64,000 bases of DNA from Bacillota bacterium (GTDB taxonomy: Bacteria; Bacillota; Sulfobacillia; Fermentithermobacillales; Fermentithermobacillaceae): the NCBI GenBank assembly GCA_050952065.1, contig JBMNKF010000003.1, forward strand, positions 28,985 through 92,984, written 5' to 3'. Positions 1-64,000 of this stretch are shown here, piece after piece. The notes beneath the pieces were generated by a model. That model searched no databases. It saw only the letters and a list, made by a program, of their open reading frames with translations, and was not told where the DNA came from. How positions within the stretch are numbered: position 1 is the stretch's first letter; each line of letters begins with the position of its first letter. The position numbers were made by a program, and so were the translations under genes.

Positions 1-1154
1 CCAGGCTTGCCCGACTGATCTGGTTCGACTGACTGGCCGTGCTGGCCTGATTGACCGGGCTTATTCGACTGGTCGGGGGAGGTAGTTCCGCCGGATTGGC
101 CAGGTTCCTGCCGGGGGCTCTGTCCCGATTTCTGTCCGTGCACGGAGGACCCATCGGTTTGATTTCGCTCGCCGTCGCGCTGATTATGGTGATCCCATTC
201 ATCAGACCACTCTGACCAACCGGGGCGATTGGAATAGCCGGGCTGACCGGATTCGCCCGGTTGATTTGATTCCCCGGGCTGATTGAAATTACCTGGCTGA
301 TGCGACCCGCTCCCATTTTGTGGGCTGCCATCAGGGGGCCCCTGATGGCCTGGTTGGATGCCTTCTTGTGGCTCTATCTCGGGACCGCTTTTCTCAGAAT
401 CACCAAGTATCCCTTTGATTGGCGCCAGAGGATCTTGCCCACGGCCCGAAAGCGCCCAAGAAGCCGCTCGGCCTGCGGATATCCCGAGCGTCTTGGCGAT
501 CTCCCGCGTCTCCATATCCAAAGTCAGGTACATCACGTTGAGCGCCTTCTTGGCCTGCCCCGGAGGGGCGGGTTGGCCCTTCTCGGCCTTCTTAGCTATC
601 TTGTCTATAGCACGTGTGACTTTTTCCTCCAAAGCCTGCATCTTAGAATGGCTCGACTTGCTTGGTTTGTTGGAGATGGGCACAAAGGAGATCACAAGGT
701 CTGTGGATGGCTCTTCGTCGTTAGTATTGGATGTGCTTTGGGCTTCTGCCAGAATTCTCGTCACTTCTTGAGCAGGTTTCATATGGTATTTGACCTGTTC
801 TAGTAGTTGCTTTCCATCTTCATCCAACGGAGTTGCGGACTTGACCAAGCCTTTGTCGTTAACCAGGAGTTCTATGCTTCCCAAAGAATCGATGGTTACA
901 TAAGCCAAGGCGGGCCGCGCCTGGAGGTATCCGTGGTATCCAAAGAACGAGCAACAGACGAGCACTGCGGAAAGAACCATTGCGGGTACGACCTTGCGGA
1001 ACAATGCGCTTTTCATCCCGCGAGGTGGAAGCAGGATAGTAGACCCAGGCAGCACCGAATCGTCACGAGTCTTCATGGTCAAGAACTCGCCCGACGGTGT
1101 CAGCAGGGTGACTCTGTTGCCGTCCTTGTGAAGAACCAACCCTCTATTGTCCAT
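1..1154 (-). CDS. rsgI: anti-sigma-I factor RsgI (partial; continues past the window start)
   Basis: Minus-strand frame is open from the ATG at 1154 (1 nt after the sigI stop) to position 1. The N-terminus MDNRGLVLHKDGNRVTLLTPSGEFLTMK matches the RsgI_N anti-sigma domain. One predicted TM segment is followed by a long Q/P/G-rich low-complexity linker (QPGESNQPGESGQPG...). It is absent from the ORF track only because it runs off the edge. Confidence 0.6.
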   Translation of the reverse strand, partial: MDNRGLVLHKDGNRVTLLTPSGEFLTMKTRDDSVLPGSTILLPPRGMKSALFRKVVPAMVLSAVLVCCSFFGYHGYLQARPALAYVTIDSLGSIELLVNDKGLVKSATPLDEDGKQLLEQVKYHMKPAQEVTRILAEAQSTSNTNDEEPSTDLVISFVPISNKPSKSSHSKMQALEEKVTRAIDKIAKKAEKGQPAPPGQAKKALNVMYLTLDMETREIAKTLGISAGRAASWALSGRGQDPLAPIKGILGDSEKSGPEIEPQEGIQPGHQGPPDGSPQNGSGSHQPGNFNQPGESNQPGESGQPGYSNRPGWSEWSDEWDHHNQRDGERNQTDGSSVHGQKSGQSPRQEPGQSGGTTSPDQSNKPGQSGQHGQSVEPDQSGKP

Positions 1155-1155
1155 C

Positions 1156-1914
1156 TCAGTAACCACCCGTTTTCGGCAGATCAAGAAACTCCCTCAAGGT
1201 CGGAAAGTCTTTGACCAGCATCAGTGCGATTGCAGTAACGTAATCCCTTTGTCGCTCGACGGTCTTCCTTGACATCGCCAACTCTGCTGGCAAGGAGCGG
1301 AACAGATCGTCAATCGGCAGTTTCCGTTCGCGGAGAAACTTTTCTCTCAGATGGCTGTCTTGAGCAACCAAAACCGCGAGTCTCAAAGCCCTTTCCCTTG
1401 CATCCGAATGCTTGGGTGTCTTTCGTACAACATGGGCCAACGTCAGTCCGTATTCCTCCAGCGCTTCTCTCCACCGTTCCATCTCATCCCGGCGTTCCAG
1501 CGCGTTCTGCCATGATGCGGGATCGCTGTTAACCCCGACAGACAAGGCTAGCGACCTGTCGTTGTTTTGGCCAAGGGCAGAGAGCGGAGTCTCATCCCGC
1601 CTGCTCTCGCGACGAAAATAGTCTATGAGGCGGCGCCTGATAACTGTGGCGGCGAAGGCTAAGAATCCAGGCTGTGGGCTGTCGTACGCCACTATGGCCT
1701 CGTCAAACGCCTGCAACGCCACGCTCACCTCATCGTCTTGTCCAACTGTCAAGTATTTTCTAGACGCTGCAGACGCAGTCTTCAAGACAAAGGGAACGTA
1801 ATCACGGATCAGGTCATCTCGGGCCACTGTGTCTCCATCACGCGCCCGGGCCACCCGCGTTTCTATAGATTCTGTGACAATGCGTCCCATAGACGAAACC
1901 AATATACCATTCAC
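1156..1914 (-). CDS. sigI: RNA polymerase sigma factor SigI
   Basis: 252 aa with a sigma-70 region-2-like segment (DDLIRDYVPFVLKTASAASRKYL...FLAFAATVIRRRLIDYFRRE). Length and architecture are typical of SigI. It is translationally coupled to the downstream rsgI. Confidence 0.75.
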   Translation of the reverse strand: MNGILVSSMGRIVTESIETRVARARDGDTVARDDLIRDYVPFVLKTASAASRKYLTVGQDDEVSVALQAFDEAIVAYDSPQPGFLAFAATVIRRRLIDYFRRESRRDETPLSALGQNNDRSLALSVGVNSDPASWQNALERRDEMERWREALEEYGLTLAHVVRKTPKHSDARERALRLAVLVAQDSHLREKFLRERKLPIDDLFRSLPAELAMSRKTVERQRDYVTAIALMLVKDFPTLREFLDLPKTGGY

Positions 1915-2057
1915 CGGTAAGTCTCTTCTCCAGACTCAAGCCATACACCTGCTTTTACCTGCAGACCCGTTTCCTGTAGCCAAGGAGTCCCAGGCGAGAC
2001 GGCTTCGCGTGCAATCTTACATAAAGAATCGTATCGGTTCCCAGATTTCTGGGCGGT

Positions 2058-2276
2058 GGTACATCGTGCACCGTTGTTCGGGCATAGTCCGTTCCCAAAA
2101 TCAACCGCTAGAATGGGCCGTCCATGCCGAGGTACATCGTGCACCGTTGTTCGTGCATAGTCCGTTCTTAACATGCCACGCATTTCCATGTTAATTATTG
2201 CAAGGTACATCGTGCACCCTTGTTCGGACATTCATTGTTCGTGCATCGTTCGCTAATCATTGGTGCATCATCCCTC
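2058..2276. repeat. 73-bp tandem repeat, 3 copies, upstream of sigI
   Basis: The conserved 37-bp core ggtacatcgtgcaccgttgttcgKgcatagtccgttc occurs at 2058, 2131 and 2204 with an exact 73-bp period. The unit tails have diverged. Confidence 0.8.
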
Positions 2277-2364
2277 ACGTCGAAGTAGCATGGTTCCCTA
2301 ATATTTCGCGTCACTATATACTTGAGACACGAAATGCATTATGCTATGATTTATCGATGATGAT

Positions 2365-2386
2365 AAAGTATGAGAAATCATACTTT
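2365..2386. promoter_or_regulatory. perfect inverted repeat AAAGTATGA-N4-TCATACTTT in an AT-rich region upstream of the AbrB-like gene
   Basis: Seen directly in the sequence. It sits in the divergent intergenic region between sigI and the AbrB-like gene. Its role as an operator is inferred. Confidence 0.35.
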
Positions 2387-2486
2387 ATCCCGGCAACTAT
2401 CGGCAGGTGTTGTATAGTCACGTAGAAGATATTCAGTATGTCAAGGATCCGTTGTCAGGCGCAAGTCAAGGGAAGGGGGGGAATCC

Positions 2487-2795
2487 TTGAGTCATATACT
2501 CAGAGGGAAATTCTGCGGTGCGGCGACCGTTGGAGAAAGAGGACAGATCGTCATACCGGCTGAGGCGAGAAAAGAGTACGGGCTCGAAATCGGTGATAAG
2601 GTCATGGTGTTCTTGGGGCATCATGGAAACTCCCTGGTTATCTTGAAGGCATCTCAAGTGACTCGGATGTTGTCGGAAACCATAGAGCAGTTGGGGAGAA
2701 TCATGGAGGAGTCAGCCAAGGAGCCATCTGGAAAATCAGACCGACAACCGTCGGGCGAATCAACCAAACAGCCAACTAGAAAACCGTCCGCTTAA
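2487..2795 (+). CDS. AbrB/MazE/SpoVT-family DNA-binding protein (transition-state-regulator-like)
   Basis: The N-terminal swapped-hairpin motif ERGQIVIPAEARKEYGLEIGDKV is present. A TTG start is preceded by a GGGGGG ribosome-binding site. Confidence 0.65.
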   Translation: MSHILRGKFCGAATVGERGQIVIPAEARKEYGLEIGDKVMVFLGHHGNSLVILKASQVTRMLSETIEQLGRIMEESAKEPSGKSDRQPSGESTKQPTRKPSA

Positions 2796-2830
2796 CAATT
2801 CACCATCAGGCAGGAGGAGGCATTGAGGAT

Positions 2831-4606
2831 TTGGCTATTTTACGCAGGCTAACAGGCTTCGCCAAGCCGTATTGGAAGGTTTATGTAGGCATCTTTGTAA
2901 TTGTTGTCGCTATGACCGGGCTTGGTCTGCTGCAGCCTATGGTAACGCGGTGGCTGGTGGACGATGTGCTCGTCAACGGCCGCTGGGACATGCTGCTCTG
3001 GGGAGCTTTAGCCTTTGTGGGACTTTCTGTGGTAGGTGCCGTTCTTGCCTATATCCAAAGGTATGGTATGGCTTGGGCGGGTCAGCGGATAATCTACGAG
3101 ATCCGTAACCGCCTTTACGAGCATCTACAACAGTTGTCATTCAGTTTCTACGACGAGGCTCAAACCGGGCAACTCATGAGTCGGGTCACCGCAGATGTTG
3201 AACATACCCGAATGTTCCTTTCACACCAGCTCGTCCAGATCGTTGCAGCCACAGTGAGGTTCGTATCCACCATGGCTCTGATGCTGAGTCTCAACTGGCA
3301 GCTGACTTTGGTGGCCCTGATTCCCGTACCCATCCTTATATGGCGGGTGCAGATCTACGCGACCATCATAAGGCCGCGATACTGGTCCATCCAGCAACTG
3401 CTGGGCGTCATGACCGCCACTCTTCAGGAAAACATTACGGGGCAGCGCGTGGTCAAGTCGTTCGCTCGGAAGAAGCATGAGATGGAGAAATTCGAGCGCG
3501 ACAATATGGCGTACCTTAACAAGAACGTTGAAACAGTCCGGGCCTCTGCCTTTAACCAGTCACTAATGACTATGTTGACCGAAGCGTGTCTGGGTCTGGT
3601 GTTTTTCTGGGGAGGTCGTCAGGCCATCCGAGGCGAGCTTTCTGTAGGGACTCTCATCGCGTTCAACCAGCTGATCCTTCAGACTGTCCAGCAAGTGAGG
3701 ATGCTGGGGATGTGGGTTAGCGGCGCACAGAGGGCTATTGCGGCAGGGGAGAGGATTTACGAAATTCTAGACACCGAGGCAGCCGTCAAGGATAAGCCAG
3801 GAGCCAAAGCCATTGACACCGTTCGAGGCCACGTTGTCTTCGAAAACGTCGGTTTTGCGTACGATGGCGAGAACACGGTACTTGAGGATATCAACCTGAA
3901 TGTCAAACCCGGCGAAACGATAGCGATCTTGGGAGGCACTGGTTCAGGCAAATCAACTCTGATCAACCTGTTGCCAAGGTTCTATGACGTCACTAAAGGC
4001 AGGATTCTCCTTGACGGTCACGACATTCGCGATATCACACTGGAGAGTCTGCGTCGTCAGATCGGAGTAGTTACGCAAGAGACTTTCTTGTTCTCGGCGT
4101 CGCTCCGGGACAATATCGCCTATGGACGTCCTGATGCCACCGACGCCGAGATCATAGCCGCCGCAGAAGCAGCTCACATCGACGAATTCATCGATAGTCT
4201 GCCTAACGGGTACAACACAGTCATTGGCGAACGAGGAGTGGGGCTATCAGGTGGTCAGAGACAGCGTGTTGCCATCGCCAGAGCTTTGCTTATGGATGCC
4301 AAGATTCTTCTATTGGACGAGTCAACTTCCAGCGTAGACGTGGAAACCGAGATGCGGATCCAGGCTGCTTTCCAAAAACTTCTTCAAAACAGAACCTCCT
4401 TCATCATCGCTCAAAGGCTTTCGACTATCAGAAACGCCGACAGGATCATCGTTCTTGATAAAGGTAGAATCGTTGAGCAAGGGACGCACCGGGAGCTACT
4501 GGAAAAGGGCGGCATATACACGGCTATCTACGACTTGCAGTTTAGGAGTCAGGAAAGAGATGAGTTCGAGCGCGAAGTTGCGCTTGCCCAAGGAGGTGGT
4601 CACTAA
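2831..4606 (+). CDS. ABC transporter permease/ATP-binding protein (type I exporter half-transporter, heterodimer subunit 1)
   Basis: Six-helix transmembrane domain plus nucleotide-binding domain: Walker A GGTGSGKST, signature LSGGQRQRV, Walker B LLLDESTS. The H-loop histidine is replaced by glutamine (IIAQRLSTI). Confidence 0.85.
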   Translation: MAILRRLTGFAKPYWKVYVGIFVIVVAMTGLGLLQPMVTRWLVDDVLVNGRWDMLLWGALAFVGLSVVGAVLAYIQRYGMAWAGQRIIYEIRNRLYEHLQQLSFSFYDEAQTGQLMSRVTADVEHTRMFLSHQLVQIVAATVRFVSTMALMLSLNWQLTLVALIPVPILIWRVQIYATIIRPRYWSIQQLLGVMTATLQENITGQRVVKSFARKKHEMEKFERDNMAYLNKNVETVRASAFNQSLMTMLTEACLGLVFFWGGRQAIRGELSVGTLIAFNQLILQTVQQVRMLGMWVSGAQRAIAAGERIYEILDTEAAVKDKPGAKAIDTVRGHVVFENVGFAYDGENTVLEDINLNVKPGETIAILGGTGSGKSTLINLLPRFYDVTKGRILLDGHDIRDITLESLRRQIGVVTQETFLFSASLRDNIAYGRPDATDAEIIAAAEAAHIDEFIDSLPNGYNTVIGERGVGLSGGQRQRVAIARALLMDAKILLLDESTSSVDVETEMRIQAAFQKLLQNRTSFIIAQRLSTIRNADRIIVLDKGRIVEQGTHRELLEKGGIYTAIYDLQFRSQERDEFEREVALAQGGGH

Positions 4607-6408
4607 TGGGTATGCATGGACCTCGCGGGTTTGATGTCGGGAACATAGACCTTAAGGACCTCAACTTCTCTCATCTCAAGAGAACCAAAGAGTTTCTGTT
4701 GCCGTTCATCAAACAGCTGCTCTTGGCGATGGCCCTGGTAGGAGCCACTGCGTATCTTGGGCTACAGGGGCCGGTCATTATCGGTAAGATAGTGGATATT
4801 GTTCCCGTGGGCGACGAACAAGGGCTATATCGGTTGGTGGCCTTGTATTTCGTCATCCAAGGCATCTTGGCTGTTCTCAGGTACAGCCAGACTTACATCA
4901 TGTCCTGGACCGGACAGCAAATGTTGTACAGCATAAGGAAGCAGGTTTTCAGTCATATGCAGGACTTGGGGTTCGACTTCTACGACAGGCTTCAGGCTGG
5001 AAGGATCATGTCAAGGGTCGTCAACGACGTTGAATCCATTAACCAACTCTTGGCGGGCGGTTCCCTGAGTCTACTGGCAGACATTGTCACCATCGGCGGA
5101 ATCATCATCATCATGATTAGGCATAACGCGAGTCTGGCAATGGTCACCTTTACAACGGTGCCGCTCTTGTTCATCACTGTGTTTTTCCTGCGATCCAAGA
5201 TGACAAGGGCTTATCACTTGACCAGACGGCGGTTGGCTGACATCACTGCAAATCTCCAGGAATCCATATCCGGAATGCGGATTACTCAGGCATTTTCCAG
5301 GGAGGACGTAAACGCCTCTAAGTTTGACGACACTAACCAGCAGAACTTCAAAGCCCAGATGGATGCGGCAAGGTTGCATGCCTTGTTCTTCCCGTTGGTC
5401 GACATAGTCGGGTCAATCGGGGTGGCGCTTGTGTGCTACTACGGAGGACTTCAGATGTCATGGGGCAGTTCCATGATCTCAGTGGGCACGCTCACCCTTT
5501 TCGTGAACTACATCAACAGGTTTTTCTGGCCAATCCGAAACCTGGTGGACATATGGAACCAGGTTCTACAGGCCGCGGTTTCAGCCGAGCGAGTTTTTGA
5601 GGTTTTGGACACTGAGCCTAATGTCCGCGACAAGCCTGATGCCCAGGTTCTCGAGACCGTTAGGGGCCATGTGGAGTTCAAGAACGTGACCTTCGGTTAC
5701 AATCCTGAGTTGCCGGTTTTGCATTCGGTCAACCTCGAGGCCAAACCGGATGAAACCATAGCACTGGTAGGACCAACTGGCGCCGGCAAGTCCTCCATCA
5801 TTAATCTACTGTGCCGGTTTTACGACGTTCAGGATGGGCAGATTTTGGTCGATGGCCATGATATTCGGGATGTGACTCTAGAGTCTCTCAGGTCAAACTT
5901 GGGAATTGTTCTTCAGGACACGGTCATTTTCTCCGGCACCATCAGGGAAAACATCCGCTACGGCAGACTGGAAGCCACTGATGAGGAAGTGGAGGAAGCC
6001 GCTAAGACCGTTGGTGCTCACGACTTTATCATGAGATTGCCGGATGGTTACGATACTCAAGTGCGAGAGAGAGGGACTCGTTTGTCTGTGGGCCAACGGC
6101 AGCTTCTGTCGTTCGCCAGGGCGCTTCTGGCTGATCCGAGGATACTGATTCTGGATGAGGCGACTTCGTCGGTTGACGCTTACACGGAGCTTCAGATCCA
6201 GAGGGCGCTGGAGAGACTGTTCAAAGGTCGGACTTCTATCGTGATCGCTCACAGGCTTTCTACTATCCGCAATGCAGACAGAATCTATGTTATCGACCTC
6301 GGCGAGATAAAGGAAGTTGGCAACCACGAGGAGCTTATCGCCGCGAACGGCTTGTATCGGTCTCTGTATGAGAAGCAGTTTGCAGGGGAGCCGGTTAAGA
6401 TCGCGTAG
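4606..6408 (+). CDS. ABC transporter permease/ATP-binding protein (heterodimer subunit 2)
   Basis: Walker A GPTGAGKSS, a degenerate signature LSVGQRQ, Walker B ILILDEATS and an intact H-loop IAHRLSTI. The ATGG start overlaps the upstream partner's stop. Confidence 0.85.
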   Translation: MGMHGPRGFDVGNIDLKDLNFSHLKRTKEFLLPFIKQLLLAMALVGATAYLGLQGPVIIGKIVDIVPVGDEQGLYRLVALYFVIQGILAVLRYSQTYIMSWTGQQMLYSIRKQVFSHMQDLGFDFYDRLQAGRIMSRVVNDVESINQLLAGGSLSLLADIVTIGGIIIIMIRHNASLAMVTFTTVPLLFITVFFLRSKMTRAYHLTRRRLADITANLQESISGMRITQAFSREDVNASKFDDTNQQNFKAQMDAARLHALFFPLVDIVGSIGVALVCYYGGLQMSWGSSMISVGTLTLFVNYINRFFWPIRNLVDIWNQVLQAAVSAERVFEVLDTEPNVRDKPDAQVLETVRGHVEFKNVTFGYNPELPVLHSVNLEAKPDETIALVGPTGAGKSSIINLLCRFYDVQDGQILVDGHDIRDVTLESLRSNLGIVLQDTVIFSGTIRENIRYGRLEATDEEVEEAAKTVGAHDFIMRLPDGYDTQVRERGTRLSVGQRQLLSFARALLADPRILILDEATSSVDAYTELQIQRALERLFKGRTSIVIAHRLSTIRNADRIYVIDLGEIKEVGNHEELIAANGLYRSLYEKQFAGEPVKIA

Positions 6409-6466
6409 CGGATTGGCGGGCGTACGGAGGCGTAGCGTGTGTAGCTCGTGTAGCTCGTTTAGCTGG

Positions 6467-6690
6467 TCACGCCAGTGTAGCGGGTTACGCCAGTGTGGCG
6501 GGTTACGCAAGCGGGTCACGCCAGTGTAGCGGGTTACGCCAGTGTGGCGGGTTGCGCTAATGTAACGGGTTACGCCAGTGTGGCGGGTTACGCCAGTGTG
6601 GCGGGTTACGCCAGTGTGGCGGGTTACGCCAGTGTGGCGGGTTACGCCAATGTAACGGGTTACGCCAGTGTGGCGGCTGAGAGGCCAGTG
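6467..6690. repeat. 18-bp tandem repeat (consensus gggttacgccagtgtggc), about 12 copies
   Basis: The period was measured directly (6603 to 6621). A few variant units have gtaacg or gtagcg substitutions. Confidence 0.85.
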
Positions 6691-6734
6691 TAGCGGGTGA
6701 AGCTTGTGAGTAGCTTTAGTAGTACAAGTAGCGG

Positions 6735-6923
6735 GTGCCGTTCGCACCCCACCTTCTTTGCAGTGCGCTGGATGCAGCGTGAGTGGTGTTTGTAGTAGGA
6801 GTAGCGGGTGTAGCGTGAATGGTGTTAGTAGTGGGAGTAGCGGTGCCGTTCGTACCCCCACCTTCTTTGCAGTACACTGGATGCAGCGTGAGTGGTGTTT
6901 GTAGTAGGAGTAATGGGTGTAGT
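6735..6923. repeat. duplicated element of about 80 bp (gtgccgttcgcaccccaccttctttgcagtgcgctggatgcagcgtgagtggtgtttgtagtaggagta) with a 108-bp period
   Basis: Two near-identical copies at 6735 and 6843. They are flanked by recurring gtagcgggtg motifs. Confidence 0.8.
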
Positions 6924-7029
6924 TAAGCGGGAGTAGCGGGTGAAGACTGTGTAGCGCGAGTACCGGCGTGCACCGAACTAAGCCGGTGTAGGGTTACGCG
7001 GGAGTAGGGACGGCTTCGGCACATTTCTT

Positions 7030-7494
7030 GTGCCGACTCCGCCGTCCCGACGCAATTGTTGCGGCGAACCAGCCATCCCGATGCAATTGTTGCGCCGACT
7101 CCGCCGTCCCGATGCGATTCTTGCGCCGAACCGGCCATCCCGACGCAATTGTTGCGCCGAACCGGCCATTCCGATGCAATTCTTGTGCCGACTCCGCCGT
7201 CCCGATGCGATTCTTGCGGCGAACCAGCCATTCCGATGCAATTCTTGCGGCGAACCGGCCATCCCGACGCAATTGTTGCGCCGAACCGGCCATCCCAGCG
7301 CAATTCTTGCGGCGAACCGGCCATCCCGACGCAATTGTTGCGCCGACTCCGCCGTCCCGATGCGATTCTTGCGCCGAACGGGCCATCCCAGCGCAATTCT
7401 TGCGGCGAACCAGCCATTCGGATGCAATTCTTGCGGCGAACCGGCCATCCCGACGCAATTCCTGCGCCGACTCCGCCACCCCGATACATTTTTC
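7030..7494. repeat. 31-bp tandem repeat array, about 15 units, two interspersed variants (cgaaccggccatcccgacgcaatt and cgactccgccgtcccgatgcgatt)
   Basis: Period of 31 confirmed from gcaatt positions 7052, 7083, 7114 and 7145. There are no unique spacers. The GC-rich unit has no stop codon in any frame, so all six frames appear open. Confidence 0.85.
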
Positions 7495-7556
7495 GCGTCG
7501 TACGGTTGCAGCGTGTTTTTCCGGCCGCCCTCTCTACTGCCGCGGAAGACTCTATT

Positions 7557-10500
7557 CTACTGATACAGCGGCAAAGATGAGACTACCACACGGTTGGTGT
7601 ATGGAATGTCAGGTTGTGCCAGCCTAAGGCCCAGGTACGACTCGTTCAAATATACTGCTTGAGCCGTCACCTCAACCCTATTGACCCCTTGGCTTGTGGT
7701 GACAAGCGAGGCCTCGATTTCTGTTTGCGACGGATACCACCAAACAATCCGAACCCTATGGCCTCTTCGGAAGCTCAGTTGAGATGCGGGGCGCAGATGG
7801 ACAACTGTATCCGCATCTTCGTCCGAAAGGTCCGAAAGACTTTGTGCGAGAGAGTTCAAGACATCCTCCAGATTCTCCAAAGCGAAGGGGACGTGGGTTC
7901 CTCTGGGCATCGGCATGTCACGAATCTCAATGCTAAAGAAGGTTGGCCGCTTGTTCAGGGTCGCCCTCGCGTGGAAGGTGTTGCCGAATGTCTCTCCAGA
8001 AGACCTGTCTGCGGCGGTTTCAATCGTGGCCCACGGACAGTCGAGCCCCTCCTCGAAGCGGATGACTGGCTGACCCGTCTTGTCCCTGGGCACTGGTAAG
8101 CTGACAGGTGACGCGTACCCATTACTCTGGTTCTCCTCCAGTATGACTTCTCCCAACGGCATTGTGGCAGAGACTGTGGCATTTGAACTGAAACCGTAGT
8201 TTTCGCTTATATTTGCCGGGTACAGGAGCACAGACTTGTTTGCAGTAATGAGCCCCAAAAGGACGACCGCCAGAGGTGCCAGAAGAGTGCCCAGGTTGAG
8301 CAGGCGCAGGCGCCTCAGACCCACCGGTTGTGGCAGGCCAAACGTGGAAACAAGGCATCCGATGGCAACGCCGACGCAGAGGGCTGATGCAGTGTTCTCG
8401 GCAGTACTGTGGAACCAAGGGGACGATGCGCTCCACACCAGCCCAGGCCAAAGAGGTGTGAGGTACAAGAGTCTAGTGAGGTAAATCAGGATGCGCGGAG
8501 TCGCTGCGTCTTTCTTCCCTATGAACCGTGTAACGAGCACAGCCACGATTAACCCGGCTGTGGCTAGGAGCGAGCAACATAAATGCTCGGAACCTCTCAG
8601 ACCCATTCCCACGCATACTCCGCCCATGACTGCAAGTCCCCAGGCACCGGTACCGGGTAGTCCGCCTTGCAACTCTCTGTTGGTGCCGCACGATAAACCC
8701 GCGTCATCCTCCAACTTTCCAGACGCACTTCGCATCTCCTGGGAAGATGGATGTTTTTGCCCCGTATAGAGTGCGTCATCCTCCGCTTCTCCAGCCGGTT
8801 CCACCATCCCAGTCGGGTCTTGTAGCGCTTTGTTACCGTATGCTGGGTATGTTGTTGGTTGAGGCGGGTCATGCGGGTCATGTCCTGGTGTTTCGCGTGC
8901 TTGTAGCGCTCTGTAACCGTAAGGCGCGTCTGCCACAGCGTCAACCGGCCAGCCCACTGGTCCTGCCTGCCCTACTTGTCCGACATATTCCAACTGGTTG
9001 CGTTGCTCCAACTGGTTCCCCTGTCCCTGTGCGGACTTGTTGGCCGACGCGAATGCCCGGTTTGAGCCGAGACTGGCGGCCCTAGGTAGATTGGCTATCC
9101 GTGAACGCACCGCCCACAATCGAAGGAAACCTGCGGTGAACAGCAGCACAAATGAAGCCAAGAAAAGCACGGTTGGCCTTTCGGGATAGGCCCACGCCAC
9201 ATGTTCAGCGAGGGCGCTTCGGAAGACGACGAAGCGTATTCCCAAAGCCAAGAATGAAGCCAAAATGGCGCCGCCAACCCATCCAAGAGAGCCCCTCAGA
9301 CTTGGCCAACTGAGAGCGATGACCCCCGCTGCCAAGACGCCCATGACGATGCCTGCCCAGGCTAGATGTTGAGATTTCACCATGCGCATGTGACCTAGTG
9401 CCACAACAACCGTCACATTGCTGTAGACGGGGAGATCCGCATCTGATTGTGAGGATTCAATACCCAGTGAGGCGCGGTTTTCGGCGCAGAGCGACAGCAG
9501 AGCATCAACTACGCCTGTTGAACGTTGGTCTAAGGTAGACGTAGTAGCAGTATCGCCGGCATTGCCATGTCGTGCCGACTCGGAGAACCATGTTCTCAAC
9601 GGGCTATCTGTGGGGAGCCCAATGGTGATGGAGGGGGTTTCTGGGTCGAGAGAGTCCGATTCTCCAGTGAAGGTCCCATCGCCTATGAAGCTGTCAGAGT
9701 CCGCGTTGTTTTGCCGTGGTCCTTCGGTCATAGCTTGTAGCCACAGCGCTTGGCTGCGTCCTCCTGCGACGAAAGCGTCCAGGCCACTTTGCCTGAGGTG
9801 GTCGTAGACGGACTGCACCATCTTCACCGGTGTACAGGGCGCAGGGATTAAGGGGAGTCGCTCTGTCCCAGATAGATCGCCGATGACGATGACGCTCTTG
9901 ACGGCTCGACCGTTGTCCGAGAAGGTCTTCATGAGAGACTGCATCCCTGCCCCCATCTGATAGTGGCCTGACACAAAACCTATGGCTACGTTGACTTCGC
10001 TATGGCCAGAGTACTGTCTTGCGAATTCCAGAAGGACGGTTGCTGATTGATCCGTAAACCACGATTGATTAGCCCCCCGATCCGGAAGTGCGGCTGCTTC
10101 CTGGACTGACGCGCCTTGGATGTCCACCCCTTCAATGCCGCCATCGCCGGTGTCGAACGCCGGGTTACGGGGACTTGGTACGTCGCAAGGAGCGACGATA
10201 AGTAGGTCAATGGATGACGGTTCCTGTTTGAACGCCAACAGGTTTTCTCCTCGCACCCCAACGAGAGTGGTTCGGTTTGCCTCCTTGGAGTCTGCCCCCA
10301 TCACTGCCGAGTAGGCTTGAAGCTCTGTGGTCCATCCGGACTTCTGAAGCATTGCGCTTGCATGAGACAGGAACTGGCCAATCTCGTAGGAACCCGTTAG
10401 CCTGTTGGAGAATTGGGTCGGGTTGGCGCCGACGGGAAAGGCGGTGGCAGTAAGAAGGACGACGGTAGCCACACAACAAACAGCCAGGACCATTAATGGT

Positions 10501-10637
10501 TTGGTCTTGGTTGTGCCAGTGGCGCGGCTTGTGTGAACAGCGCGGTTTGCATCGGCTGCATCCGCTGCATCGGCTGTATCGGCTGCATCAGCGGTCTGGC
10601 CCGCGCCGGCGGTCCGGTCTGCATGGGCTTTAGTCAT
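7557..10637 (-). CDS. large polytopic membrane protein with an N-terminal degenerate M28-peptidase-like ectodomain
   Basis: 1026-aa ORF with an Ala/Asp-rich N-terminus and a signal anchor. The roughly 300-aa domain resembles the M28 fold (NLLAFKQEPSSIDLLIVAPCDV...AFDTGDGG...VNVAIGFVSGHYQMGAGMQSLM), but the canonical His/Asp/Glu metal ligands appear replaced. Two blocks of 3-5 transmembrane helices are separated by a Q/G/P-rich low-complexity segment, followed by a C-terminal domain of about 250 aa. Confidence 0.55.
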   Translation of the reverse strand: MTKAHADRTAGAGQTADAADTADAADAADANRAVHTSRATGTTKTKPLMVLAVCCVATVVLLTATAFPVGANPTQFSNRLTGSYEIGQFLSHASAMLQKSGWTTELQAYSAVMGADSKEANRTTLVGVRGENLLAFKQEPSSIDLLIVAPCDVPSPRNPAFDTGDGGIEGVDIQGASVQEAAALPDRGANQSWFTDQSATVLLEFARQYSGHSEVNVAIGFVSGHYQMGAGMQSLMKTFSDNGRAVKSVIVIGDLSGTERLPLIPAPCTPVKMVQSVYDHLRQSGLDAFVAGGRSQALWLQAMTEGPRQNNADSDSFIGDGTFTGESDSLDPETPSITIGLPTDSPLRTWFSESARHGNAGDTATTSTLDQRSTGVVDALLSLCAENRASLGIESSQSDADLPVYSNVTVVVALGHMRMVKSQHLAWAGIVMGVLAAGVIALSWPSLRGSLGWVGGAILASFLALGIRFVVFRSALAEHVAWAYPERPTVLFLASFVLLFTAGFLRLWAVRSRIANLPRAASLGSNRAFASANKSAQGQGNQLEQRNQLEYVGQVGQAGPVGWPVDAVADAPYGYRALQARETPGHDPHDPPQPTTYPAYGNKALQDPTGMVEPAGEAEDDALYTGQKHPSSQEMRSASGKLEDDAGLSCGTNRELQGGLPGTGAWGLAVMGGVCVGMGLRGSEHLCCSLLATAGLIVAVLVTRFIGKKDAATPRILIYLTRLLYLTPLWPGLVWSASSPWFHSTAENTASALCVGVAIGCLVSTFGLPQPVGLRRLRLLNLGTLLAPLAVVLLGLITANKSVLLYPANISENYGFSSNATVSATMPLGEVILEENQSNGYASPVSLPVPRDKTGQPVIRFEEGLDCPWATIETAADRSSGETFGNTFHARATLNKRPTFFSIEIRDMPMPRGTHVPFALENLEDVLNSLAQSLSDLSDEDADTVVHLRPASQLSFRRGHRVRIVWWYPSQTEIEASLVTTSQGVNRVEVTAQAVYLNESYLGLRLAQPDIPYTNRVVVSSLPLYQ

Positions 10638-10652
10638 ATCTCTTACGTACCT

Positions 10653-10757
10653 CCGGAGTCTTCTGTCTAGTTTCGTGTGGGCTCGCCCTGCCGGCTCTGA
10701 GAGATGCCGATCCTTGTGCTGGACCGGAGTCTTCTATCTGGTCTCGTGTGGGCTCGC
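10653..10757. repeat. two 35-bp direct repeats (ccggagtcttctRtctRgtYtcgtgtgggctcgcc) in the 5' region of the large membrane gene
   Basis: Copies at 10653-10687 and 10724-10757. The first copy overlaps the ribosome-binding site (GGAGG) of the 7557..10637 gene. Confidence 0.7.
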
Positions 10758-10778
10758 CACTAAAGGCGGGAGAGCCGC

Positions 10779-10982
10779 CTACTTGCCTTTCTTGAGCATG
10801 TTCCGGATTACCCTAACGCTTTGGTGAATCCCGGCCGCCAGTCCCAGAAGAAGGCCTGCGGGAGCGAATAATGTCTTCCCTGTTCGTTTATCTAGATATA
10901 AACCAAGATAGAGTCCTGCCAAGGTCGATGTTGCCAGAGTAAAACCCAGGCCAAGCAGCACTCCTACATTTCGTCGGTTCAT
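10779..10982 (-). CDS. AtpZ/AtpI-family small membrane protein
   Basis: 67 aa, with GLYLGLYLDKRTGKTLFAPAGLLLGLAAGI matching the AtpZ pattern (LD...GT.P...LLG...G). Confidence 0.5.
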   Translation of the reverse strand: MNRRNVGVLLGLGFTLATSTLAGLYLGLYLDKRTGKTLFAPAGLLLGLAAGIHQSVRVIRNMLKKGK

Positions 10983-11232
10983 TGTACGTTCCTTTTGTAC
11001 CTTTGGCTGTTAATCATGATTAGCTTGCTTCAGAGGTACGATTTCCTATCCTCTCCTGGGCTTTCACCGCTCGTGTCCAGGATTCCTTCGGCAAGTCTGT
11101 CGTGATGCCAACAGGAGTGATTTGCTGTACAGTTGTGTTACATATCTAGTAGGCAGAATACAGTGCCCGCAATAAGTCAGTAGCCATCAACGAGGAACAA
11201 GACACGGGTAGTAAGAAGTCAGCAGTGGGGAG

Positions 11233-11390
11233 TCAGTAGCGAGAGCCAGGAGCGAAAGTCAGCACCGAGACTCAGGAGCGAAAGTCAGTAGCGAGAGCCA
11301 GGAGCGAAAGTCAGCACCGAGACTCAGGAGCGAAAGTCAGCACCGAAACTCAGGAGTGAGGAGTCAGCAGCGACGAGAGTGAGCAGTAAG
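11233..11390. repeat. purine-rich tandem repeats with a 26-bp period (gagcgaaagtcagYRSSgagaSYcag) in a long low-complexity leader upstream of murD
   Basis: Seen directly. The whole 11100-11510 segment is built from agtcag/gagcga-type words. Confidence 0.75.
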
Positions 11391-11516
11391 AAGTCAGCAG
11401 TAGGAAATCGGCAGCGAGAGTCAAGAACGAGAAATCAAAAGCGAGAACCCAGAGTGAGAACCCAGAGCGAGAAGACAGAGGGTAGAAGCCAGTAGCGCGA
11501 AGCGAGGGATGTGAGG

Positions 11517-13874
11517 ATGCCGCGAGAAACGAGGGATTCTGAATCGTCCCGAGGTTCCTTGGGCACGTTGGGCAGGTTTTGTGGGCGTGAAGTCGCCATC
11601 GTAGGGATGGGCAAGTCCAATCAGGCTCTGTGCCGGTATTTGGCCAGAGAGGGCGCCGTCATAACCTGCTTTGACAGAAAAACCGCCGAAGAACTGGGCG
11701 ACGTATATACAGAACTCAGTCGCTTGGGCGTCAAGTGGAGCCTTGGCCCTGACTACCTCTCAGGTCTTCCTTCCTTCAAGTGGATCTTCCTCACTCCGGG
11801 CATGAAAAAGAGTCTGCCGGAAATCGTTGCCGCAAAGGAGAACGGAGCCATAGTCTCCGGGGAAATTGCCCTTTTCCTCGAGCGATGCAAGGCCAAAGTC
11901 TGTGGGATAACCGGGAGCGCGGGAAAGACCACCACGTCCACGCTGACAGGCATGATGCTGAAAGAGAGTCTACCTGGAGTGCCCGTTTACGTGGGCGGCA
12001 ACATCGGTTCAGTTCTGATCGAGGAAGTTGACGATATACCGCCCGAAGTTTTGGTAGTTCTTGAGCTTTCCAGTTTTCAGCTTGAACTCTGCAACCGAAG
12101 CCCAGAAATCTCAGTCATTCTCAATCTGCGCCCAAACCATCTGGATGTTCACGATTCTTTCCAAGATTATGTGCAGGCAAAGAAGAGAATCTATCAGTTC
12201 CAGAACCGAGAAGATTGGTGCATCCTCAACCAAGACGACCCCATTACTGGGGCAATGGTCGGGGAGTGTCCGGGAAATACCGCCCGATTTTCCACTGACG
12301 AAAAGGGACATAGTGCTCAAGGAAATCGAGATGTAGGGACGCCCAGCGCTCGGGCGTGGCTTGACGGAAACGATCTGAAAGTGGAGATCCAAGGCGCCGA
12401 GCATTACCGCAGTGACAGCCACGTCGATGGCCATAGCGATATTCGCAGCGATGGCTCCAGCGGAAGCCCCAGCGGTAGCCTCAGTGGAAGCCGCAGCGAT
12501 AGTCGCAGCGATAGCCGCAGGGGTAGCCCTAACGAGATCCACAGTGGTAGACATAACGACAGTGACAGCCATACGCCAGCCCGCACGAACGGTCCCGTAA
12601 CCGTTGCGTCTCGTGATGATTTTCTCGTTCCCGGAGACCACAATATCTCAAACGCACTTGCCGCCAGCCTCGCAGCGCTATTAATGGGGGGTAACCCGCA
12701 GGGAATAAGAAGAGCCATCCGGTCTTTCCGAGGAGTCGAACACAGGATAGAGTTGGTGAGAAAAGTCAACGGAGTTACCTACTACAACGATTCTATCGCC
12801 ACGTCGCCGGACCGAACCGAAGCCTTTCTCCATGCCGTTCCTGGCCCGTTGGTTCTGATCCTTGGAGGATACGATAAGGGGATCCCGTTCGACGGACTAG
12901 CCCAGAAGATAGTGGCCCGGGAGAATGTAGCGGTTGTGACTCTGGGCAAGACAGCCCCGCTAATTGAAGCGGCGATTGATAGAGCAGTTGATGCCGCAAA
13001 CAGAAGAACAAGCCAAGGGACCAGACGATCCTCCGAGACGGCTGGCCGAGGGCGACGCAAACCCGATGTGACCAGAGCCGGCAGCCTCGAGGAGGCCGTC
13101 AGAATCGCCAGCGCTAAGGCTCGTCCTGGCTGGTCCGTAGGTTTGTCTCCGGCGTGCGCCAGTTACGACATGTTTAGGAGTTTTGAGGAGCGCGGGCAGA
13201 TGTTCAAGGACATAGTGGCCAAGATTCCGGATCCAAGTGCCATCTATGAGGCCCTGGCGCCCCACTATCCTGGCGTGAAGTCGCGACTATTGGAGACTAG
13301 TAAGGGCAATCCTGTTGATACACTGGTGGCAACGATTTTGTCACAGGCTACCAACGACAATGTGAGTACCAAAGCTTTCGCCAATCTGAAACAGACGTTT
13401 TCCGATTGGGATTCGCTCCTGGAGGCGGACGCCGCTACTGTGGAGAAAGCCCTGAAGCCGGGAGGGCTCTACCGTGAAAAGACCGCTGCTCTCAAGGCCG
13501 CTCTCAATCAGATCAAGAAAGATTTCGGAGAAGTCACCCTCGAACCCTTGAGGCAGATGACCGTCCATGAAGCCTTCAGGTATCTGACCTCACTTAGGGG
13601 CGTCGGCCCGAAGACTGCCGCTTGTGTGTTGGCATTTGGTTTGGGTAAGCCTGCCTTTCCTGTGGATACCCATGTCCTCCGAATTGCCCGCAGATTGGGC
13701 TTGGTGCCCCAGAAGGCTCAGGCCTCTAAGGCTCAGGAAATCCTGGAGACGATCACGCCTGATGACCTCAAAATGCCCCTTCACCTTACTCTCATTGAAC
13801 ACGGCAGAAAAGTGTGTTCGTCATCAAGACCCAAGTGCGGCATCTGCCCCCTTCGCGGCTGCTGTTCCGAGTAA
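11517..13874 (+). CDS. murD: MurD (UDP-N-acetylmuramoyl-L-alanine--D-glutamate ligase) fused in frame to a C-terminal endonuclease III (Nth; HhH-GPD plus 4Fe-4S) domain
   Basis: Mur ligase motifs are present: VAIVGMGKSN, GITGSAGKTTT and the C-terminal SPACASYDMFRSFEERGQMF. The same frame then runs directly into an Nth-like domain (ILSQATNDNVSTKAF; LRGVGPKTAACVL; VDTHVLRIARRLGL; the C-X6-C-X2-C-X5-C motif CSSSRPKCGICPLRGCC) with no stop codon and no linker. A Ser/Asp/Arg/Gly-rich insertion of about 60 aa sits within the MurD part (12400-12590). Confidence 0.7.
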   Translation: MPRETRDSESSRGSLGTLGRFCGREVAIVGMGKSNQALCRYLAREGAVITCFDRKTAEELGDVYTELSRLGVKWSLGPDYLSGLPSFKWIFLTPGMKKSLPEIVAAKENGAIVSGEIALFLERCKAKVCGITGSAGKTTTSTLTGMMLKESLPGVPVYVGGNIGSVLIEEVDDIPPEVLVVLELSSFQLELCNRSPEISVILNLRPNHLDVHDSFQDYVQAKKRIYQFQNREDWCILNQDDPITGAMVGECPGNTARFSTDEKGHSAQGNRDVGTPSARAWLDGNDLKVEIQGAEHYRSDSHVDGHSDIRSDGSSGSPSGSLSGSRSDSRSDSRRGSPNEIHSGRHNDSDSHTPARTNGPVTVASRDDFLVPGDHNISNALAASLAALLMGGNPQGIRRAIRSFRGVEHRIELVRKVNGVTYYNDSIATSPDRTEAFLHAVPGPLVLILGGYDKGIPFDGLAQKIVARENVAVVTLGKTAPLIEAAIDRAVDAANRRTSQGTRRSSETAGRGRRKPDVTRAGSLEEAVRIASAKARPGWSVGLSPACASYDMFRSFEERGQMFKDIVAKIPDPSAIYEALAPHYPGVKSRLLETSKGNPVDTLVATILSQATNDNVSTKAFANLKQTFSDWDSLLEADAATVEKALKPGGLYREKTAALKAALNQIKKDFGEVTLEPLRQMTVHEAFRYLTSLRGVGPKTAACVLAFGLGKPAFPVDTHVLRIARRLGLVPQKAQASKAQEILETITPDDLKMPLHLTLIEHGRKVCSSSRPKCGICPLRGCCSE

Positions 13875-13953
13875 TCGCGTCCGACTTCGTGCTGTTTGCC
13901 GCGAAGGGTCGTGAAGGGTTTTGGTGTCTCGCAACGAAGTGACAGAAGGGACA

Positions 13954-15486
13954 ATGGAAGAAAGAGTGAGCAGTCACGCAGACAGAAAACTGCAAGAACC
14001 GGCACCTTCAGGAACTTATCGGGAGGTTTTGGCAGTGAAACAACTTATGGAACTGGCTTTGGAGACAGCCAGAAGGGCCGGAGCGGAGTACTGCGACATC
14101 CGCTACATACGCTCCGAATCCCAGAGAATTGTCACCAGAAACGGTCACTTGCAGTCCATTAGCGAGGAAGATGATTCTGGATTCGGAGTGCGAGTCCTCA
14201 AGGACGGGGCCTGGGGTTTCGCATCATCTGGCACCGCAACGACTGACGAGATCGTAAGGATCGCTAGGGAGGCCGTTAGCATAGCCAAAGCATCGGCCAG
14301 AAGCCTTGGAACGAGGCCGCCCGTGACCTTGTCCCAAGCGGAAGCCGTTCAGGACCAATGGAGCGCCGACCCTAAGATCGACCCCTTCGACATGAAAGTG
14401 GAGGAAAAGATAGATGTCCTGTTCACGGCCGAGGACCTGATGCGGAAGTCGGCTCCCGTCAGCCTTACCCACGGTTCCTTGAATTTCTACAAAGAAGACA
14501 AACATTTTATGTCAAGCGAGGGCTCCGATATCCGCCAGACCCTGACTCAAAGTGGCGGAGTGATCGGAGCCATGGCCAGAGACCAAAACGAAGCCCAGAT
14601 GCGTTCATATCCCGCCCAGTTTGGAGGCGATTACGCTCTCAAAGGGTGGGAGCACATCGAGGAACTGGACTTTTCAGGTAACGCCCCCAGGATAGCGAAA
14701 GAAGCTTGCGATATGTTAAGAGCCCCCCAGTGCCCGAGCGGGTACTACGACTTGATCTTGGAAGGGTCCCAGTTAGCGCTCCAGATCCATGAATCGTGCG
14801 GTCATCCCATTGAACTGGACAGAGTGCTCGGTATGGAAGCGGGCATGGTGGGCACTTCGTTTCTAACTACCGAGAAGAAGGGCACATTCCGCTATGGATC
14901 GCCTTCGGTAAACATCGTCGCAGACGCCACGGTTCCCGGGGGTAACGGGAGTTTCGGTTACGACGACGATGGAGTACCTGCACAAGCCTTTGATATTGTG
15001 AAGGAAGGCATATTCGAGGAGTACCTTACGTCCAGAGAGACCGCTTCGGCAGTGGGGTCAGTATCGAACGGCGCAAACAGAGCCGTTAGTTGGAATCGCA
15101 TTCCCCTGGTAAGAATGACCAACATAAACCTTACTCCCGGAGACTTTACCTTAGACGAAATCATCAAGGATACCAAACGTGGCATCTACATGGACTTAAA
15201 CAGGAGTTATTCCATTGACGACAGGCGGTACAACTTCCAGTTTGGTACCGAGGTTGGTTGGGAGATCGAGGATGGGTCCATAACACGTATGGTTAAGAAC
15301 CCCACCTACACAGGGAACACACCTGAGTTTTGGAATTCGTGCGACGCTGTGGCAAGTAAGGACGAATGGAAGGTCTGGGGGATACCCAACTGCGGCAAAG
15401 GTGAGCCGGGGCAGCCGATTAGGGTCGGACACGGTGCAAGTCCGGCTCGGTTCAGAAATGTGAGGGTGGGTGTTGGAAAATGGTAG
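13954..15486 (+). CDS. tldD: metalloprotease TldD
   Basis: TldD/PmbA-family protein with the HESCGH motif (QIHESCGHPIELD). The ATG at 13954 is preferred over the upstream TTG. Confidence 0.8.
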   Translation: MEERVSSHADRKLQEPAPSGTYREVLAVKQLMELALETARRAGAEYCDIRYIRSESQRIVTRNGHLQSISEEDDSGFGVRVLKDGAWGFASSGTATTDEIVRIAREAVSIAKASARSLGTRPPVTLSQAEAVQDQWSADPKIDPFDMKVEEKIDVLFTAEDLMRKSAPVSLTHGSLNFYKEDKHFMSSEGSDIRQTLTQSGGVIGAMARDQNEAQMRSYPAQFGGDYALKGWEHIEELDFSGNAPRIAKEACDMLRAPQCPSGYYDLILEGSQLALQIHESCGHPIELDRVLGMEAGMVGTSFLTTEKKGTFRYGSPSVNIVADATVPGGNGSFGYDDDGVPAQAFDIVKEGIFEEYLTSRETASAVGSVSNGANRAVSWNRIPLVRMTNINLTPGDFTLDEIIKDTKRGIYMDLNRSYSIDDRRYNFQFGTEVGWEIEDGSITRMVKNPTYTGNTPEFWNSCDAVASKDEWKVWGIPNCGKGEPGQPIRVGHGASPARFRNVRVGVGKW

Positions 15487-16805
15487 GAAGCGAGAGACTC
15501 CTGGAGATTCTCGAGAACGCCCTGAAGTTGTGTGCCGGAGACCAAGCGGAAGCCAGGATCGTGGCAAGCGACAGCCAACTCACTAGGTATGCAAACTCTG
15601 TGATTCACCAAAATGTCGCCGAAACATCCGCTAGACTTTCAGTGAAGATCTATATTGGCAAGAAGATGGGGAGGGCCGGCACAAACGATCTATCACCCGA
15701 GTCGATTCGACGCACTGCGAAGCGAGCCCATGAGATCGCCAAACTATCCCCGGAGAACCCGGAGTTCGTTTCCCTTCCGGGACCGGGACCGATTCCCCAA
15801 GTCAAGAGTCACTTTGAGTCAACGGCCAACGCCGATCCCGATCGCAGGGCAGACAACGTGCTTGCCATTGTGGAGAGAGCCAAAGCCCGGGGCTTTGAGG
15901 CAGCGGGCGCTCACTCCACTTCGGTGAGGGAAATGGGCGTTGCCAACACGTTGGGGGTCAGGGCTTACGGTGCTTCCACCGCCGCTGAACTTACCTGCGT
16001 TATACTGTCAGGTGACGGGTCGGGGTACGCCCAGGCTTCCAGCAGGGATATCGACGAGATAGACGCGGCAGCAATCGCTCAAGAAGCCATAGAGCGATGC
16101 GCCATGAACACGTCTCAGGAATCAATAGAACCGGGCGAGTATGTTGTGCTGTTCGAACCCTACGCAGCGGCAGATCTGGTATGGAATTTGGCAAACCTCG
16201 GGCTTTCTGCCAGGACGTATCAGGACGGGCAGTCCTTCTTGTCCGGCAACATGGGCAAGGCTCTCATGTCCCCGGCGGTGACCATTTGGGACGATGGTCT
16301 TGACCCAGAAGGCGCTCCGTTCCCGTTTGATATTGAAGGGCAACCCAAGAAAAGGGTGCCCCTCATAGACAAAGGGCGCGGAGTGGGGGTGGTATACGAT
16401 TCCTTTACGGGTTTTCGGGAAGAGCTTAAGGAATCAACAGGTCACGCGAGCGAATTCGGGGCATCGCCCGCCAACTTGTTTGTGGCTCCCGGTGAGCGGT
16501 CCAGGGAGGAGATTCTGAAAAGCGTAGCTCACGGAGTACTGGTCACTCGGTTGCACTACGTCAGGGCGGTTCATAGCCAAAAGACGATCATTACGGGAAT
16601 GACCAGAGACGGCACCTTCCTCATCCAAGACGGCAGGATCAAGTCGGCTTTGAAGAATTTGCGCTTTACCCAAAGCGTGGTGGAGAGTCTGGCAACTGCG
16701 ATAGAGTTTTCAAAGGAAAGAAGACTCTTGGGAGTGGAGCGCTCCGTGTTGACTCCCGCCATGTTGTTGGAGAAGTTCAACTTTACTGGCCGAACCGAGC
16801 ACTAG
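15480..16805 (+). CDS. pmbA: metalloprotease PmbA/TldE
   Basis: TldD/PmbA-family homology, overlapping tldD in an operon arrangement. Confidence 0.75.
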   Translation: MVGSERLLEILENALKLCAGDQAEARIVASDSQLTRYANSVIHQNVAETSARLSVKIYIGKKMGRAGTNDLSPESIRRTAKRAHEIAKLSPENPEFVSLPGPGPIPQVKSHFESTANADPDRRADNVLAIVERAKARGFEAAGAHSTSVREMGVANTLGVRAYGASTAAELTCVILSGDGSGYAQASSRDIDEIDAAAIAQEAIERCAMNTSQESIEPGEYVVLFEPYAAADLVWNLANLGLSARTYQDGQSFLSGNMGKALMSPAVTIWDDGLDPEGAPFPFDIEGQPKKRVPLIDKGRGVGVVYDSFTGFREELKESTGHASEFGASPANLFVAPGERSREEILKSVAHGVLVTRLHYVRAVHSQKTIITGMTRDGTFLIQDGRIKSALKNLRFTQSVVESLATAIEFSKERRLLGVERSVLTPAMLLEKFNFTGRTEH

Positions 16806-16892
16806 TCTCCCGCCGAGAGTCCTGCGGCCCTGGCGGCGTTGGGGGATGGGCATGCGGAGTTTTGAGACGTAATGCAACTGGGCGGAGCCAGT

Positions 16893-17072
16893 TTAGGTTT
16901 GATCCTTGCTTGGTTTTGGCTCGTGTTGTTCTCGAAGGGCTTTGGCTTGGTCTATGTCGTATTCGGGTTCTAGTTTGAGTTCGATTCCGCAGTGGGGGCA
17001 AAGCCACTTCTCGTAGTGGGTTGCAGCGCTATATGAGATTTGTTTGCACGACGGACAGAATTTCCATGGCAA
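16893..17072 (-). CDS. small zinc-ribbon protein (59 aa, C-P-S-C...C-P-H-C)
   Basis: Not in the ORF track (TTG start, under 60 aa). My own translation: LPWKFCPSCKQISYSAATHYEKWLCPHCGIELKLEPEYDIDQAKALREQHEPKPSKDQT. A GAGAGG ribosome-binding site lies 9 nt upstream. Confidence 0.35.
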   Translation of the reverse strand: MPWKFCPSCKQISYSAATHYEKWLCPHCGIELKLEPEYDIDQAKALREQHEPKPSKDQT

Positions 17073-17154
17073 GGGGCTACACCTCTCTTGCGTTTTATCA
17101 GCCCCATTTTATATGAGATTTGAGCTTTTTGCACATTCGGAGGAAAAATATGTC

Positions 17155-20100
17155 ATGAATTTCTCGCACCTTCATGTTCACACAGAATACAGCCTACTTG
17201 ACGGCGCGTGCCGGATCAGAGAGTTGTGCACTCGAGCGAAGGTTTTGGGGATGAAGTCCCTGGCGATCACAGACCACGGCACTATGTACGGGGTTGTGAG
17301 TTTCGTCGAGGCATGTGAAGCCAATGGGTTGCATCCGGTGATAGGCTGTGAGGTTTACGTAGCCCGCGACTCGCGGTTCGATAAGACAAAAGGCACACTG
17401 GACAAGCCTTACCACCTGGTGCTCCTGGCCAAGACCCAAGAAGGGTACAAGAACCTATTGCGGATCGTGTCAAAGGGCTTCTTAGAAGGTTTCTACTACA
17501 AGCCTAGGATCGATTTGGAGGTTTTGTCGGAACACTCCGGAGGGCTCATAGCCCTAACCGCCTGTCTGGAGGGAGAAATCCCTTCTCATCTGGCTCAAGG
17601 AAAATTCGAGGAAGCCCGAGAGAGTCTCATGTCTTATGCCGATATTTTCGGCAAAGGCAATGTGTACTTAGAAATCCAAAGGAACGGCGTCTCAGGCCAG
17701 GAGGAGATCAACCGCGAGATCGTGCGTCTTGCCCGAAACACGGGAGTGCCTTTGGTGGCCACAAACGATTGTCACTATCTGACCAGGGAAGACGCCAAGT
17801 ATCACGATGTACTCCTAGCCATACAGACCGGTACCAACCTAAATGACCCGAAGCGCCTCAGGTTTCAAGGCGACCAGTTCTACTTCCGGTCCGGCGAGGA
17901 AATGTCCGAGATCTTTCACGATCTTCCCGAAGCCATAGTCAATACTGAGATCATCGCTGATCGTTGTCAGGTAAGACTAGACTTCGACTCTATACACCTG
18001 CCAGAATTCCCGCTGCCTTCAGGGCAGGAGCCTTCAGGGGTACTCAGGCAGATGTCTTTGGAAGGCCTCGCTTTTCGCTTTGGTTCTGATCCTGATCCGT
18101 CTGTCGCCGAGCGCCTCCAGTACGAACTGACTATGATCGATCGGATGGGGTACTCATCCTATTTTCTGATCGTTAGCGACTTTGTTAACTACGCCAAGAG
18201 CCGCGGGATCGCTGTCGGGCCTGGTAGAGGCTCGGCTGCGGGTAGTCTTGTGGCCTACTGCCTGGGCATTACTGACATAGACCCTCTAGAACACGACTTG
18301 GTGTTTGAAAGGTTCCTCAATCCCGAAAGGATTACCATGCCCGATATTGACATCGATTTCCAGGATGACCGCAGGGATGAGGTAATTGCCTATGTCAAGG
18401 AGAAGTACGGCCAAGACCGCGTGGCCCAGATAATCACCTTTGGTACCTTGGCTGCGAGGGCCGCCGTTAGGGATGTGGGGCGGGCCATGGCATTTCCCTA
18501 CGGAGATGTGGATACCATCGCCAAAATGATACCCAACCAGATCGGCATGTCTATCGAGAAGGCCTTGGAGATGGTGCCGGCTCTCCGAGATATGAGGGAA
18601 AAAGAGAACGTCCGGGTTCTTCTGGATGCGGCGCTCCACCTTGAGGGGATGCCGAGACATTCTTCAACTCACGCTGCGGGGATAGTCATCGGTAAAGGTC
18701 CCTTGTGGGACTATGTACCGTTGGCCAAGGGCCAAGACGGCGGGGTCGTTACCCAATACCCCATGGAGGATCTGGAGAGCCTGGGTCTTCTGAAGATCGA
18801 CTTCTTGGGCTTGCGCACTCTCACTGTGTTGCAGAGGGCCACAAGCATGATCCGAGCCAGGGCCGATGGGGCAGTCGCAGACCAAGAGCCGGATGCAGAA
18901 AACGACAATAACGACGAGGCGTTTGACCTGAGCCGTATCCCTCCCAACGACCCTAAGACCTACGACATGCTTTCAAAAGGTGAATCCATAGGCGTGTTTC
19001 AGCTGGAGTCGTCGTGGGTGAGGGACTTCCTCAAGGAACTTAAACCCAGGGAGCTCAAGGACATCATTGCGACTGTGGCGCTTTGCCGTCCCGGTCCTAT
19101 GGAACAGATACCCGAATTCTTGAGGTCTCGGAATGGGACGCCTCGCTACCTGCATCCGGTGCTGGAGCCCGTCCTTCGCGAGACCCATGGAGTCTTGGTT
19201 TACCAGGAGCAGATCCTGAAGATAGCAGAGGCGGTGGCCGGATTTACCTTGGGTGAAGCCGATATCCTCAGACGGGCAGTGGGCAAGAAGAAGAAAGATC
19301 TCTTGGAGGACATGGAAGGTAGGTTCTTGAAAGGCGCTCTGGCGAAAGGGATTTCACAGGATGTGGCCCGGAAGATTTACGACCTGATCCTCAAGTTTGC
19401 CAACTACGGGTTCAACAAGAACCATGCGGCACCCTACGCCCTCATCGCCTACCAAACCGCTTACCTTAAGGCCAACTATCCAAAGGAGTTTATGGCTGCG
19501 CTTTTGTCCTCCGTAATGGGAGTGCAGGGCAAAGTGGGAGTCTATCTCGACGAAGCCAAGAGGCTTGGCCTGGGCGTGTTGGGTCCTAGCGTCAATTACA
19601 GCGAGGTCGAGTTTTCGGTGGAAGGAGAGGCCATCCGCTTTGGTCTAGCGAGCATAAAGAACGTGGGCGCGCATCTCGCAGAAAGCCTTGTTTCTGAGAG
19701 GAAGCGCAACGGCCCCTATAGAAGTTTGCAAGACCTTGCTTCCAGGATTGAAGGAAGGCTCTTGACTCGAAAAGCTCTGGAGACGCTGATCCAATGCGGC
19801 GCCTGTGACGATTTGGGCACCAGATATGACAATCTGGACGGCTTGGACTTGGCACTTCGGCAACGTGTTTCGAAGACCGAAAACCAATTGTCTTTGTTCG
19901 GATTCGAACCACAAGAAGGCCCCACTCTTTTTTCTGAGCCTCCGGCAACGTCAGTTCGGTCAGCGCCAGCGCTTCCAGAGCCTTCGAAGGAGGAGAGAAT
20001 CCCCCTAGACGTCAGGTTGTCATGGGAGCGAGATCTCCTCGGGATGTACTTCAGCGGACACCCTTTGGAGAAGTACAAGACCCTGCTGACCAAGAGAACT

Positions 20101-20397
20101 ACGCCTATCCCGGATTTGGAGTATGTCCCCGATGGCCGTGACGCAACCGTGGGAGGACGGGTGTCTTCTGTTAAGAAGGTCACCACGAAGCAGGGAGAAG
20201 AGATGGCCTTCGTGAGCATTGAGGACGAATTTGCCACCCTGGAAGTCATCGTGTTTCCGAAGCTTTGGCAAAGGACAAGAAATCTGTTTGTCAAGGAAAA
20301 CGTGGTGCTTGTCACCGGGAGTGTAGAGGAGCAGGAGGAAACGCGGAGAATACTGGCAAGGGAAGCCGTGGACGCAGAATCAGTCCCAGATACGTAG
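17155..20397 (+). CDS. dnaE: DNA polymerase III subunit alpha
   Basis: The PHP domain begins MNFSHLHVHTEYSLLDG, followed by polymerase core and OB-fold motifs. The ATG at 17155 with a GGAGG site 11 nt upstream is preferred over the track's start at 17044. Confidence 0.9.
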   Translation: MNFSHLHVHTEYSLLDGACRIRELCTRAKVLGMKSLAITDHGTMYGVVSFVEACEANGLHPVIGCEVYVARDSRFDKTKGTLDKPYHLVLLAKTQEGYKNLLRIVSKGFLEGFYYKPRIDLEVLSEHSGGLIALTACLEGEIPSHLAQGKFEEARESLMSYADIFGKGNVYLEIQRNGVSGQEEINREIVRLARNTGVPLVATNDCHYLTREDAKYHDVLLAIQTGTNLNDPKRLRFQGDQFYFRSGEEMSEIFHDLPEAIVNTEIIADRCQVRLDFDSIHLPEFPLPSGQEPSGVLRQMSLEGLAFRFGSDPDPSVAERLQYELTMIDRMGYSSYFLIVSDFVNYAKSRGIAVGPGRGSAAGSLVAYCLGITDIDPLEHDLVFERFLNPERITMPDIDIDFQDDRRDEVIAYVKEKYGQDRVAQIITFGTLAARAAVRDVGRAMAFPYGDVDTIAKMIPNQIGMSIEKALEMVPALRDMREKENVRVLLDAALHLEGMPRHSSTHAAGIVIGKGPLWDYVPLAKGQDGGVVTQYPMEDLESLGLLKIDFLGLRTLTVLQRATSMIRARADGAVADQEPDAENDNNDEAFDLSRIPPNDPKTYDMLSKGESIGVFQLESSWVRDFLKELKPRELKDIIATVALCRPGPMEQIPEFLRSRNGTPRYLHPVLEPVLRETHGVLVYQEQILKIAEAVAGFTLGEADILRRAVGKKKKDLLEDMEGRFLKGALAKGISQDVARKIYDLILKFANYGFNKNHAAPYALIAYQTAYLKANYPKEFMAALLSSVMGVQGKVGVYLDEAKRLGLGVLGPSVNYSEVEFSVEGEAIRFGLASIKNVGAHLAESLVSERKRNGPYRSLQDLASRIEGRLLTRKALETLIQCGACDDLGTRYDNLDGLDLALRQRVSKTENQLSLFGFEPQEGPTLFSEPPATSVRSAPALPEPSKEERIPLDVRLSWERDLLGMYFSGHPLEKYKTLLTKRTTPIPDLEYVPDGRDATVGGRVSSVKKVTTKQGEEMAFVSIEDEFATLEVIVFPKLWQRTRNLFVKENVVLVTGSVEEQEETRRILAREAVDAESVPDT

Positions 20398-20461
20398 AGA
20401 CAATAACCTCTGAGGAAGGGGGGAAGCCCGCAGTCCCCTGCTGGGGCGATAGGGCCTGTAA

Positions 20462-20674
20462 GTGTGGACAGTAGTGTATGTGGCCTCAAGCTGGGAAGAG
20501 GCCGAAGCTATAAAAGACAGGCTGGCGCAGGACGGACTCCTCGTTATGCTGAGGGCTTGCGGTTCATACGGTGAACGGGTCTCTAAAGAAGTTGAACTGC
20601 TTGTTCCCGAGATCGAAGTAGGTGAAGCACAAGCTATCATCATGCAGATGGTGGGAACTGCAAGGGCTTGGTAG
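20462..20674 (+). CDS. DUF2007-like small protein
   Basis: 70 aa with a PII-like pattern (VVYVASSWEEAEAIKDRLAQDGL...EVELLVPEIEVGEAQAII). Confidence 0.4.
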   Translation: MWTVVYVASSWEEAEAIKDRLAQDGLLVMLRACGSYGERVSKEVELLVPEIEVGEAQAIIMQMVGTARAW

Positions 20675-20675
20675 T

Positions 20676-21632
20676 ATGAAAATCGGTGTACTCACAAGCG
20701 GCGGAGATGCTCCTGGCATGAACGCTGCCATTAGGGCGGTGGTCAGGCGAGGCGACTCTTTGGGCATTCAGGTCTACGGCATTCGTCGCGGCTATGACGG
20801 GATCCTTGACGGGGACATGCGCCCAATGGGAGTCGAGTCTGTAGGAGACACAATCCACAGAGGGGGCACAATTCTACATACAGCGCGATCAGATAGGTTC
20901 ATCCGACCGGAAGGGCAAGATTTGGCCGCGGCTAGGCTTAGGGGTGTTGGAATCGAGGGCCTTGTGGTTATCGGCGGTGAGGGGAGTCTCCGAGGTATGA
21001 TGGAACTCTGTCGAAGGGGTGTACGTTGCGTTGGTATACCTGGGACCATAGATAACGACATTGCCCTCACAGAGCACAGCATCGGATTCGACACCGCGCT
21101 GAACACAGGCGTAGAGGCCGTAAACCGTCTGCGTGACACGGCCACATCTCACGATCGCATCTTTGTAGTGGAGACTATGGGCAGGAAGTCCGGGCACTTG
21201 GCTCTTGCTGTGGGTGTGGCGGGCGGCGCTGAGTCCATCCTCATCCCCGAGCTTCCCGTCAAGATCGACGAGGTCTGCCAGAAACTAAGACGGGGCCTTG
21301 ACAGAGGCAAAGTCCACAGCATAATCGTGGTGGCGGAGGGCGCCAGAAGCGGCTTCGTAGTGGCGAAAGAGATAGAAGCGTATCTTGGTATCGAACTCCG
21401 CGTGACTGTCCTTGGCCATGTTCAAAGAGGCGGATCGCCCAGTGCCTTCGATCGCTTGATAGCTTCCAGACTGGGGGCCAAGGCAGTAGATTTGTTGGCT
21501 GAGGGTAAGAACGGACTGATGGTGGGCATTGTGGGCAGCAAAGCGGTGCCTTTGGATATGGAGCAAGTTCTTGCCACGAAAAAGGAGATGGACTTGGAAC
21601 TGTACAATCTGGCAGATGATCTTGCACGATGA
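20676..21632 (+). CDS. pfkA: ATP-dependent 6-phosphofructokinase
   Basis: MKIGVLTSGGDAPGMNAAIRAVV, the GGDGS-type core (GGEGSL) and the MGR motif are present. Confidence 0.9.
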   Translation: MKIGVLTSGGDAPGMNAAIRAVVRRGDSLGIQVYGIRRGYDGILDGDMRPMGVESVGDTIHRGGTILHTARSDRFIRPEGQDLAAARLRGVGIEGLVVIGGEGSLRGMMELCRRGVRCVGIPGTIDNDIALTEHSIGFDTALNTGVEAVNRLRDTATSHDRIFVVETMGRKSGHLALAVGVAGGAESILIPELPVKIDEVCQKLRRGLDRGKVHSIIVVAEGARSGFVVAKEIEAYLGIELRVTVLGHVQRGGSPSAFDRLIASRLGAKAVDLLAEGKNGLMVGIVGSKAVPLDMEQVLATKKEMDLELYNLADDLAR

Positions 21633-21659
21633 CTCTTCTTCGTTCTATGCTACAATACA

Positions 21660-21882
21660 GGTTACTGAGACGTCTCTGGATTCGTTAGGAATCTTTTGTG
21701 AGATTTGCAAGGGTTTCGTGGGAGACGATAAGGGGGAGTAACTTCCCGGGAGTCTTTGCAGTGGTTGGTGCGAGACCGCCTGGGTGGTATCTACCGTCAA
21801 CACGGCTTAATGGCCCGGTAGACCGTCAAAGTGAGACCTTTATCCTTGTGCAACGGGGTAAAGGCTTTTTTTGTGGGAGACT
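21660..21882 (+). ncRNA. candidate small structured RNA or leader: near-consensus sigma-A promoter, about 215-nt transcript, intrinsic terminator
   Basis: The promoter is aTGACT-N16-TGcTACAAT at 21629-21660. The terminator hairpin ACCTTTATCC...GGGTAAAGG plus T7 lies at about 21838-21882. An ACCGTCAA direct repeat is present. The RNA family is not recognised. Confidence 0.3.
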
Positions 21883-21940
21883 ATAGGCTGAACTCCTGCA
21901 AGCCGCTGCCCTGTTTGAGAACGGGCGAGGAGGGTATGAT

Positions 21941-23041
21941 TTGGGAGTCTTCAACGGTCTACTGGAAATGACATGGCAGCAAGCGGTCATGATCGGTATC
22001 GGATTTGCCCTCATCTATCTGGCAATAGTCAAGGAATACGAGCCTGTGTTGTTACTTCCCATAGGGTTTGGCGCTATCATTTCGAATTTCCCTGGGACAT
22101 CAGTTTTGGGAGAGCACGGTTTTCTGACCGTCCTCTACCGGGCGGGTATCATAACCGAGTTATTTCCGCTTCTAATTTTCATCGGCATAGGCGCCATGAT
22201 AGACTTTGGACCCCTTTTCGAGCAGCCTGCCATGCTATTCTTCGGAGCCGCTGCCCAGTTGGGCATATTCATGACCATGGGCATGGCGGTGTTGCTGAAC
22301 TTCCCTCTGAAAGAAGCCGCATCGATAGGGATGATAGGTGCCGCTGACGGACCAACCGCCATTTATGTGGCAACCAAATTTGCTCGAAGGCTGTTGGGTC
22401 CTATCTCGGTGGCGGCCTATTCATACATGTCACTGGTACCGCTCATTCAGCCTCCGGTGGTGAGGGCTTTGACGACGCCTCAGGAGCGAAAGATTAGGAT
22501 GGACCCGCAGTGCCATCGACCGGTGTCGAAAAAGGTGAGGATTCTGTTTCCCCTGGTGGTGACTGTTGTGGCCGGTCTGGTCGCGCCCATCAGTCTTTCG
22601 TTGGTGGGGACTCTCATGTTTGGCAACCTTCTGCGCGAGTCCGGGGTGGTTGACCGTCTATCCAAGACGGCCCAAAACGAACTGGCCAACCTAGTGTCGT
22701 TGCTTCTGGGTATTACCATTGGCTCTACTATGGTGGCTTCGGAATTCCTGAAGCCTACGACCCTTCTCATTATCGGAATGGGCCTTGTGGCCTTCGTGTT
22801 CGACACTGCCGGCGGCGTGTTGTTCGCCAAGTTCATCAACCTGTTTTTGAAGCGCAAGATCAACCCAATGATTGGCGCGTGCGGCATTTCGGCTTTCCCC
22901 ATGTCCGCCAGGGCGATCCAGAAGATGGCCCAAGCTGAAGACCCGAGCAACTTTGTTCTGATGCAGGCAGTGGGCGCCAATGTGGCCGGACAAATTGCGT
23001 CGGTCATAGCCGGTGCAATGATCCTGGCATTGATGAAATAG
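21941..23041 (+). CDS. Na+-translocating decarboxylase beta-subunit family protein (OadB/MmdB/GcdB-like)
   Basis: Polytopic membrane protein. Recalled family signatures include LLLPIGFGAIISN, IGAADGPTAIYVATKFA and IGACGISAFPMSARAI. A TTG start is preceded by GGAGG. Confidence 0.5.
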   Translation: MGVFNGLLEMTWQQAVMIGIGFALIYLAIVKEYEPVLLLPIGFGAIISNFPGTSVLGEHGFLTVLYRAGIITELFPLLIFIGIGAMIDFGPLFEQPAMLFFGAAAQLGIFMTMGMAVLLNFPLKEAASIGMIGAADGPTAIYVATKFARRLLGPISVAAYSYMSLVPLIQPPVVRALTTPQERKIRMDPQCHRPVSKKVRILFPLVVTVVAGLVAPISLSLVGTLMFGNLLRESGVVDRLSKTAQNELANLVSLLLGITIGSTMVASEFLKPTTLLIIGMGLVAFVFDTAGGVLFAKFINLFLKRKINPMIGACGISAFPMSARAIQKMAQAEDPSNFVLMQAVGANVAGQIASVIAGAMILALMK

Positions 23042-23418
23042 AGAGATAGAAACTGGCTTGAGCCACGGTATGGGGGATCATGGACGTAAGGCGTATATGG
23101 CGTGGCAAGGCGAACCTTATGAGAATTGGGGTGGAGTGCTGTTGGGCGTAGTATTGGCGGAGACGCTCAGAATAGCGGCTGTTTCTATGAGTACCACGTT
23201 CTTTGTTATGGTGTGTCTATATGCGACCATAAAGACAATTTGCCGAAGTTGACGGGCGTAAGGTAGTTGTAAGGTAGTTGCTGGAAAACCGCGCCCGGTG
23301 CAAGATGAGACTGGCCGCCGACCCGCCAGCTGTGCGGGTCCCATTCGCGGGTCGGGGCCTAGTCAGGGCTTAGCCGTTCAGTAAGATTTACTCTACGTAT
23401 ACGCTGTCCTGGATCAGC

Positions 23419-23604
23419 CTATTCCTCAGTGGCAATTACCTCAATCTCTGAGCCTCGACCGCACATCCTGGCTCCAAACCACACAGCTGTCGCTAACAGC
23501 GCACCTCCCAAAAACATGGTCCACCAAGGTAAGCGAAGAAATCTCATGAATCCTTGGTTGTCATCGTTCATTTCAGCGTCTATGTTCACGCGTGTACCCT
23601 CCAA
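23419..23604 (-). CDS. small single-TM hypothetical protein
   Basis: 61-aa ORF with one hydrophobic helix. No homology is recognised. Confidence 0.2.
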   Translation of the reverse strand: MEGTRVNIDAEMNDDNQGFMRFLRLPWWTMFLGGALLATAVWFGARMCGRGSEIEVIATEE

Positions 23605-23698
23605 GCTTGCGTCGTGTGCTTGCCATCAACCATGGATCGCCAATCGGCCCACCGAGGGCCGGTCGATGGACGCCGGCCCTCTTGGCGGGTCTGCCGAT

Positions 23699-24271
23699 TC
23701 AGGATTGCTTGTACAAGCCTCTTTGCTGCATGTAGTTGAAGATGCCTTCACCGTGTCTCTGCTCATCCTGCTGAATGTGCTGCAGGGCCTGTCGCAATTG
23801 CTTGTTGGACGACTCGAAGACAGCTGTGTCATAGGCGCCTGACACGTACTTCTCTGTCATGAGCATGTCGGTGAGCATGGATGCCTCGTCTTGGGTACCA
23901 GAGCCTGCTCCGCCGCCAATTTGTCCAGCCTCAGCGGTGAAGCCTCTGTTGGCCCACCCGATCTGGCTCGTAGTCTGTCCCAACTCCGGCCCTCCGGCTT
24001 GCATCGAAGTTGCCTGACGAGGGCTCTGATACTGTTGGGACTGTGGTTGATTCCCTGGTCTTTGCGCGCCTTGGGGATTTGTCAGGAAACCTTGGATGGT
24101 GTTGTAGTGTTCCTGCTCATCCTTGGCGAACTCATTGAACATGTTGCGGAGTTCCTGGTCCTTCGCCTGGCTAGCGTACTTGGAGTACTTCTGGATGCAG
24201 ATCTCCTCGTGCTTTGCCTGATCCTGTAGCAGCATCTTCTCCTTTTGAGTAAGGCTTTGCACTGAATCCAC
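23699..24271 (-). CDS. spore coat protein, CotF-like (two Coat_F domains)
   Basis: Two Coat_F-like halves (LTQKEKMLLQDQAKHEEICIQKY...EQEHYNTIQGFL and MLTDMLMTEKYVSGAYDTAV...DEQRHGEGIFNYM) separated by a Q/G-rich linker. Confidence 0.6.
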   Translation of the reverse strand: MDSVQSLTQKEKMLLQDQAKHEEICIQKYSKYASQAKDQELRNMFNEFAKDEQEHYNTIQGFLTNPQGAQRPGNQPQSQQYQSPRQATSMQAGGPELGQTTSQIGWANRGFTAEAGQIGGGAGSGTQDEASMLTDMLMTEKYVSGAYDTAVFESSNKQLRQALQHIQQDEQRHGEGIFNYMQQRGLYKQS

Positions 24272-24576
24272 TCCTCCATACAGGTCTTGTTGACCCGGAT
24301 TCCCTGCGAATCGGCGGCAGGGTCGCCTATAGTGTCAGACAGAGCTGCTTTCCCTATTCCTCTATGGCTCATGGAACCAGGTTGCCAAAACCTGTCTATT
24401 ATCCGGTATGAATCTAGTTGCCGACACCCTCTTTCGCCAAACATCATCTGGGCCGGCAAAAACTGGCAAGTGCGAATGCCACTTTACAAGTCTAGAAGGT
24501 GCGGTTTACCTGAGGTTAGATGCTTATATGGCCTACTGATTCTCCTGGGTCGACGCCTGAGGCACAAAACGTCCGC

Positions 24577-25134
24577 CTACATGGTGTAAGCAGATTTCAC
24601 CGAAATGGCAACATAGGCAAAGCAATTGACCCAGAAATGAGTGAGAGCCACCGTGGCCATGGCTTGCCAGGTACTCTTTTTCTTGCGGCGGACAAAGATG
24701 TATGCAAATACCAACCCGGACGAAGCGGCAGCCAATATACCCAAGATACCGGATGAATAGTGCATCAGAGAAAAGAGAGCTGTGGATACCCCGATCTGGA
24801 TCGGCGCTTTCTGATGCAAGCGCTCTGTGAGCCATATGGGAGCCCATTGGAATATGATTGTCTCCAGAACGGGTGCGAGAAGCAACGCGATTTCCCACGG
24901 GACATCAGGTTGTTGCGTCACTAAGGTTTCCCTGGGAAACAGGAACAGGGCAGGCGACAAGATCAGTAATAGCACGATACGGCCCAACAAGCTGTAGACG
25001 GCCATGATGATGGTGTATATTAATACGTTCTGTTCCTCAAGCCACTGAAAGTGACGGGAATAAAACGTCCTCGTCTTGTTCATCTCCCTACGCTGAACTA
25101 GTTTCGTCACCTCCAGGCGGACTCCTTCCTCCAC
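24577..25134 (-). CDS. CPBP-family intramembrane metalloprotease (CAAX protease-like)
   Basis: Multi-TM protein with FSLMH (F-x-x-x-H) and HFWVN (H-x-x-x-N) motifs. Confidence 0.55.
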   Translation of the reverse strand: MEEGVRLEVTKLVQRREMNKTRTFYSRHFQWLEEQNVLIYTIIMAVYSLLGRIVLLLILSPALFLFPRETLVTQQPDVPWEIALLLAPVLETIIFQWAPIWLTERLHQKAPIQIGVSTALFSLMHYSSGILGILAAASSGLVFAYIFVRRKKKSTWQAMATVALTHFWVNCFAYVAISVKSAYTM

Positions 25135-25208
25135 CGCGACCCTCTAGGACATACAGAATGCAAATATTGTGACTTGGGCCCAGGCATGCTAAAATGGAGG
25201 CTGTTAGT

Positions 25209-25296
25209 GCCGGAGTGATGGAATTGGCAGTCATGCGCGACTCAAAATCGCGTGCGGTGACCCCGCGTGCGGGTTCGACTCCCGCCTCCGGCACCA
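25209..25296 (+). tRNA. tRNA-Leu(CAA), type II with a long variable arm
   Basis: Folded by hand. The acceptor stem is GCCGGAG/CTCCGGC. The anticodon stem is CGCGA/TCGCG with loop CTCAAAA, giving anticodon CAA. The variable arm is GCGG..CCGC, the T-arm is GCGGG-TTCGACT-CCCGC, and the discriminator A plus CCA is encoded. Confidence 0.8.
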
Positions 25297-25592
25297 CTAC
25301 TAGCAGCAAAGATGGCTTGACGTGGTCTTCCTACTCCCTAGCCCAATTGGGAGACACGGTGCCGAAACGGTGCCACTACGCTGCTGGTCGAAACACCGAC
25401 TACTACTCCCAGTTCAACGCTACCGTCTCGATACCCTGTTTTTTCCTATCGGATGGATAAATGGAGGATTAAACGCGAATCGCGCTGTGTTTGACTCGGT
25501 CGAGGAGGTACTCATGACGGCTCATCAGTTGAGTCTCTTCTGAAGAGAAACACTGGCCTGCATGGATCAGCAGGCCAGTGATGGTGGTGTCT

Positions 25593-26330
25593 TCATCGCA
25601 CCAGCTTGGCCGCGTATGAGATCGCGGCAAGCATCCCGTCTGAGACATTGTGTATTAAAACTGGCCCGAGCAGGCTCCCGGTGTTGCGGTACATGAAAGC
25701 GTAGAAGATGCCAAAGCCGAAGGCGATCACCAACTGAACCGGATCCAAATAGGTGACCTTGAACGGCGAAATGGTAAATCCGATATGCGCCATGGAGAAT
25801 AAGACGGCGCTTATGACGCCTGCGGTGGGGACAGTGAACCCCGGGAACCGAACTTCGCTCTTCCATGATCTGGCCAGGATGGTAACGATGAGCGACCTGA
25901 ACAACAGCTCCTCGGCGATGCCGGGCATTGTGAACATGAACAGGAGGCTTCCGGTCACATTCCGCGCGGTCATGGGATGGCTTACAGCAGACTGCATGGC
26001 TGCGCTCGCCATCAGCACGTTGAAGACGACGCCGTACACGGCGCACCCGAGGCAGAACCTCCAGAAGACTCTCATGGACCAGTCACTCTTGTTTAGGTTC
26101 AGGCCCCACTCAGCTATGCCCAGCTTCCATTGCGCGCCGAGCACGACGATGGCCGCGAGAGACAGAACCGTCTGCGCTATGTGGTGCAGGAACCTCCACG
26201 CAAACACGCCATCGGGGTCAAGGCCGGCAAAGCTATTGATCGCCACATCAGCGAATCTCGATGATAGTAGGGGAATCAAGTAGGCTAAAAGCACGGCAAA
26301 GATGAGATCTCGGGTCTTCCTCCGCGTCAT
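25593..26330 (-). CDS. CPBP-family intramembrane metalloprotease
   Basis: The EELLFRS, FSMAH and HNVSD motifs (the three CPBP/Abi signature motifs) are present. Confidence 0.65.
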   Translation of the reverse strand: MTRRKTRDLIFAVLLAYLIPLLSSRFADVAINSFAGLDPDGVFAWRFLHHIAQTVLSLAAIVVLGAQWKLGIAEWGLNLNKSDWSMRVFWRFCLGCAVYGVVFNVLMASAAMQSAVSHPMTARNVTGSLLFMFTMPGIAEELLFRSLIVTILARSWKSEVRFPGFTVPTAGVISAVLFSMAHIGFTISPFKVTYLDPVQLVIAFGFGIFYAFMYRNTGSLLGPVLIHNVSDGMLAAISYAAKLVR

Positions 26331-26616
26331 ACTACTTCCTTCTTTCTCGTGTAGTGCTCACTGCCAGACTTCTCATTATGGCAGTAATTAGAGACGCGGG
26401 CCTAGGGGAGGTGGGGTACCAGTGACCTGGATGCTCCGTTGGCCTCAGCATTACGCTTATCCCCTCGCTAGCGGGCGGCTGCGGAGCATCCTATGGTAGG
26501 AGTACTCGTCAACAACAAAGCGGAATACGTACTCGTTGCCGTACATCTCGGCTTGCCTTCGGACTGCATCCTTCTCGGAATGCAGACATCAAGCCTTGGG
26601 GTCAAGTTCCGCTTGT

Positions 26617-26871
26617 TCACAATTTCTGTATTCCAAGCAAATCCTCGGCTAGTCGCGAAACGAACCTGTAAGAATCGTAAACGCCCTCGTTATAGAAGTG
26701 CGGCGCCAGCTCTTCCGAGAAGAAGTCCAAAATGAGTATTGCGGCCAAGTCCCCCAGGTCCTCCCCTCGTTCCTCACGGAACCATTTCTTTATCAGCCCT
26801 ACCATCTCATCTCGTTTCTCTTTGCTGATATTAAACTTAGGGCCCATAAATCCCACCAACTTCCTCACCAA
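26617..26871 (-). CDS. DUF2164 domain protein
   Basis: 84 aa. ...WFREERGEDLGDLAAILILDFFSEELAPHFYNEGVYD matches the DUF2164 pattern. Confidence 0.5.
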   Translation of the reverse strand: MVRKLVGFMGPKFNISKEKRDEMVGLIKKWFREERGEDLGDLAAILILDFFSEELAPHFYNEGVYDSYRFVSRLAEDLLGIQKL

Positions 26872-27186
26872 ATCAAGGTATCAAACTTGTTCATATGGCG
26901 TTCATCCAGGAGTGTTCCGTGCTCGAAGGCCGTCTACCTTCTTCGGCTGCGCAAAGCATGAAAACATCGTGGTACATTCAAACGATCAAGCCCCAAGACT
27001 GCGCCTAAGATTGCGTTTGGATGATTACTGACGTGACGACGCGATAGTTTGGACGGACACACCGATTTTGGAGCCCCATGTTTGAAAGTGACGTATTATT
27101 GATTTGAGCATAGGCTCCCGATAGTATAGCTACCTACAGAGGATCCCGAGAGAGGATCTCCAGGGAGCACGTGGGAGGGGTCCATA

Positions 27187-27603
27187 TTGAACCACAGACG
27201 AAGAACTACAAGCGTAAAACCGGGGCGCGCTCCTTCTCTCTTGGGCGGAATCGGATCATTGATAGCCATATGTTTCGGCGTCTTGTGGACCATAATGGCC
27301 CGTCAGATTACGAAGGATGCTCCTTTTGGCATCGTCGGCGTTTTCCCGCTATTTGGGGTCCTCTTCATCATAGCGGGTGTCGTCAATGCTCTGTACCATT
27401 TCCGGCAGGCGACCCAAGAGAAGCGCTACTCTGTACTGGATGTTACCGATTCCGAAACAGAACCCGACCCGTTGAACTTGAGATTTGGCCCGAAAGCGGT
27501 GGATGATGTCAAGCAGCGGCACCGGTTTTGTCCGTATTGCGGTTGTGACACAGAAGATGAGTTTCGGTTCTGTCCCTCCTGTGGCAGGGTGCTGCCTGAA
27601 TAG
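27187..27603 (+). CDS. membrane protein with a C-terminal zinc-ribbon domain
   Basis: Two TM helices followed by C-P-Y-C-G...C-P-S-C-G. Confidence 0.5.
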   Translation: MNHRRRTTSVKPGRAPSLLGGIGSLIAICFGVLWTIMARQITKDAPFGIVGVFPLFGVLFIIAGVVNALYHFRQATQEKRYSVLDVTDSETEPDPLNLRFGPKAVDDVKQRHRFCPYCGCDTEDEFRFCPSCGRVLPE

Positions 27604-28462
27604 ATAGGGGTGCCACAAGGTCTTCGCGAACCGACAATGTGCTCAGGTCGAGACGGAAGTGCCCGGTCACCTGGTCCTTGCCGCGGCCTAACGCGTTGTT
27701 TTCAACGGGACGTCCCCACCCATGGTGGATAACCAGGGGCATGCCGTCCTTCCTTCTCTTGTCAGAGACTATGCCGATGTGGTCATAGGAATTGCCGAAC
27801 ACTACGATGTCTCCAGGCTGCCACTCTTCGGCATTGGCCTGGTCCCACGGTTTCACTTCTGTAGTTAGCGACTGGGCCCATCTCGTCAAGAAAACGTACA
27901 AGTTTGGCACTCGCCTGAAGTCGATGTTGGGATCCGGCGAACCTGCCACCCTTGGGTATTCGTCAGGTGCTTCAGCGATATCTGAGTCTACTGATGCTTT
28001 CAGATCGTATCCAGCGTGCCAAAGGGCACGCCACACAAGGTCTGTGCAGACACCTTCATTGTCCGGGGGATAACCGCCATCATAGTAGGCGCTTTTGTAC
28101 TTGGGTTTCTCTTTGATTTGCCGGCGTGCCCCATCTACGATGTCCTGGTAATCGTCAATGCCGTTGGCGTTTGTGTCCAGGCCTGCCGTTACGCGAGGGA
28201 CTCTGATAGGAGGGCGGATGCTCGGGAGAATGTCGGCATTCCAAGCAAAGTAGGTAACTCCCGAGGCGACCGCAAGGACGCAGACGACGGCTGCCAGGAG
28301 CGATCGGGTTCTCAGTACCACTAGTGCGCCTATGGCCACCAGGAGAACAACCAACCCAATGGCTGTCGGACCGGTTGGCGCTAGACTATCCGGTATTCTC
28401 AGCAGTACGTCTCTCAGTATCCCCGGTAGTTCTGCAATTATCGACATCGCAATCGCAAGCAT
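27509..28462 (-). CDS. DUF1287 domain protein with an N-terminal membrane anchor
   Basis: DUF1287 signatures are present: YYDGGYPPDNEGVCTDLVWRALWHAGYDL, NIDFRRVPNL, PGDIVVF, HIGIVSD and GHFRL. The 3' tail overlaps the convergent zinc-ribbon gene by about 95 nt. Confidence 0.6.
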   Translation of the reverse strand: MLAIAMSIIAELPGILRDVLLRIPDSLAPTGPTAIGLVVLLVAIGALVVLRTRSLLAAVVCVLAVASGVTYFAWNADILPSIRPPIRVPRVTAGLDTNANGIDDYQDIVDGARRQIKEKPKYKSAYYDGGYPPDNEGVCTDLVWRALWHAGYDLKASVDSDIAEAPDEYPRVAGSPDPNIDFRRVPNLYVFLTRWAQSLTTEVKPWDQANAEEWQPGDIVVFGNSYDHIGIVSDKRRKDGMPLVIHHGWGRPVENNALGRGKDQVTGHFRLDLSTLSVREDLVAPLSIQAAPCHRRDRTETHLLCHNRNTDKTGAAA

Positions 28463-28866
28463 AGATTCACCTTGGTTCTTCTTGGCCCTTCTTCGGGAGC
28501 CAACTTCTGACGAACTCTGACCTCTTGACCTTGCCGATCTTTGTCATCACGAGCATTGTACCAATCAGGCCTATCAAGGTGTTGCATCAAATCTCAAGAC
28601 ATCCTTAAAATTCTCTTAGTTACAATCTCTTAGGGACACTCCTCTTGCGGGCGTACAGTAGTAGACTAGTTCGTGGGTCGCCTTGTGGCATCGTCACAAT
28701 CAACTTCATCTCCTGGTACGATGCAACGTTTGCTCTTGTCTGATAACTATTAAGTGTAAGTCGGGCGCCGAATACCATTAATCTCGCGCATTCGGTCCGA
28801 ACGTGTCAGAAACTATCAGAATGTGTTAGGTGCGTTTACGGAATTCTTCACCAACAGGAGGTCTTG

Positions 28867-29187
28867 TTGTTGGACCTGCGCATAGAGGATCACCCGATTC
28901 TCAGTTTTCCAGAGAAGAAGAAAGTGCGGTTTTACTGGCAAGGGCAAGAGATGGTTGGGTACGAAGGAGAGCCTATCGCCAGTGCTTTGCACGCAGCGGG
29001 AGTCAAAGTATTGCATAGAAGCCTCGTTCTACAAAAACCCAGAGGTTTCTACTGTGCCATCGGGAACTGCTCGTCCTGCCTGGTTGTAGTTGACGGAGTG
29101 CCCAATGTTCGCGCTTGCACTGAGAAACTCAGAGAAGGCATGCGCGTTGAGCGGCAGGATGGTCCTGGGCCTGCCCCCAAAGCTTAG
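28867..29187 (+). CDS. (2Fe-2S)-binding small subunit (HcnA / sarcosine-oxidase-alpha-N-terminal type)
   Basis: HRSLVLQKPRGFYCAIGNCSSCLVVVDGVPNVRAC is present. The start is one of three tandem TTG codons after AGGAGG. Confidence 0.65.
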   Translation: MLDLRIEDHPILSFPEKKKVRFYWQGQEMVGYEGEPIASALHAAGVKVLHRSLVLQKPRGFYCAIGNCSSCLVVVDGVPNVRACTEKLREGMRVERQDGPGPAPKA

Positions 29188-29190
29188 GAG

Positions 29191-30303
29191 GTGAAGCGGG
29201 TGAAAGAGACACAGCTTGCAGTAGTCGGAGCGGGACCGGCTGGCATATGTGGAGCGCTAGAAGCCGCTTCACACGGAGTAAAGGTTACAGTAATCGATCG
29301 TGCTGATGTCATCGGCGGTCAACTCATCAAACAGACCCATAAGTTCTTTGGCTGGCACAAAGTTTCTGCGGGTACTCGCGGTATTATCATCGCAAGAAAC
29401 CTTGCCGAAGAGATGGCCCAGAACCCAAACATCACTTTTCTTTCGGATACGGAAGTCTTGGGTTACTATTCAGACGGAGTCCTTCTTCTCGAGACGCCTC
29501 AAGGAGTTGAGCGTCTCAAATGCGATAGGACTCTAATCGCCACAGGCGCTGTGGAAAGGACCCTCTTGTTTCCGGGGAACGACCTTCCCGGAGTGTACGG
29601 AGCAGGGGCAGTTCAGACCCTCATGAACGTTCACGGTGTGAAACCGGGACAGTCAGTGCTTATGGTTGGCTCAGGCAACATCGGACTCATCGTCAGTTAC
29701 CAGCTGACTCAGGCAGGAGTTAAGGTTGCCGCACTGGTGGAAGCTGCGCCAAACATAGGCGGATACGCAGTCCACGCCTCGAAAATCCGTAGACTGGGTA
29801 TTCCGATCCTCACAGGTCACAGCGTGAAAGAAGTTCACGGACAAGAACAGGTAGAAGGAGCTACCATTTGGCAGCTCGACTCCAAGTGGCAGGGTATTCC
29901 AGGAACCGAACAAGAGATAGACGTTGATGTGGTGTGCATTGCCACCGGTTTGACTCCTTTGTCAGAACTCCTGTGGCAAGCAGGGGCGGAGATGGTCTAC
30001 GTTCCGGAACTTGGCGGGTTCGTGCCGCTCTACGACGAGAACATGGAGACCACCGCCAAGGGTGTATTTGTGGCCGGAGACGCGGCGGGAATTGAGGAAG
30101 CTTCCACTGCCATGGCTGGGGGGAAACTTGCGGGACTTTGCATCGCAGCCAGTCTTGGACATATCCAAGGCGAAGCGTTCACGTCCAAGCGCGACGAAAT
30201 TCGAAGCGAACTCGATGGCCTCCGTTCCGGACCTACCAGCGCTAAGGTAGTAGCTGGTCATGAGCAGGTTAGAAAGCTGTTGGAAAAGAGGGTGAGTTCT
30301 TGA
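29191..30303 (+). CDS. FAD/NAD(P)-binding oxidoreductase subunit (HcnB / PDH1-alpha-like)
   Basis: Two Rossmann motifs (VVGAGPAGICGA; MVGSGNIGLIVS). Confidence 0.7.
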   Translation: MKRVKETQLAVVGAGPAGICGALEAASHGVKVTVIDRADVIGGQLIKQTHKFFGWHKVSAGTRGIIIARNLAEEMAQNPNITFLSDTEVLGYYSDGVLLLETPQGVERLKCDRTLIATGAVERTLLFPGNDLPGVYGAGAVQTLMNVHGVKPGQSVLMVGSGNIGLIVSYQLTQAGVKVAALVEAAPNIGGYAVHASKIRRLGIPILTGHSVKEVHGQEQVEGATIWQLDSKWQGIPGTEQEIDVDVVCIATGLTPLSELLWQAGAEMVYVPELGGFVPLYDENMETTAKGVFVAGDAAGIEEASTAMAGGKLAGLCIAASLGHIQGEAFTSKRDEIRSELDGLRSGPTSAKVVAGHEQVRKLLEKRVSS

Positions 30304-30797
30304 GCGACGCAACTCTCATCTCTACAGGCGTACCCCAAGCGTCGGACTTGGAGAAGGTCACACCCCCGCTGGAGCGCAGGGAAAAGGGACCGGTCGTGAT
30401 GATCGAATGTTTCCAGGAGATTCCCTGCGACCCGTGCGCCTATAGCTGTCGCTTTGGCGCTATCAAAGAATTTGAGGATATCAACGACATTCCGGAAACC
30501 GATTGGGATAAATGCACGGGATGCGGGATCTGCGTAGCCGCATGTCCCGGTTTGGCCATTTTCGTGATAGACGAGAGTCCCAAAGATGGAACCTGCCGTA
30601 TAGCCTTACCTTATGAGCAGGTGCCATTGCCCGTTAAGGGGCAGGAAGTTGACCTTCTGGATAGAGCCGGAACCGTTGTCGGCAAGGGCACCGTTGACCG
30701 GGTCATTCCCGGAAGGAAGCCCGAAGGTACTCCCGTGGTGTGGGTCAAGGCCGCGAAGGAGCTTTCCCTCGTTGCCCGGAACCTGCGCACGGTGTAG
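30300..30797 (+). CDS. ferredoxin-like Fe-S subunit
   Basis: Cys clusters CDPCAYSC and CTGCGICVAACP are present. Translationally coupled to the upstream gene. Confidence 0.55.
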   Translation: MSDATLISTGVPQASDLEKVTPPLERREKGPVVMIECFQEIPCDPCAYSCRFGAIKEFEDINDIPETDWDKCTGCGICVAACPGLAIFVIDESPKDGTCRIALPYEQVPLPVKGQEVDLLDRAGTVVGKGTVDRVIPGRKPEGTPVVWVKAAKELSLVARNLRTV

Positions 30798-30812
30798 GGA
30801 GGCTAGCTGACC

Positions 30813-31097
30813 ATGAAGGAAGAAGACATCATTGTCTGTCGTTGTGAAGACGTTACTTTGGGAGACATAAGGAAAGCCATCCGCGAAGGTGCAACTACAA
30901 TGGATGAGATTCGCAGGATTACTAGGGCGGGGATGGGGCCTTGTCAGGGACGTACTTGCCGGCTTCTGATTGCAGGCGAGCTCGCCAGAGCTTTGGGCAA
31001 GCCCGTATCACAGGTATCCCCCTCCACGTTCAGGCCTCCAACAAAGGCCATTAAGATGGGCGACCTTGCGCTGGCCGCTCCGAAGGAGGAGGAATAG
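30813..31097 (+). CDS. BFD-like (2Fe-2S)-binding domain protein
   Basis: CRCEDVT...GMGPCQGRTC is present. Confidence 0.6.
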   Translation: MKEEDIIVCRCEDVTLGDIRKAIREGATTMDEIRRITRAGMGPCQGRTCRLLIAGELARALGKPVSQVSPSTFRPPTKAIKMGDLALAAPKEEE

Positions 31098-31099
31098 CC

Positions 31100-32248
31100 T
31101 TGAGACCTACAGCTGACGCAGTAGTAATCGGAGGCGGTGTGGTAGGTGCTTCCACGGCATATAACCTCCTGAAGTCCGGTGTGAAAAACGTAGTACTCTG
31201 CGAGAAAGCGACTTTTGCCAACGGTTCGACTGGACGTTGCGGGGCAGGTGTACGCGAGCAGTGGGGTTCGGAAGGAAACTGCCGCTTGGCGCAGGCTGCT
31301 ATCGATATTCTCGAGGGCCTGCAGGAAGAGCTGGAGTATGAGCACTCGCTGGAGTTCAAGCAAAACGGGTACCTGATGCTGGCCTACACAGACAAAGAGT
31401 GGGACCAGTTTAAGAAAAACGTGGAATTACAGCATGGGCTCGGCATCAGGGCGCAGTTGCTGACGCCCCAAGGGGCCACCGAGATAGTCCCTCAGCTCAA
31501 TATTGAGGGATTGCAGGGAGCCACCTTCAACCCAAGAGACGGGCACGCTAACCCGTTCCATACCACAAGAGCGTATCTGAAGGCTGCGGAGAGACTCGGC
31601 GGCGACATCAACTATTTCACTGAAGTCACAGACATTAAGGTCGAAGGTGGCAGAGTGAAATCGGTCATCACAGACAAGGGCGAGATCGCCACTTCCGTGG
31701 TGGTCAACGCCGCAGGACCTTGGGCGAAGCAGGTAGGAGCCATGGCCGGGGTGGATTTGCCCTTGTATACTCAGAGACACCAGATCCTGGTTACCGAGCC
31801 TGTCGGTTTCTTGCTTGGCCCAATGCTGATGTCTTTTTCGCTGGGCATTTACTCTCAGCAGACGCCTCACGGCTCGCTGGTAATGGGCATAGGTGACCCA
31901 AACGAACCCAAAGGCTACGACATCGGACATTCTTGGGAGTTCCTGCACGAAATGAGCAGGATCATGTGCAGACTGTTGCCTCCTCTCAAGGAAGTCAGAG
32001 TGGTCAGGCAGTGGTCAGGGCTCTACACCATGACGCCCGACGCTCACCCGATTCTTGGCGCAGTACCGGGTCTTGATGGGTATTATCAGGCTGTGGGCTT
32101 CAGCGGTCACGGGTTCATGTTGGCTCCCGTAGTGGGGAGACTCCTGACCTCGATGATCAAAGGAGAAGAGCCGTACATCGATGTTAGCAACCTCGACCTA
32201 GGCAGATTCGAGCGAGGCGACCTCCGCGTCGAACCGTCGGTAGTGTAG
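31100..32248 (+). CDS. FAD-dependent amino-acid oxidoreductase (DAO family; sarcosine-oxidase-beta / PDH1-beta / HcnC-like)
   Basis: VVIGGGVVGASTAYNL dinucleotide-binding motif and DAO-family overall similarity. Confidence 0.75.
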   Translation: MRPTADAVVIGGGVVGASTAYNLLKSGVKNVVLCEKATFANGSTGRCGAGVREQWGSEGNCRLAQAAIDILEGLQEELEYEHSLEFKQNGYLMLAYTDKEWDQFKKNVELQHGLGIRAQLLTPQGATEIVPQLNIEGLQGATFNPRDGHANPFHTTRAYLKAAERLGGDINYFTEVTDIKVEGGRVKSVITDKGEIATSVVVNAAGPWAKQVGAMAGVDLPLYTQRHQILVTEPVGFLLGPMLMSFSLGIYSQQTPHGSLVMGIGDPNEPKGYDIGHSWEFLHEMSRIMCRLLPPLKEVRVVRQWSGLYTMTPDAHPILGAVPGLDGYYQAVGFSGHGFMLAPVVGRLLTSMIKGEEPYIDVSNLDLGRFERGDLRVEPSVV

Positions 32249-32327
32249 TCTGTCGAAACAGAGGGAATAATCGTCTGCGTTTTGGGCTTCCGGGGGTTTT
32301 GCAGGATTCTTACGGAATCTGGCGAAC

Positions 32328-33551
32328 TTGTCCTCCAACACTGTACAGTGTGGGGGGCGTCCCTTGGAAGCCCAGTCTATCGTAGAAGACCTTGCCGCAG
32401 TCATAAAGCGTCCCATCACTCTGGAAGACGCTTCGGGGCGCCTCATTGCCTATTCGGTCCACGATGTGCCCGTTGATAGCGTTCGCTTGGAAACGCTCCT
32501 TCGAAAAGGCATTTCCCATTCTACCAGAGAGGCTCTGACTAGCAGAGGAGTGTACCGACTCATAGACGGAACGGGCGGCATCACTGTTGTGCCCGGAATC
32601 CCCGAAATTGGCTTCGAACCAAGAGTAGCTATGGCCATTAGACGCGAGTCAGAGGTGCTTGGGTACTTGTGGGTTGCCTGCGGTCAAGAACCGATCTCGG
32701 CAGAAGCCGAACACGCTGTTTTGGAGGCTGCGCGTCTTCTCAGCAGGCAACTGGCGAAGGCTCGACCCGAAGGCCGGACCAAATCATTAGGTCAGGAATC
32801 GGATCTGGTTAAGGACCTTGTGGGTGGCGTTCTGCGCGATGACTCGGAGGTAAGGGCTAGGGTGCGCGAGACAGGCTGGCAGCTGATCCCCTGGTTCCAG
32901 GTACTAGTGATCCACCATATGCCTGTGTCGGCGAAACCGGTATCTTGGTACCTCGGAGAACTACTGTCGGCCCTCGGTGATAGATACGGGCATCCCCTGG
33001 CAGGGTTTGTGGACGGCCGCGGAGTTGTAGTGCTCTCAGGGTCAACCCGAAAGGCCCAAGGAGATATGGCTTCCAGCGTAAACGCCCGTATGTCTCGATG
33101 TGGCGAGCCTTTGGCAATGGTCGGAGTTGGCGGCCTTCAGCACAGCGTGGGCGACATACAGGAGTCCTACGCAGAAGCGCTAAGGGCTATAGACCTGGGG
33201 GCAAGGGTGAGCCCCAAAGCGGCTTTTCTGGAGTACAGGTCGCTGGCCCCCTACGACCTTCTTCTCTGCATGGCGGCTTGCCCCATGTGCGGGTACTACG
33301 GTAGGGATGCCATCGAGAGACTCGTGACTTACGATTCCATGCACGGTCAAGGCCTTGTACAGACTCTGGAAGCCTACCTGGACTGGTATGGCAGGAGGAG
33401 AAAGGCTGCCGCACAGTTGAACGTTCATCCCAACACCCTCGATTACCGCATAAGGAAGATATCTGAGATTACCGGTTTGGACCTTGATGATCCTAGCGTG
33501 AGACTAACGCTCCACATCTGGACAAAGGCGTTGTTGGTGTCCAAGCGGTGA
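32328..33551 (+). CDS. PucR/CdaR-family transcriptional regulator
   Basis: C-terminal PucR helix-turn-helix (LEAYLDWYGRRRKAAAQLNVHPNTLDYRIRKISEITGLDLDDP). The start codon is uncertain (TTG). Confidence 0.65.
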   Translation: MSSNTVQCGGRPLEAQSIVEDLAAVIKRPITLEDASGRLIAYSVHDVPVDSVRLETLLRKGISHSTREALTSRGVYRLIDGTGGITVVPGIPEIGFEPRVAMAIRRESEVLGYLWVACGQEPISAEAEHAVLEAARLLSRQLAKARPEGRTKSLGQESDLVKDLVGGVLRDDSEVRARVRETGWQLIPWFQVLVIHHMPVSAKPVSWYLGELLSALGDRYGHPLAGFVDGRGVVVLSGSTRKAQGDMASSVNARMSRCGEPLAMVGVGGLQHSVGDIQESYAEALRAIDLGARVSPKAAFLEYRSLAPYDLLLCMAACPMCGYYGRDAIERLVTYDSMHGQGLVQTLEAYLDWYGRRRKAAAQLNVHPNTLDYRIRKISEITGLDLDDPSVRLTLHIWTKALLVSKR

Positions 33552-33611
33552 GCCGCTTCGGCACCTTTACGAAGGTGCGGAATCTCAATGTGATAACCGG
33601 CATGGGACTCG

Positions 33612-35103
33612 CTATGGCACCCAAAGGAAGTCTTTCCCGGATGACCTTCTTGGGTGACTCATAGGTTCAGCTATCAACATGAATTCCTCTGCATAGAGAT
33701 TTGGGCAGTACGGTCTGCTCGTGTATTGCCCCGCGCCTGGCACTCTTGGGGTTTTGGTGCCAGAGCCCGGTTCAGGCTCGGGTTCGAGCTTTCCTTGAGC
33801 ATAGTCTCTGGGGATCGACAGCAACCTTTCTGTGAGGGGATTCGTCTCTGGATCGGGAAGATTCAGGAACCGCACCTCTGTCACTTGAAATCCCGAGTCC
33901 CAGAACCAACCTAACGCTTTTTCGGGAGAAGCTGTCGGCCCCCATGCCGGCCTCGGATAGGTACGTGGTTCTGCAGCCAAGAGAAGCGGCAAGATTCTCT
34001 CACTTGACCATGAGTTCCTGATGATAGCCACCATATGGGAATTGTCTGCCATGACGGCCCTTGTTTGCCTCAAGAACCTCCTGGGGTTTGTTGAGGCTTC
34101 CAGACACCACTGAGCCAGTACCAGGTCAAATTTCCCCTGGGAGTCAAGATCTGAGGGGATGTCTTTCATCTCCTTGAACACCGGTGCTCCACCGTTTCCT
34201 GACAGGTGAGTTAGCGCGACTTTCTTGAGACCTCGGTCTGCTTCGAGTCCCGTGACGCTTTCAGCGCCTTCCCATAGAGCTCTCAGGAGATTGGCGCCTG
34301 CCCTGCAACGAAGGTCAAGGACTCGTTTTCCCCGGGGGTCAATCGTTTCGAAGAATTCGGGACGCGGGTACGGGAAGTTGGGATCGTCAACTCCCCACTT
34401 TGCGCAGAAGCGGTTTGCAGTGGAGTCGAGAACGTACCGGGGATAACCGCTGTTGCTTGGGATGGTCGGGGATGCATAGGTGTTTGAGGTTAGTGAGATG
34501 TCGGATGACCTGGATATACTGTGGGTACCGGTAGTGCTGTTGTGAACTAGGGTGTCGCCTGCTAGATAGACCGTACGACCCAAGAGAGCGGCCTTTAGGC
34601 AAATATCGTCGTCTTGGAACCTTCCCGGGCACAAGACTTCATCGAAACCTCTTGCCTCATGAAACAATTCTCTGCCTATGAGCATGGCATCGGAGCCTAC
34701 GCTCACAGTTGGCCGCCATTTGCATGGATTACGTCTGTTGGACCTTCCTCCGACGGGAGCCTGACTGCACAGGGGTCCCACGATTCCTGCTCCCGTGTTC
34801 TCTATACAGGACAGCATGTTCGTGAGCCATCCGGGGGGTCACCACAGTGCTGCCGTCCATGAACAATAGGTACTTGCCTCGAGCCTCCGCAGCAACCCGG
34901 TTCTTTACGCTGAACGGGTTTCTTGCACACTCTTTGCGGACAAATCTTATGTTGTCCTGTCCGGTAACCAAATCGTCAAGTTCGTGAAACGGAGGTTGCG
35001 TGGCTATGACCTCGTGTTCTTCCGGAGTGAACTCCGCTAGACTCTTGAGACACAGTCGGGCCTCTTCCGGATTATCCGATGTGACCACGATTATGCTAAC
35101 CAA
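33612..35103 (-). pseudogene. GT2 glycosyltransferase / class-I SAM methyltransferase fusion, interrupted by a +1 frameshift in a G6 homopolymer
   Basis: Two overlapping ORFs (34729..35103 and 33612..34817). Removing one G from ccGGGGGGtc (34834-34839) restores FMDGSTVVTPGWLTNMLSCIENTGAGIVGP, which fits the GT2 consensus after the DxD motif. The downstream methyltransferase motif is VLDLRCRAG. Confidence 0.6.
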
Positions 35104-35230
35104 GGGCGGGCACCTCGCGTCAACATCCTATGAGGTGTCGCCCCCATGTGGCCACCTGGCATTTGCGTATACAGGGTATTGACACCAAGCAGAGAACGTT
35201 TTCTTCCGCCGTCTCTCGTGATATAGTCTT

Positions 35231-35512
35231 CCAAAGCCCGTGAAGGGGACGGTAGGCGTTAGCCAGGGTTCAGAGAGTCGCCGTCAGGTGAGAGGCGATC
35301 CCTAGTGCGCCGTTAGCACCCCTGAGGCGCGCATCGGAACGCTTTGGGCCCTCGAGAGGTTTCTTAGGGAGAATAGATCCGGCCCCGGGTGAGTATGGTG
35401 CGACGGATAGTCCCGTTAGAGGCGTTTGAGGCGGCCGCGTCTGGCCGCGCATCAAGGTGGCACCACGAGAGCAGGCAATCTCGTCCTTGGAGATTGCCTG
35501 CTTTTTGTTTTC
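35231..35512 (+). promoter_or_regulatory. T-box riboswitch leader of serS
   Basis: An AGAGAG bay and a T-box-like element AAGGUGGCACCACG (35454-35468) are immediately followed by the terminator hairpin GCAGGCAATCTC/GAGATTGCCTGC plus TTTTTGTTTT (35471-35512). The specifier could be UCC or AGC (both Ser) and is not resolved. Confidence 0.55.
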
Positions 35513-35558
35513 GGTAGTCCCAAAGAGGCAAGTCGAGACATTCGGGAGGTATGGAGTC

Positions 35559-36834
<1,276 letters not shown>

Positions 36835-37020
36835 CGCCCCGGCGCTTCGACGCCAGCAGAGCCTAGTGTTGGGGCACTGTGCCCTAACAAGACCCATTCA
36901 AACAGTGGAGACTTCGGAGGATACGGAGATACTCTGGTCGAATGCTGTCCTGTTGGTCTGGCGAAACGCTCCAGAATTCGAGACTCAGAAGTCTCGGGAG
37001 ACTGCGAGGAGGAGTATCTG

Positions 37021-37999
37021 ATGGATGAAATCGTGAGGCAGATCGAGGAACTGAAAAGGCAGCAGGCCGGGTTGGGCCATGTCTTGGCCACCTTGGCAAA
37101 GGCGATTGATGATGTTCAGTGGTACAACGTCATGCACGGGAAAGCTACCGTCGACAAAGTCCTTTTTACCGGGCCGCCCCCGGCTAATCTCCTGGCTCAG
37201 TCACCTCAGGACCGAGGCAACCCCCTCAAGATCCATGCCTATACCTTTGCGCCAACAGGTATCGATCAGTCCAAGAAGCACCCGTTGCTCGTATTCGTCC
37301 ACGGAGGAGTTCATTGCCAACTTCAATACTGATTCCGCTCATATCGTGCAGGAACTTGTGGCTCAGGGCTACATAGTGGTTGCCCCCGATTACCGCGGCA
37401 GCACAGGATACGGAGAGCAGTTTTACAAGTTTATCGACTATGGGCGGTCTCGAGGTCGAAGATGCCTTTGCTGCCCGCAACTTCATGATCGAGAATGAGC
37501 CGCTGGTTGATCCCGGATCGAGTTGGCATATTGGGATGGAGCCACGGCGGGCTTATCACACTGATGAACATCTTCAATCATCCCGATGCCTACAAAGTGG
37601 CCTACGCCGGTGTCCCGGTTAGCGACCTTGTGGCCCGCATGGGGTACAAGGGCCCCCACTACCAGAGCCTGTTTTCGGCCCCATACCATATTGGGAAGAC
37701 GGCTGTCGAGGACCCCGCGGAGTATATCAGGAGGTCGCCGGCTTGGCAGGTTGAGAGACTTGAGACACCATTGCTGATACACACGACTACAAACGACGAA
37801 GATGTCAATGTCCTGGAAGTCTTGCACCTGATAAAGGCCCTGAAGGCTGCCGGGAAGGAGTTCGAATACAAGGTTTACGAAAACGAGCCCGGCGGCCACG
37901 TGTTCAACAGGAATAGACACCAAGGCTGCCAAGGAATCCAGGAAAGAGATATACGCTTTCCTGGCCCGTTATCTCGAACCGGAGACTCCGACACAATAA
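37021..37999 (+). pseudogene. alpha/beta-hydrolase peptidase (S9 prolyl-oligopeptidase / dienelactone-hydrolase-like) with four +1 frameshifts
   Basis: The fragments are LLVFVHGG, DSAHIVQELVAQGYIVVAPDYRGSTGYGEQF, LEVEDAFAARNFMIENEPLVDP, DRVGILGWSHGG (the nucleophile elbow GWSHGG) ...EYKVYENEPGGHVF, and the C-terminal IDTKAAKESRKEIYAFLARYLEPETPTQ. The shifts are at about 37315, 37443, 37515 and 37912, each fixed by deleting one base. Confidence 0.65.
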
Positions 38000-38090
38000 G
38001 CATCGGTTTCTTGCGCGATTCTTGGGGAAAGAAAACCAGACCAGGCACTTTTGGGTGCAGGTCTGGTTAATTCTGTGTCATGCTCCTGGT

Positions 38091-38280
38091 TTACTCGCGG
38101 TCTGCTCGAAGAACGCCTCCTGCTGGCCAAGTTGTAGTTAGCCATATCCCTGATAATGATGGTTACAGCCGTGGGCGGTACTTGGAGTGACTTAACTATT
38201 GCCTCGGTCACCAACTTTGCCAACTCTCGTTTCTGTTCCACGGTTCTGCCTTCGAGCATTTCTACCTGCACGATTGGCAC
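38091..38280 (-). pseudogene. 4-oxalocrotonate tautomerase family enzyme with a +1 frameshift near its 3' end
   Basis: The N-terminus MPIVQVEMLEGRTVEQKRELAKLVTEAIVKSL matches 4-OT (Pro1). Deleting one T at about 38128 gives ...IIIRDMANYNWPAGGVLRADRE*, which matches the 4-OT C-terminus. As sequenced, the ORF runs on to 37969 with a non-homologous tail. Confidence 0.55.
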
Positions 38281-38564
38281 TTGGCACTCATCTCCTTTAC
38301 CTTGGTAATACGCCGCCCGTTACGCTACTGCCTTCTTCCCCCGGCCTGATCTGAACCAGAGCAAACTGGACCAACCGTTGAAGACGCTATCTGGGGCCAG
38401 ATACTAACAGGAATTAGGAATCGGCTGCCGTGCTAAGATGTAGCAGAAAGCGAACTCCTTGGGGGGCTCAACGTGGCGGTCCGCGACATTTGCGGGCCAT
38501 CTATCCGCTGTGATATACTGACTCTGCAGTGTTTTCCGGAAGCTTTCCATCGAGGGGATTTTGT

Positions 38565-38598
38565 CGGAGTGGGTTTCTATTCGAACCCACTTTTTGTA
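38565..38598 (+). terminator. intrinsic-terminator-like hairpin in the leader of the rimP-nusA-infB operon (candidate NusA-responsive attenuator)
   Basis: GTGGGTT-tctattcg-AACCCAC followed by TTTTTGTATG, 20 nt upstream of the rimP ATG. A sigma-A-like promoter (TTGCGG ... TGaTATACT) lies at 38489-38520. Confidence 0.45.
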
Positions 38599-38618
38599 TG
38601 TTGTCGGGGTGATGGGCA

Positions 38619-39122
38619 ATGAGACTTCGGGGACTAGAAGATGACCTGTTCATGGACTTTGAGCCCTTGGTAAGGGAAATGAACATCGGCGTGGACGTCT
38701 TGGATGTTGAGTTTATCAAGGAGAACAAGCGCCGCATCCTGAGAGTCACGATTTACAGCCCCGACGGCATCACGTTGGACCACTGTGCTCGGGTGCAGAA
38801 GGTCCTAAGTGAAAGGCTCGATGTGCTTGACCCGATCCCGGATGCCTATGATCTGGAGGTCTCGTCCCCCGGGCTTGAAAGGACGCTGCGACGCGACAAG
38901 GAGTTTTGCGTGTTCAAAGGCTCTTTGTGTCAGGCGAACCTGTTCGCGCCTGTGGATGGTAAGAGGACATTCCAGGGTACGTTGGCGGGTACGGAGATCG
39001 GGCAAGACGGAGAACCGGTTATCGTCCTCAAGACGCGTCAGGGGTTGGTTACCCTGCCCAGGAAGAATGTGGCAAGGGTCCGGTTAGTCTACGATCCCAA
39101 GCCCCGAAAGGGCGAAGAGTAG
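38619..39122 (+). CDS. rimP: ribosome maturation factor RimP
   Basis: RimP/DUF150 pattern including SSPGLERTL. Its position upstream of nusA supports the call. Confidence 0.7.
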   Translation: MRLRGLEDDLFMDFEPLVREMNIGVDVLDVEFIKENKRRILRVTIYSPDGITLDHCARVQKVLSERLDVLDPIPDAYDLEVSSPGLERTLRRDKEFCVFKGSLCQANLFAPVDGKRTFQGTLAGTEIGQDGEPVIVLKTRQGLVTLPRKNVARVRLVYDPKPRKGEE

Positions 39123-39138
39123 GAAGGAGGCGGGAGGA

Positions 39139-40167
39139 ATGAACGGCGAGATTCTATTGGCGCTCGGCCAGTTAGAGAGAGAGAGAGGCATCGCTGTAGA
39201 GGACCTGGTCGACGCTCTGGAGTCGGCATTGTTGTCGGCATATAGGAAACACTTTGGTTCTGCAGATAACGTGAGAATCGAGTTTAATAGGGAGACGGGC
39301 AAGATCCGTGTCCTCTCCCGCCGGGAAGTGGTTTCGGAAGTTGTCGATCCCAAGCGGGAAATAGAACTTTCTAGCGCCCGGGCAGTTAATCCTTCATACA
39401 GCCTAGGCGATGTCGTAGAAAAGGAAATTCCGGCGCAAGGATTTGGGCGGATAGCCGCGCAGACGGCAAAGCAGGTAGTCCTCCAAAAGCTCAGAGAAAA
39501 AGAGCGCGGCATGATCTACGAAGAGTTTGCCGAGCGCGAGGGCGACGTTGTCACAGGGCAGGTAGTCCGGATCGAGCGTGGAGTTATAATCGTAGATCTT
39601 GGCAGGGTGGAAGGGTTCATTCTCCCACCTGAACAGGTCAGGTCCGAGAAATACAAGGAGAGAGACAGACTGAAAGCCTATGTGCTAGAGGTGAGGAAGT
39701 CGCCCAAAGGCCCCCAGATCCTTTTGTCGAGGACTCATCCAGGTCTCCTGAAGAGGCTTTTCGAACTCGAGGTCCCAGAAATCAGAGACGGAGTCGTAGA
39801 GATTCGCGGTATAGCCAGGGAGGCGGGAGCAAGGTCGAAGGTGGCCGTCAAGGCTAATCTGCCGGAAGTCGATGCTCTGGGTGCCTGCGTTGGGGCTCGG
39901 GGCAGCAGGGTTCAAGCCATCGTGCAGGAGCTTCGTGGAGAGCGCATCGACATAATCGAGTGGGATGAAGACTTGCGAGTGTTTGTGGCCAATGCTCTGA
40001 ATCCCGCTAAGGTGACAGGCGTTGATATAGACAGTGAGCAGCGGGTTGCTAGAGTGACAGTGCCGGAGCACCAATTGTCCCTCGCTATTGGCAGAGATGG
40101 TCAGAACGCGAGATTGGCTGCAAGACTCACCGGTCTCAAGGTCGATATCAAGGCGGAAAAGAGATAG
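39139..40167 (+). CDS. nusA: transcription termination/antitermination factor NusA
   Basis: N-terminal domain, S1 and KH domains (…GARSKVAVKANLPEVDALGACVGARGSRVQAIVQEL…). Confidence 0.9.
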   Translation: MNGEILLALGQLERERGIAVEDLVDALESALLSAYRKHFGSADNVRIEFNRETGKIRVLSRREVVSEVVDPKREIELSSARAVNPSYSLGDVVEKEIPAQGFGRIAAQTAKQVVLQKLREKERGMIYEEFAEREGDVVTGQVVRIERGVIIVDLGRVEGFILPPEQVRSEKYKERDRLKAYVLEVRKSPKGPQILLSRTHPGLLKRLFELEVPEIRDGVVEIRGIAREAGARSKVAVKANLPEVDALGACVGARGSRVQAIVQELRGERIDIIEWDEDLRVFVANALNPAKVTGVDIDSEQRVARVTVPEHQLSLAIGRDGQNARLAARLTGLKVDIKAEKR

Positions 40168-40243
40168 TTTTAGGTAATGTCCACAAAGCGTAACCAGAGG
40201 AGGTTACCGGGGAGGATGTAAAGAAGCCAAGGAGGTGGGGGTA

Positions 40244-40525
40244 ATGGCCAGAAAACTGCCTCAGAGGACTTGCCTGGGGTGCCAGGAGAAGAAGTCCAAA
40301 AGGGAAATGATACGTATCATTCGCACTCCCCAAGGTACGGTGGAAATCGATTCCACAGGGAAGAAGTCCGGAAGAGGCGCCTACGTGTGCCCAGATCTTG
40401 AGTGCCTCGAGCGCTTAAAGAAGGGAAAGCGTTTGGAGAGAGTTCTGGAAGTCTCCCTGCCTCCTTCGATTTTTGAGGAACTTCACGATAGAATCGTCCA
40501 GATACAAGCGGACGTCAGGAGGTGA
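40244..40525 (+). CDS. ylxR: YlxR/RnpM family (DUF448) RNA-binding protein
   Basis: PQRTCLGCQEKKSKREMIRI...GRGAYVCPDLECL is present. The ATG at 40244 is preceded by AGGAGG. Confidence 0.7.
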   Translation: MARKLPQRTCLGCQEKKSKREMIRIIRTPQGTVEIDSTGKKSGRGAYVCPDLECLERLKKGKRLERVLEVSLPPSIFEELHDRIVQIQADVRR

Positions 40526-40532
40526 CGGCCCG

Positions 40533-42938
40533 ATGGCAAGTCGCGTACGCGTGCACGAAGTAGCCAAGGACTTGGAAATTGATTCGAAGACCGTAATCAA
40601 AGCCCTCAATGAATTGGGGATACCGGTCAAAAACCATATGGCGGCTCTTGACCCAGCCGCTGTTGAAGCCGTCAAAACTAAGCTTTCTCAGAAAACAACT
40701 AGACCTGTTTTGGATCCGAAGGTAGTAGCATCGCCGTCGGCCTCCAAGAAGGTCGATGAGGTCGAGTCGAGACGTGGATCGCAGGCGGGCCGTCAATCGG
40801 GGGCATCGCGCCAATCGCAGGCGTCGAGGCAACCGGCGTCGAGGCCGGTACGACAGTCGAACGCGCCAGGTCAATCGCAACAACCCGAGAAACGGCAAAA
40901 GCCGCAATCCCAACAATCCCAGGGCACGCAGCAGGTGCCTGGACGGCAAGCCCAGTTCCAGAGGCTTTCTGGGCAGGTTTCACAACGTCCCACTTCGAGG
41001 ACAGAGAGACAGGCAGGCCACGATGTTCAGAGCCGTTACGATGGCAGCGGAAATGAGAGAGGCTCCCAAGGTGACAGGAATACCAGATACAGAAAGTCCA
41101 GTGGGCGCGGCGGCCGAGGGCAAGGCCGAGGTACAGGGTCCAGGGGAGGCCGCCCAGACAGGCAGGCGGTGACCGGTGCCAGGCGGGTTACTGTGCAGGG
41201 GCCCATACCTGTGCGCGAACTTGCGCCTCTGTTGGGCGTACCTGTGGCTACGGTTCTCAGGACTCTCATGACCATTGGGACTTTGATAAGTATCAATCAG
41301 ACGGTCCCTCCGGAGATCGCAGTCAAAGTTGCTGAGAAACTGGGTTGTGTGGTAACGATCAAAGAACCGGAAAAGAGCCAGGAGCAGGTTATCGCCGAAG
41401 AATTGCAGCGGCCTGACGACGTCGAGGCGCTTGTTCCCAGACCTCCGGTGGTGACTGTCATGGGCCACGTTGACCACGGCAAGACTTCGCTCTTGGATGC
41501 CATCAGAGATACCAATGTCACCGCAAGGGAAGCGGGAGGCATCACTCAGCATATTGGGGCCTCTGTGATTGAGCATGAAGGACAGGAACTGATCTTCTTG
41601 GATACGCCCGGTCACGAGGCGTTCACTGCTATGCGTGCAAGGGGAGCAAAAGTGACCGATGTTGCCGTGTTGGTTGTGGCAGCCGATGACGGAGTCATGC
41701 CCCAGACCATCGAAGCCATAAACCACGCCAAAGATGCGGAAGTCCCCATCGTAGTAGCTTTGAACAAAATAGACAAACCGTCGGTCAACCTGGACAGGGT
41801 GAAGCAGCAGTTGTCTGACGCGGGACTGATCCCCGAAGAATGGGGAGGCGACACCGTGGTAGTGCCGGTTTCGGCCAAGACCGGAGAAGGTATCGACGAT
41901 CTCCTGGAGATGATCGTTCTCGTTGCCGAAATGCAGGAAATTAAGACGGACCCCACTAGAAAAGGTCGGGGTTACATCATAGAGTCCCTCATGGACAAAG
42001 GCCGTGGGCCTGTGGCAACCGCCCTCATCAGATCTGGTTTTCTCAATGTGGGCGACGTGATTGTCACTGATACCACGTGGGGCCGCATAAGGGCCATGTA
42101 TGATGGCCGCGGCAGACAGATCAAACAAGCCGGGCCTGCTACACCCGTAGAGATCGTAGGACTGGAAAGTATCCCTCAAGCAGGGGATCAGTTCCTAGTC
42201 GTAGATGACGAACGGGTGGCCAAGGACGTGACCGAAAGAAGACTCCTCGAAAGGCGCCAGCAGGAGATGGGGTCCACCAGCCGAATGACTCTGGAGGATT
42301 TCTTCAAGAAAGAAGAAGCTGACCAGCGAATGGACCTCAAGGTGATCATCAAGAGCGATGTTCAGGGTTCTTTAGAAGCAATAGTCCAGGCCTTGGGCAA
42401 GATCAAAGGCGACGAGGTTACTATGAGCGTCATCCACCAAGGGGTCGGGGCCATCATAGAATCCGACATTATGTTGGCCAAGGCTTCAGACGCCATAGTC
42501 CTGGGTTTCAACGTCCGACCCGATGCCGGCGCTCGGAGCATGGCCGAAGCCGAGTCGGTGGAAATTCGGACCTACAGAGTCATCTACGACCTTCTTGACG
42601 ATGTGCAGAGTCTCCTGAAGGGCTTGCTCAAACCGAAAATCGAGGAAGTGGTCTTGGGAAGAGCCGAAGTGCGGCAGATATTCCATGTTCCCAGAGTGGG
42701 CACTGTGGCGGGTTGTCACGTGTCTGAAGGTAAAGTATCCCGTCAGGCCAACATCAGGCTCATTCGTGATGGTGTAGTGGTGTACGAAGGGAGAATGTCT
42801 TCCCTGAAGCGCTTCAAAGATGATGTGTCCGAGGTGTCCCAGGGTTACGAATGCGGGATAGGCCTAGAGCGGTTCCAGGACATTAAGCCTGGAGACATAA
42901 TCGAGGCGTTCACAGAGAAGGAAGTCGAACCGGCCTAG
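40533..42938 (+). CDS. infB: translation initiation factor IF-2
   Basis: Starts MASRVRVHEVAKDLEIDSKTVIKALNELGIPVKNHMAAL. An RQ/S-rich linker is followed by the G domain (GHVDHGKTSLLD, DTPGHEAF, NKID) and C-terminal domains. Confidence 0.9.
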   Translation: MASRVRVHEVAKDLEIDSKTVIKALNELGIPVKNHMAALDPAAVEAVKTKLSQKTTRPVLDPKVVASPSASKKVDEVESRRGSQAGRQSGASRQSQASRQPASRPVRQSNAPGQSQQPEKRQKPQSQQSQGTQQVPGRQAQFQRLSGQVSQRPTSRTERQAGHDVQSRYDGSGNERGSQGDRNTRYRKSSGRGGRGQGRGTGSRGGRPDRQAVTGARRVTVQGPIPVRELAPLLGVPVATVLRTLMTIGTLISINQTVPPEIAVKVAEKLGCVVTIKEPEKSQEQVIAEELQRPDDVEALVPRPPVVTVMGHVDHGKTSLLDAIRDTNVTAREAGGITQHIGASVIEHEGQELIFLDTPGHEAFTAMRARGAKVTDVAVLVVAADDGVMPQTIEAINHAKDAEVPIVVALNKIDKPSVNLDRVKQQLSDAGLIPEEWGGDTVVVPVSAKTGEGIDDLLEMIVLVAEMQEIKTDPTRKGRGYIIESLMDKGRGPVATALIRSGFLNVGDVIVTDTTWGRIRAMYDGRGRQIKQAGPATPVEIVGLESIPQAGDQFLVVDDERVAKDVTERRLLERRQQEMGSTSRMTLEDFFKKEEADQRMDLKVIIKSDVQGSLEAIVQALGKIKGDEVTMSVIHQGVGAIIESDIMLAKASDAIVLGFNVRPDAGARSMAEAESVEIRTYRVIYDLLDDVQSLLKGLLKPKIEEVVLGRAEVRQIFHVPRVGTVAGCHVSEGKVSRQANIRLIRDGVVVYEGRMSSLKRFKDDVSEVSQGYECGIGLERFQDIKPGDIIEAFTEKEVEPA

Positions 42939-42969
42939 TTTGGCTGTTGCCGGCAGCGACCGGTAAGGT

Positions 42970-43356
42970 TTGCACCATGTGATCGAGGTGATCCCGGTGG
43001 CACAGAGACGGGAGCGGGCGGCCGCCCTTATCCAGAAGGTTGTGTCGGAGCTCTTAGCGAGACGGGTCAAGGATCCGCGCATAGGATTCGCCAGCATTAT
43101 CGGTGTGGAAGTGACCAAGGACATCGCATTTGCAAAGGTTCACGTGAGTGTCCTGGGGTCCACAGAAGAGAAAGCTAAGACCATGGAAGGGCTCAGAAGC
43201 GCCCAAGGGTTGATACGGTCTGAGGTAGCGCGGGCTTTGGGGACAAGGCACGCTCCAGAACTGGAGTTCATCTTGAACGAAGGTATAGAGCACAGCATAA
43301 GGGTGTCCAAACTGCTCCAAGACATAAAGAAAGAAGATGGGGAGCGGTCGGAGTAA
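42970..43356 (+). CDS. rbfA: ribosome-binding factor A
   Basis: RbfA pattern (RRERAAALIQKVVSELLARRVKDPRIGFASIIGVEVTKDIAFAKVHVSVLG). Confidence 0.8.
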   Translation: MHHVIEVIPVAQRRERAAALIQKVVSELLARRVKDPRIGFASIIGVEVTKDIAFAKVHVSVLGSTEEKAKTMEGLRSAQGLIRSEVARALGTRHAPELEFILNEGIEHSIRVSKLLQDIKKEDGERSE

Positions 43357-44357
43357 TGGACAGCCAGGAGTATGCTCTGGCGCTTTCGGCCATCAAGGAG
43401 ATAATCCAGAAGAATGACGCTTTTATCCTGTTAGAGCACCAGAAACCCGATGGGGATTGCATCGGGTCTGGGCTTGCCCTGGTGCAAGCTTTGCGTTTCT
43501 TGGGAAAGCAGGCGTTGCTGGTCTCCCATGATCCTCACCCAGTTATGTACGATTTCCTGCCCGGGTTACCTTTCTACACCCGGGCAGATTGCCTTGACTC
43601 AGAAGACTACTCGCCTCAGGTCGCGATTTTTCTTGACTGCACCGATCCTGAAAGATCAGGACACGCTCTGGAGTTCGCAATAGGACTGCCCTGGATCAAC
43701 GTAGACCATCACGTCTCAAACTCCATGTTTGGCGACGTGAACTTGGTGGATCCCGGGGCCGCCGCTACAGGACAACTGGTATATGACATTGTCGGGCATC
43801 TGGGCGTGCCGGTGGACGTGGACATCGCCACGTGCATATACGTGGCATTGGTAACCGATACGGGCGGGTTTAGGTACCAGAATACCACTCCCGAAGCTAT
43901 GGCTTTGGGCGCGACGCTTCTGAAAAAAGGCGTGAAGGGTTCTGAAATCGCCGACTTGGTCTTTGAAACCAGAACAGTGTCGTCTGTTCTTCTTCTGGCG
44001 TCAGCCCTGAACACGCTGAAGATGTACTGTGGCGGCAAAGTGGCTGCTGTCACGGTTACCCGGGACATGCTCCAGGCGGCCGGTGCGTCCGCCGAAGAGA
44101 CTGAAGGTATCATAGGGTATCCCAGATCCATTACGGGTGTGGAGGTTTCTGTGTTTTTCAAAGAAGCCGAGGAAGATGGGAAAGTGCACGTGAGTTTTCG
44201 GTCCCGCAAAGTCGTGGATGTGGCTCAGTTAGCAAAATCTTTCGGCGGAGGCGGGCATCCTAGAGCCGCGGGCGCCTTCATGGAGGGAAGCATCTCGGAG
44301 GTCACCGCCAAAGTCCTGGCGGAGATCGACGGTCTTGGTCTATGGACGGATTCCTGA
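43356..44357 (+). CDS. nrnA: DHH/DHHA1-family phosphoesterase (NrnA-like bifunctional oligoribonuclease / pAp phosphatase)
   Basis: DHH motifs (LLEHQKPDGDCIGS, NVDHH) and a C-terminal DHHA1 domain (GGGGHPRAAG). Confidence 0.7.
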   Translation: MDSQEYALALSAIKEIIQKNDAFILLEHQKPDGDCIGSGLALVQALRFLGKQALLVSHDPHPVMYDFLPGLPFYTRADCLDSEDYSPQVAIFLDCTDPERSGHALEFAIGLPWINVDHHVSNSMFGDVNLVDPGAAATGQLVYDIVGHLGVPVDVDIATCIYVALVTDTGGFRYQNTTPEAMALGATLLKKGVKGSEIADLVFETRTVSSVLLLASALNTLKMYCGGKVAAVTVTRDMLQAAGASAEETEGIIGYPRSITGVEVSVFFKEAEEDGKVHVSFRSRKVVDVAQLAKSFGGGGHPRAAGAFMEGSISEVTAKVLAEIDGLGLWTDS

Positions 44358-45286
44358 ATGTGCTCAAACCTTCTGGAGTGACTTCCCACGATGTGGTTCT
44401 CTTGGTAAGAGACATTGTCGGGACCCGAGCGGGTCATCTTGGTACTTTGGATCCTCTTGCCGTAGGCGTGCTTCCCGTTGTCTTGGGCGCCTATAGGCGC
44501 CTGTCTGAATACTGCCTCGACCAGGACAAGCGATATTTGGCCGAGTTCGTGTTCGGAGTTGAGACGGACTCGGGAGATGTAGAGGGGCAGGTCGTGGAGC
44601 GGAAAGACGCACGTTTCTTAGGGGCTGAGCGTGTCAAGGAAAGACTGGCGAAGTTCACCGGGACGATATCTCAGGAACCGCCCGCTTTTTCGGCTTTGAA
44701 GGTGCAAGGGCGCAAAATGTACCAGTGGGCAAGGGAAGGGGTTTCGGTTCCCCGCAAGCCCAGAACTGTCCAGGTGCACCGGTTCAATCTCTTGAGATGG
44801 ACCGGCGGCGTTTTACCCAAAGGGCTTTTTTCCATGGAAGTGAGCCGTGGCACCTACGTTCGTTCTCTGGCAATAGATCTGGGGAGGGAATTGGGAGTCG
44901 GGGCCACAGTATCATATCTTCTCAGGTCCAGGTCAGGTCCATTCGGTTTGGACCAATGTCATACCCTGGGAGAGATTAGAAGGGCAGCCCAAGCAGGGCA
45001 TCTGGAGAGGCTCCTACTTGACCCTTTACAGGCGCTTCCCGGTATGGCGAGATTCCATATAGTGCCTTCCGCTTTGGATAAAGTAATTCACGGGGTTGGC
45101 CTTGGCTACGCGGATTTTGAGGATCCAGTCGCGGTGGCATCCCACGATCCAGAGTGCGGACCTTTTCTCGCTTACGAGAAAGATGGAGAAGGTATGGCCA
45201 GAATAGTGGCTGTTGTATCCTCCAAGGGGAACAAGTTGAATTACCACAAAGTGCTCATACGTGAGAGTGATAGAGTTTGCGGATAG
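44342..45286 (+). CDS. truB: tRNA pseudouridine(55) synthase TruB
   Basis: GFLNVLKPSGVTSHDVV...GHLGTLDPLAVGVLPV, including the catalytic Asp motif. Confidence 0.85.
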   Translation: MDGFLNVLKPSGVTSHDVVLLVRDIVGTRAGHLGTLDPLAVGVLPVVLGAYRRLSEYCLDQDKRYLAEFVFGVETDSGDVEGQVVERKDARFLGAERVKERLAKFTGTISQEPPAFSALKVQGRKMYQWAREGVSVPRKPRTVQVHRFNLLRWTGGVLPKGLFSMEVSRGTYVRSLAIDLGRELGVGATVSYLLRSRSGPFGLDQCHTLGEIRRAAQAGHLERLLLDPLQALPGMARFHIVPSALDKVIHGVGLGYADFEDPVAVASHDPECGPFLAYEKDGEGMARIVAVVSSKGNKLNYHKVLIRESDRVCG

Positions 45287-46299
45287 TTGATGGCAGCATA
45301 GGTACAAAGGACGGAGTAGTGGCTGCGTTAGGAGTGTTTGACGGAGTCCATATAGGGCACCAGGCGCTTTTCCGGAAAACTAGGGCAGAGAGCGAACGGC
45401 TGGGAATTCCTGCTGTGGCGGTCACTTTTCACCCTCATCCGCGGACGCTTTTGGGTGGACACCAGTGCTCTATAACGCTCTTGACGCCACCTCCAGAGAA
45501 GATGGCCCTCATTGAGGACTTGGGGCTCGACTACTTCTGGCAGATTTCCTTTACCAATGAATTGGCCAATACTTCGCCTGAGGAGTTCGTTGGCAGATAT
45601 CTGGTGGACATTTTGCAGGTTCGCCACGTTGTGTGCGGGTTCAACTTTTCCTTCGGCAAAGGTGGGAAAGGTAGTCCTGCCCTTCTAGAGCGGCTAGGCC
45701 AAGAGTATGGGTTCTCGGTTAGCGTAGTGCCCCCTATCAGGGTCCGTGGGGAAGTCGTTTCGAGCACCAAGATAAGGAGAGACCTAGAGGCGGGGAAAGT
45801 GGATGAAGCAAGGGAGTGTCTCGGAAGGCCCTACTGCTTGTGGGGGATTGTTGAGCGCGGCGACGGAAGAGGCAAGACGATAGGGATTCCCACCAGTAAC
45901 GTGGATTTGGGTCCAGAAAAGGCATTGCCCGCAAACGGAGTGTATTCAGCATTGGTTCGGGCGTCCTTTGTCGGTGAGACTGGAGAGCGACGGCTCGTGG
46001 AACGTTCCGCCGTGGTTAATGTAGGCACGCGTCCGACATTCCGCGGAAAAGATACTCGGGTCGAAGTTCACATTCCGGGCTTTTCCGGCAATCTGTACGG
46101 TGAGCGAATTCAGGTGTTCTTGGTTCGGCGCATCCGAGATGAACGGGCATTTTCCGGCGCAGACGAATTGCGAAGTCAGGTGGCAAAGGACATATTGGCT
46201 GTTAGTGAGATGCCTCTGCTAGGATCCGGGTCGGGCCAAGAGGCTTCGTTTACAGTGCCTAGGGCCTATGATAGAATGCTCTCACCTGACGTACCTTGA
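45277..46299 (+). CDS. ribF: bifunctional riboflavin kinase / FMN adenylyltransferase
   Basis: [16 protein letters not shown] nucleotidyltransferase motif, plus a C-terminal riboflavin-kinase domain. Confidence 0.8.
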
Positions 46300-46352
46300 G
46301 ACTCGGTAAAGCGTTCCTCCGGCGCCTACTGGGTTCAAGGCCTATTCACATC

Positions 46353-46637
46353 ATGGAGGTGTCCATTTTGGCTTTAGAGCATGACCGCAAACAAACCATC
46401 ATTGACCAGTACAAAATCCACGAGAGAGATACAGGTTCCCCCGAAGTGCAGATAGCGCTTTTGACTGAAAGGATCAATTACCTGACCGAGCACCTTAAGG
46501 TTCATAAGAAGGACCACCACAGCCGTCGCGGCCTTCTGAAGATGGTGGGTCAGCGTCGAGCCCTCCTCAAATATCTATCGCGCGAAGAACCTGAACGTTA
46601 CCGGGCCATAGTGGAGAGACTGGGATTGAGAGGTTAA
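46353..46637 (+). CDS. rpsO: 30S ribosomal protein S15
   Basis: ...[42 protein letters not shown] is present. The ATG at 46353 is preferred over the longer ORF. Confidence 0.9.
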
Positions 46638-46652
46638 CTGTGGCCGAAGGGA

Positions 46653-48842
46653 GTGTACTTATTGGAGGGAGTCAGTTCATATCAGTTTGATCTGGCGGGG
46701 CGACGCCTAATCCTCGAGTTTGGTCGCGTTGCTAAGCAGGCAAGCGGTTCCGTTTTAGTTAAGTACGGTGATACAACGGTCTTGGTCACCGCAACTATGT
46801 CGAAACAACCTAAAGAGGGGATAGACTTCTTTCCCCTCACGGTTGACGTAGAAGAGAGACTCTATGCAGTAGGGAGAATACCGGGAAGTTGGGGAAGACG
46901 CGAGGGAAGGCCACCCGAGAAGGCGATCCTTCAAGCCAGAGTAACAGACCGTCCCATCCGACCTTTGTTTCCCAAGGGCATGCGCAATGAAGTGCAAGTT
47001 GTCATCATGCCTCTTTCCATAGATCACGATTGTTCTCCCGAGATTGCCGGGATGATAGGCGCATCAGCTGCACTTACCATAAGCGAGATTCCGTTCCGGG
47101 GGCCCGTGGCAGGCGTGGAAGTAGGTCTTGTTGACGGCCGGTTCGTGATTAACCCCGGAGTCAGCGATGCAGAGAGAAGCGATCTCCGCTTGACTGTTGC
47201 AGGCACCAAAGACGCCGTCTTGATGGTGGAAGCGGGCGCCAATCAGGTGCCCGAAGACACCATGATTGACGCCATCATGTTCGGTCACGAAGTGATCAAG
47301 GAACTCTGTCATCTGCAGGAGAGGATACGAGAACAGATCGGAAAGCCCAAAGCGGAGGTCGCTCTGTTTCTCCCGGGCGAGGAAGTGATCTCCAAGGTGT
47401 CAGAATTGGCGGCCCCAAGGATTCGCCAAGCCATACGCATTGAAGAGAAACTCTCTCGAGAGTCGGCTTTGGACGATGTTTACGAGTCGGTGTATGAAGA
47501 TGCCATCGTCGAGTTCCCCGAACAAGAGTCAGAGATCAGCAATGCGTTCCAAGACGTTCTGAAAGACCAAGTCAGAACAATGATTCTCGAGACCGGAACG
47601 CGTCCCGACGGGCGACAGCCCGACGAGATCAGGCCCATCTCATGCGAAGTTGGGGTCTTGCCCAGAGTGCATGGCTCAGCCTTATTCACTCGCGGCCAGA
47701 CACAGGTCTTGAGCGTGGCCACCCTTGGCGCCAAGGGAGACATTCAGGAACTGGACACCACTGGAGTAGAGGAGTTCAAGCGGTACATACACCACTACAA
47801 CTTCCCCGCCTTTTCAGTGGGGGAAACTAGGCCTTTGAGGGGCCCCGGCCGCAGAGACATCGGGCACGGCGCATTGGCAGAGAGAGCGCTCCTACCCGTA
47901 ATCCCCGGAGAAGACGAATTCCCGTACACTGTGAGAGTAGTGTCGGAGGTTCTTGAGTCAAACGGGTCCACGTCTATGGCTTCGGTGTGCGGAAGCACTC
48001 TATCGTTGATGGATGCGGGAGTTCCGATAAAGGCGCCTGTGGCGGGGATCGCTATGGGGCTCATTAAGGGACCCGATTCGTCGGTAGTCCTCACAGACAT
48101 CCAGGGGATGGAAGACGCATTGGGCGACATGGACTTCAAGGTGGCGGGCACAGAAGTCGGAGTCACTGCCCTTCAGATGGATATCAAGATTGCCGGCGTG
48201 ACTAGGGAGATTTTGCAAGTGGCTCTGGAGAGAGCCAAGGCCGCAAGACTCTTCATTCTCGGCAAGATTCTTGACACTATCTCCAAACCCCGGGATACCC
48301 TGTCTGAATATGCCCCCAGGATGCTGGTGGTTAGCATCGACCCCGAGAAGATCAGGGATGTCATTGGCCCCGGCGGCAAGACCATCAACAAGATCACTAC
48401 CGAAACCGGAGTCAAGATTGACATCGAACAAGACGGACGGGTGTTTATCGCTGCGCCTGACGAGGAGAGTGGCCGGCGGGCTCAAGATATAGTAGAGAAC
48501 CTAACTCGGGACGTGGAGGTCGGAAGGACCTACACGGGCAAGGTCACCAGGATCGCCAATTTCGGAGCTTTCGTTGAAATCCTTCCGGGGAAAGAGGGTC
48601 TCGTTAGGATAGGCGAAATTGCCGAAGAGCACATAGCCAAAGTAGAAGACGTGCTCAATGTTGGCGACGAAATCTTGGTGAAGGTTACCGAGATAGACCA
48701 CATGGGCAGGATCAACCTTTCTAGAAGGCAAGCTTTGGGTGGCGCGCCCCGTCTTTCCCAAGACCGCCGTGGAGATCAGTCACGATCGAATCGAAAGCCC
48801 ACTTGGAGACGGGATGATCGGGGCGGAAGGAACCAAAGGTAG
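46653..48842 (+). CDS. pnp: polyribonucleotide nucleotidyltransferase (PNPase)
   Basis: Two RNase PH domains plus KH and S1 domains. The start is GTG at 46653 or TTG at 46662. Confidence 0.9.
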
Positions 48843-48844
48843 CT

Positions 48845-49693
48845 TTGCGAATTGGTGTTCACCTCTCTATTCAGGGTGGCATGGCCAAGATGGCTTCTAC
48901 CGCTGTCGACCTGGGGTGCGAGGCAGTTCAGATTTTTACCCGCAGCCCCAGGGGCGGCAAAGCCAAATGCCTCTCTCCTCATGATGTCGCCGAGATGCAG
49001 AGCATGTTCGAACGCCACGATATAAGGCCTTTGGTAGTGCACGTTCCGTATTTCATAAACCTGGCTTCGGCAGATGCATCCAAGAAGGCTTACTCAATTG
49101 AGGTCCTAGCGGACGACCTTTCCAGAGCAGAGGTCCTTGGCGCCCGGTACCTGGTCACTCACGTAGGCCACCGAGAGCCCGGGGAACCTCCGGAATCGCC
49201 CGATGCCTTGTCCAGAGTACTCGATAGCATCTTCCAGGTTCTAGATAGATACCAAGGATCGGTGAAGCTGCTTCTGGAAAACACGGCGGGGCAGGGAAGA
49301 GAATTGGGTTCTCGGTTTGAGACTTTAGGCGCCCTCCTGCGCAATCTGCCTTTGGACAGGGTTGGCGCATGCTTGGATACTTGCCACGCCCTTGGAGCGG
49401 GCTACGAGATCTCCACGCCAGACGGCGTAAGCCAAATTCTGACAGAATTCGATGACTCAATTGGTATTGAAAACCTGGGTGCCATCCACCTGAATGACTC
49501 AAGAGGTGCTCTCGGAAGTCACGTTGATCGCCACCAGCAGATAGGCAAAGGCTCCATTGGACTGGACAGTTTCAGAGCCTTAGTACGCGACCCGCGTCTT
49601 CCACGGGATCTTCCCGGACTACTAGAAACCCCTTCAGACTCCCTTGAAGACCACAGAAGCAATGTGAAAATCGTCAAGAATCTTCGGGGCTGA
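48845..49693 (+). CDS. nfo: deoxyribonuclease IV (endonuclease IV)
   Basis: AP-endonuclease family-2 TIM barrel (VHVPYFINLAS, LLENTAGQG, HLNDS). TTG start. Confidence 0.8.
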   Translation: MRIGVHLSIQGGMAKMASTAVDLGCEAVQIFTRSPRGGKAKCLSPHDVAEMQSMFERHDIRPLVVHVPYFINLASADASKKAYSIEVLADDLSRAEVLGARYLVTHVGHREPGEPPESPDALSRVLDSIFQVLDRYQGSVKLLLENTAGQGRELGSRFETLGALLRNLPLDRVGACLDTCHALGAGYEISTPDGVSQILTEFDDSIGIENLGAIHLNDSRGALGSHVDRHQQIGKGSIGLDSFRALVRDPRLPRDLPGLLETPSDSLEDHRSNVKIVKNLRG

Positions 49694-49871
49694 TGTGGGA
49701 GTTCAGCAAAACCCCAGTTCCAAAGCGGTACGAAATGGCGCGTTTTCTGTCAACTAGGCCTTCTATTTTCGACACGGAAGGTTTATGATTACATCCGTTG
49801 GGTCGCTTGGTCTGTTCGTTCGCTTGTAGCTATCAGAATGCGGCGGAGGAGGGTCCGAAGTAGTTACCGAT

Positions 49872-50069
49872 TTGAGCAGCGAAGAGAACCTTGTCAACAG
49901 GATCGAGGAGCTTCGCAAGGAACTGTGCAGTAGTGTAGGCGTCACGTATGATCGTCTGAGATTCCAGGCCGCAGGAGAACTCAGCTGCAGCTTGGACAAA
50001 CTCATATACAGATGGCATGTAATTCGAAAGAAGAATCAGACCAGCGAAGGTTCAGGTAACGGGCGCTAG
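49872..50069 (+). CDS. Spo0E-like sporulation regulatory phosphatase (tentative)
   Basis: LVNRIEELRKEL...LSCSLDKLIY resembles the Spo0E family core. The start and ribosome-binding site are weak. Confidence 0.35.
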   Translation: MSSEENLVNRIEELRKELCSSVGVTYDRLRFQAAGELSCSLDKLIYRWHVIRKKNQTSEGSGNGR

Positions 50070-50083
50070 CCCGTCTTTTTTTT
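50059..50083 (+). terminator. intrinsic terminator (ACGGGC-GCTA-GCCCGT plus T9)
   Basis: Seen directly. The hairpin overlaps the stop codon of the Spo0E-like ORF. Confidence 0.6.
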
Positions 50084-50274
50084 CGTCCTTTTGCCCGGAT
50101 TCTTCGACTCGGTTTTCCTCTCTATAGATTCGCGTAGGTGGATCCCCTGATATGTGCTTAGCCTAGACAGCGCTTTGCCTTGCCAGTCTGTTGATTGCCA
50201 AGGCGCTTTCAGTATCGGCATAGTCTGCCCGCCTATTGCATTTGGGTCATACGGAGAGCGTAAGGGGGCAGGTC

Positions 50275-50592
50275 CTAGTACCTGCCCCTACCAAACGGCA
50301 ACACAGGTACAACTATGGAGAGAGTTATGGCGAATAGCGCTATCGGGTCGAAAGTGGTTCCCCATACTTCCGCTTGCATGGGAACGGGAACCTTGAGAAA
50401 CTCTGCTACGGCCATTAAGCCCAAATACGTTCCCCCTGCTACAGCCACGAAATCCTTGATCGCCTGACCAAGAGGGGAATTGGTCTCCTCATACGACGAT
50501 CTTCGGGCAGTTGCTATCCTGTTTACACGGATTCCCATGGACACGTACAAGGCAAGTAGAACCAGGACGACGAGTAGTACGGTCTGAAGCAT
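50275..50592 (-). CDS. small hypothetical membrane protein
   Basis: Three hydrophobic helices. An AGGGAGG site precedes the ATG (start at 50592 or 50598). Confidence 0.4.
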   Translation of the reverse strand: MLQTVLLVVLVLLALYVSMGIRVNRIATARRSSYEETNSPLGQAIKDFVAVAGGTYLGLMAVAEFLKVPVPMQAEVWGTTFDPIALFAITLSIVVPVLPFGRGRY

Positions 50593-50727
50593 GAGCATGC
50601 ACCTCCCTAAGAGTACATATGGGCGTGTCTTGGGCATTATGAATAGTCCTTCGGTCCAAGCCACGAATTCTGTCGCCACACCATGGGAACAATACCCGGG
50701 AGATTTTCTTGGAGGTGGGATGACGGA

Positions 50728-51219
50728 ATGTCAAAGACGGTATTGGGAGTGTTCGATGATACAAATCAGGCCGAAAGGGCTGCCGACGAACTCCAAAGGC
50801 GCGGAATCGACAGAAATGAGCTCTCTGTCATTGCCAAAGAGGACAGAGGCGGTGACCGCAGAAACCGCGACGACCAAGGCCAGGGTATGACCGGTTCCAG
50901 AATCAGCGATGGTGTTGCCACCGGGGGAGCGATAGGCGGCGCGGCAGGTATTCTTGCAGGAGTGGGTGCTTTGGCGATCCCGGGTATCGGGCCCATTGTT
51001 GCGGCCGGGCCCATCGCTGCGGCGCTCACCGGAGCTGCCATGGGAGGCATTGCGGGAGGGCTCGTGGACTGGGGTATTCCCGAAGAAGCCGGTCAGAGGT
51101 ACGAGGAACATGTCAGGACGGGCAAAGTCGTGACTCTCGTGAAGACAGACGACGATAAGGTCAGGGAGGTTTCTGACATTCTCCGGCGTAACGGCGCCTA
51201 CGACGTAGAATCTCACTAG
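50728..51219 (+). CDS. YflT-like general stress protein with a glycine-zipper segment
   Basis: MSKTVLGVFDDTNQAERAADELQRRGIDRNELSVIAKED at the N-terminus, followed by a GxxxG-rich hydrophobic stretch. A GGAGGTG site precedes the ATG. Confidence 0.55.
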   Translation: MSKTVLGVFDDTNQAERAADELQRRGIDRNELSVIAKEDRGGDRRNRDDQGQGMTGSRISDGVATGGAIGGAAGILAGVGALAIPGIGPIVAAGPIAAALTGAAMGGIAGGLVDWGIPEEAGQRYEEHVRTGKVVTLVKTDDDKVREVSDILRRNGAYDVESH

Positions 51220-51363
51220 ATCCTGGAAAGCGGAACTAGGTCGATTGATGGTTCTTGTAGTGCCAAGCGGGGCGGCTATCAGAAAGGGCCGCCCCGCAAA
51301 CGTGTGCCAAGTCCGTATCCAAGTCTGGTATTCTTGTCCAATTCAGTCTATACTACATAATCG

Positions 51364-53028
51364 GTGATAAAATACATGAAAGAAGTCAGGATAATTCCCC
51401 TGGGCGGGCTGGGGGAAATCGGCAAGAACCTCATGCTCGTGGAGTCCAGTGAAGACATTATTGCTATTGACTGTGGTCTGTCGTTTCCAGAAGAAGACAT
51501 GCCCGGCGTAGACCTGGTTGTTCCCGACATCTCGTACCTCATTGAACGGAAAGACCGCCTTCGAGCAATCATTCTTACTCATGGACATGAAGACCACGTG
51601 GGCGCGCTTCCATACGTGCTCAAGGATGTCAACGTCCCCGTATATGGCACTAGGCTGACGCTTGGTCTGGCCAGGCGCAAACTGGATGAGCTCTTCGAGG
51701 GCGTCTTCGATTTCCGGGTTGTTGCCCCGCGAGACATCGTTGATTTCGGTTCTATACGGGTCCAGTTCTTTAGGGTTACTCATTCGGTCTCAGACGCTGT
51801 TGGCCTAATCATTGATACTCCTGTCGGCACAATTGTTCACACAGGCGACTTCAAACTGGACCAGACTCCGGTTGACGGTGAGAGTACCGATTACAGCCTG
51901 TTGGCTCAGGCCGGTGAGCGAGGCGTCCTGGCTCTGCTTTCCGACAGCACTCACGCCGACCGTCCCGGATACACGCCTTCCGAGAGGGTCGTAGGCGAAT
52001 CCTTAAGCCAAGTGTTCTACAGAGCACAAGGCCGGATTATCGTGACTACTTTTGCGTCCAACGTTCCTAGGATACAGCAGGTTATCGATGCTGCGTACCG
52101 ATACGGCAGGAAGGTTTGCGTGGTTGGCCGATCTATGGAGACCGTGGCTGAAGTCGCCATCAACATGGGGTTTCTGAGGGTCCCAATGGGCGTCATGATA
52201 GATGTCGCCGACATTGGCAAGTACCCTCACTCCAAATTGGTGATCTTGTCCACAGGTAGCCAGGGGGAGCCTTTGTCGGCGCTGGCCCGGATGTCTTTAG
52301 GCGATCATCGGAAGGTGGAGATCGTAGAGGGCGACTTGGTCATCATGGCCGCTTCGCCGGTGCCCGGCAACGAGACCACGGTCTCAAGGGTTGTAGATAA
52401 CCTCTTTAGGAGAGGTGCCCATGTTGTTTACACTCCCGAGTCCTTAGTGCATGTCTCGGGACACGCCAGTCAGGAAGAGCTGAAGGTCATGCTCAACTTG
52501 ACCCGGCCCAAGGTTTTCATCCCGGTGCATGGTGAATATCGCCACCTTATTGTTCACGGCGAGCTGGCGGTGGCTACCGGAGTCCCGCCTTCCAATGTTC
52601 TGATAGGTGAGAACGGCACCATGTTTCGCCTGACTCCCGAGGGCGGTCAGATCATGGGCTCGGTCCATACCAGAGCCGTCCTCATTGACGGCATGGGTGT
52701 AAGCGATGTTGAGGACGCGATTCTCAAGGAACGCAAGTGGCTTGGGGAATCGGGGGCGATTTTCGTTACTTGCAGCGTGTCTGGAGATACATGCGAGCTT
52801 CTGAGCGAACCCACCGTGAGGACGACAGGGTTTATGCGTAACTCCAGGGCAGACGCCATGTGTCTTGAGATAGTCTCGCGGGCAAAGGATCTCATCGGGT
52901 CGCTGACGCCAGAGGCACTGACACGGCCGCAGGTAGTTGAGGACGAGTTGGCTGCAACTATCCAGCGGTATCTCAGAAGCGAGACCGGACGCCGGCCCGT
53001 GGTCATCTGCACCCTGAACATAGTGTAA
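51364..53028 (+). CDS. rnjA: ribonuclease J
   Basis: Metallo-beta-lactamase / beta-CASP fold (HGHEDHVGALPYVL). The N-terminus IIPLGGLGEIGKNLMLVE is typical of RNase J. Confidence 0.85.
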   Translation: MIKYMKEVRIIPLGGLGEIGKNLMLVESSEDIIAIDCGLSFPEEDMPGVDLVVPDISYLIERKDRLRAIILTHGHEDHVGALPYVLKDVNVPVYGTRLTLGLARRKLDELFEGVFDFRVVAPRDIVDFGSIRVQFFRVTHSVSDAVGLIIDTPVGTIVHTGDFKLDQTPVDGESTDYSLLAQAGERGVLALLSDSTHADRPGYTPSERVVGESLSQVFYRAQGRIIVTTFASNVPRIQQVIDAAYRYGRKVCVVGRSMETVAEVAINMGFLRVPMGVMIDVADIGKYPHSKLVILSTGSQGEPLSALARMSLGDHRKVEIVEGDLVIMAASPVPGNETTVSRVVDNLFRRGAHVVYTPESLVHVSGHASQEELKVMLNLTRPKVFIPVHGEYRHLIVHGELAVATGVPPSNVLIGENGTMFRLTPEGGQIMGSVHTRAVLIDGMGVSDVEDAILKERKWLGESGAIFVTCSVSGDTCELLSEPTVRTTGFMRNSRADAMCLEIVSRAKDLIGSLTPEALTRPQVVEDELAATIQRYLRSETGRRPVVICTLNIV

Positions 53029-53077
53029 ACATAGGGAAGTGGCCGAAACTTGGCCTTTGCAGTTGTGTTAGAGAACG

Positions 53078-53112
53078 TGGGCGTCGGGACACTTCCCGAC
53101 GCCCGTTTGTAT
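53078..53112 (+). terminator. intrinsic terminator after rnjA (GGGCGTCGGGA-cact-TCCCGACGCCC plus GTTTGTAT)
   Basis: Seen directly. Confidence 0.5.
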
Positions 53113-53152
53113 CATGCCTTTCTATCGTGCCTATGAAGCTATCTGAAAGGGG

Positions 53153-53935
53153 ATGGACTCTGTGGGAGACGGAGAGGAATTCACCCAGCACCACATCAAA
53201 GTCAAGAGCGAAGACGTATCCAGGTACTGCATAATACCGGGCGATCATGAGCGAGGAAAGAAGATCGCTTCCAGGCTGGCGGGACAGAGGCTGGTATCGG
53301 AGACCAGGGGCTACAGGGTCTACCGAGGTACTTTCATGGGTACCCCGATTACCGTGTGCTCAACTGGGATGGGAGGACCCCAGGTAGCCATCGCCATGGA
53401 GGAATTGGGCAACCTGGGCGCAGACACTTTCATCCGCCTTGGCTCGTCGGGGGGCTTGGACCCTCGGACCGGGGTGGGTGACATTGTTGTCGCTACGGCT
53501 TCTTACAGGGGCGGAGGCACTGCCGACGAGTACTTGCCAAAGGGCTTCCCTGCAGTGGCCGATTTTGCGGTTACTCGCACGCTGGTTGATGCGGCTGCCG
53601 ATCTCGGCATCGACATCTTTGTCGGTCCGGTTGCGTCGGTTGACGCGTTCTACCGACCAGATAACGATACCCACAATCACCTTCTGAGGATGGGCGGGAT
53701 CCTGTCGTTGGAGATGGAAGCGGACACTGTGTTTATCGTGGGGATGACTCGGGGGTTCCGGTGTGGAGCGGCCTTCGTATTGGATAACGGGCCCAGGACA
53801 GCACAGGTTGGCGTTAGATCCGGAGTGCTGAACATTGCTAACCACGCCAAGGATCCCGATTACGTCTACGCCGAAGAACGCCTGATCGATGTGGGCCTCT
53901 TGGCCATGAGCAGGCTGGCCGAAGAGGACTCCTAG
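53153..53935 (+). CDS. nucleoside phosphorylase (PNP/UDP family 1; uridine/purine nucleoside phosphorylase-like)
   Basis: ...ITVCSTGMGGPQVAIAMEELGNLGADTFIRLGSSGGL matches the PNP_UDP_1 pattern. Confidence 0.65.
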   Translation: MDSVGDGEEFTQHHIKVKSEDVSRYCIIPGDHERGKKIASRLAGQRLVSETRGYRVYRGTFMGTPITVCSTGMGGPQVAIAMEELGNLGADTFIRLGSSGGLDPRTGVGDIVVATASYRGGGTADEYLPKGFPAVADFAVTRTLVDAAADLGIDIFVGPVASVDAFYRPDNDTHNHLLRMGGILSLEMEADTVFIVGMTRGFRCGAAFVLDNGPRTAQVGVRSGVLNIANHAKDPDYVYAEERLIDVGLLAMSRLAEEDS

Positions 53936-54075
53936 GGATCAGACCCCAGACCCTGCCTGTGGGGGTTCCCCTGCACCCGCCTGGCCAACGCGGGACTTCG
54001 CAACACGTGTGGCCGACGCCTACCTACAAGGAAACCACCATTTCTCTGCAGAACTATGTGAGAGAGGTGGTTTTC

Positions 54076-57000
54076 ATGAGTCTTCAGTTCATCATTGGGC
54101 CCGCTGGGTCCGGGAAGACCCGCCACATTGTCCGGTCCATAGTAGATAGCCTGATTAACGACGGTGAAGTGCTTTCGGGCGCCATGCCCCACCCCGCGCC
54201 CAATATCCTGCTTCTGGTGCCCGATCAAGCCACCTTTCAGATGGAGAAGAGAGTGCTTGAGGAGTCCTGTCTTGAGGGGTTCATGAGGCTTCAGGTCTTG
54301 TCCTTTAGACGCTTGGCGTGGAAAGTGCTTGAGGAGACTGGAGGCGTGACTCTGCCGTTCATGACCGCAGTAGGCAGGACCATGGCCATCCAGTCGATAC
54401 TCTGGGAAAACCGCAAGAATCTCACTGTGTTTGCCCCATTGGTGAACTATCCTGGATTTCGGGATACTCTTTCCCAAGCTCTGCACGAACTCTACGCGTA
54501 CGACATCGCTCCCGAAGAGATGCAAGAATCTGTGCTTAAGGGTCCCAAAATCCCGTTTTTGGAACAGAAGGTTCAGGATCTGGCCACAGTCTACCGTGAA
54601 TATGCCTCATTTCTGAGAGGTCGCTTTCTCGATCCCCACGATTCTATGAGGTTGTCCGCGGAGAAGATGAGTGGTTCCTCTCTGGTAAAGGGCGCCATGG
54701 TGTTTGTGGACGGGTTTTCTGGGTTCACCTCTGATGAATACCGACTTCTGGAAGCGATCATGGAACATGCTCAAGACGTGTATGTGGCCTTGTGTATGGA
54801 CCGCGCTGAAACCGAAATGCCTCTTAGCGAAACAAGCCTCTTCTACCCGACTAGGGATACTCTTGAGAGACTCCGAGAGATAGCCTGGAAACGGGGTATA
54901 CGTCAGTCCGAACCCATATACCTGGAAGGGAGCCGGGGAGGTTCCCGGTTCAAGTCTTCCGAGCTTGCGATCCTGGAGGCTGGGTTGAGGAGGTGGGGCG
55001 GATACCGACTGCGGCGAGACAAGGCCAGTCAGGTCAGGGATACGGCGAGATCATCAGACGATCACGCCCTATGGGAGGAACTGCGGCCCGCTTCCACGGG
55101 AGGCGTCAAGATCCTTGCCGCAGCTAACCCCCTGACAGAAGTGGAGTTCGTGGCAAGAGAGATCCTTCACCTCGTCAGAGACGAAGGCTATCGTTACCGC
55201 GATATTACTGTGGAAACCAGGGAGATGGAACCTTACGATGACATAATCCCTCTAGTCTTCCGTGATCACGGGATACCGTTCTTCCTTGATAGGAAAAGGC
55301 CCCTTTCGCACCACCCCCTATCTGAACTCTTGCGGTCAGCCATGGATGTGGCGCTTACCGGTTTCTCATCGGAAGCCGTTTTCAGGTACCTCAAAACCGA
55401 TCTAGTTCCGGTGTCCAGGGAAGCAGTGGACATGGTTGAGAACTACGTGCTGGCCCACGGTATCACAGGCGAACGTTGGATCTCCCAAGTTCCGTGGCGT
55501 TACCGTCGCAGGTACACGCAGAGAGAAGAGTCAGAACCTGAGAGTTGGGGAGAGGCGGAGTTCTGCGATTCCGTCCGGCGTAAAGCCGTGAGTCACCTTG
55601 CGAAGTTTTGCAGGTCTCTTAAAGGGCAGGAATCTCTAACTGCCAGTGCCATATCTCGGGCACTCTACGACCTTCTGATTGACTTGGATGTGCCGGGTTC
55701 CCTGGGGAAGTGGCAGGATGAAGCCGAGGCTCAGGGTGATTTGGCATCAGGGCTTGAGCATGCGGGTCTTTGGGACAAGGTCATGGAGATACTAGAGCAG
55801 GCCGCCGAAATCCTCAAGGATCAGCACTGCGATTTGTCAACGTACGCCATGATCCTAGACGCGGGATTGGAGGATATTCGACTTGGGGTGATTCCCCCAT
55901 CGCTGGACCAAGTCCTCGTGGGCACATTGGACAGATCGCGGCAGCCCGAGTGCGCTGTCACCTTTCTGATAGGCGCTCTAGCGGGTTCATTCCCAAAGCG
56001 TCACTCTGAAAACGGCATCTTTACCGACAGTGAGAGAGAACACCTGGAGAAGCAGGGATTTACGTTAGATCCTGGCTCGCGCGTCAGACAACTCCATGAG
56101 AAATACCTTGTATACATAGCTCTGACCAGGCCCAGCGTTAAGCTTTACATATCATATCCCCTGGGTGACCAAGAGGGTGGAGGCTTAGAACCTTCCCACA
56201 TAGTTGGAATTGTCCGCAGGATTCTCGGGGATAAACAGGAGATATTTGTCCCTCAGATTCCCCTGGCAGAAGAGGACTTCACGTACATCGTTCCCGCACG
56301 GATCCGAGGGTTGACCGTCCGGCAATTGGCGGCCAAGAAGGCCGGTACTCTGAGTTCAATGTGGGCAGAGGCTTTGAGGTACCTCACAGATCCCGAGAGG
56401 TATGGGAGCGCTCGTCGAGTGTTGGAGGCCCTATCCTTCAGGAATCAGGTCCGACCACTCCCCAGGAACATCGTGAACGCCTTATACGGGGAGACCCTTA
56501 GGACCAGCGTTTCCAGGCTTGAGTCCTTTGCGGCGTGTCCTTTCAGCCATTTCGCAGCCAACGGCCTAAGGCTCAAGGAGCGGGAGATCTACAGCCTGGA
56601 GCCGGCAGATGCGGGAACCTTTCTGCACGAAGCCCTCAAGGAGTTTGTGACACGGGCTTCTGGACCTAACGCTAACTGGGCGGATCTGGCAAGAGAGGAA
56701 GTTTGGAAAATCGCCGACGAGGTAACAGAGAGACTTGTTCCTCAGCTGCAAGATGAGATCTTCATGAGCTCTGCTCGGCACTCCTACGTGGCAAGGGTGC
56801 TTAATCGGATTACCCGGAGAGCCGCCGAAGTGCTTACCGAACATAGAAAGAAGGGCGAGTTTGTACCGGCAGCATTGGAAGCGCGGTTTGGCCTCGATGA
56901 TGGCATGCCGCCCATGCGGATCCCTCTAGCCGGGGGTGAGGTTCTGTTGCGGGGCCAGATCGACCGGATAGACGCGCTGATTCGGGAGGGCGTCACGTAC

Positions 57001-57687
57001 TTGCGCGTGATCGACTATAAATCCAGTCCCCGTCCTTTGGATCTCACCGATGTGTACAACGGATTGTCTCTGCAGCTATTGGTCTATCTCCTTGTGGCGG
57101 TAGAGTCGTGGCCCGAAATCGCGGGGACAACGACTACCATTCTGAGTGGCTTGACGGTCCCAGAATTCGCCGGACAGGTTCTCCCGGCAGGTGCTCTGTA
57201 CTTTGTGACGCGTGATCCTGTCATCAACTCCGAGGTGCCCATAGGTGCTTCAGATGCCCAACAGCAGGTCATGAAGGCTCTTCGGATGTCGGGATTGGTT
57301 ACAAGCGACATCAAGGTTTTGCGCTCAATGGACCCGCTTGACCGAGGATACTCCAATATCATACCTGTCAGTTTCACCAAGACAGGAGTCGGAGCAAACT
57401 CCAAGATAGTGCCTGCGGGTGATTTTGGAGACTTGCTCGAGTTTGTTCGGGAAAAGGTGCGGGAGGTGTCTGGCCAGATTCTGTCGGGGCGCGCAGACAT
57501 CTTTCCTTTCAGGAAGGGACAAAAAAGAGCGTGCACGTACTGCCCTTACGGCCCCCTCTGCGTATTCGACGTGCTCGTGCCCGGGAACCAGTACCGTGTG
57601 ATTAAGCCAATTCCAAAGGAGGAATTCTGGAAGAACGTCAGGCAGCGTCAAGTGAAAGGTGGGAAGTCACATGACTTCGCCCCTTGA
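54076..57687 (+). CDS. addB: ATP-dependent helicase/deoxyribonuclease subunit B (AddB)
   Basis: Walker A IIGPAGSGKTR, a C-terminal RecB-like nuclease, and the Fe-S cysteines CTYCPYGPLC. The start at 54076 after GAGAGG is preferred. Confidence 0.85.
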   Translation: MSLQFIIGPAGSGKTRHIVRSIVDSLINDGEVLSGAMPHPAPNILLLVPDQATFQMEKRVLEESCLEGFMRLQVLSFRRLAWKVLEETGGVTLPFMTAVGRTMAIQSILWENRKNLTVFAPLVNYPGFRDTLSQALHELYAYDIAPEEMQESVLKGPKIPFLEQKVQDLATVYREYASFLRGRFLDPHDSMRLSAEKMSGSSLVKGAMVFVDGFSGFTSDEYRLLEAIMEHAQDVYVALCMDRAETEMPLSETSLFYPTRDTLERLREIAWKRGIRQSEPIYLEGSRGGSRFKSSELAILEAGLRRWGGYRLRRDKASQVRDTARSSDDHALWEELRPASTGGVKILAAANPLTEVEFVAREILHLVRDEGYRYRDITVETREMEPYDDIIPLVFRDHGIPFFLDRKRPLSHHPLSELLRSAMDVALTGFSSEAVFRYLKTDLVPVSREAVDMVENYVLAHGITGERWISQVPWRYRRRYTQREESEPESWGEAEFCDSVRRKAVSHLAKFCRSLKGQESLTASAISRALYDLLIDLDVPGSLGKWQDEAEAQGDLASGLEHAGLWDKVMEILEQAAEILKDQHCDLSTYAMILDAGLEDIRLGVIPPSLDQVLVGTLDRSRQPECAVTFLIGALAGSFPKRHSENGIFTDSEREHLEKQGFTLDPGSRVRQLHEKYLVYIALTRPSVKLYISYPLGDQEGGGLEPSHIVGIVRRILGDKQEIFVPQIPLAEEDFTYIVPARIRGLTVRQLAAKKAGTLSSMWAEALRYLTDPERYGSARRVLEALSFRNQVRPLPRNIVNALYGETLRTSVSRLESFAACPFSHFAANGLRLKEREIYSLEPADAGTFLHEALKEFVTRASGPNANWADLAREEVWKIADEVTERLVPQLQDEIFMSSARHSYVARVLNRITRRAAEVLTEHRKKGEFVPAALEARFGLDDGMPPMRIPLAGGEVLLRGQIDRIDALIREGVTYLRVIDYKSSPRPLDLTDVYNGLSLQLLVYLLVAVESWPEIAGTTTTILSGLTVPEFAGQVLPAGALYFVTRDPVINSEVPIGASDAQQQVMKALRMSGLVTSDIKVLRSMDPLDRGYSNIIPVSFTKTGVGANSKIVPAGDFGDLLEFVREKVREVSGQILSGRADIFPFRKGQKRACTYCPYGPLCVFDVLVPGNQYRVIKPIPKEEFWKNVRQRQVKGGKSHDFAP

Positions 57688-60600
57688 GCGATCCAGTACC
57701 TGGACCCCTCAACAGAGACTGGCGATTGAGACCACTGACGGAAACCTGTTGGTATCTGCGGCAGCGGGAACGGGAAAGACGTCAGTACTGGTGGAACGAA
57801 TTATCCGCCTAGTCACATCCACCGATTCACCTGTAGAAATCGAGAGATTCCTGGTAGTTACGTTCACCGAGAAGGCTGCACAAGAGATGAAGGCGAGGAT
57901 ACGCTCGGCCCTGGAGAAGGTCGCACTGGAAGACCCAGAGAGCGGCGCCACACGCCAAGTCGATTTTGTGGAGAGAGCCCAGATATCCACGATCCACGCG
58001 TTTTGCCTAAAGGTGCTGCGCAGATACTTTCATCAGGTGGATCTCGATCCTTCTTTTCGTGTGTTGGATTCGGCTGAGGCAGACCTCATCCGGCGCGAAG
58101 CTCTAGACGAGGTGTTTGAAGAGGCCTACGCTATCCAAGCGGATGACGACAGCCCCTTCCGCGGCTTGGTTCAACGATACGGGGGAACCCGAATCGACGA
58201 GGGGCTCAAGAATATCGTAGTGAGCCTCCACCAGTTCGCCACAACCCAACCTGACATGGAAGGTTGGTTAAATCGAGCGTTGTCCATGGTTCACGAGATC
58301 TCTGAAGCAACCTCCATCTGGGACTTGCCCTGGAGCCGCTCGCTGTGCAAGTCCATACTGAGCCAAATCGACCGTGTCTTATCCTTTCAAGAAGAGGCGT
58401 GCGATGGTTGTCTCCCTCCTGGAGGGCCACTAGAATACATGCTTACCTTGGACCAGGAGAGAGCGTTCTACCGAGAGATCAAACAAGCCCTGGAAACCTA
58501 TGCAGACGGGGATTTTGCCCGGGCCGAAACTGCACTGGCCCAATTGGCGAATTATGAGCATCAACGCTTGCCTACTGCCAGAGATGCTGACCCGAGCATA
58601 AGAGAACAAGTTAGGAACATGCGAGACGCGGCCAAGAACGAGTTCAGAAGACTTGGCAACTACGCTCTTGCAAGGCCTCCTCAACAAGTGCTGAAGGAAC
58701 TCAAGGATACCGTTCCATTCCTGGAATGCCTGGTGGATTTGGTCCTCAAACTGGACAGGCGCTATTGGGCAAAGAAGAGAGAGCGCAGGGGTTTAGACTT
58801 CTCAGACCTTGAACGGCTCTGCCTACAAATCTTAACCAAAGAAGAAGATACACGTAGAGAGATTCAGTTGGAGTACGACTACGTTCTGGTTGACGAGTAT
58901 CAAGACACCAACCCGATCCAGGAGGCAATCCTGTCCAAAGTGGTTCGAACAGGCGAGCGGGCGAACTTTTTCATGGTCGGTGACATCAAGCAGAGCATAT
59001 ATCGTTTCAGACTGGCTGAACCGCGAATCTTCCTGGATAGACACAAAACCTACACGCCTTTGGACAAAGACAAGAAGTCGCTGTCTTCCGGCTCGCGGGT
59101 GGACCTATCGGTGAACTTCAGGAGCCGGCAAGAGGTTGTGGACGCTGTCAACTGGGTGTTTGATGCCATCATGCGCGAAGACGTCGCGGAGATCGATTAC
59201 GATCAAAGCCACCGTTTAGTGCAAGGGGCGTCCCACTACGAGCCGGGAAACGGGAGGTATGTGGCCGAATTCCACCTGGTTGAGAGGGAACAGACTCTTG
59301 ATGCAGACTACGGTCAAGATGGGGATGAAAGCGACCACCGGGGTCTGGACGAATACGAGGCTGTGGAGAAAGAAGCGCTGGTAGTAGCGGCCAAGATCAA
59401 GAATATGGTCACATCCGAAGACCCGCTTCTCATCTTCGACGCTGAGTCCAAGACCATGCGCAAGTGCTCGTACAAAGACATCGCCATACTCATGCGTTCA
59501 ACCAAGGATAGGGCAAACGCCGTGTTGGAGGTCTTGGGCCGGTGTGGCATTCCCGCTTACGCTGACACCTCAACAGGGTATTTCCAGGCAAGAGAGATCG
59601 AGGTTGCGCTCTCGGTCCTGTCTGTTATCGACAACCCGCGCCAGGACATTCCTTTGGCGGCAGTCCTCCGGTCACCCATTGTGGGATTGTCGCCCGAAGA
59701 CCTTGCGATGATCCGGTGCCGTCACAAAGAAGGCTCGTTTTACGACGCCGTAAAGGTTTATTCCCAAGTAGATGCGCGGGTGGCCGGTTTCTTGGAGACG
59801 CTTGAACGATGGCGGACTATGGCTAGGCGGAAGCCTCTGGCCGAGCTCGTGTGGACCATCCTCCACGAGACGAACTATGAAGACTACGTGGGAGGGTTGC
59901 CCGGAGGCGCTCAACGCCAAGCCAACCTGCAGGTTCTATATGATCGCGCCAGGCAGTTTGACTCGTTTGGCCACCACGGCCTGTTTCGATTCCTTCGCTT
60001 TGTGGAGAAACTGAAAGAGTCCGAAGGCGACTTGGGCGCAGCCCGAGCACTGGGCGAGCAGGAAGACGCGGTCCGAATCCTTTCTATCCACAAGTCCAAG
60101 GGTTTGGAGTTTCCAGTGGTCTTCGTCATTGACTTGGGCAAGAGGTTCAACACCGACGACGTCCGACGTGAGATCCTGTTCCATAAAGATCTTGGAATCG
60201 CCGCGCTCTATTGCGATCTGACAGACGGGGCCCTCGTCAAGTACCCGTCTTTGGCGCATCAGGCCGTGTCTTCGCGGATCTGGTCTGAGAACTTGGCTGA
60301 AGAGATGCGGGTGCTCTATGTGGCGCTTACCAGGGCTAAAGAAAAGCTCTTTTTGGTGGGTTCGGCCAGGCAACTGGACAGATGTATGGATAAGTGGCGG
60401 CGGCTGGACCTCCCTGGGGCAGCCACCTACCTTGATTGGCTGTGCCCGGTGATTCTAAGAGACCATGATTGGAATCCTTTTGAGGTTACTATGTGGGGAA
60501 CTCAAGACGGTTGTCCGGTGCCCCTCCCCGAGGTTCTCGCCGCGACAGGATTGCGGGATGCTTCTGCTTATGTGTGTCCCCTCCCGCCTCCCAATCCCCA

Positions 60601-61345
60601 AGTGCGCGAGGAAGTCAAGAGACGACTTGAGTGGCAATATCCTTACCTAGAGATGACGCGCACGCGCGCAAAGATGAGCGTAGGCGAGCTCAAACGCAAC
60701 CTCGAGACCCAGGATGAAGAAGACGCCTGGCGGTACTTGCCCAAGCCAGAAAGACGCATGGGACTTGACGATAGCAAGGGCTATAACCGCGGCATCTTGC
60801 GGGGTATTGCGGTCCACACGGTGTTGTCCAAGATAGATCTGGCTAAGGCGGGCTCTCTCCATGGCGTTTTGTCGGAAGTGACCAGGTTGACAGACCTAGG
60901 CTTTCTCGATGCCTCCCACTTGAGAGAAGACGATACCGCTCTCATAGCGGCGCTTTTTCAGACAAGCTTGGGTATGGCTCTAGTCACGAGCCCTGAGAGA
61001 GTTCACAGAGAAGTGCCGTTCACAATGAAGATGCCAGCAGATCTCGCCGCGACAACTCGAGGCGCGCCGGGGGACCAGATTCTCGTTCAGGGCGTTATAG
61101 ATGCAATCTTGGAGGATGATGATGGAGTGAGCATCCTCGATTACAAGACAGATGACATCACACCGGCAGGAGTACCAAACCTCGCTGACCGATACATACC
61201 TCAATTATCGCTGTACGCTCTTGCGGTCCAGAAGATCCTGCGAAGGCCCGTGAAGAACGTCTGGATCGCGTTTCTCACGGCTGGCCAGGTGCTGGAAGTG
61301 GACTGGAGAGGCTATCTCGAATCTCGCCTGGACGTCTGTAGGTGA
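57671..61345 (+). CDS. addA: ATP-dependent helicase/nuclease subunit A (AddA)
   Basis: UvrD-like helicase (VSAAAGTGKTSVLVERI) with a C-terminal RecB nuclease (ILDYKTD). Confidence 0.85.
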   Translation: MTSPLERSSTWTPQQRLAIETTDGNLLVSAAAGTGKTSVLVERIIRLVTSTDSPVEIERFLVVTFTEKAAQEMKARIRSALEKVALEDPESGATRQVDFVERAQISTIHAFCLKVLRRYFHQVDLDPSFRVLDSAEADLIRREALDEVFEEAYAIQADDDSPFRGLVQRYGGTRIDEGLKNIVVSLHQFATTQPDMEGWLNRALSMVHEISEATSIWDLPWSRSLCKSILSQIDRVLSFQEEACDGCLPPGGPLEYMLTLDQERAFYREIKQALETYADGDFARAETALAQLANYEHQRLPTARDADPSIREQVRNMRDAAKNEFRRLGNYALARPPQQVLKELKDTVPFLECLVDLVLKLDRRYWAKKRERRGLDFSDLERLCLQILTKEEDTRREIQLEYDYVLVDEYQDTNPIQEAILSKVVRTGERANFFMVGDIKQSIYRFRLAEPRIFLDRHKTYTPLDKDKKSLSSGSRVDLSVNFRSRQEVVDAVNWVFDAIMREDVAEIDYDQSHRLVQGASHYEPGNGRYVAEFHLVEREQTLDADYGQDGDESDHRGLDEYEAVEKEALVVAAKIKNMVTSEDPLLIFDAESKTMRKCSYKDIAILMRSTKDRANAVLEVLGRCGIPAYADTSTGYFQAREIEVALSVLSVIDNPRQDIPLAAVLRSPIVGLSPEDLAMIRCRHKEGSFYDAVKVYSQVDARVAGFLETLERWRTMARRKPLAELVWTILHETNYEDYVGGLPGGAQRQANLQVLYDRARQFDSFGHHGLFRFLRFVEKLKESEGDLGAARALGEQEDAVRILSIHKSKGLEFPVVFVIDLGKRFNTDDVRREILFHKDLGIAALYCDLTDGALVKYPSLAHQAVSSRIWSENLAEEMRVLYVALTRAKEKLFLVGSARQLDRCMDKWRRLDLPGAATYLDWLCPVILRDHDWNPFEVTMWGTQDGCPVPLPEVLAATGLRDASAYVCPLPPPNPQVREEVKRRLEWQYPYLEMTRTRAKMSVGELKRNLETQDEEDAWRYLPKPERRMGLDDSKGYNRGILRGIAVHTVLSKIDLAKAGSLHGVLSEVTRLTDLGFLDASHLREDDTALIAALFQTSLGMALVTSPERVHREVPFTMKMPADLAATTRGAPGDQILVQGVIDAILEDDDGVSILDYKTDDITPAGVPNLADRYIPQLSLYALAVQKILRRPVKNVWIAFLTAGQVLEVDWRGYLESRLDVCR

Positions 61346-61942
61346 GATAGGACCAGAGAAGCCCCACTATCGAGGCTGATGAAAATCTTGGTTCCTTCTT
61401 GAGGGCCATCGGGCTGAATCTGAGTGATCTGGTCTTCGGTAAGGGTGACTTCGCCTTCAGGGCCGCTCAGGGAGAATTGTGAAGATGGGGGGTCCTCCGG
61501 GGTGGACCAAGGCGGCGAAACGGTCTCCACTAGGAAACTGGCCTGCAAGCCCGCACCTAAATGGATAGACACGAGGGTAGGGCCTTGCTGAACAAAGGAT
61601 GCTATAGTCATGTATCGCGGTCCCATAGACGGACACTCCTCTCCATGAAAGCATCCCCAGGAGTTGCTCGAGATAAGCGCGGTCTCATGGGGATTTTGAC
61701 TCGGCGTGTGCCTATAGCTTGTGCTTCCCATCGGATGCTTTCTAGTGTCCCCGAGACGCGGGTAAACGGTGACGAGGTCTTTGGTGTGTGGCCCTACCTG
61801 GGAGCGAGAATTGGGAATATGGTAAAGTAAAAAAGCCTTCCATACTTGTTAGGGTGTTGTCCAACACGTCGTGAGTGACATAACGGTTAGGCGAAGGGTT
61901 GACAATATCATCTTTGATAGCAGGTACGATAGGCAGTAGGGT

Positions 61943-62974
61943 TTGTTGTGCACTGCCAGAGAACTACCAAGAGGAGAGGTGACGGCCTTGCCCGCAAACC
62001 TAAGTCCCCTGTATCTTGCAGCCGAAGCGCGCTTTCGGCAAGCCATCACCGATGAAGAGAGACTGGCTGCCCTTGAGGACATGTTGGCCAACATCCCCAA
62101 ACACAAGGGCACCGAAAAGATGCAGGCCGACATAAAGAGGCGCATAGCCCGAATCCGAGAAAACCTCCGAAGCGGTTCTAAAGGTGGCTCCAGAAGAAGG
62201 GACATTTTTCGGATTGACAAAGAGGGCGCAGGGCAGATTGCGCTTGTGGGTCCGGCCAACGTAGGCAAGTCCATGATCGTCAAAGCCATGACCCGCGCGC
62301 AACCGGAGGTGACAGACTACCCGTTTGCAACCAGAACCCCTCTTCCCGGCATGAGTCAGTGGGAAAACGTGCAGATTCAACTGATCGATATGCCGGCTAT
62401 GGCGCCGGAGATGGCTCAGCCCTGGGTATGGGCCGCGCTTCGTCTCGCGGACGGGTTCCTGATAGTGATGGATTTGGGAAACGATGACTTACTTACCCAC
62501 TACGAGGACCTCATGGCCTACTTGAATGCCAACAACATTAAAGTCAAGAACCGAGGAGAGAGGAGTTTCACCGAGAAAAAGGCAATTATTGCCGCCAACA
62601 AGTGCGATATGCCTGGAGCGCAAGACAGGCTCGACCTTCTGAGAGAGATAGTCGGAGACGACATTGACATAGTGCCGTGCTCCGCCCTGACCGGTGAGGG
62701 TCTCGGCCATTTGAACTCCAGGATGTTCTTCGATGTCCTGAATAAAATCCGGGTTTATACTCACCCGCCAGGGAAGAAACCTGACTTCAGGCAGCCTTTC
62801 ATTCTGGATAGGGACACAACCGTGATAGAAGCCGCCAGGGATGTTCACAAAGACATAGCCGATAATTTGAAATATGCAAGAGTGTGGGGCACGGGTGTTT
62901 TCGACGGACAGATGGTTCCCCGCGACCATGTTCTCCACGATGGCGATATTGTGGTGTTCTACACGAAGGACTGA
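61943..62974 (+). CDS. Obg-class GTPase with a C-terminal TGS domain (DRG-like)
   Basis: G1 GPANVGKS, G4 NKCD, a TGS-like C-terminus, and an unusual G3 (DMPA rather than DxxG). Confidence 0.6.
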   Translation: MLCTARELPRGEVTALPANLSPLYLAAEARFRQAITDEERLAALEDMLANIPKHKGTEKMQADIKRRIARIRENLRSGSKGGSRRRDIFRIDKEGAGQIALVGPANVGKSMIVKAMTRAQPEVTDYPFATRTPLPGMSQWENVQIQLIDMPAMAPEMAQPWVWAALRLADGFLIVMDLGNDDLLTHYEDLMAYLNANNIKVKNRGERSFTEKKAIIAANKCDMPGAQDRLDLLREIVGDDIDIVPCSALTGEGLGHLNSRMFFDVLNKIRVYTHPPGKKPDFRQPFILDRDTTVIEAARDVHKDIADNLKYARVWGTGVFDGQMVPRDHVLHDGDIVVFYTKD

Positions 62975-63197
62975 AGGCGATGGGAAAAGAGCTGGTATCC
63001 GAGAGTGAATCCTTCCGATTGGTACCGCCTTCACAAGCGCCATTGTTATCATGTTGGGTGAATCGGTGGAGGTAACGCGTGTACCCTTGTAGAATTATAT
63101 ATCGGAATGCCTACGTGTAGTTCCATGGTTCTACGGTCGGTGGTTGCCGCCGCAAAGAACTCAGGGCGTGAAGTTGTGACATGCGGGAGAGGATCAT

Positions 63198-64000
63198 ATG
63201 AAGGCTGTCATGAAGAAAGACCCGGTTTACGGAGCTGTTCTTGTGGATGTCCCCGAGCCTAGCCCCGGTCCAGGACAGGTGATTGTCAGAGTTGACGCTA
63301 CTTCCATTTGCGGCACGGACCATCACATCTATATATGGAACCGATGGGCTCAGAATCGGATCAAGCTCCACCGGATCATGGGTCACGAACTGGCTGGAAC
63401 GGTGGTAGAGTTGGGCCCGGGAGTCACCTCGGTGAAGATCGGTGATTACGTTTCTGCCGAGACTCACATAATCTGCAATCATTGTATCCAATGCAAACTG
63501 GGTGAAAAACACGTTTGTCAGAACACGGCAATCCTTGGCGTAGATACCGATGGTTGCTTTGCCCAATACGTGGCTGTGCCCGAGGAGAACATTTGGCACA
63601 ATGATCCGGCCCTTCCTCCAGACGTGGCTTCCATTCAGGAACCATTGGGCAACGCTGTTCACACGGTTCTGGCAGGGGAGACGAGAGGGAAGACATTCGC
63701 GCTGTTTGGATGCGGTCCCATAGGTCTCATGGCCATAGCGGTAGCCAAGGCTTGCGGTGCTTCCTTTGTTGCTGCCGTAGACATCAACGATTACCGCCTA
63801 CGCATTGCTAGTGAAATGGGGGCAGACCTGGCAATCAACTCAAGAAGGGATGACCCGGTCGCGGTAGTCTTGGATGCTACTAAAGGGGTGGGCGTCGATG
63901 CGGCGCTGGAGATGTCAGGAGCAGCACCTGTCTTCGACCAGGTATTTAAGGTTGTTCGGGCCGGCGGCAGAGTTGCGCTCTTGGGCCTTCCGGATGGGCC
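63198..64000 (+). CDS. tdh: L-threonine 3-dehydrogenase (zinc-dependent; partial, runs off the window end)
   Basis: My own translation: MKAVMKKDPVYGAVLVDVPEPSPGPGQVIVRVDATSICGTDHHIYIWNRWAQNRIKL...GHELAGTVVELG...CNHCIQCKLGEKHVC. GGAGAGGA lies upstream of the ATG. Confidence 0.8.
   Translation, partial: MKAVMKKDPVYGAVLVDVPEPSPGPGQVIVRVDATSICGTDHHIYIWNRWAQNRIKLHRIMGHELAGTVVELGPGVTSVKIGDYVSAETHIICNHCIQCKLGEKHVCQNTAILGVDTDGCFAQYVAVPEENIWHNDPALPPDVASIQEPLGNAVHTVLAGETRGKTFALFGCGPIGLMAIAVAKACGASFVAAVDINDYRLRIASEMGADLAINSRRDDPVAVVLDATKGVGVDAALEMSGAAPVFDQVFKVVRAGGRVALLGLPDG

Follow-up and report, generated by a model that had tools for sequence, protein, structure and literature searches.

The locus considered here raises the question of what a block of abutting 31-bp repeats represents at the point where two bacterial genes converge: a coding sequence, a functional RNA or DNA element, or a minisatellite. 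The host is an uncultured, spore-forming Firmicute with a GC content of about 55%, whose nearest named relatives are 'Candidatus Fermentithermobacillaceae' and Ca. Fermentithermobacillus carboniphilus. The window, that is, the whole 64-kb stretch of DNA that was analysed, carries housekeeping genes (DnaE, PfkA, RimP-NusA-IF2, and TruB) together with genes for a CotF-like coat protein and sigma factor/RsgI genes, and a gene-family scan of the ORFs neighbouring the array found no plasmid or phage genes. The context of the array is chromosomal. An iteron or centromere array was rejected on the basis of this housekeeping context (DnaE, PfkA, NusA, and IF2) and the lack of plasmid similarity; in addition, a family scan of the 29 larger ORFs up to 45.3 kb gave no gene of the Rep/ParA/ParB type. 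Similarly, blastn of the array against 72,556 plasmids, and phages, gave no similarity, and a plasmid or phage origin was rejected.

Structure of the Junction and of the Array

The features of the junction are as follows, with coordinates counted from the first nucleotide of the window:

4606–6408, + strand: ABC transporter gene (fused permease and ATPase), the second of a pair (ABC_membrane 8.5e-44, ABC_tran 1.7e-32)
6460–6698, no strand: 18-bp array of 13.4 copies in the 3' region of the ABC gene; the unit can form TGGCG-GGTTA-CGCCA
6716–6922, + strand: 109-bp repeat of 1.9 copies, each with a terminator-like hairpin and a T-rich tail (6733–6749 and 6842–6858)
7004–7051, no strand: boundary hairpin made of an inverted partial unit (7007–7023), a 5-nt loop, and the 5' 19 nt of the first B unit
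7030–7494, no strand: 31-bp tandem array of 15 units (10 of type A and 5 of type B)
7495–7556, − strand: 62-nt spacer between the stop codon of the 1026-aa gene and the array
7557–10637, − strand: gene for a 1026-aa multi-pass membrane protein of unassigned family, with the array 3' of it

Since the ABC gene on the + strand ends at 6408 and the 1026-aa gene lies on the − strand, the junction is convergent. The original prediction had placed the array at such a junction, directly 3' of the 1026-aa gene, and this position was borne out, the array lying 62 nt from the stop codon (7557–7559). The 1026-aa protein contains about seven hydrophobic segments; no Pfam family was found for it, only two homologues were detected, and its C-terminus and stop position are conserved in the closest relative (L018). 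The junction measures 1148 bp, and tandem repeats fill 79% of it, in three unrelated arrays of 18 bp × 13, 109 bp × 2, and 31 bp × 15. All arrays of the window that score above 100 in Tandem Repeats Finder fall between 6.4 and 12.5 kb. The 18-bp array (6460–6698, × 13) and the 109-bp repeat (6716–6922, × 1.9) had gone unmentioned in the original prediction. The first copy of the 109-bp repeat folds at −11.4 kcal/mol and the second is degenerate; the hairpins of this repeat are likely terminators of the ABC operon.

The 31-bp array consists of 15 head-to-tail units without spacers, as can be seen when 7030–7494 is printed in a 31-bp register. All units have the same direct orientation and start exactly 31 bp apart. 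Tandem Repeats Finder reported 7025–7484 with a period of 31, 14.8 copies, 79% matches, 0% indels, and a score of 528, as well as a second period of 93 bp (4.8 copies, 83% matches). Type A, GCGsCGAACCrGCCATyCCGAyGCAATTsTT, accounts for 10/15 units, and type B, GyGCCGACTCCGCCGTCCCGAyGCrATTsTT, for the other 5/15, in the order B A B A A B A A A A B A A A B. The earlier description of about 15 units in two subtypes, including their order and their sequences, is confirmed by the register, and its period and approximate copy number also by the repeat finder. The accompanying remark that B units are never consecutive is true but unremarkable, as this has a chance of 0.15 for 5 B among 15 units.

Each unit is a 28-bp imperfect inverted repeat (TTGCGsCG-N12-CGrCGCAA) followed by a 3-bp spacer, and the unit junctions read as an interrupted inverted repeat, CGCAA-TTS-TTGCG. 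A small palindrome had been described at every junction; the inverted repeat does exist, but it is interrupted and exact at only 6 of the 14 junctions, as CGCAATTGTTGCG at four and as CGCAATTCTTGCG at two more, while the remaining eight carry 1–2 mismatches. Sixteen of the 31 unit columns are invariant, including most of GC.ATT..TG.G.CGA, and a 16-mer core of the unit matches 14 times in the array compared with 0.09 expected from shuffles of the window.

Locus Specificity

The original prediction held that the array would lose interest if its unit turned out to be a common dispersed repeat of the REP/BIME type. A covariance model of the 31-bp unit was run on the 64-kb window and on the syntenic loci of relatives; the units of the array score 45–53 bits and the rest of the window at most 12 bits, and the unit was not found in the syntenic loci. 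Similarly, the 16-mer core has no match in the window outside the array. A degenerate 22-mer of the unit was then scanned against 185,579 species-representative genomes, 241 M metagenome records, and viral contigs, giving 7, 7, and 0 single matches, respectively, and no array; the single matches lie in unrelated contexts on inspection, and about 4 chance matches would be expected in the 185,579 genomes by our own arithmetic, which is not the output of a tool. A dispersed REP/BIME-like repeat was therefore rejected, since the unit has no further copy in the 64-kb window of this genome and forms no array in the public collections searched. A literature search found no pertinent work on 31-bp bacterial tandem repeats.

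Allelic Variation between Near-Identical Assemblies

Four assemblies of one population span or nearly span the junction. Over 11 kb, assembly L002 shows 2 SNPs relative to the window, and its array is identical. Assembly L001 differs by 2 SNPs outside the repeats in 16 kb, yet lacks two 31-bp units (62 bp) and one 18-bp unit; by inspection the missing units are units 11–12 of the window, while automatic alignment places the gap at 7246–7307. In assembly L027, 2 other SNPs and the absence of one 18-bp unit are accompanied by a cluster of six substitutions at 7186–7199; these give the B-type unit 6 an A-type 5' half, which reads as a conversion-like patch. The 31-bp alleles seen are therefore 15 units, 13 units, and 15 units with one half-converted, and the copy number of the 18-bp array also varies, being one unit lower in both L001 and L027. 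The repeats thus evolve much faster than their flanks, since whole-unit indels and exchange between units have occurred alongside only about 2 flanking SNPs.

As judged from these alleles, which come from metagenome assemblies of unknown read length, the pattern is that of a classical minisatellite or VNTR. A comparison of copy number between strains had been proposed as a check on the array, and it gave 13 versus 15 units in metagenome assemblies. Short-read Logan contigs break at the junction arrays, so some of the copy-number differences could be assembly errors. An artefact of k-mer assembly (31 being a common k) was rejected because the units have diverged from one another and separate JGI assemblies contain the same array; the 31-bp repeats mentioned in the 'Logan' paper concern the trimming of circular contigs and are unrelated to the array. 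It had also been suggested that such variation might mark a contingency locus. Phase variation in the classical sense is unlikely, since the array lies 3' of both flanking genes and is in neither a promoter nor a reading frame.

Coding Capacity

On each strand the array is crossed in three frames by ORFs of 156–199 aa, the JGI gene callers placed ORFs there, and one ORF (6978–7448) is, from its coordinates, in phase with the 1026-aa gene. These observations would suit a protein of 31-residue repeats or a read-through extension of the 1026-aa protein. However, the openness of all six frames, which the original prediction had correctly noted and regarded as artificial, is unremarkable, because, among random 31-mers matched in composition, about 19% give repeats without a stop in any of the six frames. 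Because the period of 31 is not a multiple of 3, each frame reads the unit in all three phases. No Pfam or PADLOC match above noise was found in any of the six frames; the gene callers placed the ORF on opposite strands in L001 and L002; the 62-bp difference between alleles is not a multiple of 3 and shifts the frame; and the 1026-aa gene ends at the ancestral stop position, which L018 shares. The earlier view that the array is not coding is upheld by the six-frame searches, the opposite-strand gene calls, and the 62-bp indel, and a protein-coding repeat is very improbable.

The Same Junction in Related Genomes

The gene order around the junction is conserved: DnaE, TldD/PmbA, Mur ligase/HhH-GPD, an AtpI-like protein, and the membrane protein, followed by the convergent ABC, ABC, MazE, sigma, and RsgI genes. 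In more distant relatives the junction is 5–104 bp long and holds at most one terminator hairpin. For instance, the junction of L020 is 95 bp with one hairpin, GGGGCAGC-GCAA-GCTGCCCC, and a T run; that of L036 is 104 bp with one perfect hairpin with a 16-bp stem; and that of L039 is only 5 bp. In the closest relative, L018, whose ABC protein is 88% identical, two genes are inserted at the junction (HTH/peptidase M78 and DUF4411), and no tandem arrays were found there. The closest relatives with an intact or near-intact junction, L035 and L032 (ABC proteins 81% and 80%, respectively), do have arrays, and these differ from those of the window: L035 has a hairpin directly followed by a 12-bp × 4.5 and an 11-bp × 3.5 array, and L032 has a 93-bp × 4.4 array with a sub-period near 31 nt, each unit of which contains a GGGCCC-AAAAT-GGGCCC hairpin.

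Homology of the window unit with the L035 and L032 arrays was rejected, as Smith–Waterman scores against shuffles gave p values of 0.18 and 0.98, respectively, and the unit model had no matches in them. By eye, these arrays share GCGGCGAACC and CCGTCCCG..GCAAT with the window unit, a resemblance that is not significant. The possibility that the repeats of the window are remnants of genes found at the junction of relatives (M78/DUF4411, aminotransferase) was also rejected, tblastn giving no similarity. Sequence comparison suggests that, within a single sub-clade of Fermentithermobacillaceae-like Firmicutes, arrays arise repeatedly at this 3' position of the junction and turn over fast.

Arrays occur at the junction in three members of this sub-clade, two of them with a period near 31 bp, and this could mean that the presence of an array is selected and not just tolerated. 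A phased array of hairpin units might then be under selection while its sequence turns over and its period of about 31 bp, or three helical turns, persists, as in the window (31 bp × 15) and in L032 (93 bp, or 3 × 31, × 4.4). Such an array may be a structural element that is not sequence-specific and is built by amplifying terminator hairpins, and it might serve to insulate where converging transcription collides, or offer a nucleoid protein a landing pad. We consider selection of this kind quite improbable.

Folding, Probable Transcription, and Possible RNA Function

The original prediction recommended secondary-structure prediction, which showed the RNA fold of the array to be unexceptional and the boundary hairpin alone to be strong. 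The fold of the whole array is barely more stable than those of dinucleotide shuffles (z −1.98 for the − strand, −1.69 for the + strand); single-unit hairpins are weak, at −5 to −8 kcal/mol and z of about −0.5, no better than shuffles; and G-quadruplex-aware folding of the units brought no gain. An exceptional RNA structure was rejected on these values. The hairpin at 7004–7051, at the end of the array distal to the 1026-aa gene, has 16–18 base pairs; its folding energy is −31.6 kcal/mol for the + strand (z −6.5) and −30.7 kcal/mol for the − strand (z −5.4), values that none of the shuffles reached, and it is the only strong structure of the array region. It lacks a U tail. This hairpin is the best candidate for a terminator serving the 1026-aa gene on the − strand, as well as for the sequence that seeded the array.

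No terminator-like structure was found in the 62-nt spacer (7495–7556), the region 7480–7560 folding no better than shuffles (z +0.3 and +0.9), and no terminator-like site on the − strand was found anywhere in 6409–7556. Since nothing terminator-like separates the stop codon from the array, the array is probably transcribed within the 3' UTR of the 1026-aa gene, up to the 7004–7051 hairpin.

A 3' UTR position leads to the suggestion that the array is a functional RNA element, the many small hairpins of which, with the strong 7004–7051 stem as a cap, would shield the 1026-aa mRNA against 3' exonucleases, bring about termination, or insulate the convergent units. The likely read-through into the array and the strongest hairpin at its distal end agree with this, as do the mirrored layout on the other side of the junction (ABC gene, then the 18-bp hairpin array, then terminator-like hairpins) and the arrays in the same 3' zone of relatives. 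In addition, the stem of the junction inverted repeat is kept in 95.6% of cells, compared with 21–73% when the partner columns are slid. The kept inverted repeat could reflect weak selection for a structure or a binding site, and it is also expected from the common descent of the units. Comparison across the units revealed no compensatory changes in this stem; the changes are one-sided, and its three variable positions are all G–U-compatible on the + strand, so that the wobble-compatible variants favour the strand opposite to the mRNA. Moreover, the per-unit hairpins and the whole-array fold stand at or barely above the level of shuffles, the boundary hairpin has no U tail, and the sequence is not conserved in relatives. 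A functional 3' UTR element is therefore unlikely.

Another RNA-based possibility is the antitoxin array of a type III toxin–antitoxin system (ToxI-like), or an array of other small-RNA genes. The tandem repeats of about 31 nt and a 161-aa ORF (7614–8099, + strand) lying 120 nt downstream superficially resemble a toxI–toxN layout. However, this ORF has no Pfam or PADLOC match and is antisense inside the conserved C-terminal coding region of the 1026-aa gene, and a search for a promoter-like site found none. Known ToxI-type arrays contain 2–6 near-identical repeats, far fewer than the 15 diverged units here. Rfam gave no match at gathering score in the window and none even at E ≤ 1 in 6300–7700, by which a known RNA family was rejected. 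A ToxI-like or small-RNA array is extremely improbable.

Possible DNA-Binding Function

It has been proposed in the original prediction that the array could be protein-binding, as an alternative to a minisatellite. The inverted half-sites (TTGCGsCG...CGrCGCAA or CGCAA-N3-TTGCG) could be recognised by a dimeric protein, with the array serving as a landing pad, a titration site, or a nucleoid-organising site. The period is regular, and the inverted-repeat core is conserved (the 16 invariant columns of 31). DNA has a helical repeat of 10.4 bp. A spacing of 31 bp, close to 3 × 10.4 bp, corresponds to roughly three turns and would place all sites on one face of the helix; the sub-period of the L032 array is also near 31 nt. 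However, the alternative gained no positive support, since the 13-mer and 28-mer inverted repeats have only chance-level matches elsewhere in the 64 kb, and nothing thus points to a regulon. The genes next to the array include no partition or replication gene and no obvious cognate regulator, the orthologous junctions of relatives have no conserved sequence, and alleles with two units lost or one converted coexist. The conservation between units is expected from recent duplication alone. A protein-binding array is rather improbable.

Proposed Origin of the Array

The array is most readily explained as a lineage-specific, non-coding, and hypervariable minisatellite (VNTR) between convergent genes, probably neutral or nearly neutral and derived from a hairpin arm, a reading that we hold with some confidence. 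The minisatellite half of the original prediction is supported by the locus-specific unit and by copy number and composition that differ between near-identical strains. According to the mechanism that we envisage, one arm of the terminator hairpin of the junction, with adjacent sequence, would have been duplicated repeatedly by slipped-strand or unequal-recombination events, producing the array. The very stable 7004–7051 stem, in which an inverted partial unit pairs with the first unit, would be a relic of the seeding hairpin. The − strand transcript of the 1026-aa gene would carry the array as its 3' UTR and end at this hairpin, and the array would go on evolving by gain, loss, and conversion of units. 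It presumably persists because its position is free of coding or promoter constraint, and any effect that it has would be generic, such as spacing or weak hairpins, and not specific to its sequence.

Comparison with Known Repeat Systems and Significance

The array belongs to the known class of bacterial intergenic VNTRs or minisatellites and is probably an ordinary member of it. Like the intergenic loci used in MLVA, it consists of spacer-less, head-to-tail units of tens of bp at an intergenic site, with diverged variants interspersed, and it shows whole-unit changes and conversion-like patches between close strains. It departs from the usual VNTR in that its only source is metagenome assemblies from an uncultured Firmicute, that it sits in a cluster of three unrelated arrays where a junction of about 100 bp has grown to 1148 bp, and that a strong hairpin links its first unit to a flanking inverted partial copy. 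It is mildly unusual in this pile-up of three arrays, in the hairpin between first unit and flank, and in the non-homologous arrays at the same place in related lineages.

REP/BIME elements in E. coli act in 3' protection of mRNA, termination, or insulation. The array resembles these enterobacterial elements in its short, imperfectly palindromic unit, its site in 3' untranslated intergenic sequence, and a possible 3' hairpin barrier; however, it is confined to a single locus in 64 kb, no arrays of its unit occur in public genomes, its hairpins are weak, and its units are all direct, whereas BIMEs alternate in orientation. MIRUs are likewise intergenic tandem minisatellites with a copy number that varies between strains, but they are 40–100 bp long, occupy dozens of loci between co-directional operon genes, and have reading frames bridging the flanking genes, while the unit in the window is 31 bp, at a single locus in a convergent junction. 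The length of 31 bp and the partial dyad symmetry are within the range of CRISPR repeats. However, the units abut without spacers, as the original prediction had observed in setting CRISPR aside, and Pfam and PADLOC scans of the flanking genes found no cas genes, only ABC transporter, unknown membrane protein, Mur ligase/HhH-GPD, and TldD/PmbA families. ToxI-type repeats are also tandem, about 30–40 nt long, and without spacers; the array differs from them in having no co-directional toxin gene, the only downstream ORF being without a family match, and no Rfam match.

If the minisatellite reading is right, the practical value of the array is modest. It would be a ready strain marker (VNTR) for tracking populations of this uncultured anaerobic Firmicute across metagenomes. 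If the presence of an array were selected, phased hairpin repeats between convergent genes would have a structural role, and the finding would matter more. The locus also serves as a warning for assembly and annotation, where short-read contigs break at the array and gene callers invent ORFs on either strand, and it would be a clean example of an intergenic junction that has grown tenfold by tandem amplification beside a terminator hairpin.

Repeats and insertions at the convergent junction

The junction between the converging ABC transporter and 1026-aa membrane-protein genes, where the 31-bp array lies, is a hotspot for repeats and also for insertions. The features considered here, in the window and in its three nearest relatives (L018, the closest, followed by L035 and L032), are as follows:

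Window 6460–6698: 18-bp tandem array, 13.4 units, beginning about 50 nt past the ABC transporter stop codon
Window 6716–6922: 109-bp repeat, 1.9 copies, 89% match
L032 (GCA_964646385.1, ABC protein 80% identical) 4186–4597: 93-bp array, 4.4 units, 92% match, immediately 3' of the ABC gene
L035 (GCA_964643285.1, ABC protein 81% identical) 4570–4704: 12-bp (4.5 units) and 11-bp (3.5 units) arrays in a 204-bp junction
L035 1–339: 104-bp array, 3.3 units, at the contig start, upstream of a MazE-like gene
L018 12149–13782: inserted HTH/peptidase-M78 (ImmA/IrrE-like) gene and DUF4411 gene, at the same convergent junction as the window array

The period of the L032 array equals three times 31 bp and matches the higher-order period of the 31-bp array in the window; the sequence similarity between these two arrays is not significant. 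The 93-bp unit in L032 divides into three sub-units, each about 31 nt long and with CCGTCCATGG at its end, and the array contains a GGGCCC-AAAAT-GGGCCC hairpin. A two-component system has also been inserted at this junction in L032. In L035, the 12-bp and 11-bp arrays come right after a long hairpin; a tendency to form intergenic arrays may be a general trait of the sub-clade with this relative.

The 18-bp array is one unit shorter in L001 and L027, two metagenome assemblies of near-identical strains, indicating that it is likewise variable in copy number. Its + strand is G+T-rich, and each unit is able to form TGGCG-GGTTA-CGCCA. The 109-bp repeat has the look of an ABC-operon terminator that was duplicated. 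On the + strand, a terminator-like hairpin, GGGTGC-CGTTC-GCACCC, is present in each copy, with CACCTTCTTT after it; copy 2 is degenerate. As for the ABC transporter itself (4606–6408), the PADLOC model mad3 matches its ATPase region (6.9e-30), a match that most likely reflects generic ABC-ATPase similarity rather than a defence system.

Neighbouring genes and intergenic regions

Further features were found elsewhere in the window:

11231–11509: purine-rich 13/26/52-bp tandem array, stopping 2 nt ahead of the Mur-ligase/HhH-GPD start codon
11511–13874: fusion of a MurD-like ligase and an HhH-GPD DNA-glycosylase domain, a single 787-aa ORF
35457–35978: seryl-tRNA synthetase N-terminal domain alone, a short ORF of 173 aa
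37495–38070: prolyl-oligopeptidase S9 fragment, a short ORF of 191 aa

The purine-rich array, whose copy in L001 is identical, sits inside a 528-bp gap; L018 and the more distant relatives L019–22, L036 and L039 have an aminotransferase gene in place of this gap, and the window is without that gene. The fusion downstream is also present in L018 (724 aa); in more distant relatives, the ligase and the HhH-GPD protein are encoded as separate neighbours (506 aa and 261 aa in L019–22). An in-frame 12/60-bp repeat (12435–12547) lies between the middle and C-terminal domains of the Mur ligase in the 787-aa ORF.

The 1026-aa membrane protein (7557–10637) is poorly conserved, with only 2 homologues among 5.8 billion proteins. 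A 9-bp coding repeat near the 5' end of its gene (10548–10589) encodes ADAADTADAADAADA, and about 120 aa of inserted low-complexity sequence, at roughly residues 539–657, are absent from the L018 orthologue. Possible explanations for the two short ORFs, each covering only part of its family, are a pseudogene, a frameshift or a split gene.
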